A stretch of DNA of 45,039 bases from Pseudonocardiaceae bacterium (GTDB taxonomy: Bacteria > Actinomycetota > Actinomycetes > Mycobacteriales > Pseudonocardiaceae), in assembly GCA_036505275.1 (NCBI GenBank), contig DASXTS010000392.1, positions 1 through 45,039 on the forward strand, written 5' to 3'. The position numbers were made by a program, and so were the translations under genes. The stretch's first letter is position 1, and each line of letters opens with the position of its first letter. The notes under the pieces are model-generated. The model was not told where the DNA came from and made no database searches. It saw only the letters and a program-made list of their open reading frames with translations. This document shows positions 1-45,039 of this stretch, piece after piece.

Positions 1-2
1 TG

Positions 3-398
3 ATGTCCCGCGCCAAGGCCAAGGAGCTCGGTGCGCCGTTGCTGGCCGAGATCGGCGCACACGGCACGGTGGCCGGGCCCGACCCGTTGCTGCTGTCCCA
101 GCCGTCCAACGCCATCATGAAGGCGCTGCGGCGGGAGAAGATCAGCCCGCAGGACGTCGACCTGTTCGAGATCAACGAGGCGTTCGCGTCGGTGGCCATC
201 CAGTCCATGCGCGACCTCGACATCGGCGTCGACAATGTCAACATCAACAGCAACAGCGGCGCGATCTCGATGGGACACCCGGTGGGTGCCTCCTGCGGCC
301 GCATCGCGCTGCACCTCGTGCTGGAACTGCGCCGCCGGGGCGGCGGGGTCGGCGCCGGCGGTCAGGACGAGGCCCTCGTGCTGAAGGTCGCCAGCTGA
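3..398 (+). CDS. thiolase (acetyl-CoA acetyltransferase family), C-terminal part; the 5' end lies off the left edge
   Basis: The translation carries thiolase C-domain motifs (FEINEAFA, ..[14 protein letters not shown]..) and the typical GGQ..ALVL ending. The Cys-containing C-terminal active-site stretch appears to be missing (see findings). Confidence 0.8.
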
Positions 399-544
399 GC
401 GGAGCAATGCCGGGCGGTCGCGGACGGGATGAGTTCAAGCGGGCTTGTACGCCGTGGCGGCACGCACATCTCTAGCGTGGGGCGATGGCGTCGTTTCGCG
501 GACGAATTCGTCGCTAGGACAAGAGCAAGCCGGGCGGCCTCGCA

Positions 545-769
545 GTGATCGACATTCCCCGTGAGCTGGTCACCGAGCTGGGTGGGCGCCGCCAGATGCG
601 GATGACCGGCTCGATCAACGGCGCAGCCTTCACGGGCAGCACCATGCTCGTCGCGGGCGGCGGCTTCTGCGTCGGCGTCAGCCGGGCAGCCCTGCGCGCG
701 TGCGGCGTCGCGGTGGGCGACGACGTCGACGTCCAACTCGAACGGGCGGACGCCCCCAGCCGGAAGTAG
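545..769 (+). CDS. DUF1905-like small protein
   Basis: 74-aa ORF with a GTG start. The pattern IPxELVxxLGG...INGxxFxGSxM..GGGxxxxVSxAxLRAxGVxxGDxVDVxLE matches the DUF1905 beta-barrel family. Confidence 0.55.
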   Translation: MIDIPRELVTELGGRRQMRMTGSINGAAFTGSTMLVAGGGFCVGVSRAALRACGVAVGDDVDVQLERADAPSRK

Positions 770-1007
770 CGTCGCTCGCCTTGACCTGCCGGTGAGCCGC
801 CCGGCCAGGTCGGCGCCGGCGCCAGGGACGATCCGCAGCGTGAGCCGGCTGCCATGCTGGGCGACCTGGGACTCGCGCACGTCGCGGTCGGCGGCGAGCG
901 CGGCGAACTGCACCGAATGGACCGTCACACGTCCAGGACCAGCACACGCCAGGTATGTGGCGAGGGGGCCGTGTTGGCCCGACGCACTGGCTAGGGTTCA
1001 GGGCAGG

Positions 1008-1937
1008 ATGATGAGCGAACCACGGTTCGTGCACCCTCAGGTGCGCCGGGCCGACGCCGTGCAGCCGCGCGTGCCGTTGACGCCGTCGACGCCGTCGACC
1101 CTGGAGGCGTCGCGGCAGAGCATGCGTGACGCCACGCTGGCGGAGTGTGGCGCTGGGCTGGCGGTGTTCGACGTCGTGGATCTGGTCTGCGACGGCGTGC
1201 GCTGCCGCCTGTACCGAGCCGACGAGACGGCCGGCGGTACGGTGGTCTTCCTGCATGGCGGCGGCTGGGTTCTAGGCGACCTCGATACGCACGATGCGTT
1301 GTGTCGAGGCCTGTGCCGGCAGGCGGGCCGGCCGGTCCTCGCGGTCGACTACCGGCTGGCCCCTGAACATCCCTACCCGGCGGCGCTGGAGGACACCGAG
1401 CGGGCCCTGGAGTGGCTGCGGCGGGACGGGCGATCGGTGGGATTGTCGGCCGATCCCGTGGTCATCGTCGGCGACTCGGCCGGCGGGCATCTGGCGACCG
1501 TGGTGGCGCGGCGCTGCCGCGACCGCGGCGCTGACCTGGCCGGGCAGATCCTCGTCTACCCGGTCATCGATCCCGCCGCGAACTATCCGGCCGAGGAGGA
1601 CCATGGCCTCGGCGCCGACGAGATGCGATTCTTCTGGCGCGCCTATGCGCCGGCGGATGCCGATCTCACGCATGCCGACCTCGCGCCGCTCAGGGCGGAT
1701 CTCGCCGGCCTGCCGCCGACGCTGATCATCACCGCGGACCTCGACCCGTTGCGGGTGGAAGGTGAGCGCTACGCCGAGGCATTGGCCAATTCGGGCTTGC
1801 CGGTGACCGCGGTTCGTTACCTCGGACTCAATCACGGCTTCGCCAGAAAGCTGGCGATTTTCGACGGCGCCGGCATGGCCGTGTCACAGATCGGAGCGGC
1901 CATCCGGCACCTGCTGCAACCGATGCGGAGAGAGTAA
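1008..1937 (+). CDS. alpha/beta hydrolase, hormone-sensitive-lipase-type esterase
   Basis: HGGGW oxyanion motif and GDSAGG nucleophile elbow. I moved the start to ATG 1008 because the 72 upstream codons of the track ORF (792) are low-complexity Arg/Ser/Ala. Confidence 0.85.
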   Translation: MMSEPRFVHPQVRRADAVQPRVPLTPSTPSTLEASRQSMRDATLAECGAGLAVFDVVDLVCDGVRCRLYRADETAGGTVVFLHGGGWVLGDLDTHDALCRGLCRQAGRPVLAVDYRLAPEHPYPAALEDTERALEWLRRDGRSVGLSADPVVIVGDSAGGHLATVVARRCRDRGADLAGQILVYPVIDPAANYPAEEDHGLGADEMRFFWRAYAPADADLTHADLAPLRADLAGLPPTLIITADLDPLRVEGERYAEALANSGLPVTAVRYLGLNHGFARKLAIFDGAGMAVSQIGAAIRHLLQPMRRE

Positions 1938-2669
1938 ATGACGGACAAATTGCAGCCCATTGACGAGAGCTGGTCGACCGCGCTCGCCGTCGTCGCGCAT
2001 CCGGACGACCTTGAGTACGGCGCGGCGGCGGCGGTCACCAAATGGAGAGCGCAGGGCAAGCGGGTGGTGTACTGCATGGTTACCAGCGGCGAGGCCGGTA
2101 TCGACTCGATGCCGCCGGAGCAGGCCGGGCCGCTGCGGGAGCAGGAGGAACGGTCCGCTGCGGCCGTCGTCGGGGTCGAGACGGTGGAGTTCCTCGGATA
2201 TCCCGACGGCACGCTGGAATACGGGTTGCCGCTGCGCCGGGATATTGCCCGCCTGATCCGGCGGCACCGTCCGGAGGTACTGATCACAGCCAACTATGAC
2301 CAGGCCTGGGAAGGCGGCTGGTTGAACCAGGCCGACCATGTCGCGGCCGGCCGGGCAGCTGTGGACGCGGTGCGCGACGCCGGCAACAGGTGGGTCTTCC
2401 GTGAGCTGCTCAGCGAGAACCTCGAGCCATGGCAGGGCGTCCGGATGGTCCTTGTCGCGGCCTCCCCGAGGGCCGCGCACGGCGTGGACATCAGCGACCA
2501 CTTCGAAACCGGAATCAAATCATTGCAGGCGCACGCCGCCTACCTGGCCGGGCTCGGAAATGGGCCGGTGAACGAACACATGGTGTTTCTGGAGCAGTGG
2601 GCGCGAACCACCGGCGAACGCCTCGGCTGCCGCTATGCGTTGTCGTTTGAACAGCTGAACCTCGGCTGA
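1938..2669 (+). CDS. PIG-L/LmbE family deacetylase
   Basis: N-terminal VVAHPDDLEYG metal-binding motif. The ATG directly abuts the upstream stop codon (TAAATG). Confidence 0.8.
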   Translation: MTDKLQPIDESWSTALAVVAHPDDLEYGAAAAVTKWRAQGKRVVYCMVTSGEAGIDSMPPEQAGPLREQEERSAAAVVGVETVEFLGYPDGTLEYGLPLRRDIARLIRRHRPEVLITANYDQAWEGGWLNQADHVAAGRAAVDAVRDAGNRWVFRELLSENLEPWQGVRMVLVAASPRAAHGVDISDHFETGIKSLQAHAAYLAGLGNGPVNEHMVFLEQWARTTGERLGCRYALSFEQLNLG

Positions 2670-2672
2670 CGG

Positions 2673-3000
2673 GTGTCGGCCGCCCCAGGAACGATCGTGC
2701 CGCTACTGCCCGGGGTCCGCGCCAGGACTGTCTACACCGATCGCCTGCGGGTGCATGTGTGCGAGGCGGGCCCGGAGGGCGGCGTGCCGGTCGTGCTGCT
2801 GCACGGCAAGCTGTCGACCGGCCGGTTCTTCGAGCACGTCATGGCCGGCGCGCCGCAGCGGTACCGGCTGCTCGCCCCGGACATGCGCGGCTTCAGGCGG
2901 ACGCAGCCGGTGCCGATCGACGCGACCCGCGGGCTTCGGGACTGGGCGGACGACACCCACGCGCTGGTGCGGGCGCTCGGCATCAAGCGGCCGGTGAGTG
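2673..3000 (+). pseudogene. N-terminal fragment of an alpha/beta hydrolase; the fold breaks off before the nucleophile elbow
   Basis: VVLLHGKLSTGRFFEHV...LLAPDMRGF...DWADDTHALVRALGIKRPV is a typical alpha/beta-fold N-terminus. No GxSxG follows; the reading frame continues as non-homologous Arg/Gly/Ser-rich sequence. Confidence 0.55.
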
Positions 3001-3002
3001 CC

Positions 3003-3095
3003 AAAACGGGCGGTGGTTTCCTGCATAGCCTCGGACACCGCTTCGGCGTCAGCGACGTCGGCCACGATCGGCTCGATCGAGCCGCCGTATTCACC
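3003..3095 (-). pseudogene. short fragment resembling the middle of a short-chain dehydrogenase (SDR)
   Basis: The minus-strand translation GEYGGSIEPIVADVADAEAVSEAMQETTARFG resembles the SDR '..ADVTDxxxVxxxVxxxxxxFG' segment. There is no Rossmann N-terminus and no catalytic YxxxK. Confidence 0.3.
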
Positions 3096-3115
3096 GGCTC
3101 AATGACTGGAACGCG

Positions 3116-3716
3116 ATGTCGCTGGCGGACCGTCGCCGGTTCCGGGCCAGGTTCCTCGCCGTCCGGCGCAAGGTCCTGCAACGCATCGACGCCGGCACGC
3201 CAGCGCAGCGGGCCGCGAACGCCGGGCCGTGGGCCGACTACGTCGCCGTGGTGATGCCGCGACCGCGCGGGCGCCCGACCAGGCATCGCTGGCTGTCGAG
3301 CTCGGAATCGACGTCACCGAGGACGGCGCCGCGACCACCGACCTCGTCCGGGTCGCGCTGGTGAACACGGGGCGCTCGCCGATCGTCGTGGCCGGCCGGC
3401 TGGCCGTCGGCTACGAAGACAGCACCGACCGCGAGATCTATGCCGTGCTGCGCGCCCACAGACGGGTGAGGAGGTCGGGCGACCGGCCCAGCTCTACCAC
3501 CGCGCACCGCACTCTGCGGACGACATCCAGACGCTCGATGCGGGCGACCGGATCGGCACCACATTCAACCTGGACGACTGGTACGCCCACCCGCCAGGCG
3601 ACCTGGAACTGCGAGTGGTCTACGACCCGAGTGCCGTGGCGGAGAGGTTCCTGGAAGTCGATAACGTCCGGGTCGTCTCCGATCCGATCCGCGTCGTCTT
3701 CACCCGAGGCAGTTAG
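3116..3716 (+). pseudogene. frameshifted hypothetical gene with at least one, probably two, frame changes
   Basis: Protein-like sequence LAVELGIDVTEDGAATTDLVRVALVNTGRSPIVVAGRLAVGYEDSTDREIYAVL stops being protein-like near 3465. It resumes one base out of frame as ...AQLYHRAPHSADDIQTLDAGDRIGTTFNLDDWYAHPPGDLELRVVYDP...VVFTRGS*, with the stop at 3714-3716. Confidence 0.45.
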
Positions 3717-3961
3717 CGTCCGAGACGTGATTCCGGTGTACTGCGGTCGGCCGCACACGCATCGCCCGCTCCGACGGCATGGGCTTGTGCGCCCACGGCG
3801 AGCTGTCGGTGCTCAGCCGCTATCCGCCCGCACTTGTCGCTAAGCGCATCGAGAGTTCCGTGTTCAAGCAGTGCATTGGGGGCGGCGTGCCCTCTACGTC
3901 GCCGACCTGCTGTTTGCCAGCGGTCAGACGCAAAAACCGCAGGTTAAGCCTTGATCAACAG

Positions 3962-4045
3962 TGTCCGAGGGGGGACTTGAACCCCCACGCCCTTGTCGGG
4001 CACTAGCACCTCAAGCTAGCGCGTCTGCCATTCCGCCACTCGGAC
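3962..4045 (-). tRNA. tRNA-Leu (anticodon GAG)
   Basis: The reverse complement folds by hand into an 84-nt cloverleaf. It has a GTCCGAG/CTCGGAC acceptor stem, a GCGGAATGGCAGACGC D-arm and a CTAGC-TTGAGGT-GCTAG anticodon arm. It also has a long variable arm and a GGGGG-TTCAAGT-CCCCC T-arm. CCA is not encoded. Confidence 0.9.
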
Positions 4046-4198
4046 ATAAGCTGGGACGCGGCCGGCCGTCGGCCGCGGTGGTCAAAGGCTAGCCGATGGC
4101 CGCGGCAGCACCAACCTGCGGCACCGGCTGCGGGCGGGGCGCTGCGCTGAGGGCGAACTCGCAGCGGAATTGTCAGGGGTGCGCGACATGCTGGCCGC

Positions 4199-5212
4199 GT
4201 GAACGCAATCGTTGTAGAAGAGCTGGTTAAGAGATACGGCCAGGTGGTGGCCCTGAACGGGCTGGACCTGACCGTGCCGCAGGGCTCGGTGCTGAGCCTG
4301 CTGGGCCCGAACGGCGCGGGCAAGACCACCGCTGTCCGCATCCTCACGACGCTGCTGCTGCCCGACGCCGGGCGGGCGACCGTCGCAGGCCTGGACGTCG
4401 TCGCGGACGCGAAGCAGCTGCGCCGCGCGATCGGGCTGTCCGGGCAGTACGCGGCGGTCGACGAGCACCTGACCGGCTTCGAGAACCTGGACATGGTCGG
4501 CAGGTTGTACCACCTCGGCCGGCGGCCCAGCCGCGAGCGGGCCCGCGAGCTGCTCGAGCGCTTCGACCTCGCGGAGGCCGGCGACCGGGTAGTTAAGACC
4601 TACTCCGGCGGTATGCGGCGACGGTTGGACCTGGCCGGCGCGCTGGTGTCCGAGCCAAGCGTGCTGTTCCTCGACGAGCCGACCACCGGGCTCGACCCGC
4701 GCAGCCGGCTCGCGCTGTGGGAGGTGATCGAGGAGCTGGTCGCCGGGGGGAGCACGCTGCTGCTCACCACGCAGTACCTGGAGGAGGCCGACAGGCTCTC
4801 CGACGAGATCGCAGTGATCGACCACGGCCGCGTGATCGCGCTCGGCACGTCGGACCAGCTCAAGGCGCAGGTTGGCGGCGAACGGTTGGAGCTGGTGTTG
4901 GAGCGCGGCTCGGAGGTGGCCGTCGCCCGTTCCGCTCTGACCCCGCTGGCCGGTGGCGACGTCAGAGTCGACCGGCACGCCCGCAAGGTCACCGTGCCGG
5001 TCAGCGGCGGATCCAAGGTACTGATCGAGGCCCTGCGGACGCTGGACGCCGAGTCGGTGCACGTACTCGACGTCGGGCTGCGCCGCCCGACGCTCGACGA
5101 CGTGTTCCTCACCCTCACCGGGCACGCCGCCGAGGAGGAGGCCAACGGCAGGCAGAACGGTGCCGTCGACCGGAACGGCTTCGACCGGACCGACGAGGAG
5201 AAGGCGGCATGA
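4199..5212 (+). CDS. ABC transporter ATP-binding protein (DrrA/daunorubicin-resistance type)
   Basis: Walker A GPNGAGKT, signature YSGGMRRR and Walker B VLFLDEPT, with a GTG start. Confidence 0.9.
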   Translation: MNAIVVEELVKRYGQVVALNGLDLTVPQGSVLSLLGPNGAGKTTAVRILTTLLLPDAGRATVAGLDVVADAKQLRRAIGLSGQYAAVDEHLTGFENLDMVGRLYHLGRRPSRERARELLERFDLAEAGDRVVKTYSGGMRRRLDLAGALVSEPSVLFLDEPTTGLDPRSRLALWEVIEELVAGGSTLLLTTQYLEEADRLSDEIAVIDHGRVIALGTSDQLKAQVGGERLELVLERGSEVAVARSALTPLAGGDVRVDRHARKVTVPVSGGSKVLIEALRTLDAESVHVLDVGLRRPTLDDVFLTLTGHAAEEEANGRQNGAVDRNGFDRTDEEKAA

Positions 5213-6012
5213 CTGCGGTGCTCGAGGCGCTCGGCGACGGAGCGGTGGTCGCCAAGCGGAACCTCATCAAGATCAAGCGGGTGCCCGACCTGCTGGTGTT
5301 CTCGACCATCTCGCCGATCATGTTCGTGCTGCTGTTCGCGTACGTGTTCGGCAGCGGGATCTCCGTTCCAGGTGTCTCCTACGACGAGTTCCTGATGGCC
5401 GGGATCTTCGCTCAGACCGTGATCTTCGGCGCGACGATCACCGGCTACGGGCTGGCCGATGACATTCAGAAGGGCATCATCGACCGGTTCCGCTCACTGC
5501 CGATGTCCCGGTCGGCGGTGCTGGTCGGCCGTACCACCAGCGACCTGGTAAACAACGTGATCGTGCTGGTGGTCATGTCGCTGACGGGGCTGCTGGTCGG
5601 CTGGCGGATCCACACGACGTTCTGGGAAGCCGCGGCCGGGTTCGGGCTGCTGCTGCTGTTCGCCTACGCGATGTCCTGGGGTATGGCCATCGTCGGCCTG
5701 GCCATCCGCAGCCCCGACGTGTTCAACCAGGCCAGCTTCATGGTGATCTTCCCGCTGACGTTTGTCGCGAACACCTTCGTGCCGACCAACAACATGCCGG
5801 GCGCGCTCAAGGCCGTCGCGGAGTGGAACCCGGTGTCCGCGCTGACGCAGGCGGTCCGCGAGCTGTTCGGCAACACGTCGTCGGCGATCGCCTCGCCGGA
5901 GGCCTGGCCGCTGCGGCATTCGATGGTCGTGTCGTTCGGCTGGATCGTGCTGATGGTGGCGATCTTCGTGCCGCTGGCCGTCAACCGTTACAAGAGGGCC
6001 GTCGGCCGGTGA
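5209..6012 (+). CDS. ABC-2 type transporter permease (DrrB-like)
   Basis: The start overlaps the upstream stop as ATGA, and the product is multi-pass and hydrophobic. The track ORF (4717) starts too early, inside drrA in another frame. Confidence 0.85.
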   Translation: MTAVLEALGDGAVVAKRNLIKIKRVPDLLVFSTISPIMFVLLFAYVFGSGISVPGVSYDEFLMAGIFAQTVIFGATITGYGLADDIQKGIIDRFRSLPMSRSAVLVGRTTSDLVNNVIVLVVMSLTGLLVGWRIHTTFWEAAAGFGLLLLFAYAMSWGMAIVGLAIRSPDVFNQASFMVIFPLTFVANTFVPTNNMPGALKAVAEWNPVSALTQAVRELFGNTSSAIASPEAWPLRHSMVVSFGWIVLMVAIFVPLAVNRYKRAVGR

Positions 6013-6045
6013 CCGGCGCCCTGCCGGCGATGGTAGGAAAGCCGA

Positions 6046-7353
6046 GTGAACAGCGCCGAGCAGGAAGTCGTCGGTCTGGCCAGCGACCTGATCAGGATCG
6101 ACAGCACCAACACCGGCGACCCGCGCACCTTGGTGGGGGAGCGGGCCGCGGCCGAGTTCGTGGCGGCCAAGCTGGCCGAGGTCGGCTACGAGACCACCTA
6201 TGTCGAGTCGGGCGGCCCCGGTCGAGGCAACGTGGTGGCGCGGCTGGAGGGCGCCGACCCGAGCCGGGGGGCGCTGCTGGTGCACGGTCATCTCGACGTG
6301 GTGCCCGCGGACGCCAGCGAGTGGTCGGTGCACCCGTTCTCCGGCGCGGTGCAGGACGGCTACCTGTGGGGACGCGGCGCGGTCGACATGAAGGACATGG
6401 TGGCCATGACGGTCGCCGTGGCGCGCCAGTTCAAGCGCGACGGTGTCGTGCCACCCCGGGACCTGGTGTTCGCGTTCCTGGCCGACGAGGAGGCCGGCGG
6501 CCTGCTCGGCTCCCAGTGGCTGGTGGACAACCGGCCCGAGATGTTCGACGGCTGCACCGAGGCGATCAGCGAGGTCGGCGGCTTCTCGATCACGATCGGC
6601 AACGCGGGGCGCGCGTACTTGATCGAGACCGCGGAGAAGGGCATCGCGTGGCTGCGGCTACGGGTGCGCGGCCGCGCCGGGCACGGCTCGATGCTGCACG
6701 AGGACAACGCGGTGACCATGCTGGCGGATGCGGTGGCGCGGCTCGGCCGGCACCGCTTCCCGCTGGTGCTCACCGAGTCGGTGCGCGAGTTCCTGGCCGG
6801 GATCAGCGAGCTGACCGGTCTGAAGTTCCCCGAGGACGACCTGGACGGCGCGGTTGCCAAGCTTGGCGGCATCGCCAGGGCGGTCGGCGCCACGCTGCGC
6901 GACACCGCCAACCCCACCATGCTCGACGCCGGCTACAAGGCCAACGTGATCCCCTCGGTGGCCGAGGCCGTGGTGGACTGCCGGGTGCTGCCAGGTCGGC
7001 AGGCCGCGTTCGAGCGGGAGCTGGACGACATCCTCGGACCGGACGTGGAGCGGGAGTGGATCGTCAATCTGCCGCCGGTCGAGACCACCTTCGACGGCGA
7101 CCTGGTGGCCGCCATGTGCGCGGCGATCCTGGCCGAGGACCCGGACGCCACCATGATTCCGTACATGCTCTCCGGCGGCACCGATGCCAAGGCGTTCGCC
7201 AGGCTGGGCATCCGCTGCTTCGGCTTCTCACCGCTCAAGCTGCCGCCTGACCTCGATTTCGCGGCGATGTTCCATGGCGTCGACGAACGGGTGCCGGTCG
7301 ACGCTCTGACCTTCGGTACCCGGGTGCTCGATCGCTTCCTCAGGAGCTGTTGA
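6046..7353 (+). CDS. M20 family metallopeptidase (ArgE/DapE/ACY1/CPG2-like dipeptidase)
   Basis: HGHLDVVP metal-binding motif plus ...GRGAVDMKD and a later FLADEEAGG stretch, which together are typical of M20. GTG start with AGGAAAG 5 nt upstream. Confidence 0.85.
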   Translation: MNSAEQEVVGLASDLIRIDSTNTGDPRTLVGERAAAEFVAAKLAEVGYETTYVESGGPGRGNVVARLEGADPSRGALLVHGHLDVVPADASEWSVHPFSGAVQDGYLWGRGAVDMKDMVAMTVAVARQFKRDGVVPPRDLVFAFLADEEAGGLLGSQWLVDNRPEMFDGCTEAISEVGGFSITIGNAGRAYLIETAEKGIAWLRLRVRGRAGHGSMLHEDNAVTMLADAVARLGRHRFPLVLTESVREFLAGISELTGLKFPEDDLDGAVAKLGGIARAVGATLRDTANPTMLDAGYKANVIPSVAEAVVDCRVLPGRQAAFERELDDILGPDVEREWIVNLPPVETTFDGDLVAAMCAAILAEDPDATMIPYMLSGGTDAKAFARLGIRCFGFSPLKLPPDLDFAAMFHGVDERVPVDALTFGTRVLDRFLRSC

Positions 7354-9417
7354 ATGGCCGACAGCGATGGGTTCGACCTGGACCACTACCTGTCCATCCC
7401 GCGGGTTGGCGGGCTGGCGCTGTCGCCGGACGGCGGTCGGCTGGTGGCGGCGGTGGCCGAGGTCGGACCGGACGGCAAGAAGTTCGTGACCGCGCTGTGG
7501 GAGATCGATCCGAGCGGCGAGCGGCCCGCGCGGCGGCTGACCAGGTCGGCGCCGGGGGAGAGCCATGGCGACTTCCTGCCGGACGGATCGCTGCTGTTCA
7601 CCTCCAAGCGGCCGGATCCGGACCTCGCGCCGCCCAAGGACGGCACGACGGAGAAGGACCGGGAGGCGGCGCTCTGGCTGCTGCCGGCCGGCGGCGAGGC
7701 GCGGGTGGTGGCCGACCCGCCGGGCGGCGTCGGCGTGGTCGCCGTCGCGCGGAACAGCGGCACGGTGGTGTACGGGGTGAACATGCTGCCGGGGGTGGCT
7801 GACCTGGCCGCGGACAAGGCCAAGGCCAAGGAGCGCCGGGACAAGGACGTCAAGGCGCAGCTGTTCGAGCAGTACCCGATCCGCAACTGGGACCACTATG
7901 TCGGCCCGCGGCAGATCCACCTGTGGGCGGCGGCGCCGCCGACGAGTGACGACGAGCGGCTCACCGACCAGCGCGATCTGACACCGGCGCCGGGCTGGGC
8001 GCTGGAGGACGCCGCCGTCGCGGTCACCCCCGACGGCGGCACCGCGGTGATGACCTCGCGGGCCGACGTGGCGGACCTGCTCGACCTGCGCGTCTCGCTG
8101 GTGGCAATAGAGACGGCGAGCGGCGCCCGGAGGGTGCTGGCCGACGACCCGGAGCACGAGTACGTACAGCCGGCGTGCTCGCCGGACGGGCGCTGGGTGG
8201 CGTGCGTGCGCGGCTACCGCGGCGGCTACCACGAGCCGAACGACCAGACGCTGTGGCTGATCGACCTGACCACCGGCGAGGGCCATGACCTGACACCTGA
8301 TTTGGACCTGTGGCCGCACTCGCCGGTGTGGTCGCAGGCCGGCGACGCGGTCTTCTTCTGTGCAGACATGGCCGGGCACGCCCCGGTGTTCCGGGTGGAC
8401 GTCGAGCCGGACGGCGGCGCCGGCAAGGTGACCAGGCTGACCGCCGCCGGGTCGTGGTCCTACGCGTGCCCCTCCTCGGACGGCACGGTGCTCTTCGCGC
8501 TGCGCGACGACTTCCTCAGCCCACCGCGGCCGTACCGGCTGGACGGACGGGCCGCCGACCAGGACGGCACCCCGTTGCCAGGCCCTGGCCTGCCGCTACG
8601 GGTGGCGCCGCCCGGCCGGGTCGAGTCGATCATCGCTACCGCCCGGGACGGCACCCAGATCCAATCCTGGCTGATGCTGCCGCCAGGAGCGTCCGCGGAC
8701 AACCCGACGCCGCTCGTCGTGTTCATCCACGGTGGCCCGTTGGCGTCCTGGCACGGCTGGCAGTGGCGCTGGAACCCGCAGTTGCTGGCCGCCAGAGGCT
8801 ATGCCGTGCTGATGCCCAACCCGGCGCTGTCCACCGGGTTCGGGCGGGACTTCGTCCGCCGTGGGCGCGGCCGGTGGGGATTCGAGCCGTACGCCGAGCT
8901 GATGGCCGCGGTCGACGCCGCGGTGGCCCGGCCGGACATCGACGCCGAGCGCACGGCGGCCATGGGCGGTTCGTTCGGCGGCTATATGGCCAACTGGGTC
9001 GCCGGGCACACCGACCGGTTCAAGTGCATCATCACGCACGCCGGCCTGTGGTCGCTGGACCAGTTCCACGGCAGCACCGACGTCGGGGTGTGGTGGGAGC
9101 GTGAGTTCGGCGACTTCTACGACGAGGACCGGCGCGAGCGGTACGTGGAGAACTCGCCGAACCGGCACATCGGCAAGATCACTACGCCGATGCTGGTGAT
9201 CCACGGCGAGCTGGACCACCGGGTGCCGATCAGCGAGGGCCTGCGGCTGTGGACCGATCTGCGCCGGCACGGCGTCGAGTCGAAGTTCCTCTACTTCCCC
9301 GACGAGAACCACTGGATCCTCAAGCCGAACAACATCGTGCTGTGGTACGGCACGGTGTTCGCCTGGCTGGACCACCACCTGCTCGGTGAGCCGTGGCACC
9401 GGCCGGAACTGGTGTGA
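7354..9417 (+). CDS. S9 family serine peptidase (prolyl oligopeptidase/acylaminoacyl-peptidase type)
   Basis: An N-terminal beta-propeller-like region is followed by a C-terminal hydrolase domain with GGSFGGYM and HGELDHRVP. The ATG directly follows the M20 stop codon. Confidence 0.85.
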   Translation: MADSDGFDLDHYLSIPRVGGLALSPDGGRLVAAVAEVGPDGKKFVTALWEIDPSGERPARRLTRSAPGESHGDFLPDGSLLFTSKRPDPDLAPPKDGTTEKDREAALWLLPAGGEARVVADPPGGVGVVAVARNSGTVVYGVNMLPGVADLAADKAKAKERRDKDVKAQLFEQYPIRNWDHYVGPRQIHLWAAAPPTSDDERLTDQRDLTPAPGWALEDAAVAVTPDGGTAVMTSRADVADLLDLRVSLVAIETASGARRVLADDPEHEYVQPACSPDGRWVACVRGYRGGYHEPNDQTLWLIDLTTGEGHDLTPDLDLWPHSPVWSQAGDAVFFCADMAGHAPVFRVDVEPDGGAGKVTRLTAAGSWSYACPSSDGTVLFALRDDFLSPPRPYRLDGRAADQDGTPLPGPGLPLRVAPPGRVESIIATARDGTQIQSWLMLPPGASADNPTPLVVFIHGGPLASWHGWQWRWNPQLLAARGYAVLMPNPALSTGFGRDFVRRGRGRWGFEPYAELMAAVDAAVARPDIDAERTAAMGGSFGGYMANWVAGHTDRFKCIITHAGLWSLDQFHGSTDVGVWWEREFGDFYDEDRRERYVENSPNRHIGKITTPMLVIHGELDHRVPISEGLRLWTDLRRHGVESKFLYFPDENHWILKPNNIVLWYGTVFAWLDHHLLGEPWHRPELV

Positions 9418-9593
9418 CCGGTCGCTGACGGGCGCCGACCTCGACGGGACCGTGGCCGCCCTGGTGACCGGCGCGGCGTCCGCCACTGCCCTACCGGCGC
9501 CGCGGCGCGACCAGCCCGGCGGCTGGCGCGATGCGGCCGCCGGACATCTCCGCCACGCCACGTGACGGACGGCCCGGCCGGCGCGGGCTTGGC

Positions 9594-9806
9594 CTAGATG
9601 GACAGGCCCGGGAGTTGGCCGGAGCCGCGCCGGCGGCGCAGCATCACCTTCCTGGTGCCGTCGGAGTACAGCCGTACCCCGGACAGCTCCCAGCCGGCGA
9701 ACTCGGCCTGGAGAGCGAGCACCGTGGCGGCGTTGCGGCGCGACACTGCCCCGGGCAGGCGCAGCCGCTGGTACTCCCAGTCCTCGACCACCGACCCATC
9801 ACTCAT
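9594..9806 (-). CDS. DUF5703-like small actinobacterial protein
   Basis: 70-aa ORF (EYQRLRLPxxxSRxxAxxxLxxxAExxGWELxxxRLYxDGxRKVxLRRR). Its start overlaps the upstream gene's stop as ATGA. Confidence 0.6.
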   Translation of the reverse strand: MSDGSVVEDWEYQRLRLPGAVSRRNAATVLALQAEFAGWELSGVRLYSDGTRKVMLRRRRGSGQLPGLSI

Positions 9807-10834
9807 GGTTGCACCACCTGTATCCCTTCTCCGGTTCCGGACGCCACGACGACGGTGCCGGTGGCATCGTCGACGGCCACCGCGTTCGGCTGGCGTACGG
9901 TCGACAGTCGGTACCGTTCGACCGGCTCACCGCCGGCCACGTCGAAGCCCACCACCTCGTTGCGCTCGGTGAGCGTGACCCAGGCCAGGTCGCGCGTCCG
10001 GTCGTAGGCGATGGCGTACGGCGCGCCCGGTACCGGATAGCGCTGCCGCATGATCAAGGGTTCGGCGCTGAACGCGAGCAGCTCACCGTCGCGGGTGTCG
10101 GTCACGAGCACCCGGCCGTACCGGTCGCCGACGGCGTTGGCGGCGCCATTGCCGGCCCGCAGGCCGGGGCCGAGCCGCCCGCTCGCCGGGTCGACGGTGA
10201 GCAGCGCGGTGCGTGACCGGTCCAGCACGGCGGCCCGCTCGCCGACCGCGACCACGTCGGCGGCGCCGGCGAAGCCCGTCACTGTCCGGGTGACGGTGTC
10301 ACCGTCCAGCACCAGGACCCGGTCGTCCAGCGCCACCACGGTCGCCGCCCCGACCACGGCAGCGGCCACCGGCGCCCCGGTGACCCTCGTGCTGTGCACC
10401 GTCGGCTCGGCACTCTGGCCAGCACGGATGTCGATGCGCAGCAGCTCACCGGTGGATCGCACGGGGGCGAGTAGCTCGCCGCCGGCGCCGAGGGTGAGGC
10501 GCGCCACCGCGCCGGGCAGGGCCACCATGCGGGGTGCGGCGTCCGGCAGGTCAAGGTCGTAGAGCAGCAGGCGGTCCGGCTCTGTTGCGGCGGCGGCGAG
10601 GGTGCGGGTCGCCGGGTCCACCACGGCGGCGGTGACCGCTGCGTCGAGCGGGAGCACCTGGCCGGTGGGCAGGCCGGCGCGCGGGGGCGACGAGGCTGGG
10701 GTTGCGGCCGACTGGGCGTCGGCCCCGCGAACCGGGTCGGCGTCCGTCCCGTCCGCGCACCCGGCGCATGCCACCGCGGCACCGACGAACGCCACCGCGG
10801 CGGCCCGTGCCGCCGGTCGGCCTAGACCCGGCAA
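9803..10834 (-). CDS. LppL-like secreted or lipid-anchored beta-propeller protein
   Basis: The N-terminal signal ends in ..AAVACAGCADG (lipobox-like). The repetitive body, rich in V, D and G, fits a beta-propeller. Its position beside uppP matches mycobacterial lppL. Confidence 0.6.
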   Translation of the reverse strand: MPGLGRPAARAAAVAFVGAAVACAGCADGTDADPVRGADAQSAATPASSPPRAGLPTGQVLPLDAAVTAAVVDPATRTLAAAATEPDRLLLYDLDLPDAAPRMVALPGAVARLTLGAGGELLAPVRSTGELLRIDIRAGQSAEPTVHSTRVTGAPVAAAVVGAATVVALDDRVLVLDGDTVTRTVTGFAGAADVVAVGERAAVLDRSRTALLTVDPASGRLGPGLRAGNGAANAVGDRYGRVLVTDTRDGELLAFSAEPLIMRQRYPVPGAPYAIAYDRTRDLAWVTLTERNEVVGFDVAGGEPVERYRLSTVRQPNAVAVDDATGTVVVASGTGEGIQVVQP

Positions 10835-11064
10835 ATGTCCTCCTCGCCGCCTGCCCGCTACTGCCGCCGTGCGGCGGTGTACGAGTTTCTACCCCCAGCA
10901 TTCCGGAAGAACGCGCCCAGGTCACGGAATCCGCATAACCGGCCCGTCACCTTGTCGTCATTTCGTGGACAGCGAGCGACTGTGAGCGACAGCACGGCCC
11001 GGAGTGAGCACATGCAGTTACCGTTGAAAGGTTGCGACAAGCACCTGCGAAGGAGGCACCACCG

Positions 11065-11433
11065 ATGCCGAACACCCGCACCACCGGCGCGCTCCGGGTC
11101 GAGCTGCTGGCCACCGGGCCGAACGCGCACGGCTATGGCCGTGTGGCGGACGGCCGCACCTTTGCGTTCCGGGTACGTAACCGCAAGGCGCGGATGGAGA
11201 TCTACCGGGCGGACGCCGACGGCGCTGAGCCGATGCCGGAGGACGTCGAGCTGGTTGCCGAGCTGTCCACCGGACGGGTGAACCTCCACAGCGACCGAAG
11301 TCTCAAGGTGCTGCTGCGCACGCTGGTGGCGGCGGCCGAGCCGGGGCACGAGGCGCCCGAGCGCACCCTGCGTGGCTACCTGGGCCGGTTGGACGCCATG
11401 CTGGACGGCTGGGCGGAGGCGCTGGCCGGCTGA
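11065..11433 (+). CDS. hypothetical protein
   Basis: A strong AAGGAGG lies 8 nt upstream of ATG 11065, and the codon bias looks coding. I recognise no motif. Confidence 0.5.
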   Translation: MPNTRTTGALRVELLATGPNAHGYGRVADGRTFAFRVRNRKARMEIYRADADGAEPMPEDVELVAELSTGRVNLHSDRSLKVLLRTLVAAAEPGHEAPERTLRGYLGRLDAMLDGWAEALAG

Positions 11434-11448
11434 GCGCTGGCCGGCTGA
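11419..11448 (+). repeat. tandem duplication, 2 x 15 bp GCGCTGGCCGGCTGA (last four codons plus the stop)
   Basis: Read directly from the sequence: gcg ctg gcc ggc tga | gcg ctg gcc ggc tga. Confidence 0.9.
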
Positions 11449-11469
11449 GCGCGCCGCGCTACGGCGCGC
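11449..11469. terminator. GC hairpin between convergent genes (GCGCGCCG-cgcta-CGGCGCGC)
   Basis: Perfect 8-bp stem with a 5-nt loop. The loop contains the aldo/keto reductase stop codon. There is no U-tract. Confidence 0.35.
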
Positions 11470-12406
11470 TGACGTCATCCAGGGCCGACCGGATCGCCGC
11501 CGGCAGGTCCAGCTCCTCCGCGGCCAGCGAGCCGGCCAGCTGGGCGGCGTCCCGGGCGCCGACCACGGGTGACACCACGCCCGGCCGGTCCCGCACCCAG
11601 GCCAGCGCCACCGCCAGCGGCGAGGTGCCCAGGCCGTCGGCCGCGGTGACCACGGCCTGCACCACCCGGGCGGCCCGCTCCGTACGGTGGTGCTCGACGT
11701 ATCCGGCGTAGCGGGTGGACGCCGCGCGGGAGTCCGACGGCGTGCCGTGCCGGTACTTGCCGGTGAGCACGCCGCGGCCGAGCGGCGCCCAGGCCAGCAG
11801 TCCCATCCCGTGGTGGCCGGCCGCGGCCAGCACGCCGCCCTCGACGCGGCGCTCCAGCAGGGAGTACTCCGACTGCACCGAGACCAGCGGCGAACGGCCG
11901 GGCCACGCGCGCTGCCAGGCGGCCGCCGTGCCGAGCTGCCAGCCGCGGTAGTTGCACACCCCCACGTAACGGACCCGGCCGCTGGCCACCGCGGTGTCCA
12001 GCGCGGCCAGGGTTTCCTCGATGGGCACCACCGGGTCCCAGGCGTGCAACTGCCACAGGTCGACGTGGTCGACGCCGAGCCGGCGCAGCGAGCCGTCCAA
12101 CGCCGCCAGCAGTGCGCCCCGAGAGGCGCCACCGCCGAACGGCCCGCCGTCGCGCCGAGCCACCGCCTTCGTCGCCAGCACCACCGCGTCCCGCGGCACC
12201 ACGTCGCGCAGCAGGTCGCCGAGCATCTCCTCCGACGCGCCGCCGGCGTACACGTCGGCGATGTCCACCAAAGTGCCGCCGGCGTCGACGAACGCGGTGA
12301 GCTGGGCGGCGGCCTCGTCGCCGTCGGTATCGGTGCCCCAGGTCATGGTGCCCAGCGCCAATCGGGACACCCGCAGCCCGCTGCGTCCCAGATGTCGCTG
12401 CTCCAC
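11459..12406 (-). CDS. aldo/keto reductase
   Basis: The family N-terminus VEQRHLGRSGLRVSRLALGTMTWG begins at GTG 12406. TAGGGT lies 8 nt upstream, so the gene is probably leaderless. The track ORF runs to 12499. Confidence 0.85.
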   Translation of the reverse strand: MEQRHLGRSGLRVSRLALGTMTWGTDTDGDEAAAQLTAFVDAGGTLVDIADVYAGGASEEMLGDLLRDVVPRDAVVLATKAVARRDGGPFGGGASRGALLAALDGSLRRLGVDHVDLWQLHAWDPVVPIEETLAALDTAVASGRVRYVGVCNYRGWQLGTAAAWQRAWPGRSPLVSVQSEYSLLERRVEGGVLAAAGHHGMGLLAWAPLGRGVLTGKYRHGTPSDSRAASTRYAGYVEHHRTERAARVVQAVVTAADGLGTSPLAVALAWVRDRPGVVSPVVGARDAAQLAGSLAAEELDLPAAIRSALDDVSAP

Positions 12407-12414
12407 GGCGGCCA

Positions 12415-12420
12415 ACCCTA
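12415..12420 (-). promoter_or_regulatory. -10 hexamer TAGGGT for the leaderless aldo/keto reductase gene
   Basis: TAnnnT lies 8 nt upstream of GTG 12406. Confidence 0.35.
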
Positions 12421-12517
12421 CGGTGCTGGTCGGGGCGGCCACCGTCGGGTGATCGCCGCGCGGTCCGCTACGGTGACCCGCCGTGCGGTGGGGAGACAAT
12501 TGGCGGGGAGATGATCA

Positions 12518-13351
12518 GTGAGCTGGCTGCAGGCGTTGGTGCTCGGGTTGGTCCAGGGCCTGACCGAGTTCCTGCCCATCTCCTCGTCAGGCCACCTGCG
12601 GATCGTGTCCGAGATCTTTTTCGGTGACGACGCCGGGGCCTCGTTCACGGCGGTTACCCAGCTCGGCACCGAGGCGGCGGTGCTGATCTACTTCGCACGC
12701 GACATCGGCCGGCTGGCGCTGGCGTGGTTCCGCGGCCTGATCAATCCGGTGATCCGGCGCACCGACGAGCACCGAATCGCCTGGTTGGTGATCATCGGCA
12801 CGTTGCCGATCCTGGTGCTCGGGTACCTGCTGCGGGATGCCATCCGGGTGCCGGCCCGCAACCTGTGGCTGATCTCCGCGATGCTCATCGGGTTCGGACT
12901 GGTGCTGGCCGCCGCCGAGCGCTGGGGACGGCAGAAGCGCACCGTCGGAGAACTCACCGTGCGCGACGGCGTGCTGATGGGCCTGGCCCAGTCGCTGGCC
13001 CTGGCGCCGGGGGTGTCCCGCTCGGGGGCCACCATCAGCGCGGGCCTGTTCGTCGGGCTGACCAGAGAAGCGGCCACCAGGTACTCGTTCCTGCTGGCCA
13101 TCCCCGCGGTGGTGGCCGCCGGCCTGTTCAGCATCCCCGACGTCATGGACCGCGGCGGGCCGGGGCCGCAGCCCACGGTCGCCCAGATGGTGGTCGCCAC
13201 CGCGGTCGCGTTCGCCGTGGGCTATGCCGCCATCGCCTGGCTGCTGCGCTGGGTGGCGCACCACACCGTGTACGTGTTCGTGGCGTACCGCATCGCGCTC
13301 GGCTGCCTGGTGCTGGCCTTGTTGACCACCGGCGTGATCAGCGCCACCTGA
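12518..13351 (+). CDS. uppP: undecaprenyl-diphosphate phosphatase
   Basis: BacA/UppP N-terminal motif [14 protein letters not shown] in an eight-TM-like hydrophobic protein. GGGGAG lies 7 nt upstream of the GTG. Confidence 0.9.
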
Positions 13352-13364
13352 CCCAGGTCCGCCG

Positions 13365-13370
13365 TAGGCT
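13365..13370 (+). promoter_or_regulatory. -10 hexamer TAGGCT for the leaderless phosphomutase gene
   Basis: ccgTAGGCT-gcattcc-GTG, giving a 7-nt spacer to GTG 13378. Confidence 0.45.
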
Positions 13371-13377
13371 GCATTCC

Positions 13378-14094
13378 GTGGGCACCGTCATCCTGCTCCG
13401 GCACGCGCGGTCGACGGCGAACCAGTCCGGCGTGCTGGCCGGGCGGACGCCCGGCATCGGGCTGGACGAGCACGGCGTGGTCCAGGCGCAGGCCCTGGTG
13501 GCCCGGCTGGCCCCGGTGCCGCTTGCAGCAGTGGTGAGCTCCCCGGCACAGCGGTGCGTGGAGACGATCACGCCGCTGGTCACGGCGCGGGGGGTCGAGC
13601 CGAGTCTGGACGACCGGCTGGCCGAGGTGGACTACGGCCAGTGGACCTCGCAGCCGCTGCGCAGCCTGGTCAAGCACCCGCTGTGGAAGGTGGTGCAACT
13701 GCATCCGTCGGCGGCGGTGTTCCCCGACGGGGAGGGCCTGGCCGAGGTGCAGGCCCGTGCCGTCGCGGCCGTGCGGGAGTGGGACGCCAAGATCGCCGCA
13801 GGGCACGGCGCCGACGTGGTCTGGCTGGCCTGCAGCCACGGCGACGTGATCAAGGCCATCCTCGCCGACGCGCTCGGCCTGCACCTCGACTCCTTCCAGC
13901 GGATCATGATCGATCCCGGCTCGCTCAGCGTGGTGCACTACACCGAGACCCGCCCGTTCGTCTGGCGCACCAACGACTCGGGCGGGGAGCTGGCCGATCT
14001 CGCACCCCGGCCCAAGCGGCGACGGCGCCGCCCTCCGCGGCCGGCGTCCGACGCGGTAGTCGGCGGCGCAGTCGGTGGCCCTGTCGGCGCGTGA
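13378..14094 (+). CDS. histidine phosphatase family protein (MSMEG_4193-type putative phosphomutase)
   Basis: LLRHARSTAN (RHG motif) at the N-terminus and SHGDVIK later in the protein. The position next to the DUF3090/PI-kinase-like genes also fits. The track ORF (12724) starts far too early. Confidence 0.8.
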   Translation: MGTVILLRHARSTANQSGVLAGRTPGIGLDEHGVVQAQALVARLAPVPLAAVVSSPAQRCVETITPLVTARGVEPSLDDRLAEVDYGQWTSQPLRSLVKHPLWKVVQLHPSAAVFPDGEGLAEVQARAVAAVREWDAKIAAGHGADVVWLACSHGDVIKAILADALGLHLDSFQRIMIDPGSLSVVHYTETRPFVWRTNDSGGELADLAPRPKRRRRRPPRPASDAVVGGAVGGPVGA

Positions 14095-14226
14095 ATCCGG
14101 ACATTCTCGTCCGGAAATCGGCCGCGTGGCGGGGCGGCCTGCGGCCGCTGACCTGTCAAAATTGGCTCGGTCCGCGGCCCCACCGCAGGCCGACGGTCAT
14201 AGACTGGCCGGGCGCCGCGGTCCGCG

Positions 14227-15264
14227 ATGATCGCCAGAGTGTCGCCGATCGATGTGGAGGGTGTGCGTGGTCCACCTTTCTCTGGTCGCCAACCGCAGGC
14301 GGGTGCGGGTGTGACCGCGGTGTCGGACGTGGCGTACAGCGTCAGGCCCGGATGGGGCGGAGTGCCGTTCGTGGTGCAGATCGTGCTGGAACAGCGCCTC
14401 GGCACCACGGTGGTCAACGCCGTGTCGCAGACCAGCGGGTTCGCCGCCGGGTTGGCGTCGAGGCTGGAGCTGGCCGACGGCGGCCGGGTGTTCGTCAAGG
14501 GTGTGCCGGCGGACCACCCGATGATCCCCAGCTACCACGCGGAGGCCTATGCGGCCAGTGGACTGCCGGAAGGAACCCCCGCGCCACTGCTGCTGGGCAC
14601 CGTTGACGACGAGTGGTTCCTGCTGGTGTTCGAGGACGTCGAGGGCCGCCACCCTGACCTGAGGCCCGGCTCGACGGACCTGCCCGCACTGCTGCGTGCG
14701 GTGGACACCACGCGGGCGCTGCTCACCCCGTGTCCGCTGTCAGCGCTGCGCACGGCGGACGCGGCGCTCGGCGCGCAGCTGTCCGGATGGGCGCATCTGC
14801 ACCAGTGGCAACCGCACGACCTGGACCGCTGGGCCCGGCGCAACCTCGACAAGCTGGTCGCCATGGAAAGCGCGTGGCGCCCCTGGTCGGCCGGGGACAC
14901 CATGCTGCACATGGACCTTCGGCCGGACAACGTCCTGATCCTGCCGGAGGACGCGGCCGCGGCGCTGGTCGACTGGGCGCACGCCATGCGCGGCGCACCC
15001 TGGCTGGAGCTGGCCAACCTGGTACCGCATCTGATCATCGGCGGGCACTCGCCGGCCGAGGCCGAGCTGGCCGTGCTGCATGGACCGGCGGTGGCTCGGG
15101 TGCCGGCCTGGGCGATCACCGGGTTCGCCGCCGCGGTCGCCGGCTACTGGGCGGCGGCCAGCCGACAGCCGTCCCCGCCGGGCGCGTACGGGCTGCGGGC
15201 GTTTCAGGCCACCGCGGCCGCGGCCGCCCTGACGTGGGTCGCCCACCGAACGAGGTGGCCATAA
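14227..15264 (+). CDS. aminoglycoside-phosphotransferase-fold (APH/ChoK-like) kinase; the start is uncertain
   Basis: Catalytic-loop LHMDLRPDNVLI (HxDxxxxN) followed by LVDWAHA. The start could be any of several ATG/GTG codons between 14227 and 14330. Confidence 0.7.
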   Translation: MIARVSPIDVEGVRGPPFSGRQPQAGAGVTAVSDVAYSVRPGWGGVPFVVQIVLEQRLGTTVVNAVSQTSGFAAGLASRLELADGGRVFVKGVPADHPMIPSYHAEAYAASGLPEGTPAPLLLGTVDDEWFLLVFEDVEGRHPDLRPGSTDLPALLRAVDTTRALLTPCPLSALRTADAALGAQLSGWAHLHQWQPHDLDRWARRNLDKLVAMESAWRPWSAGDTMLHMDLRPDNVLILPEDAAAALVDWAHAMRGAPWLELANLVPHLIIGGHSPAEAELAVLHGPAVARVPAWAITGFAAAVAGYWAAASRQPSPPGAYGLRAFQATAAAAALTWVAHRTRWP

Positions 15265-15317
15265 CCGCTACTTGCTCAGTGCATGCCGGCGGGTCGTGGC
15301 CTAGTGTCGAAGATGTC

Positions 15318-15884
15318 ATGCCCCGAGTGATTCACATCTTCCGCCAGCCCGACCGGTTCATCGCAGGGACCGTCGGGGAACCGGGCGACCGATCCTTCTA
15401 CCTGCAGGCCGTCGAGGACGCCCGCACGGTGAGCGTACTGCTGGAGAAACAGCAGGTCGCAGTGCTCGCCGAGCGGCTGGCCGCGCTGCTGGACGAGGTG
15501 CACCGCCGGTTCGGCGCCGAGGTGCCGTCCAGCCCGCCCGACGAGCAGGTGGACGTCGAGCCGCTCGCCGTGCCGGTCGAGGAGGAGTTCAGGGTCGGCA
15601 CCATGGGGCTCGGCTGGGACGCCGAGAGCCGCTCCGTCGTCGTCGAGCTGCTCGCCGTCACCGAGGAGGAGATCGACGAGTCGGTGGTGCTGGACGACAC
15701 CGAGGAGGGCCCGGACGCGGTGCGGGTGTTCCTCACCCCCGTGCAGGCGCGCGCGTTCGCCGTGCGGGCCGAGCAGGTGGTGACGGCCGGCCGTCCACCC
15801 TGCCCGTTGTGCGCCGAGCCGCTGGACCCCGAGGGGCACATCTGCCCGCGGCAGAACGGCTACCGCCGGATCATCGCGACCTGA
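15318..15884 (+). CDS. DUF3090 domain protein
   Basis: N-terminus FxAGTVGEPGxRxFYLQA and a C-terminal CPLCxxPLDPxGHxCPRxNGY zinc-ribbon-like motif. Start at ATG 15318, not the track's 14730. Confidence 0.8.
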   Translation: MPRVIHIFRQPDRFIAGTVGEPGDRSFYLQAVEDARTVSVLLEKQQVAVLAERLAALLDEVHRRFGAEVPSSPPDEQVDVEPLAVPVEEEFRVGTMGLGWDAESRSVVVELLAVTEEEIDESVVLDDTEEGPDAVRVFLTPVQARAFAVRAEQVVTAGRPPCPLCAEPLDPEGHICPRQNGYRRIIAT

Positions 15885-15890
15885 GCCCCG

Positions 15891-16688
15891 ATGCTGCCAA
15901 CCGACCCGGCAGCCGTGGAGCTGCTCACCGAGGGCCGGATCGAGGTTGCCGGCCGCCTGGTGGATGCCTCGAACGCCACGCTCTACGGCACGGTGACGCA
16001 CGATGGCCTGTGCGCGGAGTGCGTGTACAAGCCGATCCGCGGCGAGCGGCCGCTGTGGGACTTCCCGGACGGCACGTTGGCCGGCCGCGAGCTGGCCAGC
16101 TACCTCATCTGCCGGGCCCTCGGCTGGTCGCTGGTGCCGCCGACGGTGCTTCGTCCGGGTCCATTCGGACCGGGCATGGTGCAGCTCTGGGTGGACGCCA
16201 CCCCGGAGCACGACCTGGTCGACGTCGTGTCTACGGACCGGGTGCCGGACGGCTGGCGGAAGGTGCTGCGGGCCCGCGATCGCTACGGCGATCCGGCGAT
16301 GCTGGTGCACGCCGACCACCCGGATCTCAAGCGGATGGCGGCGCTGGACGTGGTGATCAACAATGCCGACCGCAAGGGCGGGCACGTGCTGCGCGGCCCG
16401 GACGGCCAGGTGTACGGCGTGGATCACGGCATTTGCCTGCACCACGAGGACAAGCTGCGCACCGTCCTGTGGGGTTGGCACGGCGATTCACTGCCGGACG
16501 ACGTGGTGGATGCCCTGCGCGGGCTACGAGCGGCCCTGACCGGTGGCCCGCTGGCCGAGGAGCTGGCCCGGCATCTCACCCGCAAGGAGCGCAGCGCGCT
16601 GGCCGATCGCACGAACCGGCTGCTCACCGACACGCGCTTTCCCGGTCCCTCCGGTGACTGGCCGGCCATCCCGTGGCCGGCGTTCTGA
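15891..16688 (+). CDS. SCO1664 family protein (PI3/PI4-kinase-like fold)
   Basis: Catalytic-loop-like NNADRKGGH and DHG motifs. The gene lies immediately downstream of DUF3090. Confidence 0.8.
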   Translation: MLPTDPAAVELLTEGRIEVAGRLVDASNATLYGTVTHDGLCAECVYKPIRGERPLWDFPDGTLAGRELASYLICRALGWSLVPPTVLRPGPFGPGMVQLWVDATPEHDLVDVVSTDRVPDGWRKVLRARDRYGDPAMLVHADHPDLKRMAALDVVINNADRKGGHVLRGPDGQVYGVDHGICLHHEDKLRTVLWGWHGDSLPDDVVDALRGLRAALTGGPLAEELARHLTRKERSALADRTNRLLTDTRFPGPSGDWPAIPWPAF

Positions 16689-16696
16689 GCCCGAAC

Positions 16697-16729
16697 GAGC
16701 CCCGACTGAGCCCCGACTGAGCCCCGACG
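16697..16729 (+). repeat. 3 x 11 bp tandem repeat GAGCCCCGACT, with a degenerate fourth unit at 16687-16696, just after the stop codon
   Basis: Read directly: tgagcccgaac gagccccgact gagccccgact gagccccgacg. Confidence 0.85.
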
Positions 16730-16749
16730 CCGCTGACGCCCGAACGCCG

Positions 16750-18687
16750 CTAGCCCGTCCTGCGGGTGGTGGGTTCCGGCCCGGGGTCGGGCCGGGACCG
16801 CTCCGGCTGCGCCGCCCGCTCGGCCCTGATGACCGCCATCACCGCATTGATCAGCGCGAGGTGGGTGAATGCCTGCGGGAAGTTGCCGAGGTGGCGGCCG
16901 GTGTCCGGGTCGATCTCCTCCGCGTAGAGCTGCAGCGGGCTGGCGTAGGACAGCAGCTTTTCGCAGAGCCCCCTGGCGCGGTCCAGCTCACCGATCAGCA
17001 CCAGCGCCGAGACCAGCCAGAACGAGCAGATGGTGAACGTGCCCTCCTCGCCGTGCAAGCCGTCCTCGGTCTCGCCGACGCGGTAGCGCAGCACCAGACC
17101 GTCCTCGGTCAGCTCGTCCGCGACGGCCAGCACGGTGGCGCGGACCCGAGGGTCGCCGCCGGGCAGGAAGCCGAGCAACGGGATGAGCAGGACCGACGCG
17201 TCGAGCGCCCTGGTGCCGTAGTGCTGCACGAATACGCCCCGCTCGTCGACGGCATTGGCCAGCACGTCGGCCTTGATCTCGTCGGCGGCCTCCCGCCACA
17301 GCCTGGCGAGCTTGAGCTCGTCGCGGCCGGCGGCCAGCCGCGCGCCGGAGTCGGCGGCCATCCAGCAGGCCACCTTGGACGAGGTGAAGTGCTGCGGGCC
17401 GGACCGCACCTCCCAGATGCCCTGGTCCGGGTAACGCCAGCGCTCCAGCGCCCGCTCGACCAGGGTCTGGACGATCATCCACAGCCGGTCGTCGATGCGC
17501 TGGTGGGCACGGGTGTAGAGATCGATGGCGCCCACCACGGAACCCCACACGTCGTGCTGTTGCTGCTCGTACGCCGCATTGCCGATGCGCACCGGCCGGG
17601 CGCCCTGGTAGCCGGACAGATGATCCAGGGTGCGCTCCTCCAGCACCCGCTCGCCGTCCAGCCCGTACATGATCTGCAGATCGCCGCGCTCGGCCCTGGC
17701 CACATCGGAGACGAAGCAGAAGAAGTCGTTGGCCTCCCAGTCGTAGCCGAGGGTGTACATCGCCCACAGGGTGAACGTGGCGTCCCGGATCCAGGTGTAG
17801 CGGTAGTCCCAGTTGCGCTCGCCGCCGGGGGTCTCCGGCAGCGAGGTGGTGGCTGCGGCGACGACGGCGCCGGTCGGCGCGAAGGTGAGCCCCTTCAGGG
17901 TGAGCGCGCTGCGCTGCAGGAACCCGCGCCACGGGTGGTCCGGGAAGTGGCCCCGGTCCAGCCAATGCTGCCAGTGGTGGCAGGTCCAGCGCAGCCGGGC
18001 CGCCGCCTCCTGCGCGGTACGGGGCGGCGCGTGCTCGCTCCAGGACAGCGCAACGAACCGCGTCTCGCCCTCCTTGAGCAGGGTGCGGGCGGTGGCCTGC
18101 GGCCCCTCGAACCCGACGGCGAGGTCGGTGGTCAGCCGCAGCGGCCGGTCGATCTCCGGCGCGGCGGCCAGCGCCTCGTGGTAGCCGTCGCCGACGTACT
18201 CCCATCGGGCCTGCTTGCGGCCGTAGTCGAACACCGGGGTGCAGTCCAGCCGCACCTGCACCGCGCCGTTGACGCAGCGCACCATGCGCAGCAGCACGTG
18301 GTCGGCGTCGTAGTCGGTCGGCGCCCGCCGGTGCGTCGCCGACCGTTCGGTCTCGTGGTGCCACGGGCCCATCAGCAACGCGTCGGTGACCACGAGCCAG
18401 CCCCCGGGGGCCCACCAGCTGGTCTCCAGCACCAGGGTGCCCGGTATGTAGCGGCGCGCCGCCGGCATTTCGACACCGGTCGGGTGGATCCTGAACCAGC
18501 CAGCGTCGCGGTCCAGGATGGCGCCGAACACGCTCGGCGAGTCCATCCGGGGCATGCACAGCCACTCGATGCTGCCGCCGGGTGCGACCAGCGCGGTGGT
18601 CTCGCAGTCGGAGAGAAAGCCCAGCTCGGCGATCGGCGGGAAATGCCCCGCGCCCGACCGGTTGTCGACTGGCTCGCGGTTGGCCAT
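16750..18687 (-). CDS. glycoside hydrolase family 15 (glucoamylase/trehalase-like)
   Basis: About 645 aa with the GH15 layout, an N-terminal beta-domain followed by an (alpha/alpha)6 domain. Supporting stretches include NWDYRYTWIRDA and WGSVVGAIDLY. I prefer the start MANREPV at 18687. Confidence 0.85.
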   Translation of the reverse strand: MANREPVDNRSGAGHFPPIAELGFLSDCETTALVAPGGSIEWLCMPRMDSPSVFGAILDRDAGWFRIHPTGVEMPAARRYIPGTLVLETSWWAPGGWLVVTDALLMGPWHHETERSATHRRAPTDYDADHVLLRMVRCVNGAVQVRLDCTPVFDYGRKQARWEYVGDGYHEALAAAPEIDRPLRLTTDLAVGFEGPQATARTLLKEGETRFVALSWSEHAPPRTAQEAAARLRWTCHHWQHWLDRGHFPDHPWRGFLQRSALTLKGLTFAPTGAVVAAATTSLPETPGGERNWDYRYTWIRDATFTLWAMYTLGYDWEANDFFCFVSDVARAERGDLQIMYGLDGERVLEERTLDHLSGYQGARPVRIGNAAYEQQQHDVWGSVVGAIDLYTRAHQRIDDRLWMIVQTLVERALERWRYPDQGIWEVRSGPQHFTSSKVACWMAADSGARLAAGRDELKLARLWREAADEIKADVLANAVDERGVFVQHYGTRALDASVLLIPLLGFLPGGDPRVRATVLAVADELTEDGLVLRYRVGETEDGLHGEEGTFTICSFWLVSALVLIGELDRARGLCEKLLSYASPLQLYAEEIDPDTGRHLGNFPQAFTHLALINAVMAVIRAERAAQPERSRPDPGPEPTTRRTG

Positions 18688-18709
18688 GCGATGGATTCTT
18701 ACACCCGAC

Positions 18710-18728
18710 GGTTCGCCGACAGCGAACC
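18710..18728. promoter_or_regulatory. perfect palindrome GGTTCGC-cgaca-GCGAACC (ClgR-operator-like)
   Basis: Seen directly in the divergent spacer between the GH15 gene and the AAA+ gene. It matches the published GTTCGC-N5-GCG(AAC) ClgR box. Confidence 0.4.
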
Positions 18729-18767
18729 TGAAGCGAGCTTGACGGTGTCCGAGCAACGGCGAGTGCG

Positions 18768-18773
18768 TAGCGT
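18768..18773 (+). promoter_or_regulatory. -10 hexamer TAGCGT for the leaderless AAA+ gene
   Basis: gcgTAGCGT-ggacgcc-GTG, giving a 7-nt spacer to GTG 18781. Confidence 0.4.
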
Positions 18774-18780
18774 GGACGCC

Positions 18781-20199
18781 GTGAGCAGGCTGGTCAGCCC
18801 CCCGCCCGAGCTACCGGCAACCGCTGGTGCGTTGCGTGCCGCCGGGCATGTGCACCGCGGCGTCAAGGCGGAGCTGCGGGACAACCTCCTGGCGCGGCTG
18901 CGCGCCGGCACCGACCCGTGGCCCGGCATCGTGGGGTTCGAGCGCACCGTCCTGCCGCAGCTGGAGCGCGCCCTGCTGGCCGGGCACGACCTCGTGCTGC
19001 TCGGCGAGCGCGGTCAGGGCAAGACCCGGCTGCTGCGGGCCCTGACCAACCTGCTGGACGAGTGGACCCCCGTGATCGACGGCGCCGAGCTGGGCGAGCA
19101 TCCGTTCGACCCGATCACCCCCGAGTCCCGCCGGCGGTCGCTGGAGCTGGGCGACGAGCTACCGGTGGCCTGGCGGCACCGCAGCGAGCGGTACTCCGAG
19201 AAGCTGGCCACGCCGGACACCAGCGTCGGTGATCTGGTCGGCGACGTGGATCCGGTGAAGGTCGCCGCCGGCCGCAGCCTGGGCGACCCGGAGACCATTC
19301 ACTACGGGCTGGTGCCGCGGGCGCACCGCGGTGTGCTGGCCGTCAACGAGCTGCCCGACCTCGCCGAACGCATCCAGGTGGCGCTGCTCAACGTGATGGA
19401 GGAGCGGGACATCCAGATCCGCGGCTACACCCTGCGCCTGCCGCTGGACGTGCTCCTGGTGGCCAGCGCCAACCCGGAGGATTACACCAACCGCGGGCGG
19501 ATCATCACCCCGCTCAAGGACCGGTTCGGCGCCGAGATCCGCACCCACTACCCGCTCACCGTTGAGGCGGAAATGGCGGTGGCCCACCAGGAGGCCACCC
19601 TGGTCGCCGAGGTGGGGGACCACCTGGTGGAGGTGCTCGCCCGGTTCGTGCGGCTGCTGCGCGAGTCCTCGGCGATCGACCAGCGATCCGGGGTCTCCGC
19701 CCGGTTCGCGATCGCCGGCGCCGAGGTGGTGGCCGCCGCCGCGCTGCGCCGCTCCGCGCTGGTCGGCGAGCGGCCGCCGGTGGCCCGCGTGGTGGATCTT
19801 GAGGCCGTCCCGGGCGTGCTGCGCGGCAAGCTGGAGTTCGAGCCGGGCGAGGAGGGCCGCGAGCAGGAGCACCTCACCCACCTGCTGCGCCGGGCCATCG
19901 CGGACACCGCACGGGCCCATTTCGGTGGGCTGGACCTGGCGCCGCTGGCCCTCGCGGTGGGCGCCGGGCACCCGGTGACAACGGGGGAGCGGGTGCCCGC
20001 GGCCGCGGTGCTCGCCGCGCTGCCCGAGCTGCCGGTGCTGCACGAGGTGGCCCGCCGGCTGGGGGTGAAGCCGTCCGACCCGCCGGGCCGCATCGCCAGC
20101 GCGGTCGAGCTCGCGCTGGAGTCGCTCTACCTGCGCCGCCGGCTGGCCAAGGACGCAGCCGACGGCCCGGACGGCGGCACCACGGTGTACCGGTCATGA
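18781..20199 (+). CDS. AAA+ ATPase (Mg-chelatase/sigma54-activator-like ATPase core)
   Basis: Walker A GERGQGKT and Walker B VLAVNELPD. This is only the C-terminal ~470 codons of the 1218-aa track ORF. The start at 18781 is chosen from the -10 spacing; 18745, 18763 and 18772 are alternatives. Confidence 0.75.
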   Translation: MSRLVSPPPELPATAGALRAAGHVHRGVKAELRDNLLARLRAGTDPWPGIVGFERTVLPQLERALLAGHDLVLLGERGQGKTRLLRALTNLLDEWTPVIDGAELGEHPFDPITPESRRRSLELGDELPVAWRHRSERYSEKLATPDTSVGDLVGDVDPVKVAAGRSLGDPETIHYGLVPRAHRGVLAVNELPDLAERIQVALLNVMEERDIQIRGYTLRLPLDVLLVASANPEDYTNRGRIITPLKDRFGAEIRTHYPLTVEAEMAVAHQEATLVAEVGDHLVEVLARFVRLLRESSAIDQRSGVSARFAIAGAEVVAAAALRRSALVGERPPVARVVDLEAVPGVLRGKLEFEPGEEGREQEHLTHLLRRAIADTARAHFGGLDLAPLALAVGAGHPVTTGERVPAAAVLAALPELPVLHEVARRLGVKPSDPPGRIASAVELALESLYLRRRLAKDAADGPDGGTTVYRS

Positions 20200-22163
20200 C
20201 GGTGCCGGACAGCTATTCCTACGGCCCGTGGCACGGCGGGCCGGATCCGCTCGCGCCGCCGATCGACCTGCGGGCCGCGGTGGACGCCATCGGCCAGGAC
20301 GTGATGGGTGGATCCAGCCCGGCGGCCGCGCTCCGCGAGCTGCTGCGCCGCGGCGTCGGCCAGCAGCACGGGCTGGACGAACTGAGCCGGCGGCTGTGGC
20401 AGCGGCGCGCGCAGATCCAACGCACCCACCGGCTGGACGGCACCCTGCAGGAGATCCGCGAGCTGCTGGACCGCGCGCTGGCCGCCGAGCGCCGCGAGCT
20501 GTTCAAGGACCCGTCCGACGACGCCAGATTCCGCGAGGCGCAGCTGGACAACCTGCCGCCGGGCACCGCGGGCGCCGTGCAGGAGCTGGCCGACTACGAC
20601 TGGCGTTCGCCGCAGGCCCGCGAGGACTACCAGCGCATCCGCGACCTGTTGGGCACCGAGCTGATGGACGCCCGGTTCAAGGGCATCAAGCAGGCCATGC
20701 AGCAGGTGCGCCCGGAGGACGTCGAGCGGATCGGCCGGATGCTGGCCGCGCTCAACGAGCTGCTCGCCGCGCACGCCCGCGGCGACACGCGCACGCCGGA
20801 GATGTTCCGGCGGTTCATGGCCGAGTACGGCGAGTTCTTCCCGGAGAACCCGCGCACGGTGGATGAGTTGATCGACGCGTTGGCCGCGCGGTCGGCCGCG
20901 GCGCAGCGGATGTTCAACTCGATGACCGCGGAGCAGCGTGCCGAGCTGCTGGCGCTCTCCCAGCAGGCGTTCGGCGACCCGCGGCTGGCCGCCCAGCTGG
21001 CTCAGTTGGACGCCGCCCTGCAGGCCCTGCGACCGGGGCAGGACTGGACCTCCTCGGCTCGGTTCCGCGGCCAGCACCCGCTCGGGCTAGGCGAGGGCGC
21101 GCAGGCCATGGAGGACCTCGCCGAGCTGGACGCGCTCGCCGAGCAGCTGGCCCAGGGCTACCCGGGCGCCCGGCTGGAGGACCTCGACCTCGACGCGCTC
21201 GCCCGCCAGCTCGGCGATGAGGCCAGGGTGGACGCCAGGACGCTGGCTCAGTTGGAGCGCGAGCTGCACCGCCAGGGCCTGTTCACCCGAGCCCCCGACG
21301 GCACCCTGCGGCTGTCCCCGAAGGCCCTTCGCCGGCTCGGCGAGTCGGCCCTTGGCGACATCGTGCGGCGGCTGCGCACGGGCCGCGGGGAGCGCGACGC
21401 CCGCCGCGCCGGCGCCGCCGGGGAGCCGACCGGGGCCAGCCGGCTCTGGCAGTTCGGCGACAGCGAGCCGTGGGACACCCCGCGCACCGTTGGCAACGCC
21501 GTACTCCGGGTGGCCGGCACACCCGCGGTATCCACAGGTGGCCTGCGGCTCGCCGCGGAGGACATCGAGGTGGTGGAGACCGAGCTGCGCTCGCGGGCCG
21601 CGGTGGCGTTGTGCGTCGACACGTCGTGGTCCATGGTCTCGGAGGGGCGCTGGCTGCCGATGAAGCGCACCGCGCTGGCGCTGCACCACCTGATCCGTAC
21701 CCGGTTCCGCACCGACGCGCTGCAACTGATCACGTTCGGCCGGCACGCGAGCACGGTGGACATCGCCGAACTGACCGCGTTGGACGGTGTCTGGGAGCAG
21801 GGCACCAACCTGCACCACGCACTGCTCCTGGCCGGAGCCCACCTGCGCCGCCATCCGGACGCCGAACCGGTCGTGCTCGTGGTCACCGACGGTGAGCCGA
21901 CCGCCCACCTGGAGCGGGACGGCCACGCCGAGTTCCACTACCCGCCGCTGCCGCAGACCCTCGCCCGCACGCTCAACGAGGTGGACGCCCTGGCCAGGCT
22001 CGGCGCCGGCGTCACGGTGTTCATGCTCGGTGACGACCCCAGACTGGCCGCGTTCGTCGACCTGGTGGCCCGCCGCAGCGGCGGCCGGGTAATCGCCCCT
22101 GACCTCGACGGCCTCGGCGCCGCCGTCGTCTCCGACTACCTGCGGGCCAGGCGCCGGAGATAA
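20196..22163 (+). CDS. von Willebrand factor A (VWA) domain protein with a long helical N-terminal region
   Basis: ATGA overlap with the AAA+ gene. MIDAS-like motif in CVDTSWSM (DxSxS) and a later VVTDGEPT stretch in the C-terminal domain. Confidence 0.8.
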   Translation: MTVPDSYSYGPWHGGPDPLAPPIDLRAAVDAIGQDVMGGSSPAAALRELLRRGVGQQHGLDELSRRLWQRRAQIQRTHRLDGTLQEIRELLDRALAAERRELFKDPSDDARFREAQLDNLPPGTAGAVQELADYDWRSPQAREDYQRIRDLLGTELMDARFKGIKQAMQQVRPEDVERIGRMLAALNELLAAHARGDTRTPEMFRRFMAEYGEFFPENPRTVDELIDALAARSAAAQRMFNSMTAEQRAELLALSQQAFGDPRLAAQLAQLDAALQALRPGQDWTSSARFRGQHPLGLGEGAQAMEDLAELDALAEQLAQGYPGARLEDLDLDALARQLGDEARVDARTLAQLERELHRQGLFTRAPDGTLRLSPKALRRLGESALGDIVRRLRTGRGERDARRAGAAGEPTGASRLWQFGDSEPWDTPRTVGNAVLRVAGTPAVSTGGLRLAAEDIEVVETELRSRAAVALCVDTSWSMVSEGRWLPMKRTALALHHLIRTRFRTDALQLITFGRHASTVDIAELTALDGVWEQGTNLHHALLLAGAHLRRHPDAEPVVLVVTDGEPTAHLERDGHAEFHYPPLPQTLARTLNEVDALARLGAGVTVFMLGDDPRLAAFVDLVARRSGGRVIAPDLDGLGAAVVSDYLRARRRR

Positions 22164-22216
22164 CCGGCCGGCTGTGCACCGTCCCACCGCGGCCACCAGC
22201 ACGCGGTCACCTGAGG

Positions 22217-22743
22217 ATGTTCCCGGCGGTGCTGCTGATCGGCTGCCTGGTGGTCGGCGCGGTCGGTGGCCCGTACGAGGGACGCCTCGACGAGGTGCAG
22301 CGCAACGACAACGCGGCGTGGCCTCCGGCCAGCGCCGAGAGCACCCAGGTCGCCGAGATCCAGAAGCGGTTCACCGACACGGAGATGCTGCCCGCGATCG
22401 CGGTGTACGAACGCCCCGGCGGGGTCACGCTCGCCGATACCGCCGCGGTGGCCACCCGGGCCAGGGCAGTGGCCGCCATCCTCGTGGTGGTCTTCGTCGT
22501 GCTCGCGCTGCTGCTGCGCGCCCTGGTCGCCCCGGTGCTGCTGATCGCCACGGTGGTGCTGTCCTTCGCGGCCACCATCGGCGTTTCGGCGCTGGTGTTC
22601 AACCACGTGTTCGACATCCCGCGTGCCGCCTTCCTGGTCGGCTTCGGGTGCTCCTCGACGCCCTCGTGGTGCGCTCGCTGCTGGTACCGGCGCTCACCGT
22701 GGACGTCGGCCCCCGCGTCTGGTGGCCCGCCCGGGTGGATTAG
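22217..22743 (+). pseudogene. collapsed MMPL/RND-type transporter remnant
   Basis: MMPL N-terminal periplasmic-loop sequence (VQRNDNAAWPPASAESTQVAEIQKRF...AVYERPGG) runs directly into late TM-helix sequence. After a frameshift it ends with the MMPL C-terminal motif [27 protein letters not shown]. The remnant totals about 175 codons, far shorter than my recollection of intact MMPL transporters (several hundred to ~1000 aa). Confidence 0.6.
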
Positions 22744-22788
22744 TCGTGAGTGGCAAATGGCGTTCTGGCACCATTTGCCACTCACGAC
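22743..22788. repeat. 46-bp inverted-repeat element, copy 1 (perfect 18-bp arms GTCGTGAGTGGCAAATGG, 10-nt centre)
   Basis: Read directly. The right arm ends 7 nt before the mshC -10 hexamer. Confidence 0.9.
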
Positions 22789-22795
22789 CCAGCCG

Positions 22796-22801
22796 TAGGC
22801 T
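22796..22801 (+). promoter_or_regulatory. -10 hexamer TAGGCT for leaderless mshC
   Basis: ccgTAGGCT-gagcctc-ATG, giving a 7-nt spacer to ATG 22809. Confidence 0.5.
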
Positions 22802-22808
22802 GAGCCTC

Positions 22809-24047
22809 ATGCGCTCATGGCCGACGGCGCCGGTACCGCGCCTGCCGGGCATGCCGCGGCCGCTGCGGCTGTACGACACCGCGACCGCGGCGCTGCGGCC
22901 GACCGCGCCGGGTCACACGGCCGGGATGTACGTCTGTGGCATCACGCCGTACGACGCCACTCATCTTGGGCACGCGGCCACCTACCTGGCGTTCGACCTG
23001 GTGCACCGGGTGTGGCTGGACAACGGGCACGACGTGCATTACGTGCAGAACGTCACCGACATCGATGACCCGCTGCTGGAGCGGGCCGAGCGCGACGGCG
23101 AGGACTGGATCGTGCTCGGCATGCGGGAGACGGCGCTGTTCCGCGAGGACATGGCGGCGCTGCGGGTGCTGGCGCCGCGGGACTACATCGGCGCGGTCGA
23201 GGCCATGCCGGAGATCATCGAGATGATCACCAAGCTGATCGCCTGCGGCGCGGCCTACCGGGTCGAAGACCCGACGTACCCGGACGTGTACCACGACCAC
23301 CGCGCGACCGCCGAGTTCGGCTACGTGTCGCGCTGCGACGAGGCCACCATGCGGCGGCTGTTCGCCGAGCGCGGTGGCGACCCCGACCGGCCGGGTAAGC
23401 GGCATCCGCTGGACGCGCTGCTCTGGCGGGTGGCCCGCGCCGGGGAGCCGTGTTGGGAGAGCGACCTGCGCGCCGGCCGGCCGGGCTGGCACGTGGAGTG
23501 CGCCGCGATCGCGATCAACCGCCTCGGCACCGGGTTCGACGTCCAGGGCGGCGGCAGCGACCTGGCCTTTCCGCACCACGAGTTCAGCGCGGCGCACGCC
23601 GAGGCGCTCACCAGCGACCACCCCTTCGCGCGCCACTACTGCCACGCCGGCATGATCGCCCTGAGCGGCGAGAAGATGTCCAAGTCGCGCGGCAACCTGG
23701 TCTTCGTCTCACGGCTGCGTGGCGAGGGCGTCGACCCCATGGCCATCCGCCTCGCCCTGCTGTCCGGCCACTGGCGCACCGACCGCTCGTGGACGCCCGA
23801 CCTGCTCGGTGCGGCCCACGACCGCCTGGCCCGCTGGCGCGAGGCCGTGTCACTGGACGCCGGCCCGGACGCCGCACCCCTGGTTTCCCGCCTGCGCGAC
23901 CACCTCGGCGACGACCTCGACACTCCCCGCGCGCTGGCCGCGGTGGACGCCTGGGCCGCCCACGCCCTCACTCGCCACGGCCGCGACGCCGCCGCCCCCG
24001 CTCTGGCCCGCACCGCCATCGACGCCCTCCTCGGCATCGCCCTCTAA
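22809..24047 (+). CDS. mshC: L-cysteine:1D-myo-inositol 2-amino-2-deoxy-alpha-D-glucopyranoside ligase
   Basis: CysRS-like class I core with [16 protein letters not shown] (HIGH motif) and KMSKSRGN, but no anticodon-binding extension. At 412 aa the length is typical of MshC. Confidence 0.9.
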
Positions 24048-24053
24048 CCCGGC

Positions 24054-24440
24054 GTGTCCGCGCGCCCCTACACGCGTGTCCGCGCGCCCGACCACGTGTG
24101 TCCGCGTGCCCGTACCGGCGTGTCCGCGTGCCCAGACACGTGTGTCCGCGTGCCCAGACACTTGTGTTGGCGCGTGCGGACACAGAGCGGGCCCAGGCGG
24201 CGCGAACATGTGCCAGTCGCGCGGACACGCCCGTCCGCGGACACGCCCATCCGGATTGGCGGACACGCCCATCCGGATTGGCGGACACGCGTTCAGATGC
24301 GGGGACGTACGCGTGCCGAAGCGCGGACACACGTGTCTGTTCGCGCGGACACGCGGTCGCACACCCACCGAACCGGAACTCATACAACCACGAACAGGTG
24401 TGTCGGAAGTCCCAGCTCATGTGTCCGAACACGCGGACAC
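24054..24440. repeat. phased 22-bp repeat array with core GTGTCCGCG: about 6 forward units followed by about 8 or more reverse units
   Basis: Forward cores start at 24054, 24076, 24098, 24120, 24142 and 24164 (degenerate), which is exactly 22 bp apart. Reverse cores (CGCGGACAC) are at 24220, 24236, 24258, 24280, 24322, 24344 and 24432, spaced 22 bp or multiples of it. The reverse half includes a 2.3 x perfect 22-mer, GGACACGCCCATCCGGATTGGC. Confidence 0.9.
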
Positions 24441-24453
24441 GCGGGAGACCGGG

Positions 24454-25374
24454 CTAGCGGCCGGGGCGGGACGGGGGCTGGGGGCCGAAGCCGCGGCCAC
24501 CGCCGTTACCGGGGCCACGGCGGCGTAGGTAGCGCTCGAACTCGGCCGCTATGGCGTCCCCAGACGCCTCCGTGAGGTTGAGCTCCGCGTCGCCGCGCTC
24601 CTCGAGGGAGCGCACGTAGTTCGAGACGTCCTCGTCCTCCTCGGCCATCTCCGAGACGGTGCGCTCCCACTCCTCGGCCTGCTCGGGCAGCGCCCCCAAG
24701 GGGACCTCGAGGTCGAGCACCTCCTCGACCCGGTGCAGCAGCGCCAGGGTCGCCTTGGGCGAGGGCGGCTGCGACACGTAGTGCGGCACCGCCGCCCAGA
24801 ACGAGATGGCCGGCACCCCGGACTGCACACAGGCGTCCTGGAACGCGCCGACAATCCCGGTCGGCCCCTCGTACCGGGATCGTTCCAACCCGAAGCGGGC
24901 CGCGGACGCCGCGTCGTAGGAGGTGCCGGTGACCGGCACCGGCCTGGTGTGCGGCGTGTCGGCGAGCAGTGCCCCCAACGACACCACGGTGGTGATGCTG
25001 AGCCGGTCGACGAAGGACAGCAGCTCCCGGCAGAACGCCCGCCACTTCATGTTGGGCTCGATGCCGTGCACCAGCACCACGTCGAACTCCGAGCCGGGCG
25101 GCCGGCACACCGCGAGCCGGGTGGTCGGCCAGACGATCCGGCGGGTGATCCCGTCGATCATGCGCACGGTCGGCCTGGTGACCTGGAAGTCGTAGTAGTC
25201 ATCCGGGTCGAGCTCGGCCAGCGGGGTGGCGTCCCAGGTCAGGTGCAGATGTTCGATCGCGGTGCTGGCCGCGTCGCCGGCGTCGTTCCAGCCCTCGAAC
25301 GCGGTCACCATGACCGGGTCGGTCAGCGAGGGCAGCTCGGATGAGCCAGCGCGGTCCGGCGAAGCATCTGTCAC
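24454..25374 (-). CDS. PAC2 (proteasome assembly chaperone 2) family protein
   Basis: MVTAFEGWNDAGDAAS... and the acidic C-terminal tail are typical of actinobacterial Rv2125-like PAC2 proteins. Confidence 0.8.
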   Translation of the reverse strand: MTDASPDRAGSSELPSLTDPVMVTAFEGWNDAGDAASTAIEHLHLTWDATPLAELDPDDYYDFQVTRPTVRMIDGITRRIVWPTTRLAVCRPPGSEFDVVLVHGIEPNMKWRAFCRELLSFVDRLSITTVVSLGALLADTPHTRPVPVTGTSYDAASAARFGLERSRYEGPTGIVGAFQDACVQSGVPAISFWAAVPHYVSQPPSPKATLALLHRVEEVLDLEVPLGALPEQAEEWERTVSEMAEEDEDVSNYVRSLEERGDAELNLTEASGDAIAAEFERYLRRRGPGNGGGRGFGPQPPSRPGR

Positions 25375-25380
25375 GCGGCC

Positions 25381-25386
25381 AGCCTA
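25381..25386 (-). promoter_or_regulatory. -10 hexamer TAGGCT for the leaderless PAC2 gene
   Basis: Minus strand: tcgTAGGCT-ggccgc-GTG, giving a 6-nt spacer to GTG 25374. Confidence 0.45.
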
Positions 25387-25403
25387 CGACCATGGCGAGT
25401 CTC

Positions 25404-25409
25404 TACGCT
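25404..25409 (+). promoter_or_regulatory. -10 hexamer TACGCT for leaderless metH
   Basis: tcTACGCT-ggtagcc-ATG, giving a 7-nt spacer to ATG 25417. Confidence 0.45.
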
Positions 25410-25416
25410 GGTAGCC

Positions 25417-28400
25417 ATGCCTGAGCCAGCCGTGCCACCGGCACACTCACCGTTGCTGACGACGCTCGCAGAGCGGGTGATGGTCGCCGATGGCGCGATG
25501 GGAACCATGCTGCAGCGCGCCGATCTCAGCATCGACGACTTCGCCGGCCTCGAGGGCTGCAACGAGATCCTGAATGTGACCAGGCCGGACGTGGTGCTCG
25601 CCGTGCATCGCGCCTACCTCGAGGCCGGCGCGGATGCCGTCGAGACGAACACGTTCGGGGCCAATTTGCCCAACCTCGCCGAGTACGGCATCGCCGACCG
25701 GATCACCGAGCTGGCGTACGCCGCCACCACGCTGGCCAGGCAGGCTGTGGAGGAGTTCAGCACCGCCGACTGGCCCAGGTTCGTGTTGGGCTCCGTCGGT
25801 CCCGGCACCAAGCTGCCAACGCTCGGTCACGCGCCGTACACCGACCTGCGCGACGCCTACCTCGCCGAGTGCACCGGTCTGCTGGACGGCGGCGCGGACG
25901 CCCTGATCGTGGAGACCTGCCAGGACCTGCTGCAGGCCAAGGCCGCGATCATCGGCGCGCGCCGCGCTATGGCCGCGACCGGCATAGAAGTGCCGCTGAT
26001 CGCCCAGGTGACCGTGGAGACCACCGGCAGCATGCTGCTCGGCTCGGAGATCGGCGCCGCGCTCACCGCGCTGGAGCCGCTCGGCATCGATCTGATCGGC
26101 TTGAACTGCGCCACCGGCCCGGCCGAAATGAGCGAGCACCTGCGGCACCTCGCCAAGCACGCGCGGGTACCGCTGTCCGTGATGCCCAACGCCGGGCTGC
26201 CCGTGCTGGGGCCGGCCGGTGCGGTGTACCCGCTGACCCCGGACCAGCTGGCCACCGCGTTGGCCGCGTTTGTGCGGGAGTACGGGGTGCGGCTGGTCGG
26301 CGGCTGCTGCGGCACCGAGCCGAAGCACATCGGCGCGGTGATCGAGGCGGTCCGGGAGACCACGCCTGCGGTACGCCGGCCCCGGCCGGAGCCAGGAGTG
26401 GCATCGCTGTACTCGGCCACCCCGTTCCGCCAGGACACGAGCGTTCTCATGGTGGGGGAGCGCACCAACGCCAACGGCTCGAAGGCGTTCCGGGACGCCA
26501 TGCTGGCCGGGCGCTGGGACGACTGCGTACAGATCGGCCGCGAGCAGACCCGTGACGGCGCGCACCTGATCGACCTGAGCGTGGACTACGTCGGCCGGGA
26601 CGGTTCCGCGGACATGGCCGAGCTGGCCGGCCGGCTGGCCACCGCATCCACGCTGCCGATCATGCTGGACTCCACCGAGCCGGCGGTACTGCAGGCCGGG
26701 CTGGAGCGCCTCGGCGGGCGGTGCGCTATCAACTCGGTGAACTACGAGGACGGCGACGGCCCCGACTCGCGGTTCGCCCGCATCATGCGGCTGGTCCGCG
26801 AGCACGGCGCCGCGGTGGTCGCGCTGTGCATCGACGAGACCGGCCAGGCGCGCACCGCCGAGTGGAAGGTCCGGGTGGCCACCCGGCTCATCGAGGACCT
26901 CAGCACCAACCACGGCGTGCGGACCGAGGACGTCATCGTCGACTGCCTGACGTTCCCGATCTCAACCGGGCAGGAGGAGGTGCGCCGGGACGCCATCGAG
27001 ACCATCGAAGCGATCCGCGAGCTCAAGCGCCGTTACCCCAACGTGCAGACCACGCTGGGCGTGTCGAACGTGTCGTTCGGCCTGAACCCGCCGGCCAGGC
27101 AGGTGCTCAACTCGGTGTTCCTGCACGAGTGCGTGCAGGCCGGGCTGGACACCGCGATCGTCAGCGCGGCGAAGATCCTGCCGATGGCCCGCATCCCGGA
27201 CGCCCAGCGGCGGGCCGCGCTCGACCTGGTCTACGACCGGCGCCGCGACGGCTACGACCCGCTCACCGCGTTCATGGCGCTGTTCGAGGGCGCCACGGTG
27301 TCCTCGAACAAGGCGACCCGGGCCGCTGAGCTGGCCGCGCTGCCGCTGTTCGAGCGGCTGGTGCGGCGCATCGTGGACGGCGAACGCAATGGCCTGGACG
27401 CCGACCTGGACGCCGCACTGCAGCAGCGGCCCGCGCTGGAGATCATCAACGACACCCTGCTAGCCGGCATGAAGACCGTCGGCGAGCTGTTCGGCTCGGG
27501 GCAGATGCAGCTGCCGTTCGTCCTCGCCTCGGCCGAGGTGATGAAGGCCGCGGTGGCCCACCTCGAACCGCATATGGAACGCGCCGACGACTCCGGTAAG
27601 GGCCGCATCGTGCTCGCAACCGTCAGGGGTGACGTGCACGACATCGGCAAGAACCTGGTGGACATCATCCTCACCAACAACGGCTACGAGGTGATCAACC
27701 TCGGCATCAAGCAGCCGATCTCCACCATCTTGGACGCCGCCGAGCAGCACCGCGCGGACGCCATCGGAATGTCCGGGCTGCTGGTGAAGTCCACGGTGAT
27801 CATGAAAGAGAACCTCGAGGAGATGAACTCCAGAGGGGTCGCCGCCCGCTGGCCGGTTCTGCTCGGTGGCGCGGCGCTGACCAGGGCGTATGTCGAGAAC
27901 GACCTCGCGGAGCTGTACCTGGGGGACGTCCGGTACGCGCGCGACGCGTTCGAGGGGCTGCGGCTGATGGACGCGGTGATGGCCGCCAAGCGCGGCGAGT
28001 CGCCGCATGCCGATCCGGTGGAGGCGGCCAAGGCGGCCGAGCGCAGGGCGCGACACGAGCGGTCGGCGCGGATCGCCGCCCAGCGCAGGGCGCGCGAGGA
28101 GGCGGCCGCCGGCCTCGGCGCCGATGGGAACGCGCCGGGGCGCTCCGACGTGGCCACCGCCGTCCCGATCCCCACCCCGCCGTTCTGGGGCAGCCGGGTC
28201 GTCAAGGGCATCGCGGTGGCCGATTACGCCGCCATGCTCGACGAGCGGGCCACCTTCCTCGGCCAGTGGGGGCTGCGCGGCGCCCGCAGCGGCGCCGGCC
28301 CGACCTACGAGGACCTGGTGGAGACCGAGGGCCGGCCACGGCTGCGCGCCTGGCTGGACCGGCTGGCAGCGGACGGTGTGCTCGCGCACGCGGCCGTGGT

Positions 28401-28983
28401 GTACGGCTACTTCCCGTGCGTCGCCGACGGCGACTCGCTGATCGTGCTGCGCGAGCCGCAACCCGATGCCGAGGAGCGCTGCCGGTTCACCTTCCCGCGG
28501 CAGCGGCGCGACCGCCGGCTGTGCCTCGCCGACTTCTTCCGGCCGCGCCAGCTGGCCCTGGCCGCCGGTGAGGTGGATGTGCTGCCGGTGCACCTGGTGA
28601 CCATGGGCCAGCCGATCGCCGACTACGCCAACAACCTGTTCACCAGCGACGCCTACCGCGACTACCTGGAGGTGCACGGCCTCGGCGTGCAGCTCACCGA
28701 GGCCTTGGCCGAGTACTGGCACCGGCGCATCCGCGAGGAGCTCCGCTACGCCGACCAGGACCCGGACAACATCGAGGACTACTTCAAGCTGCGCTACCGC
28801 GGCGCCCGGTTCTCGCTCGGCTACGGCGCCTGCCCGAACCTGGAGGACCGAACCAAGATCGTCGACCTGGTCGAGCCGGAGCGGATCGGAGTCAAGCTGT
28901 CCGAGGAGTTCCAGCTGCACCCCGAGCAGTCCACCGACGCGCTGGTCGCCCACCACCCGGAAGCGAAGTACTTCAACGCATGA
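25417..28983 (+). CDS. metH: cobalamin-dependent methionine synthase
   Basis: 1188 aa with the Hcy-binding, pterin-binding, B12-binding (GDVHDIGKN, the DxHxxG motif) and AdoMet-activation modules in the canonical order. Confidence 0.95.
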   Translation: MPEPAVPPAHSPLLTTLAERVMVADGAMGTMLQRADLSIDDFAGLEGCNEILNVTRPDVVLAVHRAYLEAGADAVETNTFGANLPNLAEYGIADRITELAYAATTLARQAVEEFSTADWPRFVLGSVGPGTKLPTLGHAPYTDLRDAYLAECTGLLDGGADALIVETCQDLLQAKAAIIGARRAMAATGIEVPLIAQVTVETTGSMLLGSEIGAALTALEPLGIDLIGLNCATGPAEMSEHLRHLAKHARVPLSVMPNAGLPVLGPAGAVYPLTPDQLATALAAFVREYGVRLVGGCCGTEPKHIGAVIEAVRETTPAVRRPRPEPGVASLYSATPFRQDTSVLMVGERTNANGSKAFRDAMLAGRWDDCVQIGREQTRDGAHLIDLSVDYVGRDGSADMAELAGRLATASTLPIMLDSTEPAVLQAGLERLGGRCAINSVNYEDGDGPDSRFARIMRLVREHGAAVVALCIDETGQARTAEWKVRVATRLIEDLSTNHGVRTEDVIVDCLTFPISTGQEEVRRDAIETIEAIRELKRRYPNVQTTLGVSNVSFGLNPPARQVLNSVFLHECVQAGLDTAIVSAAKILPMARIPDAQRRAALDLVYDRRRDGYDPLTAFMALFEGATVSSNKATRAAELAALPLFERLVRRIVDGERNGLDADLDAALQQRPALEIINDTLLAGMKTVGELFGSGQMQLPFVLASAEVMKAAVAHLEPHMERADDSGKGRIVLATVRGDVHDIGKNLVDIILTNNGYEVINLGIKQPISTILDAAEQHRADAIGMSGLLVKSTVIMKENLEEMNSRGVAARWPVLLGGAALTRAYVENDLAELYLGDVRYARDAFEGLRLMDAVMAAKRGESPHADPVEAAKAAERRARHERSARIAAQRRAREEAAAGLGADGNAPGRSDVATAVPIPTPPFWGSRVVKGIAVADYAAMLDERATFLGQWGLRGARSGAGPTYEDLVETEGRPRLRAWLDRLAADGVLAHAAVVYGYFPCVADGDSLIVLREPQPDAEERCRFTFPRQRRDRRLCLADFFRPRQLALAAGEVDVLPVHLVTMGQPIADYANNLFTSDAYRDYLEVHGLGVQLTEALAEYWHRRIREELRYADQDPDNIEDYFKLRYRGARFSLGYGACPNLEDRTKIVDLVEPERIGVKLSEEFQLHPEQSTDALVAHHPEAKYFNA

Positions 28984-29663
28984 TCCGGCACGGCGGAGGT
29001 CTCGCCGCCGTGCTGTGGGACTTGGACGGCACGCTGGTGGACTCCGAGCAGGTCTGGACCGCGGCGCTCACCGGACTGGCCAGCCAGCTCGGTGGCGAGC
29101 TGTCGCACGCAGCGCGGGAGGCGATGGTCGGCAGGAACATCGGAATGAACATCCGGTTGCTCTTCGACGACCTCGCGCTGCAGGTGGACGCCGCCGCGGC
29201 GGCTCGGGCGCAGGACTGGCTGGCGGCGCGCGCCGCGCAGCTCTTCGCCGGGCCGCTGCCGTTGCGGCCGGGCGCGGCGGAAGCCCTTGCCTCGGTGCGT
29301 GCCGCCGGCCTGCCGTGCGCGCTGGTCACCAACACCGAGCGGGCGATCACTTTGGTGGCCCTGGAAAGCCTCGGGCCGGACAACTTCGAGGCCGTGGTGT
29401 GCGGCGACGACGTGGCCATGCCCAAGCCGGCGCCGGACGCCTACCTGCGCGCCGCCGCCCTGCTCGGCGCCCCACCGGCACGCTGCGTCGCGGTCGAGGA
29501 CTCGCCGACCGGGGTGGCGGCGGCCGAGGACGCCGGCTGCCCGGTGCTGGTCGTGCCGTGCTTGCTGCCGGTGCCGGCCGGGCGCGGCAGGGTGTTCCGC
29601 GAGTCGCTGGCCGGCCTCACCGTGCCAGAGCTGGAATCGCTGGTGGCAGCGCAGGCGGCGTGA
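28980..29663 (+). CDS. HAD-IA family hydrolase/phosphatase
   Basis: ATGA overlap with metH. Motif I is WDLDGTLVDS. Confidence 0.8.
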   Translation: MIRHGGGLAAVLWDLDGTLVDSEQVWTAALTGLASQLGGELSHAAREAMVGRNIGMNIRLLFDDLALQVDAAAAARAQDWLAARAAQLFAGPLPLRPGAAEALASVRAAGLPCALVTNTERAITLVALESLGPDNFEAVVCGDDVAMPKPAPDAYLRAAALLGAPPARCVAVEDSPTGVAAAEDAGCPVLVVPCLLPVPAGRGRVFRESLAGLTVPELESLVAAQAA

Positions 29664-29865
29664 ATTTCGGCCGGCCGCGGCGTGTCGGATACCATTTCGA
29701 TCGAATGTCGGCTAGTGCTCAGCGCAATTCACCGAGTGGTTCGCTCGATGGGCTGATCATTGCCGCATACGGTCCGCGGAAACCGCGTTTGCGGCAGACT
29801 AACCGGCGGGCCAACGGCCCGTTACCAATGAGTTACCGCTTACTACCGAGTTACCGCGAGGAGGA

Positions 29866-29885
29866 AACGTGATCAGCATCACGTT
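29866..29885 (+). promoter_or_regulatory. hairpin/palindrome AACGTGAT-cagc-ATCACGTT enclosing the GTG start of the small ORF
   Basis: Perfect 8-bp inverted repeat read directly from the sequence. Confidence 0.4.
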
Positions 29886-29946
29886 GTTGCCATTACTGTT
29901 GCACCTGGATCTCGGGCTGTTGGTGACGATCGGCACCAGCATCTGA
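29869..29946 (+). CDS. candidate 25-aa hydrophobic small ORF (VISITLLPLLLHLDLGLLVTIGTSI)
   Basis: GAGGAGG lies 4 nt upstream of the GTG. The ORF sits in an unusually AT-rich 290-bp spacer and contains a TTA codon plus several TTG codons. There is no other support. Confidence 0.3.
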   Translation: MISITLLPLLLHLDLGLLVTIGTSI

Positions 29947-29953
29947 CAATCCG

Positions 29954-31231
29954 TCAGTCACCCAAATTCGTTCGAATCTCGGCGAATTCCACCGGCATTG
30001 CAGACGGGCCGCGCAGCGTGGCGTTCTCTTTGTACGGTGGGGGATCGGCGAGCAGGCGCGGCGCGCTGACCCGTTGGGCAAGACGGGTCAGCGCCAACCG
30101 GCCTTCCAGTCTGGCCAGCGGCGCTCCGAGGCAGAAATGCGTGCCCATACCGAATGCCAGGTGCCGCGGTTCGCGCCACGGGTCGAACCGGTCGGGATTT
30201 TCGTAGACAGCGGGGTCGCGCTGGGCCGCGGCCAGCAGCAGGAGCACCACGTCACCGCCGGCGATGTCCACCTCGCCGATCCGCATCGGCCCCGCGGCCA
30301 CCCTGGCCAGCAGCTGCACCGGCGGGTCGTAGCGCAGGGTCTCCTCGACAATGCCAGCGGCCAGCCCGGGGTCGGCCCGCAGCGCCTCCAACATCGTGGG
30401 GTTACGCAGCAGCGCCAGGGCGCCTGCAGAGATCAGGTTCACGGTGGTCTCGTGGCCGGCGATCAGCAGCAGCACACAGGTTGAGATGAGCTCGCCGGTG
30501 CTCAGCTCGTCGCCGGCTTCCCTGGCGGCGATAAGCGCGGACAGCAGGTCATCGGTCGGCGCGCTGGACGACCGGTTGCCGGCGCGCCTGGTGGCCACCA
30601 ACTCCTCGAAGTAGCGGTGTACCTCGACGGCGGCCCGCATCTGGTCGTTCACGGTGCCCGAACGCTGACCGGTGATCGCGAACACCGGGTCAAGCGACCT
30701 GGCCAGCAGCGCCGACCACCGGCGGAACATCGGCTCGTCGGCCAGCGGCACACCGAGCAGCTCGCAGATCACCGTCACCGGCAGCGGGTAGGCCAGGTCG
30801 GCCACCACATCGAGCGAACCGGCCTCGGCGGCCCGGTCCAGCGCGGCGTCCACCAGCTCAGCGATCCGCGGCTGCAGCCGCTGCACCACCCGCGCGGTGA
30901 ACGCCCTGGACACCAGCCGGCGCAGCCTGGTGTGGTCAGGCGGGTCGCGGAACAGGAACGCCGGCTCGTCCAGCGATGCCGGTGCGCCTTCCGGCAGCAG
31001 CTCGCGCATCGCGGCACGGTCCACCGGCAGGGTGGCCAGCGAGCGGTCGACGCTGGCCAGCGGGTCGCGCAGCATCGCGCCGCAGTCCGCGTACGAGGCG
31101 AGCACCGCCACCGGGGCCGGGTCCAGCCGGAACGGCGCGGCCGCCAGCAGCCGCGCGTAGAGCGGATAGGGATCGTGCCGCACGCCTTGGTCGAGCAGCG
31201 CCATCAGATCGGTGGCCTGAGCGGTCGTCAT
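29954..31231 (-). CDS. cytochrome P450
   Basis: Heme-binding loop FGMGTHFCLGAPLARLE, an EETLR K-helix and an AGHETT I-helix. Confidence 0.9.
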   Translation of the reverse strand: MTTAQATDLMALLDQGVRHDPYPLYARLLAAAPFRLDPAPVAVLASYADCGAMLRDPLASVDRSLATLPVDRAAMRELLPEGAPASLDEPAFLFRDPPDHTRLRRLVSRAFTARVVQRLQPRIAELVDAALDRAAEAGSLDVVADLAYPLPVTVICELLGVPLADEPMFRRWSALLARSLDPVFAITGQRSGTVNDQMRAAVEVHRYFEELVATRRAGNRSSSAPTDDLLSALIAAREAGDELSTGELISTCVLLLIAGHETTVNLISAGALALLRNPTMLEALRADPGLAAGIVEETLRYDPPVQLLARVAAGPMRIGEVDIAGGDVVLLLLAAAQRDPAVYENPDRFDPWREPRHLAFGMGTHFCLGAPLARLEGRLALTRLAQRVSAPRLLADPPPYKENATLRGPSAMPVEFAEIRTNLGD

Positions 31232-31237
31232 GTTTCG

Positions 31238-31243
31238 ACACTA
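31238..31243 (-). promoter_or_regulatory. -10 hexamer TAGTGT for the leaderless P450 gene
   Basis: Minus strand: cTAGTGT-cgaaac-ATG, giving a 6-nt spacer to ATG 31231. Confidence 0.4.
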
Positions 31244-31260
31244 GGATGTCGACACCGGGA

Positions 31261-31306
31261 GTCGTGAGTGGAATGCAGCGCTATGGCAACGCTTTCTGGT
31301 CACGAC
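31261..31306. repeat. 46-bp inverted-repeat element, copy 2 (divergent: termini GTCGTGAGTGG ... GTCACGAC are conserved)
   Basis: It has the same length and the same terminal heptamer GTCGTGA/TCACGAC as copies 1 and 3, but the interior differs. Confidence 0.6.
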
Positions 31307-31307
31307 C

Positions 31308-31313
31308 TATGGT
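31308..31313 (+). promoter_or_regulatory. -10 hexamer TATGGT for the leaderless LolA/RseB-like gene
   Basis: cTATGGT-cggctg-GTG, giving a 6-nt spacer to GTG 31320. Confidence 0.4.
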
Positions 31314-31319
31314 CGGCTG

Positions 31320-32453
31320 GTGTCCGGGACGGTGGTGAGGTGGCACCGCTGGCGGCGCTGGCTGGCGGTCGCGGCCGGCGCCGCCACGCTGCTGGCAGTC
31401 CCTGCGGTGGTGCACCGGCTGCCGACTCGATCAGCGGCCGAGCCGAGCGTCCAGGTGCTGCGCGAGCGGGTGCTCGCCTCGGGCGGGCAGCCGTACGCCG
31501 GTTACGCGGAGAGCATCGGACAGCTCGGGATGCCGCCGCTGCCCCAGCTCGCCGACGTTGCGACCCTGCTCAGCGGCACGGTCCGGGTACGGGCCTGGTA
31601 CGCGGCGCCGGACCGGTGGCGGGTCGACATGCTCACCACGGCCGGCGAGCGCGGCACCTACCGGGTCGGCGGCACCGAGCTGGTCTGGGACTACGAGGAC
31701 GACCGGCTCACCGGCATCATCGGCCCGGTGGCGGTGCGGCCGCCGAGGGCCGCCGACCTGCTGCCGCCGGAGTTGGCGCGCAGGCTGCTGGGTCTCGCGG
31801 CGGGCGACCCGGTCACAGCGCTGCCGCCGCGGCGGGTGGCCGGCATCGATGCGGCCGGCCTGCGGCTGACCCCGAGCGACCCGTCGACCACGGTCGGCGC
31901 CGTCGAGGTGTGGGCCGAACCGGCGAGCGGGCTACCGCTGCAGGTGCAGGTGACGGCCCGCGGCGCGGACCGCCCGGTGCTGGTAAGCCGGCTGCTCGAG
32001 GTCAGCATGGCGGCCCCGCCGGCTGCGGTGCTGCGGCCCTCGCCCGGGCCGGGCTCGGCGGTCGACACCGTTAATGCCGCCGAGGTCGCCGGCGTGCTGC
32101 GCGGCCTCGGCTCGGCCACGCTGCCGGCCCGGCTCGCCGGCCGCGACCTGGTCATTCCGTCGGCCGACCTTCCCTCGGTCGGCCGCTACGGCGACGGCCT
32201 CGCCGGCTTCGTGGTCGTGCCGCTCGGTCGCGGGCTGAGCACCCGGCTGCTCGACGGGGCCCGTAGCGCCGGGGCCGTGGACCTGACAACGCCGAGCATC
32301 GCCACCGCGGTGCGGCTGCAGACCCCGGCGCAGACTCCGCTGCTGACCGTGGTCGTGGTCCGGGTGCGCCGGCTGGGCTACCTGATGGCCGGCGCGGTCA
32401 CCGCACCGGTGCTCGAGCAGGCCGCCGCCGAGCTCGCCGGCGGCAACGAATGA
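31320..32453 (+). CDS. membrane-anchored LolA/RseB-like (lipoprotein-carrier-fold) protein
   Basis: One N-terminal TM segment (WLAVAAGAATLLAVPAVV). It is followed by ...YAGYAES.G.L..P.LP........LL.G....R.WY..PD.WRVD, which resembles MucB/RseB/LolA-like N-domains. The gene is translationally coupled to the ABC ATPase. Confidence 0.5.
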   Translation: MSGTVVRWHRWRRWLAVAAGAATLLAVPAVVHRLPTRSAAEPSVQVLRERVLASGGQPYAGYAESIGQLGMPPLPQLADVATLLSGTVRVRAWYAAPDRWRVDMLTTAGERGTYRVGGTELVWDYEDDRLTGIIGPVAVRPPRAADLLPPELARRLLGLAAGDPVTALPPRRVAGIDAAGLRLTPSDPSTTVGAVEVWAEPASGLPLQVQVTARGADRPVLVSRLLEVSMAAPPAAVLRPSPGPGSAVDTVNAAEVAGVLRGLGSATLPARLAGRDLVIPSADLPSVGRYGDGLAGFVVVPLGRGLSTRLLDGARSAGAVDLTTPSIATAVRLQTPAQTPLLTVVVVRVRRLGYLMAGAVTAPVLEQAAAELAGGNE

Positions 32454-33376
32454 TCCACACCAGCGGCCTGACCAAGCGCTTCGGCCACCGGACCACGGCC
32501 GTCGACGACGTCGCGATCGACGTCGCGGAGGGTGACCGGTACGGGCTGCTCGGCCCCAACGGCTCGGGCAAGACCACCCTGCTGCGGATGGTGCTCGGCC
32601 TGGTCTACCCGTCGAGGGGGCACATCGAGCTGCTGGGCTGCCCGGTGCCGCGGCGGGTGGCCGACGCGTTGCCTCAGGTCGGCGCGCTGGTGGAGGGCCC
32701 GGCCGGCTACCCGCATCTGTCCGGACGCAGCAATCTGGCGCTGGTGGACGCCGCCGGTCCGGACGCTGGTGCCGGCGGCCGGCGCACCCGGCGTCGGCGG
32801 ATCGAGGACGCGCTCGAGCGGGTTGGCCTGGCCGGCATCGACCGGCGCCCGCTGCGGGCGTACTCGACGGGCATGCGCCAGCGGCTCGGGCTGGCCGCCG
32901 CGCTGCTGCGCCGGCCCCGGCTGCTGGTGCTCGACGAGCCGACCAACGGGCTGGACCCGGCCGGCAGCCGGGAGGTCCGCGCGCTGCTGGCCGAGCTGAA
33001 CGCGGACGGCACCACGATCCTGCTGTGCAGTCACCTGCTCGCCGAGGTCGAGCAGCTGTGCACCCGCGTCGGGATCATGGACCGGGGCCGCCTGGTGCTG
33101 CAGGATTCGCTCGGGGCATTGCGCGCGCCCACCGGGCGGGTGATCGTGGACAGCCCGGACGCCGACGCGGCGGCGGCGCTGCTGGACAGCCGGGTCGAGG
33201 CGCGAAGCGGCAGCCGCCTGGTGGTCCGGCACGCGGAGCCGGCCGAGCTGAACGCCCTGCTGGTGGCGGCCGGCGTGCGCGTGGCCGAGCTGACCCACGA
33301 GCGGCACACCCTCGAGGAGATAGTGCTGCGGCGCACCGGCGCCGGCACCGACCGGGTGGCCAAGGTGCGGCCGTGA
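32450..33376 (+). CDS. ABC transporter ATP-binding protein
   Basis: Walker A GPNGSGKT, signature YSTGMRQR and Walker B LLVLDEPT, with an ATGA overlap upstream. Confidence 0.9.
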   Translation: MIHTSGLTKRFGHRTTAVDDVAIDVAEGDRYGLLGPNGSGKTTLLRMVLGLVYPSRGHIELLGCPVPRRVADALPQVGALVEGPAGYPHLSGRSNLALVDAAGPDAGAGGRRTRRRRIEDALERVGLAGIDRRPLRAYSTGMRQRLGLAAALLRRPRLLVLDEPTNGLDPAGSREVRALLAELNADGTTILLCSHLLAEVEQLCTRVGIMDRGRLVLQDSLGALRAPTGRVIVDSPDADAAAALLDSRVEARSGSRLVVRHAEPAELNALLVAAGVRVAELTHERHTLEEIVLRRTGAGTDRVAKVRP

Positions 33377-34203
33377 TCAGGGTCGAGCTCGCCAAGCTGG
33401 TGCGCCGGCCGCGGGTCTGGCTGTGCGTGGCGCTGCTGTGCGCGCTGCCGACCCTGGTCGCCGTGCTGCTGGCCACCACCAGGGTGGCCCCGGCGCCCGG
33501 CCGCGGCCAGGCGTTTCTGTCCGCGGTGCTCTCCAATGGCCAGCTGTACCCGGCGGCCGCGCTGGCCATCGTGCTGCCGATCTTCCTGCCGATCACGGTC
33601 GCGGTCGTCGCCGGGGACGCGGTGGCCGGCGAGGCCAGCGCCGGCACGCTGCGCTACCTGCTCGCCCGGCCGGTCGGCCGCACCCGCCTGCTCGTCGCCA
33701 AGCTGGTATCCATCGCGGCGTTCGTGCTGCTCGCGGTCGCCGCGGTGACCGTGACCGGCTACCTGGTCGGGGTCGCGGCATTCGGCTTCGGCCCCGGCGC
33801 GGCGCTCGGCCAGCCCGGCGCCGTCACGTCACTGTCCGGGGTGCAGCTCAGCCCAACACAGCTGGCCTGGCGGCTGGCCGGCACGGTCGGCTACATCGCG
33901 CTGTCGATGATCGCGGTGGGTGCCATTGCGTTGTTCCTGTCCACGGTCACCGACTCCAGCCTCGCGGCCACCCTCGGCGCGCTGGCCGTGGTCGTCGCCA
34001 GCGCCGTGCTGACCCCGCTGGACGCCGCCGCCGCGATCACCCCGTACCTGCCGACCACCCGCTGGCTGGCCTGGGTGGACTTCTTCCGCGAGCCGATCTT
34101 CTGGCGGGACATCCGCGGCGGCGCCCTGGTTCAGCTCGGCTATGTGACGGTGCTGCTCGGCGCCGCCTGGGCCAACTTCACCACCCGCGACATCACCAGC
34201 TGA
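33373..34203 (+). CDS. ABC-2 family permease
   Basis: GTGA overlap with the ATPase. The product is a six-TM-like hydrophobic protein. Confidence 0.8.
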   Translation: MIRVELAKLVRRPRVWLCVALLCALPTLVAVLLATTRVAPAPGRGQAFLSAVLSNGQLYPAAALAIVLPIFLPITVAVVAGDAVAGEASAGTLRYLLARPVGRTRLLVAKLVSIAAFVLLAVAAVTVTGYLVGVAAFGFGPGAALGQPGAVTSLSGVQLSPTQLAWRLAGTVGYIALSMIAVGAIALFLSTVTDSSLAATLGALAVVVASAVLTPLDAAAAITPYLPTTRWLAWVDFFREPIFWRDIRGGALVQLGYVTVLLGAAWANFTTRDITS

Positions 34204-34219
34204 GCCGGTGGACAAGTCG

Positions 34220-35038
34220 TCAGCGGCCGGCATTGCGCAGGGTGGCGCACTCGGCGGCGGCCGGCTCGTGCAGCGGCTCGGTGCCGAGTGCCCGCAGCAC
34301 CAGGCCGGCGACCAGCGGGTCGGTGGGCAGCTGCCCGTGTCCGGTGTGCGCGTCCGGGCAGACAGACTGCAGCTCGATGTTCACCGCGCCGGTCAGCCGC
34401 GCGGACTGCGGCGACACGGTCTCGTCCTCGGCGGTCCACACCGACAGCCAGGGCACCCGCGCGCCCAGGCCGGCACGCTCCAGCTCGCCCATCACGTCAC
34501 TGCCCGGTGCGAGCTGCCGGCAGGCCGGCGGGCACGACTCCGGGGCGAGCGCCGCGCCGACGCCGGCGAGTTGCACGCCGTGCAGCGGCGAGCCGAGGCT
34601 GATCACCCGGCGGGCCCGGCCGGTGTCAGGGGAGCGCGCCACCCACAGCCCGGCGACCACCCCGCCGGCCGAGAAGCCGACCACGTCGACCGACGGGGCG
34701 CCCGCGGCGATCGCGGCCTGCGCCGCGGCGTCCAGCACGGCGACCTGAGCGCCGAGGTCACCGGTGCCATCGCCCGGCAGGGTCAGCACCGTGGCCGCAC
34801 GCCCGGTCGCCGAGTGAATCCGGCCGGCGAGCACGATCAGCCCGTCGCGGCCACCGCCATAACCGGGCACGAGCAGCACGGGCCCGGGCCGGTCCGGCGC
34901 CGGCGGCCCGCCCCGGCCGGCCTCCGGACCATGCCCGCCGGACACCCGTTCGCCGGCCACGCGCACGCCGACCAGCACTGCGACCACCAGCAGCACGGCG
35001 GCCAGGCCGAGCACGAGCAGGCGCCGGCGGGGGCTCAC
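34220..35038 (-). CDS. membrane-anchored lipase-type alpha/beta hydrolase; the start is uncertain
   Basis: An N-terminal TM segment (LLVLGLAAVLLVVAVLVGV) is followed by VLLVPGYGG and a GFSAGG nucleophile elbow. GTG 35038 has TACCGT 8 nt upstream; ATG 35080 and ATG 35128 are alternatives. Confidence 0.7.
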   Translation of the reverse strand: MSPRRRLLVLGLAAVLLVVAVLVGVRVAGERVSGGHGPEAGRGGPPAPDRPGPVLLVPGYGGGRDGLIVLAGRIHSATGRAATVLTLPGDGTGDLGAQVAVLDAAAQAAIAAGAPSVDVVGFSAGGVVAGLWVARSPDTGRARRVISLGSPLHGVQLAGVGAALAPESCPPACRQLAPGSDVMGELERAGLGARVPWLSVWTAEDETVSPQSARLTGAVNIELQSVCPDAHTGHGQLPTDPLVAGLVLRALGTEPLHEPAAAECATLRNAGR

Positions 35039-35091
35039 GATGTACCACGGTAGGCGAGGCGCCGTCACCGCGGATGGCATGATGACGCAGC

Positions 35092-35355
35092 GTGAAGACC
35101 TTCGACGGGCTGTACGCCGAGCTCGCAACGCGGGCCCGCGACCGCCCGGCCGGCTCGGCGACCGTCGCAGCGCTGGACGCCGGGGTGCACGAGCAGGGCA
35201 AGAAGCTGCTCGAGGAGGCCGGCGAGGTGTGGCTGGCCGCCGAGCATGAACCGGACGACGCGCTGGCGCAGGAGATATCGCAGCTGCTCTTCCGGGTCCA
35301 GGTGATCATGCTCGGCCGCGGGCTGACCCTGGACGACGTCTACCGCCACCTGTAG
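35092..35355 (+). CDS. hisE: phosphoribosyl-ATP pyrophosphatase
   Basis: 87-aa MazG-like helix bundle (FDGLYAEL...[17 protein letters not shown]...) located directly upstream of hisG. Confidence 0.9.
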
Positions 35356-35370
35356 GGAGAACCCGCGATC

Positions 35371-36216
35371 ATGTTGCGCGTCGCCGTGCCGAACAAGGGC
35401 ACGCTGGCTGGTCCGGCATCGGAGATGCTCGCCGAGGCCGGCTACCGGCAGCGGCACGAGAGCCGCGACCTCACCGTGCTCGACCCGGGCAACGACGTGG
35501 AGTTCTTCTTCCTGCGGCCGAAGGACATCGCGATCTACGTCGGGTCCGGCGAGCTCGACCTCGGCATCACCGGCCGCGACCTGGCGCTGGACTCCGGAGC
35601 CCCGGTCCGGGAGCGGCTCGCGCTCGGCTTTGGCGGCTCGGCGTTCCGCTACGCCGGACCGGAGGGCCATTCCTGGGACGTCGCCGCGCTCGGCGGTAGC
35701 CGGATCGCCACCGCCTACCCCCGGCTGGTCACCGCCGACCTGGCCCGGCACGGCGTGGTGGCCGAGGTCATCCGGCTGGACGGCGCCGTGGAGATCTCGG
35801 TGCAGCTCGGCGTCGCGGACGCCATCGCCGACGTGGTCGGCTCCGGACGCACCCTGCGCCAGCACGGGCTGGTGCCGTTCGGCGAGCCGATCTGCGTCTC
35901 GGAGGCGGTGCTCATCGACCGGGCGGACGCGCCGGACACACCGGAGAAGGCGCAGCTCGCGGCCCGCGTGCAGGGCGTGGTGTTCGCCCAGCAGTACCTC
36001 ATGCTCGACTACGACTGCCCACGCGAACTGCTCGACAAGGCCGTCGAGCTGACTCCAGGCCTGGAGTCGCCCACGGTCGCGCCGCTGGCCGAGCCGGACT
36101 GGGTCGCGGTCCGCGCCATGGTGCCGCGCAAGGATGCCAACCAGGTGATGGACGAGCTGCACGCATTGGGCGCCAAGGCCATCCTGGCCTCGGACATCCG
36201 CTCCTGCCGGCTGTAA
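35371..36216 (+). CDS. hisG: ATP phosphoribosyltransferase (long form)
   Basis: [11 protein letters not shown]...... at the N-terminus, ..GxDLGITGxD further on, and a C-terminal regulatory domain. The product is 281 aa. Confidence 0.9.
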
Positions 36217-36220
36217 CGGG

Positions 36221-37573
36221 TCAGAGCCGCTGCAGTCGGATGGGCAGCCCATCGGATGGCGTCGGCATGCTCGTGTAGTCCAGCGGCATCTCATATTCCA
36301 CCGGCACCGTCCACCGGTGGGCCAGCAGGAGCTGATGCAGCACGGCCTTCACCTGTAGCGCGGCGAACCGCAGTCCAATGCACTTGTGCACACCGCCGCC
36401 GAACGGGAGCCACGCGTAGTTGTGCACCCGGTCCTCGCGGCGGTGCTCGGCGAACCGCTCCGGGTCGAACCGCTCCGGGTCCGGCCAGTACTCCGGCATG
36501 TGATGGATGAAGTGCGCAGACACCGTCACGAACGTGTCGGCCGGCACGAAGTAGCCAAGGATCTCGGTGTCTCGCACGGTCTTGCGTGCCATCGCCTGCA
36601 GCGGAGTGACCAGCCGCAGGCACTCCTTCATCACCAGGTCCAGCGAGACCAGGCGGTCCAGATTGTCGAGCGCGACGGCCTCCGTGCCGAGCGCTGCCGA
36701 CTCCTGCCGGGCCCGGTCCTGCCATGCCGGGTGCTTGGCCAGGTAGTACGCCATGGTGGTCAGCGTCATGGTGGTGGTGTCGTGCGCCGCCATCAGCAGG
36801 AAGATCATGTGGTTGATCACGTCGTCATCGCCGAAGCGGTGACCGTCCTCGCTGCGCGCCTGGCACAGCGCGGCGAACAGATCAGCCGCCGAGGCATGAG
36901 CTCGCTTCGCCGGCAGTTGTGCGCGCAGCAGTTCCTCCAGCAGCCGGCGCCCGCGCAGGCCGCGCGACCAACGCAGACCCGGCACCGGGAACCGCACATA
37001 GGCCGTGCCGGCCCGGACCGCGTCGATGAACGCCCGGTTCACGCGCTCGGCCCGCGGGCCCAGCTCGCCGCCGGTGAACGTGCGGGTGGCCAGGTCGAGG
37101 GTGAGCTTCTTGAACGCCCGGTGCGCCCGAAGGGGCGCGCCGGCGGCCGTGCTGCCGAATGACACGATGCCGGCGGCGATGGCCGGATTCATCGTGTCGA
37201 GGTAGCTCGCCAGCCGCTCCCGGGTGAACGCCTGCTGCATGATCCGCCGGTGGTGCAGGTGTTCCTCGAAGTCCAGCAGCATGATGCCGCGGCGGAAGAA
37301 CGGGCCGATGAAGTACTCCCAGCCGCGCCCATTGGAGAACGCTTTGTCCCGGTTGACCAGCACTCGCTCGACGGCGTCCGGGCCGGCGGCGGACACCAGC
37401 CGGATGCCGAACGTGTTGGTCCACGCCACCGGGCCGTACCGGTCGTAGAAGTATCGGCTCCAGCCCAGCGGGTCATGCATGAAGTGCAGCGTGTGACCGA
37501 TGATGGGCGGCCCCGCCTCACCGGGGACCGCCCGCAGGTCGCCCGCTGGCGCTGTCAGATACGCGGCACGCAT
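36221..37573 (-). CDS. cytochrome P450
   Basis: Heme loop FGGGVHKCIGLRFA and AAHDTT in the I-helix. I prefer the start at ATG 37573 because it avoids overlapping the upstream gene. Confidence 0.85.
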   Translation of the reverse strand: MRAAYLTAPAGDLRAVPGEAGPPIIGHTLHFMHDPLGWSRYFYDRYGPVAWTNTFGIRLVSAAGPDAVERVLVNRDKAFSNGRGWEYFIGPFFRRGIMLLDFEEHLHHRRIMQQAFTRERLASYLDTMNPAIAAGIVSFGSTAAGAPLRAHRAFKKLTLDLATRTFTGGELGPRAERVNRAFIDAVRAGTAYVRFPVPGLRWSRGLRGRRLLEELLRAQLPAKRAHASAADLFAALCQARSEDGHRFGDDDVINHMIFLLMAAHDTTTMTLTTMAYYLAKHPAWQDRARQESAALGTEAVALDNLDRLVSLDLVMKECLRLVTPLQAMARKTVRDTEILGYFVPADTFVTVSAHFIHHMPEYWPDPERFDPERFAEHRREDRVHNYAWLPFGGGVHKCIGLRFAALQVKAVLHQLLLAHRWTVPVEYEMPLDYTSMPTPSDGLPIRLQRL

Positions 37574-37595
37574 GGCGGGACCGCCCATGCGGCGG

Positions 37596-38843
37596 TCACC
37601 GGTTGACCTGCTCCCGGCTGAACCCCGCCGCGGTGGCATAGCCCTTGAGAATGGCCTGGCGCTGGGAATGGCTGATGACGTCGTCGACGTCCGCGAAGCC
37701 GTCCGGGGCGAGGCGCTCGACCACGTCGATGACGCCTTCGGGGCCGCCGGTGCGGTTCATGTGCACGATCTGCGCCGTCATCTGGAGCCGCTCGTCCTCG
37801 TACGCCTTGAGCGCGGCCGGCACGTCGCCGGTTCCGGAGATCTCGGACAGCAGCCGGGCAAGGCAGCGGGCGTCCAGAATGGCCTGGCTGGCGCCATTGG
37901 ACCCCATCGGGTACATCGGGTGCGCTGCGTCGCCGAGCAGGGTCATCCGGCCGAAGCTCCAGGCCGGCAGCGGATCACGGTCGCACATCGGGTACTCGAA
38001 GAACTCCGGTGTGGCAGCGACCAGGGCCGGCAGATCGAGCTGGCTGATGTTGAACCGGGCCAGGTGTGGCGCGAGCTCGTCCCACTGGCCGGGCCTTGCC
38101 CAGTTCTCGCGCCGCGGCGGCACGGCGCCCGGCTCGGCGATCTGCGCGCACACCGCCCAGTTCGTCAGCCGGGTATCCGGGGTGGCGCCCGGCCCGATCG
38201 GGTACAGCACCAGCTTCGCCGCGGTGCCACCGGCAATGATCATCGAACGGCCGGTGAGGAACTTCGGCCACTCGTGCGCGCCGCGCCACATCATCACGCC
38301 GTTCCAGCGTGGTGGGCCCTCGTTCGGGTACAGCAACGCCCGCGCTGTCGAGTGGATGCCGTCGGCGGCCACCAGCGCATCGCCCTCGACCTCGGCCAGC
38401 GGGGCGTCGTCCCGGTCCACGAAGCGCGCCCGCACCCAGCGAGCGTCCTGCTCGAACCCGACCAGCCGATGCCCGACGTGCACCGCGTCGTCGCCCAGCC
38501 GCTGCCGCACCGCCTGGTTGAGCACGCCCTGCAGCCGGCCGCGGTGCAGCGACAACTGCGGCACCGCATACCCGGCGTCCAACCCGCGCAGCTCCCGCCA
38601 GATCTGCTGCCCGAACCGGTTTGTCATGATCAGCTCGTACGTTCGGATGCTGACCGCATCCAAGGCGGGCAGCAGCCCAAGGTCGGCCAGCTCCTTGATC
38701 GCGTTGGGCAGGGTGTTGATCCCCACCCCCAGCTCGCGGATGTTGCCGCTCTGCTCGTACAGCTCGCACTCGATGCCCCGCTCATGCAGGCACAGCGCGG
38801 TGGTCAACCCGCCGATCCCGCATCCGACGATCAGCACCTTCAT
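37596..38843 (-). CDS. FAD-dependent aromatic-ring hydroxylase-type monooxygenase
   Basis: N-terminal KVLIVGCGIGGL Rossmann motif, plus GDALVAADG and LLGDAAHPMYP motifs typical of class A flavoprotein monooxygenases. Confidence 0.85.
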   Translation of the reverse strand: MKVLIVGCGIGGLTTALCLHERGIECELYEQSGNIRELGVGINTLPNAIKELADLGLLPALDAVSIRTYELIMTNRFGQQIWRELRGLDAGYAVPQLSLHRGRLQGVLNQAVRQRLGDDAVHVGHRLVGFEQDARWVRARFVDRDDAPLAEVEGDALVAADGIHSTARALLYPNEGPPRWNGVMMWRGAHEWPKFLTGRSMIIAGGTAAKLVLYPIGPGATPDTRLTNWAVCAQIAEPGAVPPRRENWARPGQWDELAPHLARFNISQLDLPALVAATPEFFEYPMCDRDPLPAWSFGRMTLLGDAAHPMYPMGSNGASQAILDARCLARLLSEISGTGDVPAALKAYEDERLQMTAQIVHMNRTGGPEGVIDVVERLAPDGFADVDDVISHSQRQAILKGYATAAGFSREQVNR

Positions 38844-38900
38844 CGGTCACAGTCCGTTTCTTGTCGCTCGCTCGCCTCGTCGGCTCTGGCCCGCGATCGT

Positions 38901-39680
38901 TCAGCGGGCGCGTACCGTGAGAATCTGCGCGCTGCTACCGACCGCACCGTCCCGGTCGTGCAGGGTAGCCGTGGCCACCGCGGCTCCGGTAGGGCCGATT
39001 ACCGTGTTGGCTTCAACGCCGACCCAGTCGCCTCGGGGCATCCGGTGCAGGTGAACGGTGAGGTCGGTGTTCGGGAACAACCAGCGCGCAGGGTCGAGCC
39101 TGGCCGACATCCCGCTGGCCGAGTCGGCGACCGTCAGGAGTCGGCACAGCCCGTCGGTCGGCTCGCCGGCCACCAGCTCGAACCGGGGGCGAGCCCACGC
39201 CGCGCCGGCCCCCGGCTCGTCCCACGAGCCGTGCAGCCAGCGCCAGTCGATCGAGCTGAGGTAGCCGCCCACCATCCAGGATGCCGGCAGCGGACGGGGT
39301 CCGCCGGCCTCCGGCGGTGGCAGTGGCTCCGGGGTGCCGCCGGCCAGCTCGCCGGTGTCCGTGCGGATCAGCCGCCAACCGGTGGCCCGGGCCGCCACGA
39401 TGCTGCCGGCGGAGAGCTCCGCGCCGATCAGCTCGATCGTGCGGCCCGGGCGCAGCACGGTCGCGGTGACCCGCACCTCGGCCCGCGGCACGGGGCCGAG
39501 GATGTCCACGGTGAGCTTGGCCAGCGCGGTGTCCTCCCGCGGCGAGCAGCGCAGCATTGCCCGAGCCAGCAGCGCGGACGGCGGACCCATGTGCTGCACG
39601 CCGTCCGCCCACGGGCCGACGGTGTGCCCGGTCGCCACGAACCGGTCATCGCCGACCGGCAGGTAGTAGGCGTCCGTCAT
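38901..39680 (-). CDS. thioesterase-superfamily (double hotdog, TesB-like) protein
   Basis: 259 aa, with an N-terminus ...GPW....QHMGPPSALLARA typical of the acyl-CoA thioesterase-like family. Confidence 0.7.
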   Translation of the reverse strand: MTDAYYLPVGDDRFVATGHTVGPWADGVQHMGPPSALLARAMLRCSPREDTALAKLTVDILGPVPRAEVRVTATVLRPGRTIELIGAELSAGSIVAARATGWRLIRTDTGELAGGTPEPLPPPEAGGPRPLPASWMVGGYLSSIDWRWLHGSWDEPGAGAAWARPRFELVAGEPTDGLCRLLTVADSASGMSARLDPARWLFPNTDLTVHLHRMPRGDWVGVEANTVIGPTGAAVATATLHDRDGAVGSSAQILTVRAR

Positions 39681-39684
39681 CTCG

Positions 39685-39726
39685 TTCGGCCCTGATTCAT
39701 TCGGCCCTGATTATTCGGCCCTGTCC
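39685..39726. repeat. 3 x 14-15 bp tandem repeat TTCGGCCCTGAT(TC/T)A spanning the nuclease stop codon
   Basis: Read directly: ttcggccctgattca ttcggccctgatta ttcggccctgtcc. Confidence 0.85.
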
Positions 39727-40691
39727 AGCGGGGTCTCCCGGCCGGCGTCGGGCAGCACCCCGTCGGACGGCCAGCCGGGGTACGGCGGCGGCGTGCCGCC
39801 GAACTCCGGACAGATCGCCCGATGGTGGCAGTAGTCGCACATGCCGCTTCGCCGCGGGCGGAAATCGCCGGTGCGGCCGGCCTTGAGGATCGCGGTCCAG
39901 ATCGCGCTCAGGGTGCGCTCGAAGCGGCGCAGTTCGGCCTCGTCGGGGCTGTAGGTGAGCAGCTGACGGTCGGCCAGGTAGATCAGCCGGAGCTGCCGGG
40001 GCACCACGCCACGGGTGCGCCACAGCACGACCGCATAGAACTTCATCTGGAACAACGCCCGCGCCTCGCCGACCTCGCGGGGCGCCGCACCAGTCTTGTA
40101 GTCCACCACCCTGATCTCGCCGGTCGGCGCGACGTCGAGCCGGTCGATGTAGCCGCGCAGCAACACCGGGTCGCCGCCGTCCTCGGCGGGCTCCAACTCC
40201 GCCTCCACGAGCAGCTCGCACGCCTCCGGCCGCAGCCGGCGGGGGTCTTCCAGGACGAAGTAGGACTCCAGCAGGTCGCGCGCGGAGGCCAGCCAAGCGG
40301 CGGCGTGCTCGGCGGTGTCCGTGGCGTCCGGTTCGGCGGCCTGCTCCGGGGTGGTGTCCGCCCAGTCGCCCTCGGAGAAGAGCGCCGCCAGCTCCGGCTC
40401 GGCGGCCAGCAGATCGCGCCAGACCGGCTCCAGCAGCTCCTGGGCCCTGGCCGGCACCCGCTCCTCGGCCGGCAGCGCGTACAGCCGCTCCAGCACGGCA
40501 TGCACCACGGTGCCGCGCACCGCGATTGGGCTCGGCAACTCGGGGATCCGGTCCACCACCCGGAACCGGTACAGCAGCGGGCACTGCTTGAAGTCGCCGG
40601 CGCGGGACGGCGACAGCGCCGGCTGACGCCGGGCGGCAGGCTCGGATCCGGCGTGCTCTGCCGCCGCCAGGTCTTCGCTCGCCAGCGCCAT
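39711..40691 (-). CDS. RecB-family PD-(D/E)XK nuclease with a Cas4/AddB-type Cys cluster (Rv2119-like)
   Basis: One N-terminal Cys (FKQCPLLY), a GYIDRLD...VVDYKTG nuclease core and a C-terminal CDYCHHRAIC. Confidence 0.8.
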   Translation of the reverse strand: MALASEDLAAAEHAGSEPAARRQPALSPSRAGDFKQCPLLYRFRVVDRIPELPSPIAVRGTVVHAVLERLYALPAEERVPARAQELLEPVWRDLLAAEPELAALFSEGDWADTTPEQAAEPDATDTAEHAAAWLASARDLLESYFVLEDPRRLRPEACELLVEAELEPAEDGGDPVLLRGYIDRLDVAPTGEIRVVDYKTGAAPREVGEARALFQMKFYAVVLWRTRGVVPRQLRLIYLADRQLLTYSPDEAELRRFERTLSAIWTAILKAGRTGDFRPRRSGMCDYCHHRAICPEFGGTPPPYPGWPSDGVLPDAGRETPLDRAE

Positions 40692-40697
40692 GCCGCA

Positions 40698-40703
40698 AGG
40701 TTA
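40698..40703 (-). promoter_or_regulatory. -10 hexamer TAACCT for the leaderless nuclease gene
   Basis: Minus strand: aaTAACCT-tgcggc-ATG, giving a 6-nt spacer to ATG 40691. Confidence 0.4.
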
Positions 40704-40748
40704 TTGGAGGGCACCGACAGAACCCCCGGCGCCGCGCGGGGCACCGGG

Positions 40749-40794
40749 GTCGTGAGTGGCAAATGGTGCTCCAACACCAATTGCCAGTCACAGG
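40749..40794. repeat. 46-bp inverted-repeat element, copy 3 (17-bp arms with 2 mismatches)
   Basis: GTCGTGAGTGGCAAATGGTG-ctccaa-CACCAATTGCCAGTCACAGG. The first 18 nt are identical to copy 1. Confidence 0.85.
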
Positions 40795-40800
40795 CAGCCG

Positions 40801-40806
40801 TAGGCT
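40801..40806 (+). promoter_or_regulatory. -10 hexamer TAGGCT for the leaderless M50 protease gene
   Basis: ccgTAGGCT-gcccctc-ATG, giving a 7-nt spacer to ATG 40814. Confidence 0.5.
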
Positions 40807-40813
40807 GCCCCTC

Positions 40814-41932
40814 ATGATGGACGCCGGCGACGGCGAGCTGCGGGTGGCCCGGGTGTTCGGGGTGCCGGTGCTGCTCAGCCCGTCCTGGTGGCTCGGCGCG
40901 CTGGTGATCACGGTGGCCTACCTGCCGGTGGTGCGGGCCGTGCTGCCGGACGTCGACGACCTGGCCGCGCTGGCCGTCGCGGTGGGCATGGCCGTGCTGC
41001 TCGCCGCGTCGGTGCTGGCCCACGAGTTGGGACACTGCGCGGTCGCGTTGCGGCTCGGGCTGCCGGTGCGGCGGGTGCGGCTGTTCCTGCTCGGCGGGGT
41101 GTCGGAGCTGGCCAGGCCGCCGCTTCGGCCACGGGACGATGCGCTGATCGCGGCGGCCGGTCCGGCGGTGTCGGTGGCCGTCGCGGCGCTCGCGGCCGCG
41201 GTCGCGGTCGCCGCGGACCCCGGGACCGTGGAATGGCTGCTCGCCGTCCAGCTCGCGATCACCAACGCCGTGGTGGCGGCGTTCAACCTGCTGCCCGGCC
41301 TGCCGCTGGACGGCGGCCGGATACTGCGCGCCGCGGTGTGGTCGGCCACCGGCAACCGCGGGCTCGGCAGCCGCGGTGCCGCCGTCGGCGGCGTGCTGGT
41401 CGGCGTCCTTCTGGTGGGCTGGGGCCTCGCCGCGCTCGGCAGCGGCGCGCCAGGGTCGTGGTTGCAGTTCGGCGTCGCCGCGCTGATGGCGTGGTATGTG
41501 CTGGCCGGGGCGTTCGCCGAGCTCGGCCGGCAGCGCCGGCCGGCGGCCGCGGTGCCGCTGATCGGCCTGGTGCAGCCGCTACTGCAGCTGCCTGCGGAGA
41601 GCCCGATCTCCGACGCGCTGTACGCGGCGGCTGGCCGCGGTGTGCTGCTGGTGCGGCCGGACGGGGTGGCCGCCGGCCTGCTCGACCCTCGGGCCGCGGC
41701 CGAGCTGGCCGGACACGCGCCGCTGGCGCCGGCCGGTGGCGCCGCCCACCCGGTGGCGCCGGACGCCGTGCTGCTGGACTCCGAGCTGCGCGGTGACCCC
41801 GCGGCCGCGCTCGAGCGCCTGCAGGCCAGCCCTGCTTGGCAGTTCCTGGTGGTCGACGCCGACGGCCGGCCGGCCGGAGTGCTGCGCCGGGCCGACGTGT
41901 ACGCCACCCTTGCCGAGCACCGCCGCTGGTAA
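40814..41932 (+). CDS. M50 (site-2 protease family) membrane metallopeptidase with a C-terminal CBS-like region
   Basis: HELGH zinc motif within a TM helix and a second motif NLLPGLPLDGG. The C-terminal soluble region ends in ...FLVVDADGRPAGVLRRADV (CBS-like). Confidence 0.8.
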   Translation: MMDAGDGELRVARVFGVPVLLSPSWWLGALVITVAYLPVVRAVLPDVDDLAALAVAVGMAVLLAASVLAHELGHCAVALRLGLPVRRVRLFLLGGVSELARPPLRPRDDALIAAAGPAVSVAVAALAAAVAVAADPGTVEWLLAVQLAITNAVVAAFNLLPGLPLDGGRILRAAVWSATGNRGLGSRGAAVGGVLVGVLLVGWGLAALGSGAPGSWLQFGVAALMAWYVLAGAFAELGRQRRPAAAVPLIGLVQPLLQLPAESPISDALYAAAGRGVLLVRPDGVAAGLLDPRAAAELAGHAPLAPAGGAAHPVAPDAVLLDSELRGDPAAALERLQASPAWQFLVVDADGRPAGVLRRADVYATLAEHRRW

Positions 41933-42826
<894 letters not shown>

Positions 42827-42890
42827 CGCCGGTCACTGCGTGCCTGTGCCGGCGGGTAATCATCCGATTGGCCTAATCAACGCCGCCTCC

Positions 42891-42917
42891 GGCCGTGCGG
42901 GCGGGCTCCGCACGGCC
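42891..42917 (+). terminator. GC hairpin GGCCGTGCGG-gcgggct-CCGCACGGCC downstream of trmI
   Basis: Perfect 10-bp stem with a 7-nt loop, 65 nt after the trmI stop. There is no U-tract. Confidence 0.35.
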
Positions 42918-43267
42918 GCGGACCTCCGCCACCCGGTGGCCGAGACGGCGCCCGCGAGCATGCCCGACCGGCCGCACGAACCAGCGCCTTCGACCCGTCC
43001 CAGGGCCGCTGCCAGCGAAAGCAGCGTGCGGATTGGTGGGCGGCGCCGGTATCACAGGGCCCGGCCGGACGCACTGTAATCAGCGTCAAGCCCTGGACCG
43101 GCACCGCGTTGGCCTAACAAGCCGACGGCGGGAGCCGATAACGGGGTGATGCCAACCGGACAGCTTCTGTTAGACAGCACACAACCTGGCGTTTCACAAG
43201 CTCCATGTTGTGGTAGATGCCCGGTACCGTTGAAAGGACCGGGAGAGCGACGGGAGGAGGTGCCGAC

Positions 43268-45039
43268 ATGCAGCACGACCGCACCGGAGGACGGCCGGAT
43301 GACGAGGACGGCCGGGCCCGCAGCGCCGCGGAGCTCCATCGACAGATCGGGTTCCTTGAGGACGAAGTGGCGTTGCTTCGTCGCAAGCTCACCGAGTCAC
43401 CACGACACGTCCGGCTGCTGGAGGAACGGCTGGCCGATGCGTCGGCGCGGGTCGGGCAGCTGACCGAACGAAACGCGAAGCTGATCGACACGCTCAAGGA
43501 CGCGCGAAACCAGCTCATGGCGCTGCGCGAGGAGGTCGATCGGCTGGCCCAGCCGCCGAGCGGCTACGGCATCTTCCTCTCATTGTTCGAGGACGGCACG
43601 GTGGACTTGTTCACCGCTGGCCGCAAGATGCGCGTCGCGGTCTCCCCGACCGTGGAGGGCGACCAATTGCGCCGTGGCCAGTCGGTGCGACTGAACGAGG
43701 CGCTGACCGTAGTCGAGGCCGGCTCGTTCGAGTCGATCGGCGAGGTGTGCGCGCTGCGCGAGGTGATGGCCGACGGCCATCGCGCGCTGGTCGTCGGGCA
43801 CGCCGACGAGGAGCGGGTGGTGTGGCTCTCGGAGCCACTTGCCGAGTCGCCGCTCAAGCCGGGCGACTCGCTGCTGGTCGACACCAAGGCCGGCTACGCC
43901 TACGAGCGGGTGCCCAAGGCCGAGGTCGAAGACCTGCTGCTGGAAGAGGTGCCCGACGTCGACTACGCCGACATCGGTGGCCTGTCCCGGCAGATCGAGC
44001 AGATCCGCGACGCGGTCGAGCTGCCGTTCCTGCACGCCGAGCTGTTCCGCGAGTACTATCTGCGCCCGCCGAAGGGCGTGCTGCTCTACGGCCCTCCCGG
44101 CTGCGGCAAGACCCTGATCGCAAAGGCGGTGGCGAACTCGCTGGCCAAGCAGGTCGCCGCGAGCAGGGCCGCCGCGGCGCCGGACGAGGAGGCCGAGCCC
44201 GGCGAGGCGAAGTCGTACTTCCTCAACATCAAGGGTCCGGAGCTGCTGAACAAGTTCGTCGGCGAGACCGAGCGGCACATTCGGCTGATCTTCCAGCGGG
44301 CCCGTGAGAAGGCCTCCGAGGGCACCCCGGTGATCGTGTTCTTCGACGAGATGGACTCCATCTTCCGCACCCGCGGATCCGGCGTTTCCTCGGACGTGGA
44401 GACCACCATCGTGCCGCAGCTGCTGAGCGAGATCGACGGCGTGGAGGGCCTGGAGAACGTCATCGTCATCGGCGCGTCCAACCGCGAGGACATGATCGAC
44501 CCTGCCATCCTGCGGCCGGGCCGGCTGGACGTGAAGATCAAGATCGAGCGCCCGGACGCCGAGGCGGCCAAGGACATCTTCTCCAAGTACCTGATCACCG
44601 GCCTGCCGATCCACGCCGACGACCTCGCCGAGTTCGGCGGCGACAAGGCGGCCTGCGTCGACGCGATGATCCAGACCACGGTCGAGCGGATGTACGACGA
44701 GACGGAGGAGAACCGGTTCCTGGAGGTCACCTACGCCAACGGCGACAAGGAGGTCCTGTACTTCCGCGACTTCAACTCCGGCGCCATGATCCAGAACATC
44801 GTGGACCGGGCGAAGAAGTCCGCCATCAAGTCGGTGCTGGAGACCGGCCAGCCCGGGCTGCGCGTGCAGCACCTGCTGGACGCCATCGTCGACGAGTTCG
44901 CCGAGAACGAGGACCTGCCCAACACCACCAACCCGGACGACTGGGCCCGCATCTCCGGCAAGAAGGGCGAGCGCATCGTCTACATCCGCACGCTGGTCAC
45001 CGGCAAGACCGCCGAGTCCGGCCGGGCCATCGACACCGC
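43268..45039 (+). CDS. arc: proteasome-associated AAA+ ATPase (ARC/Mpa); the 3' end runs off the right edge
   Basis: Not in the supplied ORF track because no stop lies within the window. I translated it by hand. GGAGGAGG lies 7 nt upstream of ATG 43268. The product has a coiled-coil N-terminus ([12 protein letters not shown]...), OB-domain region, Walker A GPPGCGKT, Walker [10 protein letters not shown] and later LRPGRLD. Confidence 0.9.

Follow-up and report, generated by a model that had tools for sequence, protein, structure and literature searches.

The 46-nt palindrome found just upstream of mshC, within a 45,039-nt stretch of Pseudonocardiaceae DNA (here, the ‘window’), is one copy of a dispersed family of 46-nt hairpin repeats located at gene boundaries of Pseudonocardiaceae chromosomes. 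This family, which is apparently undescribed, can be viewed as being of the REP/TRIT kind, TRIT and REP elements being the closest known kinds, and it probably, if by no great measure, acts at transcript 3′ ends. An earlier note on this DNA had viewed the palindrome instead as a dedicated operator, a reading which is largely refuted by the family's genomic distribution; the alternative which that note offered, i.e., that of a mobile or repeated element, is nearer the truth.

The palindrome upstream of mshC

The palindromic element, copy 1, occupies positions 22743..22788 and is assigned to neither strand. Read directly from the sequence, it consists of perfect 18-bp arms around a 10-nt centre, just as the earlier note had described, with outer arms GTCGTGAGTGG and CCACTCACGAC. 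By comparison, the longest perfect arms seen in shuffled versions of the window (n = 30, first-order Markov) are 9–13 bp, and the 18-mer of copy 1, allowing up to three mismatches, occurs three times in the window versus 0.05 expected. On one strand the fold is −42.7 kcal/mol (z = −5.7) and on the other −46.8 kcal/mol (z = −8.6), and the family covariance model scores copy 1 at 64 bits on both strands.

Preceding the palindrome is an MMPL remnant (22174..22743, plus strand), seen as an ORF and in its translation. Its ancestral C-terminal frame ends in ...VWWPARVD*, with the TAG at 22741–22743, and copy 1 does, as claimed, begin on the G of that stop. The JGI call, which is the one carrying the Pfam MMPL assignment, follows a different frame, one running across the palindrome as far as 22798, and the gene is therefore frameshifted. 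The remnant's stop overlaps a degenerate flank box, GGGTGGATTA (reverse complement TAATCCACCC; 22733..22742, minus strand), at the site of what in this lineage is a conserved YTRTCCACAG box.

On the other side of the palindrome, a TAGGCT hexamer (22796–22801) lies 7 nt past the palindrome and 7 nt ahead of the mshC ATG at 22809, a spacing which the earlier note also had correct. That ATG is taken as the mshC start as it gives a product of 412 aa (22809..24047, plus strand; Pfam tRNA-synt_1e), the length also of MshC homologs, and with the ATG 7 nt past the −10 the mshC transcript presumably is leaderless. TTGCCA is present at 22775–22780, that is, within the right arm and where a −35 would fall. 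A terminator scan of 22500–23000 returned no intrinsic terminator.

The hexamer is part of a 13-mer, CAGCCGTAGGCTG (22790..22802, plus strand), which is the lineage's leaderless −10 motif and which recurs at 40795–40807 and at 7541–7553 of locus L070. The 13-mer can be folded as well into a small CAGCC/GGCTG hairpin. It was considered as a part of the palindrome and rejected as such: CGTAGGCT is a general −10 of this lineage, and CAG is the end of the flank box.

The best explanation of the mshC copy is that it is the 3′-end element of a decayed MMPL gene, with an ordinary leaderless promoter of mshC, CGTAGGCT-N7-ATG, directly following. At most, the palindrome would insulate that promoter from read-through and occupy its −35 region.

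The other two window copies

Run on the window, the family covariance model finds three copies, with the next best score 14 bits (E = 0.2). Copy 2 (40749..40794, plus strand; 57 bits) is imperfect, pairing at 15 of 20 arm positions, and is flanked by a divergent gene pair that encodes a PD-(D/E)XK nuclease and an M50 protease. It is followed by CAGCCGTAGGCTG, 7 nt, and the M50 protease ATG at 40814 (40795..40816, plus strand; −10 TAGGCT at 40801–40806), from which the gene caller predicts a product (P0121) of 372 aa. A 69-bp module running from palindrome to start codon had been said to recur here; it does so, at 40749–40816 and with one gap, though with 57 of 69 positions identical to the copy 1 module rather than 56.

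Copy 3 (31261..31306, plus strand; 42 bits) had been noted as a third copy of the same length, and is one, if degenerate. Its termini are conserved, including the 11-mer GTCGTGAGTGG along with GTCACGAC at the same 27-nt spacing, and it is 67% identical across 43 nt, but its interior pairs poorly (fold z = −1.4). Its neighbours likewise diverge, being a P450 gene and a gene for a 377-aa membrane protein. A −10-like hexamer, TATGGT (31308–31313), is followed after 6 nt by a GTG (31320; 31308..31322, plus strand) at which the JGI 377-aa gene starts. All three window copies thus end 1–7 nt upstream of the −10 hexamer of a leaderless gene.

A dispersed family of covarying hairpins

A pattern search, with one genome per species, lists matches at at least 120 loci, almost all of them from Pseudonocardiaceae, with a few copies in Nocardiaceae. 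Among the matches listed, a genome has several copies, up to five or more loci coming from a single one, and length is exactly 46 nt in 172 of 175. Across the window and relatives' contigs, density is approximately one copy per 15–20 kb.

What is conserved is in part sequence and in part structure. The outer 11 bp of the arms are invariant (GTCGTGAGTGG...CCACTCAC), while the inner 8–9 bp of each arm differ among copies yet remain complementary, that is, they covary. Pairing in the 21-bp helix stands at 89.7% across 116 distinct copies, with two-sided changes in nine pairs (pair 33–46, for example, is AU in 38, CG in 38, and GC in 21). The observed covariation score was reached in 0 of 500 shuffles, and the paired fraction is 70% for the structure as given versus 35–42% for slid controls. 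Orthologous copies upstream of the M50 gene have both arms altered together: CAAATGGTG/CACCAATTG in the window and CAAAGGGCG/CGCCCTTTG in the relative L129. The bases which flank the core tend to be complementary (G...C in 60 of 116) rather than direct repeats.

All-against-all BLAST of the ORFs from 120 loci revealed no dominant neighbour gene family, flanking genes being unrelated. Searching the window against Rfam 15 gave only a tRNA at gathering threshold and, when matches to E = 10 were allowed, just generic hairpin models of microRNA precursors, far under threshold; TRIT was not among the Rfam results. In full-text literature searches, 10- and 11-mers taken from the arms matched nothing but unrelated primers, and nothing relevant was found in literature on Amycolatopsis palindromic repeats or on RAYT/REPIN in Actinobacteria. 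A plasmid BLAST with the Amycolatopsis consensus had no match, the variable inner stem leaving too little to align.

Gene context

Gene contexts were assigned with a home-made GC3/GC1–GC2 frame caller, its GC1>GC2 rule having been checked against JGI calls, and thus are frame calls rather than annotation. The earlier note had suggested a genome-wide pattern search for a bias toward promoters. Among the matches listed, 65 copies are flanked tail-to-tail (59%), 43 lie in tandem, and 2 are head-to-head (2%). Divergent promoter regions therefore are strongly depleted in copies, which are tight at or over stop codons: of 182 facing gene ends, approximately 63% have their stop inside of the element or no more than 25 nt away, 32 at the element's own TGA (positions 5–7), 44 at 0–10 nt off, and 29 at 11–25 nt. 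Stops inside the element favour one frame, with 32 at −7 versus 10 at all other internal positions.

Within the lineage of the window there is an additional polarity. In 47 of 52 copies the layout is that of upstream stop, hairpin, YTRTCCACAG box, and then either a ribosome-binding site or a leaderless −10, and the stop-hairpin-box-start orientation is seen with 29 copies versus 8 reversed (p = 0.0008). The element's TGA is the stop codon of the upstream gene in 22 of 39. Eleven of the 52 directly abut a TANNNT −10 plus leaderless start, mostly CCGTAGGCTG, and another 11 abut a ribosome-binding site plus start codon. The window, with three of three copies abutting a −10, in this respect is above the approximately 21% of the lineage sample. 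T content over the 12 nt past the hairpin is 13%, equivalent to background, i.e., there is no U-rich tract.

For annotators of Pseudonocardiaceae (Amycolatopsis, Pseudonocardia, and Saccharopolyspora, with many antibiotic producers among them), 46-nt palindromes at gene boundaries are something that will be met with. Such elements supply the stop codons of many genes and can lead gene callers astray, the MMPL call that runs on through copy 1 being an example, and they also could pass for operators.

Conservation in relatives and the −10 motif

A comparison of mshC upstream regions in relatives, as the earlier note had proposed, finds the copy kept in two of them, L123 and L126, at the same place and with the same spacing to the −10. 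MshC there is 85–86% identical, while the DNA upstream is unalignable and the upstream gene is different. In L126 the box beside the orthologous copy is perfect, TTATCCACA. Other sites vary. The M50 copy is shared by the window and L129 but lacking in L130, and in L123 the 32-nt intergenic region orthologous to the copy 3 site is without the element.

TAGGCT is this lineage's general leaderless −10 motif. CGTAGGCT-N6/7-start is found as well without the element, i.e., ahead of PAC2, dop, a phosphatase gene, and, in L130, the M50 gene, and the evidence therefore does not show that the element carries a promoter. Of the suggestion of a small mobile element with an outward-facing promoter, then, it is the dispersed repeat that is supported, with presence/absence differences between relatives. 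As with MITEs there is presence/absence polymorphism, but no direct duplication of a target site is seen, and the whole unit is one palindrome.

Explanations of the family

The explanation that is somewhat favoured here is that of a 3′-end hairpin. The unit would form the tail of the upstream gene's transcript and fold there into an RNA hairpin which defines, protects, or insulates the transcript's 3′ end. As there is no U-tract, a factor that recognizes the conserved stem base probably assists, or else the hairpin may work via processing or stability. The missing U-tract counts against the explanation, as mycobacterial RNA polymerase is reported to require one for intrinsic termination (PMC3993855). 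New copies would arise by some copy mechanism that recognizes the conserved stem plus flank, with arm-to-arm correction keeping the palindrome symmetric. A hint of RNA-level action comes from stem mismatches in the window's lineage, where, in lineage orientation and over positions 3–20, there are 46 G·U versus 3 A·C, these being events that are not independent. Outside of that lineage, in co-directional contexts, there is no such excess (15 versus 14), which leaves room for a role at the level of DNA. Copies with a ribosome-binding site directly after them must be transcribed through and so are not efficient terminators. Counting against the 3′-end role as well, two of the three window copies are found in divergent regions, where there is no upstream gene to terminate. 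A DnaA roadblock taking the place of the U-tract was also entertained. It was rejected on geometry given known roadblock distances, as polymerase would stall prior to the 3′ arm being transcribed.

From a different perspective, the family might be a selfish repeat, of REP/RAYT or MITE type and lacking host function, with copies surviving only where they are harmless, i.e., at gene ends and tight junctions. A single-copy transposase would then read the stem base plus asymmetric flank in single-stranded DNA and copy the unit. This is a possibility to be taken seriously but on balance an unlikely one. Dispersal as several copies per genome beside unrelated neighbours is consistent with it, as are presence/absence between relatives at the M50 and copy 3 sites and a wider family without G·U excess. 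REP sequences and IS200/IS605 ends have a conserved one-sided flank adjoining a hairpin, and the lineage's one-sided flank resembles these. Abutting stop and start signals also would be expected should tight junctions offer few permissive bases. Against a selfish repeat, no direct target-site duplication is visible, flanks tending to be complementary instead, and tolerance alone leaves the preferred stop frame unexplained. The outer arms, moreover, are identical across genera, and at orthologous sites despite approximately 15% protein divergence, which requires continued selection or continued conversion. No Y1-transposase-like ORF turned up either: phmmer searches, for which IS608 TnpA and the E. 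coli RayT served as queries, had no match among the ORFs of approximately 1.4 Mb of loci, a result of little weight given provisional query sequences and single-copy RAYTs. That no copying enzyme was found among these ORFs counts as well against the copy mechanism of the 3′-end explanation.

A role at the level of DNA may be viewed as one of protein binding, with the lineage box a genuine DnaA box that would titrate DnaA or control nearby promoters, and with the palindrome itself extruding as a cruciform or binding a structural protein. The latter would be similar to gyrase and IHF, which act at REP/BIME clusters of E. coli. By sequence the box is suggestive: 47 of 52 lineage copies have TTATCCACA, TTGTCCACA, CTGTCCACA, or CTATCCACA directly after the hairpin, with a tandem second box in some (L180, L185, and L187), and lineage contigs totalling 328 kb contain 58 such 9-mers, versus approximately 4 expected by composition (an estimate), with 52 of them adjoining an element, an enrichment that is biased by the contigs having been chosen for carrying the element. 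In sequence these 9-mers equal DnaA boxes that are of high affinity in E. coli, M. tuberculosis, and S. coelicolor (PMC4285127, Table 1). Where a copy is of promoter type, the box adjoins the −10 on its upstream side, and a protein bound there would influence initiation. The box, however, is found in 0 of 123 copies from other genera and no window copy has it intact, copy 1 having TAATCCACC, and the 9-mer match may coincide with a transposase recognition site. A protein site on DNA is considered to be quite improbable. Improbable too, if a shade less so, is that the repeat of this uncultured Pseudonocardiaceae lineage is a portable ‘gene-boundary cassette’ consisting of stop codon, hairpin, genuine high-affinity DnaA box, and sometimes a leaderless −10. 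Were that the case, spread of the cassette would have put many intergenic junctions as well as promoters, the mshC and M50 protease promoters among them, beside DnaA sites, and cassettes would tie the replication initiator to transcript boundaries as well as buffer free DnaA. Given its flank, which equals a DnaA box in sequence, the polar variant of this lineage is of interest for candidate DnaA binding.

With the dedicated operator, a dimeric or tetrameric regulator on the duplex palindrome would control the promoters of mshC, the M50 protease, and the 377-aa protein as a small regulon. The window by itself invites this reading, given the position of every one of its copies just ahead of a −10, the spacing held at mshC in two relatives, and the TTGCCA that the right arm provides at the −35 place. 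It is nevertheless highly improbable. The family's loci, at least 120 of them, have unrelated genes as neighbours and for the most part are found where genes end or converge (59% convergent versus 2% divergent), rather than at a limited set of promoters belonging to a coherent regulon. There also are no sequence-conserved half-sites, with only the outer 11 bp fixed; covarying inner arms imply that it is structure which is conserved and not protein-contacted sequence. The M50 gene of L130 has the same −10 motif without a palindrome, the copy 3 site is empty in L123, TTGCCA is not conserved in the L070 copy and its spacing to the −10 ranges over 14–21 nt among copies, and there is no adjacent regulator gene.

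Comparison with known systems

TRIT is the ‘Tuberculosis Rho-independent terminator’ motif of Mycobacterium (Gardner et al. 2011, NAR; PMC3152330). It is present at approximately 147 copies per genome, is mostly bidirectional, starts at approximately −8 within coding sequence, and is reported as restricted to Mycobacterium (PMC3152330). TRIT predictions overlap only 2–4% of mapped 3′ ends (bioRxiv 10.1101/2022.06.01.494293). Both TRIT and the present family are palindromic hairpins that are conserved in sequence as well as structure and tied to gene ends, neither has a canonical U-tract, and the function of both is unproven. Going by TRIT's description, the family likewise is a conserved palindromic hairpin starting approximately 8 nt before the end of a coding sequence, its peak being at −7, or −8 if a frequent extra G-C pair is counted. 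The one-sided box and polar arrangement of the window's lineage, by contrast, are not described for TRIT. The TRIT pattern, i.e., a conserved hairpin without U-tract that starts inside of coding sequence, thus is not confined to Mycobacterium. With the family there is a second system for studying the role of such hairpins and the protein that recognizes the conserved stem, and for termination in high-GC actinobacteria it offers hosts that are easily cultured and genetically tractable.

The REP/REPIN elements of Enterobacteria and Pseudomonas are also short extragenic palindromes, in many copies per genome and mostly at gene 3′ ends, as is the case for this family, and they share with it a conserved head by the hairpin, long vertical persistence, and compensatory hairpin maintenance. 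The family, however, lacks a GTAG head, having instead YTRTCCACAG as flank in the window's lineage and none in other genera, and its copies are single hairpins with 20–21-bp stems rather than REP doublets or BIME clusters. In addition, no RAYT was found with the family, the host phylum differs, and the inner stem varies far more within one genome than it does in a REPIN population.

Intrinsic terminators, too, are stable, GC-rich hairpins directly after stops, and the family's hairpin would be usable in both directions between convergent genes. It differs in its lack of a U-tract, in some copies having a ribosome-binding site at once downstream, and in its sequence conservation, which spans hundreds of sites across several genera and goes beyond what termination alone would require. 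MIRUs, which Supply et al. in 1997 reportedly described as polar units between co-directional genes with stop and start signals at or inside their ends, resemble the window-lineage unit in being polar between such genes and in bearing stop and start signals at or inside its ends. MIRUs are not known to be palindromic, often are tandemly repeated, and carry short ORFs, whereas the family element is a single hairpin.

Mycobacterial DNA was sampled via IS6110 and relatives, giving approximately 28 kb from M. tuberculosis and approximately 60 kb from Mycolicibacterium, mostly IS-rich; the family model R1, as run on 66 kb of M. tuberculosis and Mycolicibacterium DNA, found no copy. The sole strong gene-end palindrome in this sample, at 2658–2723 of locus L133, is 66 nt in length, begins TGCGCGAGCAGACGCAAAATCGCCC, and is unlike the family in sequence.

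The palindrome before mshC

The palindrome which lies before mshC belongs to a dispersed 46-nt family, most likely one of gene-boundary hairpin repeats of the REP/TRIT kind, which appears to be undescribed but which is of a known kind. This first copy (copy 1, 22743-22788) reads GTCGTGAGTGGCAAATGG-cgttctggca-CCATTTGCCACTCACGAC in the window sequence, in agreement with the earlier note. Its perfect arms of 18 bp, versus longest arms of 9-13 bp in 30 Markov shuffles of the window, are far beyond chance, and the palindrome is real and non-random. As also previously described, its first G doubles as the final base of the TAG closing the ancestral C-terminal frame of an MMPL remnant, with its other end followed by 7 nt, TAGGCT, a further 7 nt, and then the mshC ATG (22809), a start which homologs confirm. 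The MMPL gene itself (22174-22798) is frameshifted, and its public gene call follows the wrong frame through the palindrome, ending at a TAG that lies within the mshC -10 region. Among relatives, this gene is missing in one locus (L123), with a 347-aa gene in its place in another (L126).

Recurrence of the module before the M50 protease gene (copy 2, palindrome at 40749-40794) stands, but the count becomes 57 rather than 56 of 69 positions over 40749-40816, i.e., the whole stretch up to the ATG. The proposed third copy (31261-31306) is indeed of the same length, retaining the terminal 11-mer GTCGTGAGTGG as well as GTCACGAC at the spacing seen in copy 1, though with poor pairing in the interior. 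Run over the window, a covariance model of the family picks out these three members and no others, as had been claimed.

A dispersed family with covarying arms

The pattern GTCGTGAGTGG-N26-28-STCACRRS was scanned in one genome per species, a genome-wide search of the kind which the earlier note had proposed, and this yielded at least 120 loci, several of them from single genomes. Among the loci listed, nearly all are from Amycolatopsis, Pseudonocardia, Saccharopolyspora, Kibdelosporangium, or unnamed Pseudonocardiaceae, with two Rhodococcus-group genomes plus one evident chance match also present, and the genes neighboring different copies are mutually unrelated. Length is exactly 46 nt in 172 of the 175 matches listed, the pattern allowing 45-47 nt. 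No matching family was found in Rfam, nor was the palindrome sequence found printed in any paper by full-text search.

Across an alignment of 116 distinct copies, both arms show essentially no variation in their outer 11 bp, including at positions left free by the pattern (e.g., CCA before CTCAC), while the next 8-9 bp per arm vary among copies with complementarity kept. At pair 33-46, for instance, 38 copies have A-U, another 38 have C-G, and 21 have G-C. Pairing over the 21-bp helix is 89.7%, and the observed covariation was reached by none of 500 shuffles; when the partners are slid, pairing falls from 70% to 35-42%. Arms have changed jointly even between orthologous M50 sites, i.e., CAAATGGTG/CACCAATTG in the window vs. 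CAAAGGGCG/CGCCCTTTG in the relative L129. Covarying arms of this kind are the signature of a maintained hairpin rather than of a protein reading the whole duplex sequence.

Variants exist as well. Many Amycolatopsis copies (L017, L020, L037, L042, L080, L088, and others) are extended on both sides (GGTCTGCCGCAGCT … AGCTGCGGCAGACC) into a palindrome of ~74 bp which fills the gap between convergent genes. An asymmetric subfamily, GTCGTGAGTGGyAyGGCCGGTTmkAACCGGyCwrAACACTCACGAS, has a right inner arm that is unpaired with the left, and is shared by several Amycolatopsis species and Rhodococcus rhodnii (L012, L014, L027, L030, L032, L039, L043, L060, L097, L113). In some Amycolatopsis intergenic regions (L096 3890-3960 and 4385-4445; L058 6440-6900) the element sits beside other, unrelated long palindromes and shared flanks, as if several repeat families nest together.

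Position at gene ends

Coding strand and frame were called from GC3 and from GC1>GC2, a method checked against JGI gene calls. For the 110 copies, among the loci listed, with both sides classified, 65 are convergent, 43 co-directional, and only 2 divergent. An element is faced by 182 gene ends, of which 32 stop at the element's own TGA (positions 5-7), 44 at a distance of 0-10 nt, and 29 at a distance of 11-25 nt. In family copies the hairpin is not followed by a T-rich tract.

The earlier note's dedicated operator is thereby rejected, given at least 120 dispersed loci, unrelated neighbors, 2 of 110 copies divergent, and arms that covary.

The window lineage: box and promoter

The window is in itself a complete metagenomic contig (45,039 bp) from an uncultured member of the Pseudonocardiaceae. 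A metagenome scan with the copy 1 18-mer gave 52 distinct actinobacterial copies for this lineage. In 47 of these, YTRTCCACAG (≤1 mismatch; the 'box') directly follows the GTCGTGAG-type end, with the opposite end reading CCYGTGAG. This one-sided flank is seen across metagenome loci L149-L217 (e.g., L207 12091-12146 and L179 7301-7357), and a few loci (L180, L185, L187) have two boxes in tandem. The unit is also polar, running from upstream gene end to hairpin to box to downstream gene start in 29 cases vs. 8 in reverse (p = 0.0008), and the element's TGA is the stop codon for 22 of 39 upstream genes. Directly after the box, 11 copies have a TANNNT -10 placed 5-8 nt ahead of a start codon, most of them sharing CCGTAGGCTG, and 11 have a GGAG-type ribosome-binding site plus start codon; in the others the downstream start is at greater distance. 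In this polar orientation, stem mismatches are 46 G·U vs. 3 A·C, events which are not independent, and because of this excess it is suggested that the hairpin matters in the sense transcript. The wider family, at 15 G·U vs. 14 A·C, displays no bias.

The lineage box is identical to high-affinity DnaA boxes, TTATCCACA of E. coli and TTGTCCACA of M. tuberculosis and S. coelicolor (PMC4285127, Table 1). Of the 58 DnaA-box 9-mers in the lineage contigs (328 kb), 52 are element-attached, a figure biased by those contigs having been chosen for carrying the element. The box is found in 0 of 123 copies from other genera, and none of the three window copies has it intact, the left flank of copy 1 being GGGTGGATTA; the copy 1 ortholog in L126 has a perfect box, TGTGGATAA, and in the 13-mer CAGCCGTAGGCTG of copies 1 and 2 the 'CAG' is where the box ends. 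From sequence, the box may be a DnaA site, a site recognized by a copying enzyme, or coincidental.

The motif CGTAGGCT, then 6-7 nt and ATG or GTG, recurs in the lineage at mshC, the M50 protease gene, PAC2, dop, and a phosphatase-like gene (window 13359-13380, 25370-25388 on the minus strand, 22794-22811, and 40799-40816; L129 14914-14935), and relatives conserve it at the same genes, whether or not the element is present. With its start codon, it is an unusually long and invariant leaderless promoter motif for this lineage. The M50 gene of L129 (87% protein identity) has both palindrome and CAGCCGTAGGCTG, that of L130 (78%) has CAGCCGTAGGCT and a start codon but no palindrome, and L123 has no element at the site of copy 3. 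In the comparison of mshC upstream regions that had been proposed, L123 (MshC 86% identical) and L126 (85%) both have the mshC copy together with an unchanged -10 and start, and the upstream DNA and upstream gene differ. Since the motif occurs both with and without the element, element and promoter are separable, and their abutment is expected where a stop codon and the signals of the following gene are only a few bases apart. The earlier note's alternative, a repeated element linked to promoters, holds in part. The unit nevertheless may carry a promoter, as in 11 of 52 lineage copies the box is followed by a -10 in the same register.

Downstream of mshC, in the spacer between its stop and the convergent PAC2 gene (24049-24450, 400 bp), a 22-bp unit, GTGTCCGCGTGCCCAGACACGT, is directly repeated about six times, and farther along the inverted core CGCGGACAC recurs about eight times, partly with 22-bp period. 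This looks like two facing arrays of a putative binding site. As the L123 spacer is only 30 bp, the repeat region is an insertion.

What the element may do

As a gene-boundary hairpin, the function of which we infer from sequence, the element would be transcribed with its upstream gene and act as an RNA 3'-end structure. Some factor would read the conserved stem base, with the hairpin serving to define or protect the end, or to insulate the promoter that comes next, and new copies would arise by a copying mechanism. By this reading the mshC copy is the end-element of the decayed MMPL gene, standing just before an ordinary leaderless mshC promoter. Counting against a simple terminator are the missing U-tract, copies with a ribosome-binding site immediately after, and two window copies in divergent regions.

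REP/RAYT, MITEs, MIRU, and intrinsic terminators each have some features in common with the family, but each also has at least one defining feature that is missing. Closest by description is the 'Tuberculosis Rho-independent terminator' (TRIT) of Mycobacterium, with ~147 palindromic copies, conserved in sequence and structure, which are mostly bidirectional and start ~8 nt inside coding sequence (PMC3152330). The family is treated as analogous to TRIT because its covariance model has no match in 66 kb of mycobacterial DNA, and because the one strong gene-end palindrome in that sample differs in sequence. This 66-nt palindrome, TGCGCGAGCAGACGCAAAATCGCCCGAAAACC…, lies between an iron-sulfur subunit gene stop and a convergent PIN-domain gene of M. 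tuberculosis (L133 2658-2723) and may be an example of TRIT.

Follow-up and report, generated by a model that had tools for sequence, protein, structure and literature searches.

What kind of DNA fills the gap between two convergent genes, and is it there to serve that particular place? The window, as we call the whole stretch analysed here, is 45,039 nucleotides of DNA from a Pseudonocardiaceae bacterium (GCA_036505275.1), in which the convergent genes mshC and PAC2 are separated by a spacer of 406 bp (24048-24453), the other convergent spacers within the window measuring 4-61 bp. The initial annotation had described this spacer as a strictly phased array of a 22-bp unit that reverses orientation midway, with the architecture of iterons or of a centromere-like protein-loading site, or else of a large bidirectional terminator. 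As a description this was essentially right, except that the right half is a mosaic, so that the spacer as a whole is no strictly phased array. The likely true start of mshC is 22809, judging from alignment to the 412-aa orthologue of the closest relative (the mechanical ORF start is 22623), and the best named matches of PAC2, in Longimycelium (86%) and Gandjariella (84%), place the window in a Pseudonocardiaceae lineage. The features are listed below; L numbers denote sequences other than the window, L103 and L104 being from the closest relative and L042 from a genome that carries the same repeat.

22809-24047, plus strand: mshC, the cysteine ligase gene of mycothiol synthesis (TIGR03447, 681 bits).
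24048-24053, no strand: CCCGGC, the outer part of the left terminal inverted repeat, directly 3' of the mshC stop; the same junction of CCCGGC with GTGTCCGCG occurs in L042 and L103, and the reverse complement occurs at right ends.
24054-24185, plus strand: forward block of six head-to-tail 22-bp units, five with an exact GTGTCCGCG and a degenerate sixth (left arm 7-9/9, right arm 5-8/9).
24186-24219, no strand: centre segment with ACATGTGCCAG, resembling the AATGTGCCAG centre of elements in a Kribbellaceae-labelled metagenome-assembled genome (MAG) in an alignment (A1) that is weak and only partial.
24220-24244, minus strand: a pair of exact reverse cores, CGCGGACAC, whose positions differ by 16 bp.
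24237-24290, minus strand: a 22-bp unit, GCGGACACGCCCATCCGGATTG, in 2.5 perfect copies, with CCATCCGGATTGG as the palindrome inside each (Tandem Repeats Finder, 100% matches).
24287-24330, minus strand: two degenerate 22-bp units (Tandem Repeats Finder, period 22, 80% matches; repeat family D8).
24322-24354, minus strand: canonical reverse unit pair CGCGGACAC-ACGTGTCTGTTCG-CGCGGACAC (inverted repeat I3; 91% complementary to 24118-24150).
24355-24404, no strand: unit-free unique segment of lower G+C (58%), with no match elsewhere.
24405-24445, minus strand: right terminal module, closed by a near-perfect palindromic unit GTGTCCGAACACGCGGACAC and GCGGG, the end lying 8 bp before the PAC2 stop; blastn pairs 24399-24445 with positions 98-144 of the L042 element (77% over 47 bp).
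24454-25374, minus strand: PAC2-family gene, convergent with mshC (PF09754, 231 bits).

Ten of the 12 exact GTGTCCGCG cores in the window lie in this spacer. The entire 45 kb would be expected to contain about 2.6 (2.64), and among 100 shuffles none had as many as 12. The exact forward cores at 24054, 24076, 24098, 24120 and 24142 share a single phase, and Tandem Repeats Finder reports the forward array (24054-24167) at period 22, with 5.2 copies and 81% matches. A sixth unit, at 24164, keeps the spacing and reads GTGTTGGCG, a 7/9 match to the core; the six forward units first described are thus exactly 22 bp apart throughout, with five exact cores and one degenerate. Exact reverse cores, CGCGGACAC, stand at 24220, 24236, 24322, 24344 and 24432, and the remaining two of the seven originally listed, at 24258 and 24280, are GGCGGACAC, with one mismatch each. 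Successive spacings of 16, 22, 22, 42, 22 and 88 bp put these reverse cores in three registers (20, 14 and 12 modulo 22), and the strict 22-bp phasing claimed for the right half has to be given up. A 19/22 match claimed between the reverse unit at 24344 and a forward unit is correct, whereas the GTGTC...GACAC pair attributed to every unit exists only in units 4-6, units 1-3 reading TACAC, CCAC and TACCG. The perfect 2.5 copies at 24237-24290 look like a recent tandem duplication, and the surrounding 24230-24295 has a local fold with z = -5.3. The whole is enclosed by terminal inverted repeats, CCCGGCGTGTCCGCG on the left and CGCGGACACGCGGG on the right, and the same ends recur in L042 and L071.

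The spacer is non-coding repeat DNA and the ORFs called across it are spurious, because the stop codons of mshC and PAC2 are each orthologous to the relatives' stops, the array is missing in relatives, and its translation has no homologue in the protein database, in a search aimed at arrays called as ORFs elsewhere. The initial annotation had come to the same conclusion by a faulty route, namely that 22 is not a multiple of 3 and no repeat protein could result; three units make 22 codons. The spacer region holds no site of sigma-70-like promoter consensus, and a search of both strands over 23800-24700 for a G+C-rich stem followed by a U-tract likewise returned none. Nothing in Rfam matches at gathering score, the best permissive hit (E-value 0.76) being to a eukaryotic miRNA model.

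In its canonical form the repeat unit, GTGTCCG-N6-CGGACAC-GT, is an imperfect palindrome 22 bp long, whose stem has 7 bp and whose loop has 6 nt; it is best preserved at 24421-24440 in the window and in units of L042 and L101. Across 22 units from five loci, 80.5% of the cells of this internal stem pair in register (14-57% when the partner is slid) and there are zero compensatory changes. In forward units 1-5 the core carries 0/45 mismatches and the other 13 positions 14/65 (Fisher p = 7e-4), and the 9-mer is retained at every locus of the repeat family described below. Since no change in the stem is compensated, it is the sequence and not the structure that appears to be conserved, and an invariant 9-mer without covariation points to sequence-specific recognition by a protein, whether a transposase or a host factor.

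The two arms of the palindrome have not fared alike. Units of the left block keep the left arm while the right arm has decayed, to the extent given in the list, and units of the right block keep the right arm (8-9/9) with a left arm decayed to 2-7/9. This asymmetry leaves the left-block cores able to pair with the right-block cores, and makes the whole 400 bp a long imperfect fold-back. Folding in both orientations, which the initial annotation had proposed as a check, predicts such a fold-back, strong relative to shuffles (plus strand z = -6.2, minus strand z = -9.2). Folded singly, units show no advantage over shuffled G+C-rich sequence (z = -0.3 to -1.3).

Conservation of the array in the orthologous spacer of relatives, on which a specific function had been made to depend, was not found. 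In five relatives whose PAC2 is 84-92% identical, the spacer measures 0-67 bp or is without units. In L109 (Gandjariella) and in L117 and L119 (both metagenomic) mshC and PAC2 are convergent across 65, 0 and 67 bp, with zero units, and the 150 bp downstream of PAC2 in a 92% relative (L122) contain none. The two genes are not adjacent in Labedaea rhizosphaerae (L120) or Saccharopolyspora erythraea (L121), and a unit is found at neither gene end. The closest relative (L103/L104; PAC2 94%, about 85% nucleotide identity) has exactly one unit immediately 3' of the mshC stop, TAACCACCCCACCCGGC-GTGTCCGCG-GTTCGGAACAC, which is orthologous to the first unit of the window, the synteny alignment passing through the core to 24062. 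Because orthologous sites hold either no units or one, the large array is, as far as these comparisons reach, specific to the lineage of the window; no second copy was found in the 45-kb window or in about 290 kb of relatives' sequence. The closest relative also has an ECF sigma factor gene and a downstream 264-aa gene, putatively its anti-sigma, between PAC2 and mshC (10925-12546 in L103, 7270-8891 in L104). We considered whether the array might be a remnant of this pair, and rejected the idea, as the window shows no nucleotide or protein similarity to it.

The same repeat is found at other, unrelated places. A genome-collection scan for GTGTCCGCG-N13-GTGTCCGCG returned 99 loci, most of which are unrelated tandem repeats of 11 or 22 bp, picked up because the 9-mer is part of the pattern; the only members of the family are L042, L071 and, in part, L065. 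Both L042 and L071 belong to MAG DASXRB (GCA_036506875.1, labelled Kribbellaceae), where they lie on two contigs, the L071 element filling the convergent spacer of whiB1 and pdtaS and the L042 element that of two acyl-CoA dehydrogenase-like ORFs, identified from their translated C-terminus only. Each is laid out as forward units, a centre with AATGTGCC and reverse units, with ends CCGGCGTGTCC... and ...GGACACGCCGG. A metagenome scan with a family-specific pattern gave two contigs that represent a single further locus, with forward units between the co-directional genes degV and comEA. Elements elsewhere match the window only inside the spacer (blastn, E down to 1e-14, 77-91% identity), and their units again form 22-bp tandem arrays. 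The family as seen here amounts to four loci in about three organisms, all intergenic and three of them between convergent stops. No neighbouring gene is common to all of these loci, nor do they share a par, rep or DNA-binding gene. The initial annotation had reasoned that a unit scattered without phase over hundreds of intergenic regions would speak for a generic repeat; the unit does recur at unrelated intergenic loci, at four rather than hundreds, and in phase.

A blastn comparison of the spacer with plasmids and phages matched nothing, though repeats may have been masked by the low-complexity filter, and pattern scans of viral contigs yielded only chance or unrelated matches. An autonomous partner with the same ends was found neither among the fetched loci nor in the viral-contig, plasmid and phage scans. 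A literature search on the core strings, and on actinobacterial REPs or MITEs, turned up nothing relevant.

The taxonomic label of the MAG deserves a caution. The WhiB1 of DASXRB (L071, L123-L126) falls in one cluster, at an identity of at least 90%, with proteins from Crossiella, Streptoalloteichus and Pseudonocardiaceae; since it groups with Pseudonocardiales, the Kribbellaceae label is doubtful and any spread of the repeat across orders is uncertain. L065, from Qaidamihabitans albus (Pseudonocardiaceae), has at 7414-7511 an intergenic hairpin with a perfect 16-bp stem, GTGTCCGCGTTCTGTG-CG-CACAGAACGCGGACAC, flanked by forward and reverse cores, which may be a distant member of the family.

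Variation in the number of units can be seen at the sister element between whiB1 and pdtaS. Four contigs from different samples encode an identical WhiB1 and pdtaS genes 99.8-99.9% identical, and their elements differ by exactly one 22-bp reverse unit (3 vs 4) and a 1-bp indel: a whole-unit copy-number difference between close strains. Units are stacked head to tail and are gained or lost whole between strains. Ten related loci with a slightly different WhiB1 have an empty 18-bp whiB1/pdtaS spacer and no units in 170 kb. Orthologous sites are therefore polymorphic for presence and absence in two places, at mshC/PAC2 (L109, L117, L119) and at whiB1/pdtaS (the ten loci). The whiB1 gene has a hairpin of its own, with a 12-bp stem, upstream of the sister element. 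Two contig ends fall near such elements: a short-read contig from another sample with an identical PAC2 (L001 1482-1489, window 24447-24456) ends 7 bp past the PAC2 stop, before the array, and L127 breaks off upstream of the sister element, inside the hairpin of whiB1 and about 30 bp short of the element. These could be assembly breaks caused by the repeat, or could reflect variation in the population. No record was found with an exact match to the window's MshC protein.

Taken together, we think it probable, with some reserve, that the spacer is a cluster of new actinobacterial interspersed palindromic repeats, similar to REP/BIME, fold-back-MITE or VNTR sequences, which has been amplified locally and at most incidentally blocks transcription. 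The recurrence of the repeat at unrelated sites and the variation of its copy number between strains argue that this is not a dedicated protein-loading site. We envisage that one unit stood behind the mshC stop in the common ancestor with the closest relative, and that the array would have grown from it by slipped-strand or unequal-recombination duplication, possibly with further insertions. The family may have spread as a non-autonomous element or by recombination, presumably using a sequence-specific protein that reads the invariant 9-mer, and may persist between convergent stops because insertions there would be harmless. As both transcripts would carry strong predicted hairpins, an incidental effect is plausible, and likely the only one on the cell: hindrance of read-through, or protection of the 3' ends. 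Several findings count against a repeat family: it comprises only four loci in about three organisms, with no second copy in the window or in the relatives' sequence; a target-site duplication is definable at none of the junctions; neither a transposase nor a RAYT occurs among the window ORFs checked (mshC, PAC2, metH, the VWA-type ORF, an AAA ATPase and an MMPL fragment); and an array of protein-binding sites would also account for the invariant core and the exact 22-bp phase.

That last point is the strength of a reading in which the spacer is an iteron-like, centromere-like or nucleoid-organising array, where a putative dimeric protein would bind GTGTCCGCG half-sites 22 bp apart on one face of the helix and polymerise from the two opposed blocks. 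The core is free of mismatches where the rest of the unit is not, it is identical across all family loci, the forward block is in exact 22-bp phase, and the absence of compensatory changes indicates that sequence was conserved over structure. Nevertheless, we consider such a function unlikely. The array is missing from the relatives' orthologous spacer and the unit turns up at unrelated loci that have no neighbouring gene in common; its own neighbours are mshC, PAC2 and metH, with no par, rep or DNA-binding gene adjacent; the right half runs in three registers; near-identical strains differ in unit number; and there are no matches among plasmids or phages. What survives of the iteron or centromere-like interpretation in the initial annotation is the sharp 9-mer core and the exact forward period, not a site specific to this locus. 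A bidirectional terminator or insulator, evolved in place by repeated duplication of the mshC terminator hairpin so that a long stem stops both transcripts and protects their 3' ends, strikes us as similarly improbable, despite a position squarely between the stops (0 bp past mshC, 8 bp before PAC2), strong predicted folding in both orientations and the single hairpin unit right behind the mshC stop of the closest relative. It also counts in favour that many actinobacterial terminators lack U-tracts. Against it, no stem followed by a U-tract was found, and unrelated loci share the same sequence, beyond the same shape, which argues for shared origin and not local evolution. Moreover, single units fold no better than shuffled sequence, a separate hairpin already stands behind whiB1, upstream of the element, relatives manage with spacers of 0-67 bp, and one member of the family lies between co-directional genes. 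Of the terminator originally offered as an alternative, the fold-back in both orientations stands and a terminating effect is plausible as a side effect; the lack of a U-tract and the hairpin that whiB1 has of its own count against a dedicated terminator.

That the pattern is due to chance or to assembly, as a low-complexity G+C-rich stretch or a mis-assembled repeat, seems to us highly improbable. Short-read contigs with an identical PAC2 do end 7 bp past its stop, and the copy number in the window rests on one assembly; yet none of the 100 shuffles reached the observed number of cores, and independent assemblies from other samples show the same unit architecture. A more specific proposal is a fold-back, MITE-like mobile element of Actinomycetota, whose arms are tandem 22-bp sites (core GTGTCCGCG) for a putative transposase or host DNA-binding protein, and which has moved between distant lineages (Pseudonocardiales and the Kribbellaceae-labelled MAG); we regard this as possible but rather doubtful. 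A transposon end of the Tn7/Mu/IS21 type, with TG...CA termini and stacked 22-bp sites, was also considered and set aside, there being no target-site duplication and no linked transposase. Known regulator motifs (WhiA GACAC, MtrA, GlnR, PafBC RecA-NDp, the DnaA box TTGTCCACA) appear to fit neither the 9-mer nor its context.

If the spacer is a cluster of interspersed repeats, the obvious comparison is with the REP and BIME sequences of Enterobacteriaceae, Pseudomonas and Stenotrophomonas, which are imperfect palindromes of 20-40 bp, extragenic and mostly at gene 3' ends, and which form mosaic arrays foldable as large hairpins, are patchily distributed over species and, it has been proposed, influence termination and mRNA stability as a side effect (PMC3733652, PMC2817692). 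REPs are marked by a conserved unpaired tag, GTAG or CGTC, at one stem end, and head-to-tail units are rare among them (PMC3733652). The 22-bp imperfect palindrome of the window, with its stem pairing of 80.5% in register, is of this kind, and its four loci are likewise intergenic, mostly at gene 3' ends, clustered and patchily distributed. It departs from REPs in its unit junctions, ACGT/GTGTCC or CGGC/GTGTCC without a GTAG or CGTC tag, and from BIMEs in having six head-to-tail units followed by a block of opposite polarity instead of alternating REPs. REPs also number tens to thousands per genome and go with a cognate RAYT (Y1 transposase) gene that they flank; the sequence covered here, the 45-kb window and fragments of relatives, shows a single array in the window, two further loci in MAG DASXRB and no RAYT among the ORFs checked. 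The text of a 2013 survey of tagged REPs makes no mention of Actinobacteria, Streptomyces, Saccharopolyspora or Kribbella.

Resemblances of another kind, in overall build, are found with terminal modules, variable internal tandem sub-units and strong predicted secondary structure, all of which the spacer has in common with BOX elements. BOX, from the Firmicute Streptococcus pneumoniae, is a modular non-coding interspersed element with terminal modules and a 45-bp sub-unit, present in more than 100 copies per genome; its sequence is unrelated, and its host, sub-unit length (45 vs 22 bp) and abundance all differ from what is seen here. The MIRU sequences of Mycobacterium tuberculosis are 46-101 bp long and non-palindromic, and lie within operons in gene orientation, often overlapping stop and start codons. 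With MIRU-VNTRs the family shares being an actinobacterial intergenic tandem repeat at several loci, with whole units gained and lost between strains; MIRUs differ in being longer, non-palindromic and without opposed blocks. Fold-back elements, described mainly in eukaryotes, have arms of tandem sub-repeats around a unique centre. The spacer resembles them, and MITEs, in being small and non-coding, in its terminal inverted repeats, its presence/absence polymorphism and its tandem sub-repeat arms; it differs in having no known autonomous partner and no flanking direct repeat in the window, L042 or L071, the flanking similarity being inverted and therefore part of the terminal repeat instead of a target-site duplication. 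Plasmid centromeres such as parC of R1 and parC of pSK41 lie beside parMR or parAB and are conserved with those genes. They have short repeats phased with the helical repeat, sometimes in two blocks, which the forward block of the window recalls by its exact 22-bp period and the right half, in three registers, does not; moreover, the array of the window is in the chromosomal core, without par genes, and is not conserved in relatives.

For annotation, the ORFs across the spacer should be dropped, and no label of origin, centromere or regulatory RNA applied. Should the family prove abundant, it would be an actinobacterial counterpart of REP/BIME and BOX; and were the mobile-element reading true, this would be the first REP/BIME-type system with sequence-specific recognition described in the phylum. 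The repeat may serve as a VNTR marker for uncultured Pseudonocardiaceae, and it would account for breaks in short-read assemblies at such spacers. The invariant 9-mer hints at a protein that could be recovered by a simple pull-down.

Other repeats in the window also lie at gene ends. Four 11-bp copies of CTGAGCCCCGA at 16685-16728, each with a TGA, begin from the stop codon of the gene at 15891-16688 and occupy a large part of a convergent spacer of 61 bp; this genome has here a further tandem duplication at a gene end. [quoted passage not shown] At 39685-39723, 2.7 copies of the 15-bp TTCGGCCCTGATTCA, richer in A+T than their surroundings, sit in a 30-bp gap just upstream of the minus-strand gene at 38901-39680, whose start codon is at 39680; a regulatory role is conceivable. 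Between the VWA-type gene and mshC there is a 193-aa ORF (22217-22798) with an internal MMPL match only (profile positions 102-205 of 333, E = 3e-9); the closest relative has a 347-aa gene at this position, and the ORF is perhaps a piece of a gene, perhaps a spurious frame.

Three groups of unrelated loci contain similar repeats. Four Solirubrobacterales MAGs (L035 7192-7232, L052 709-760, L053 2201-2252, L079 5249-5289) have a conserved site in common, in which three to four direct copies of GTGTCCGCGAA at 11-bp spacing precede a single inverted one. In L035, L053 and L079 there is also a conserved ORF (about 390 aa) at a distance of about 1 kb, whereas none was seen near L052; the ORF of L053 matches the tyrosine recombinase family Phage_integrase (E = 1e-19). 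These sites, which apart from the 9-mer are unrelated to the family of the window, could be arm-type sites of an integrase or excisionase sites. A conserved cluster of four to five copies of GTGTCCG(C/G), irregularly spaced at 10-22 bp, occurs in Oxalobacteraceae/Burkholderia (L009, L045, L061 4985-5037, L084, L090 529-581, L091). Lastly, a viral contig (L115 9022-9052) carries GTGTCCGCGAA three times at intervals of 11 bp, downstream of a Prim-Pol/D5_N primase-helicase gene and about 200 bp from it; this could be a replication origin with iterons.
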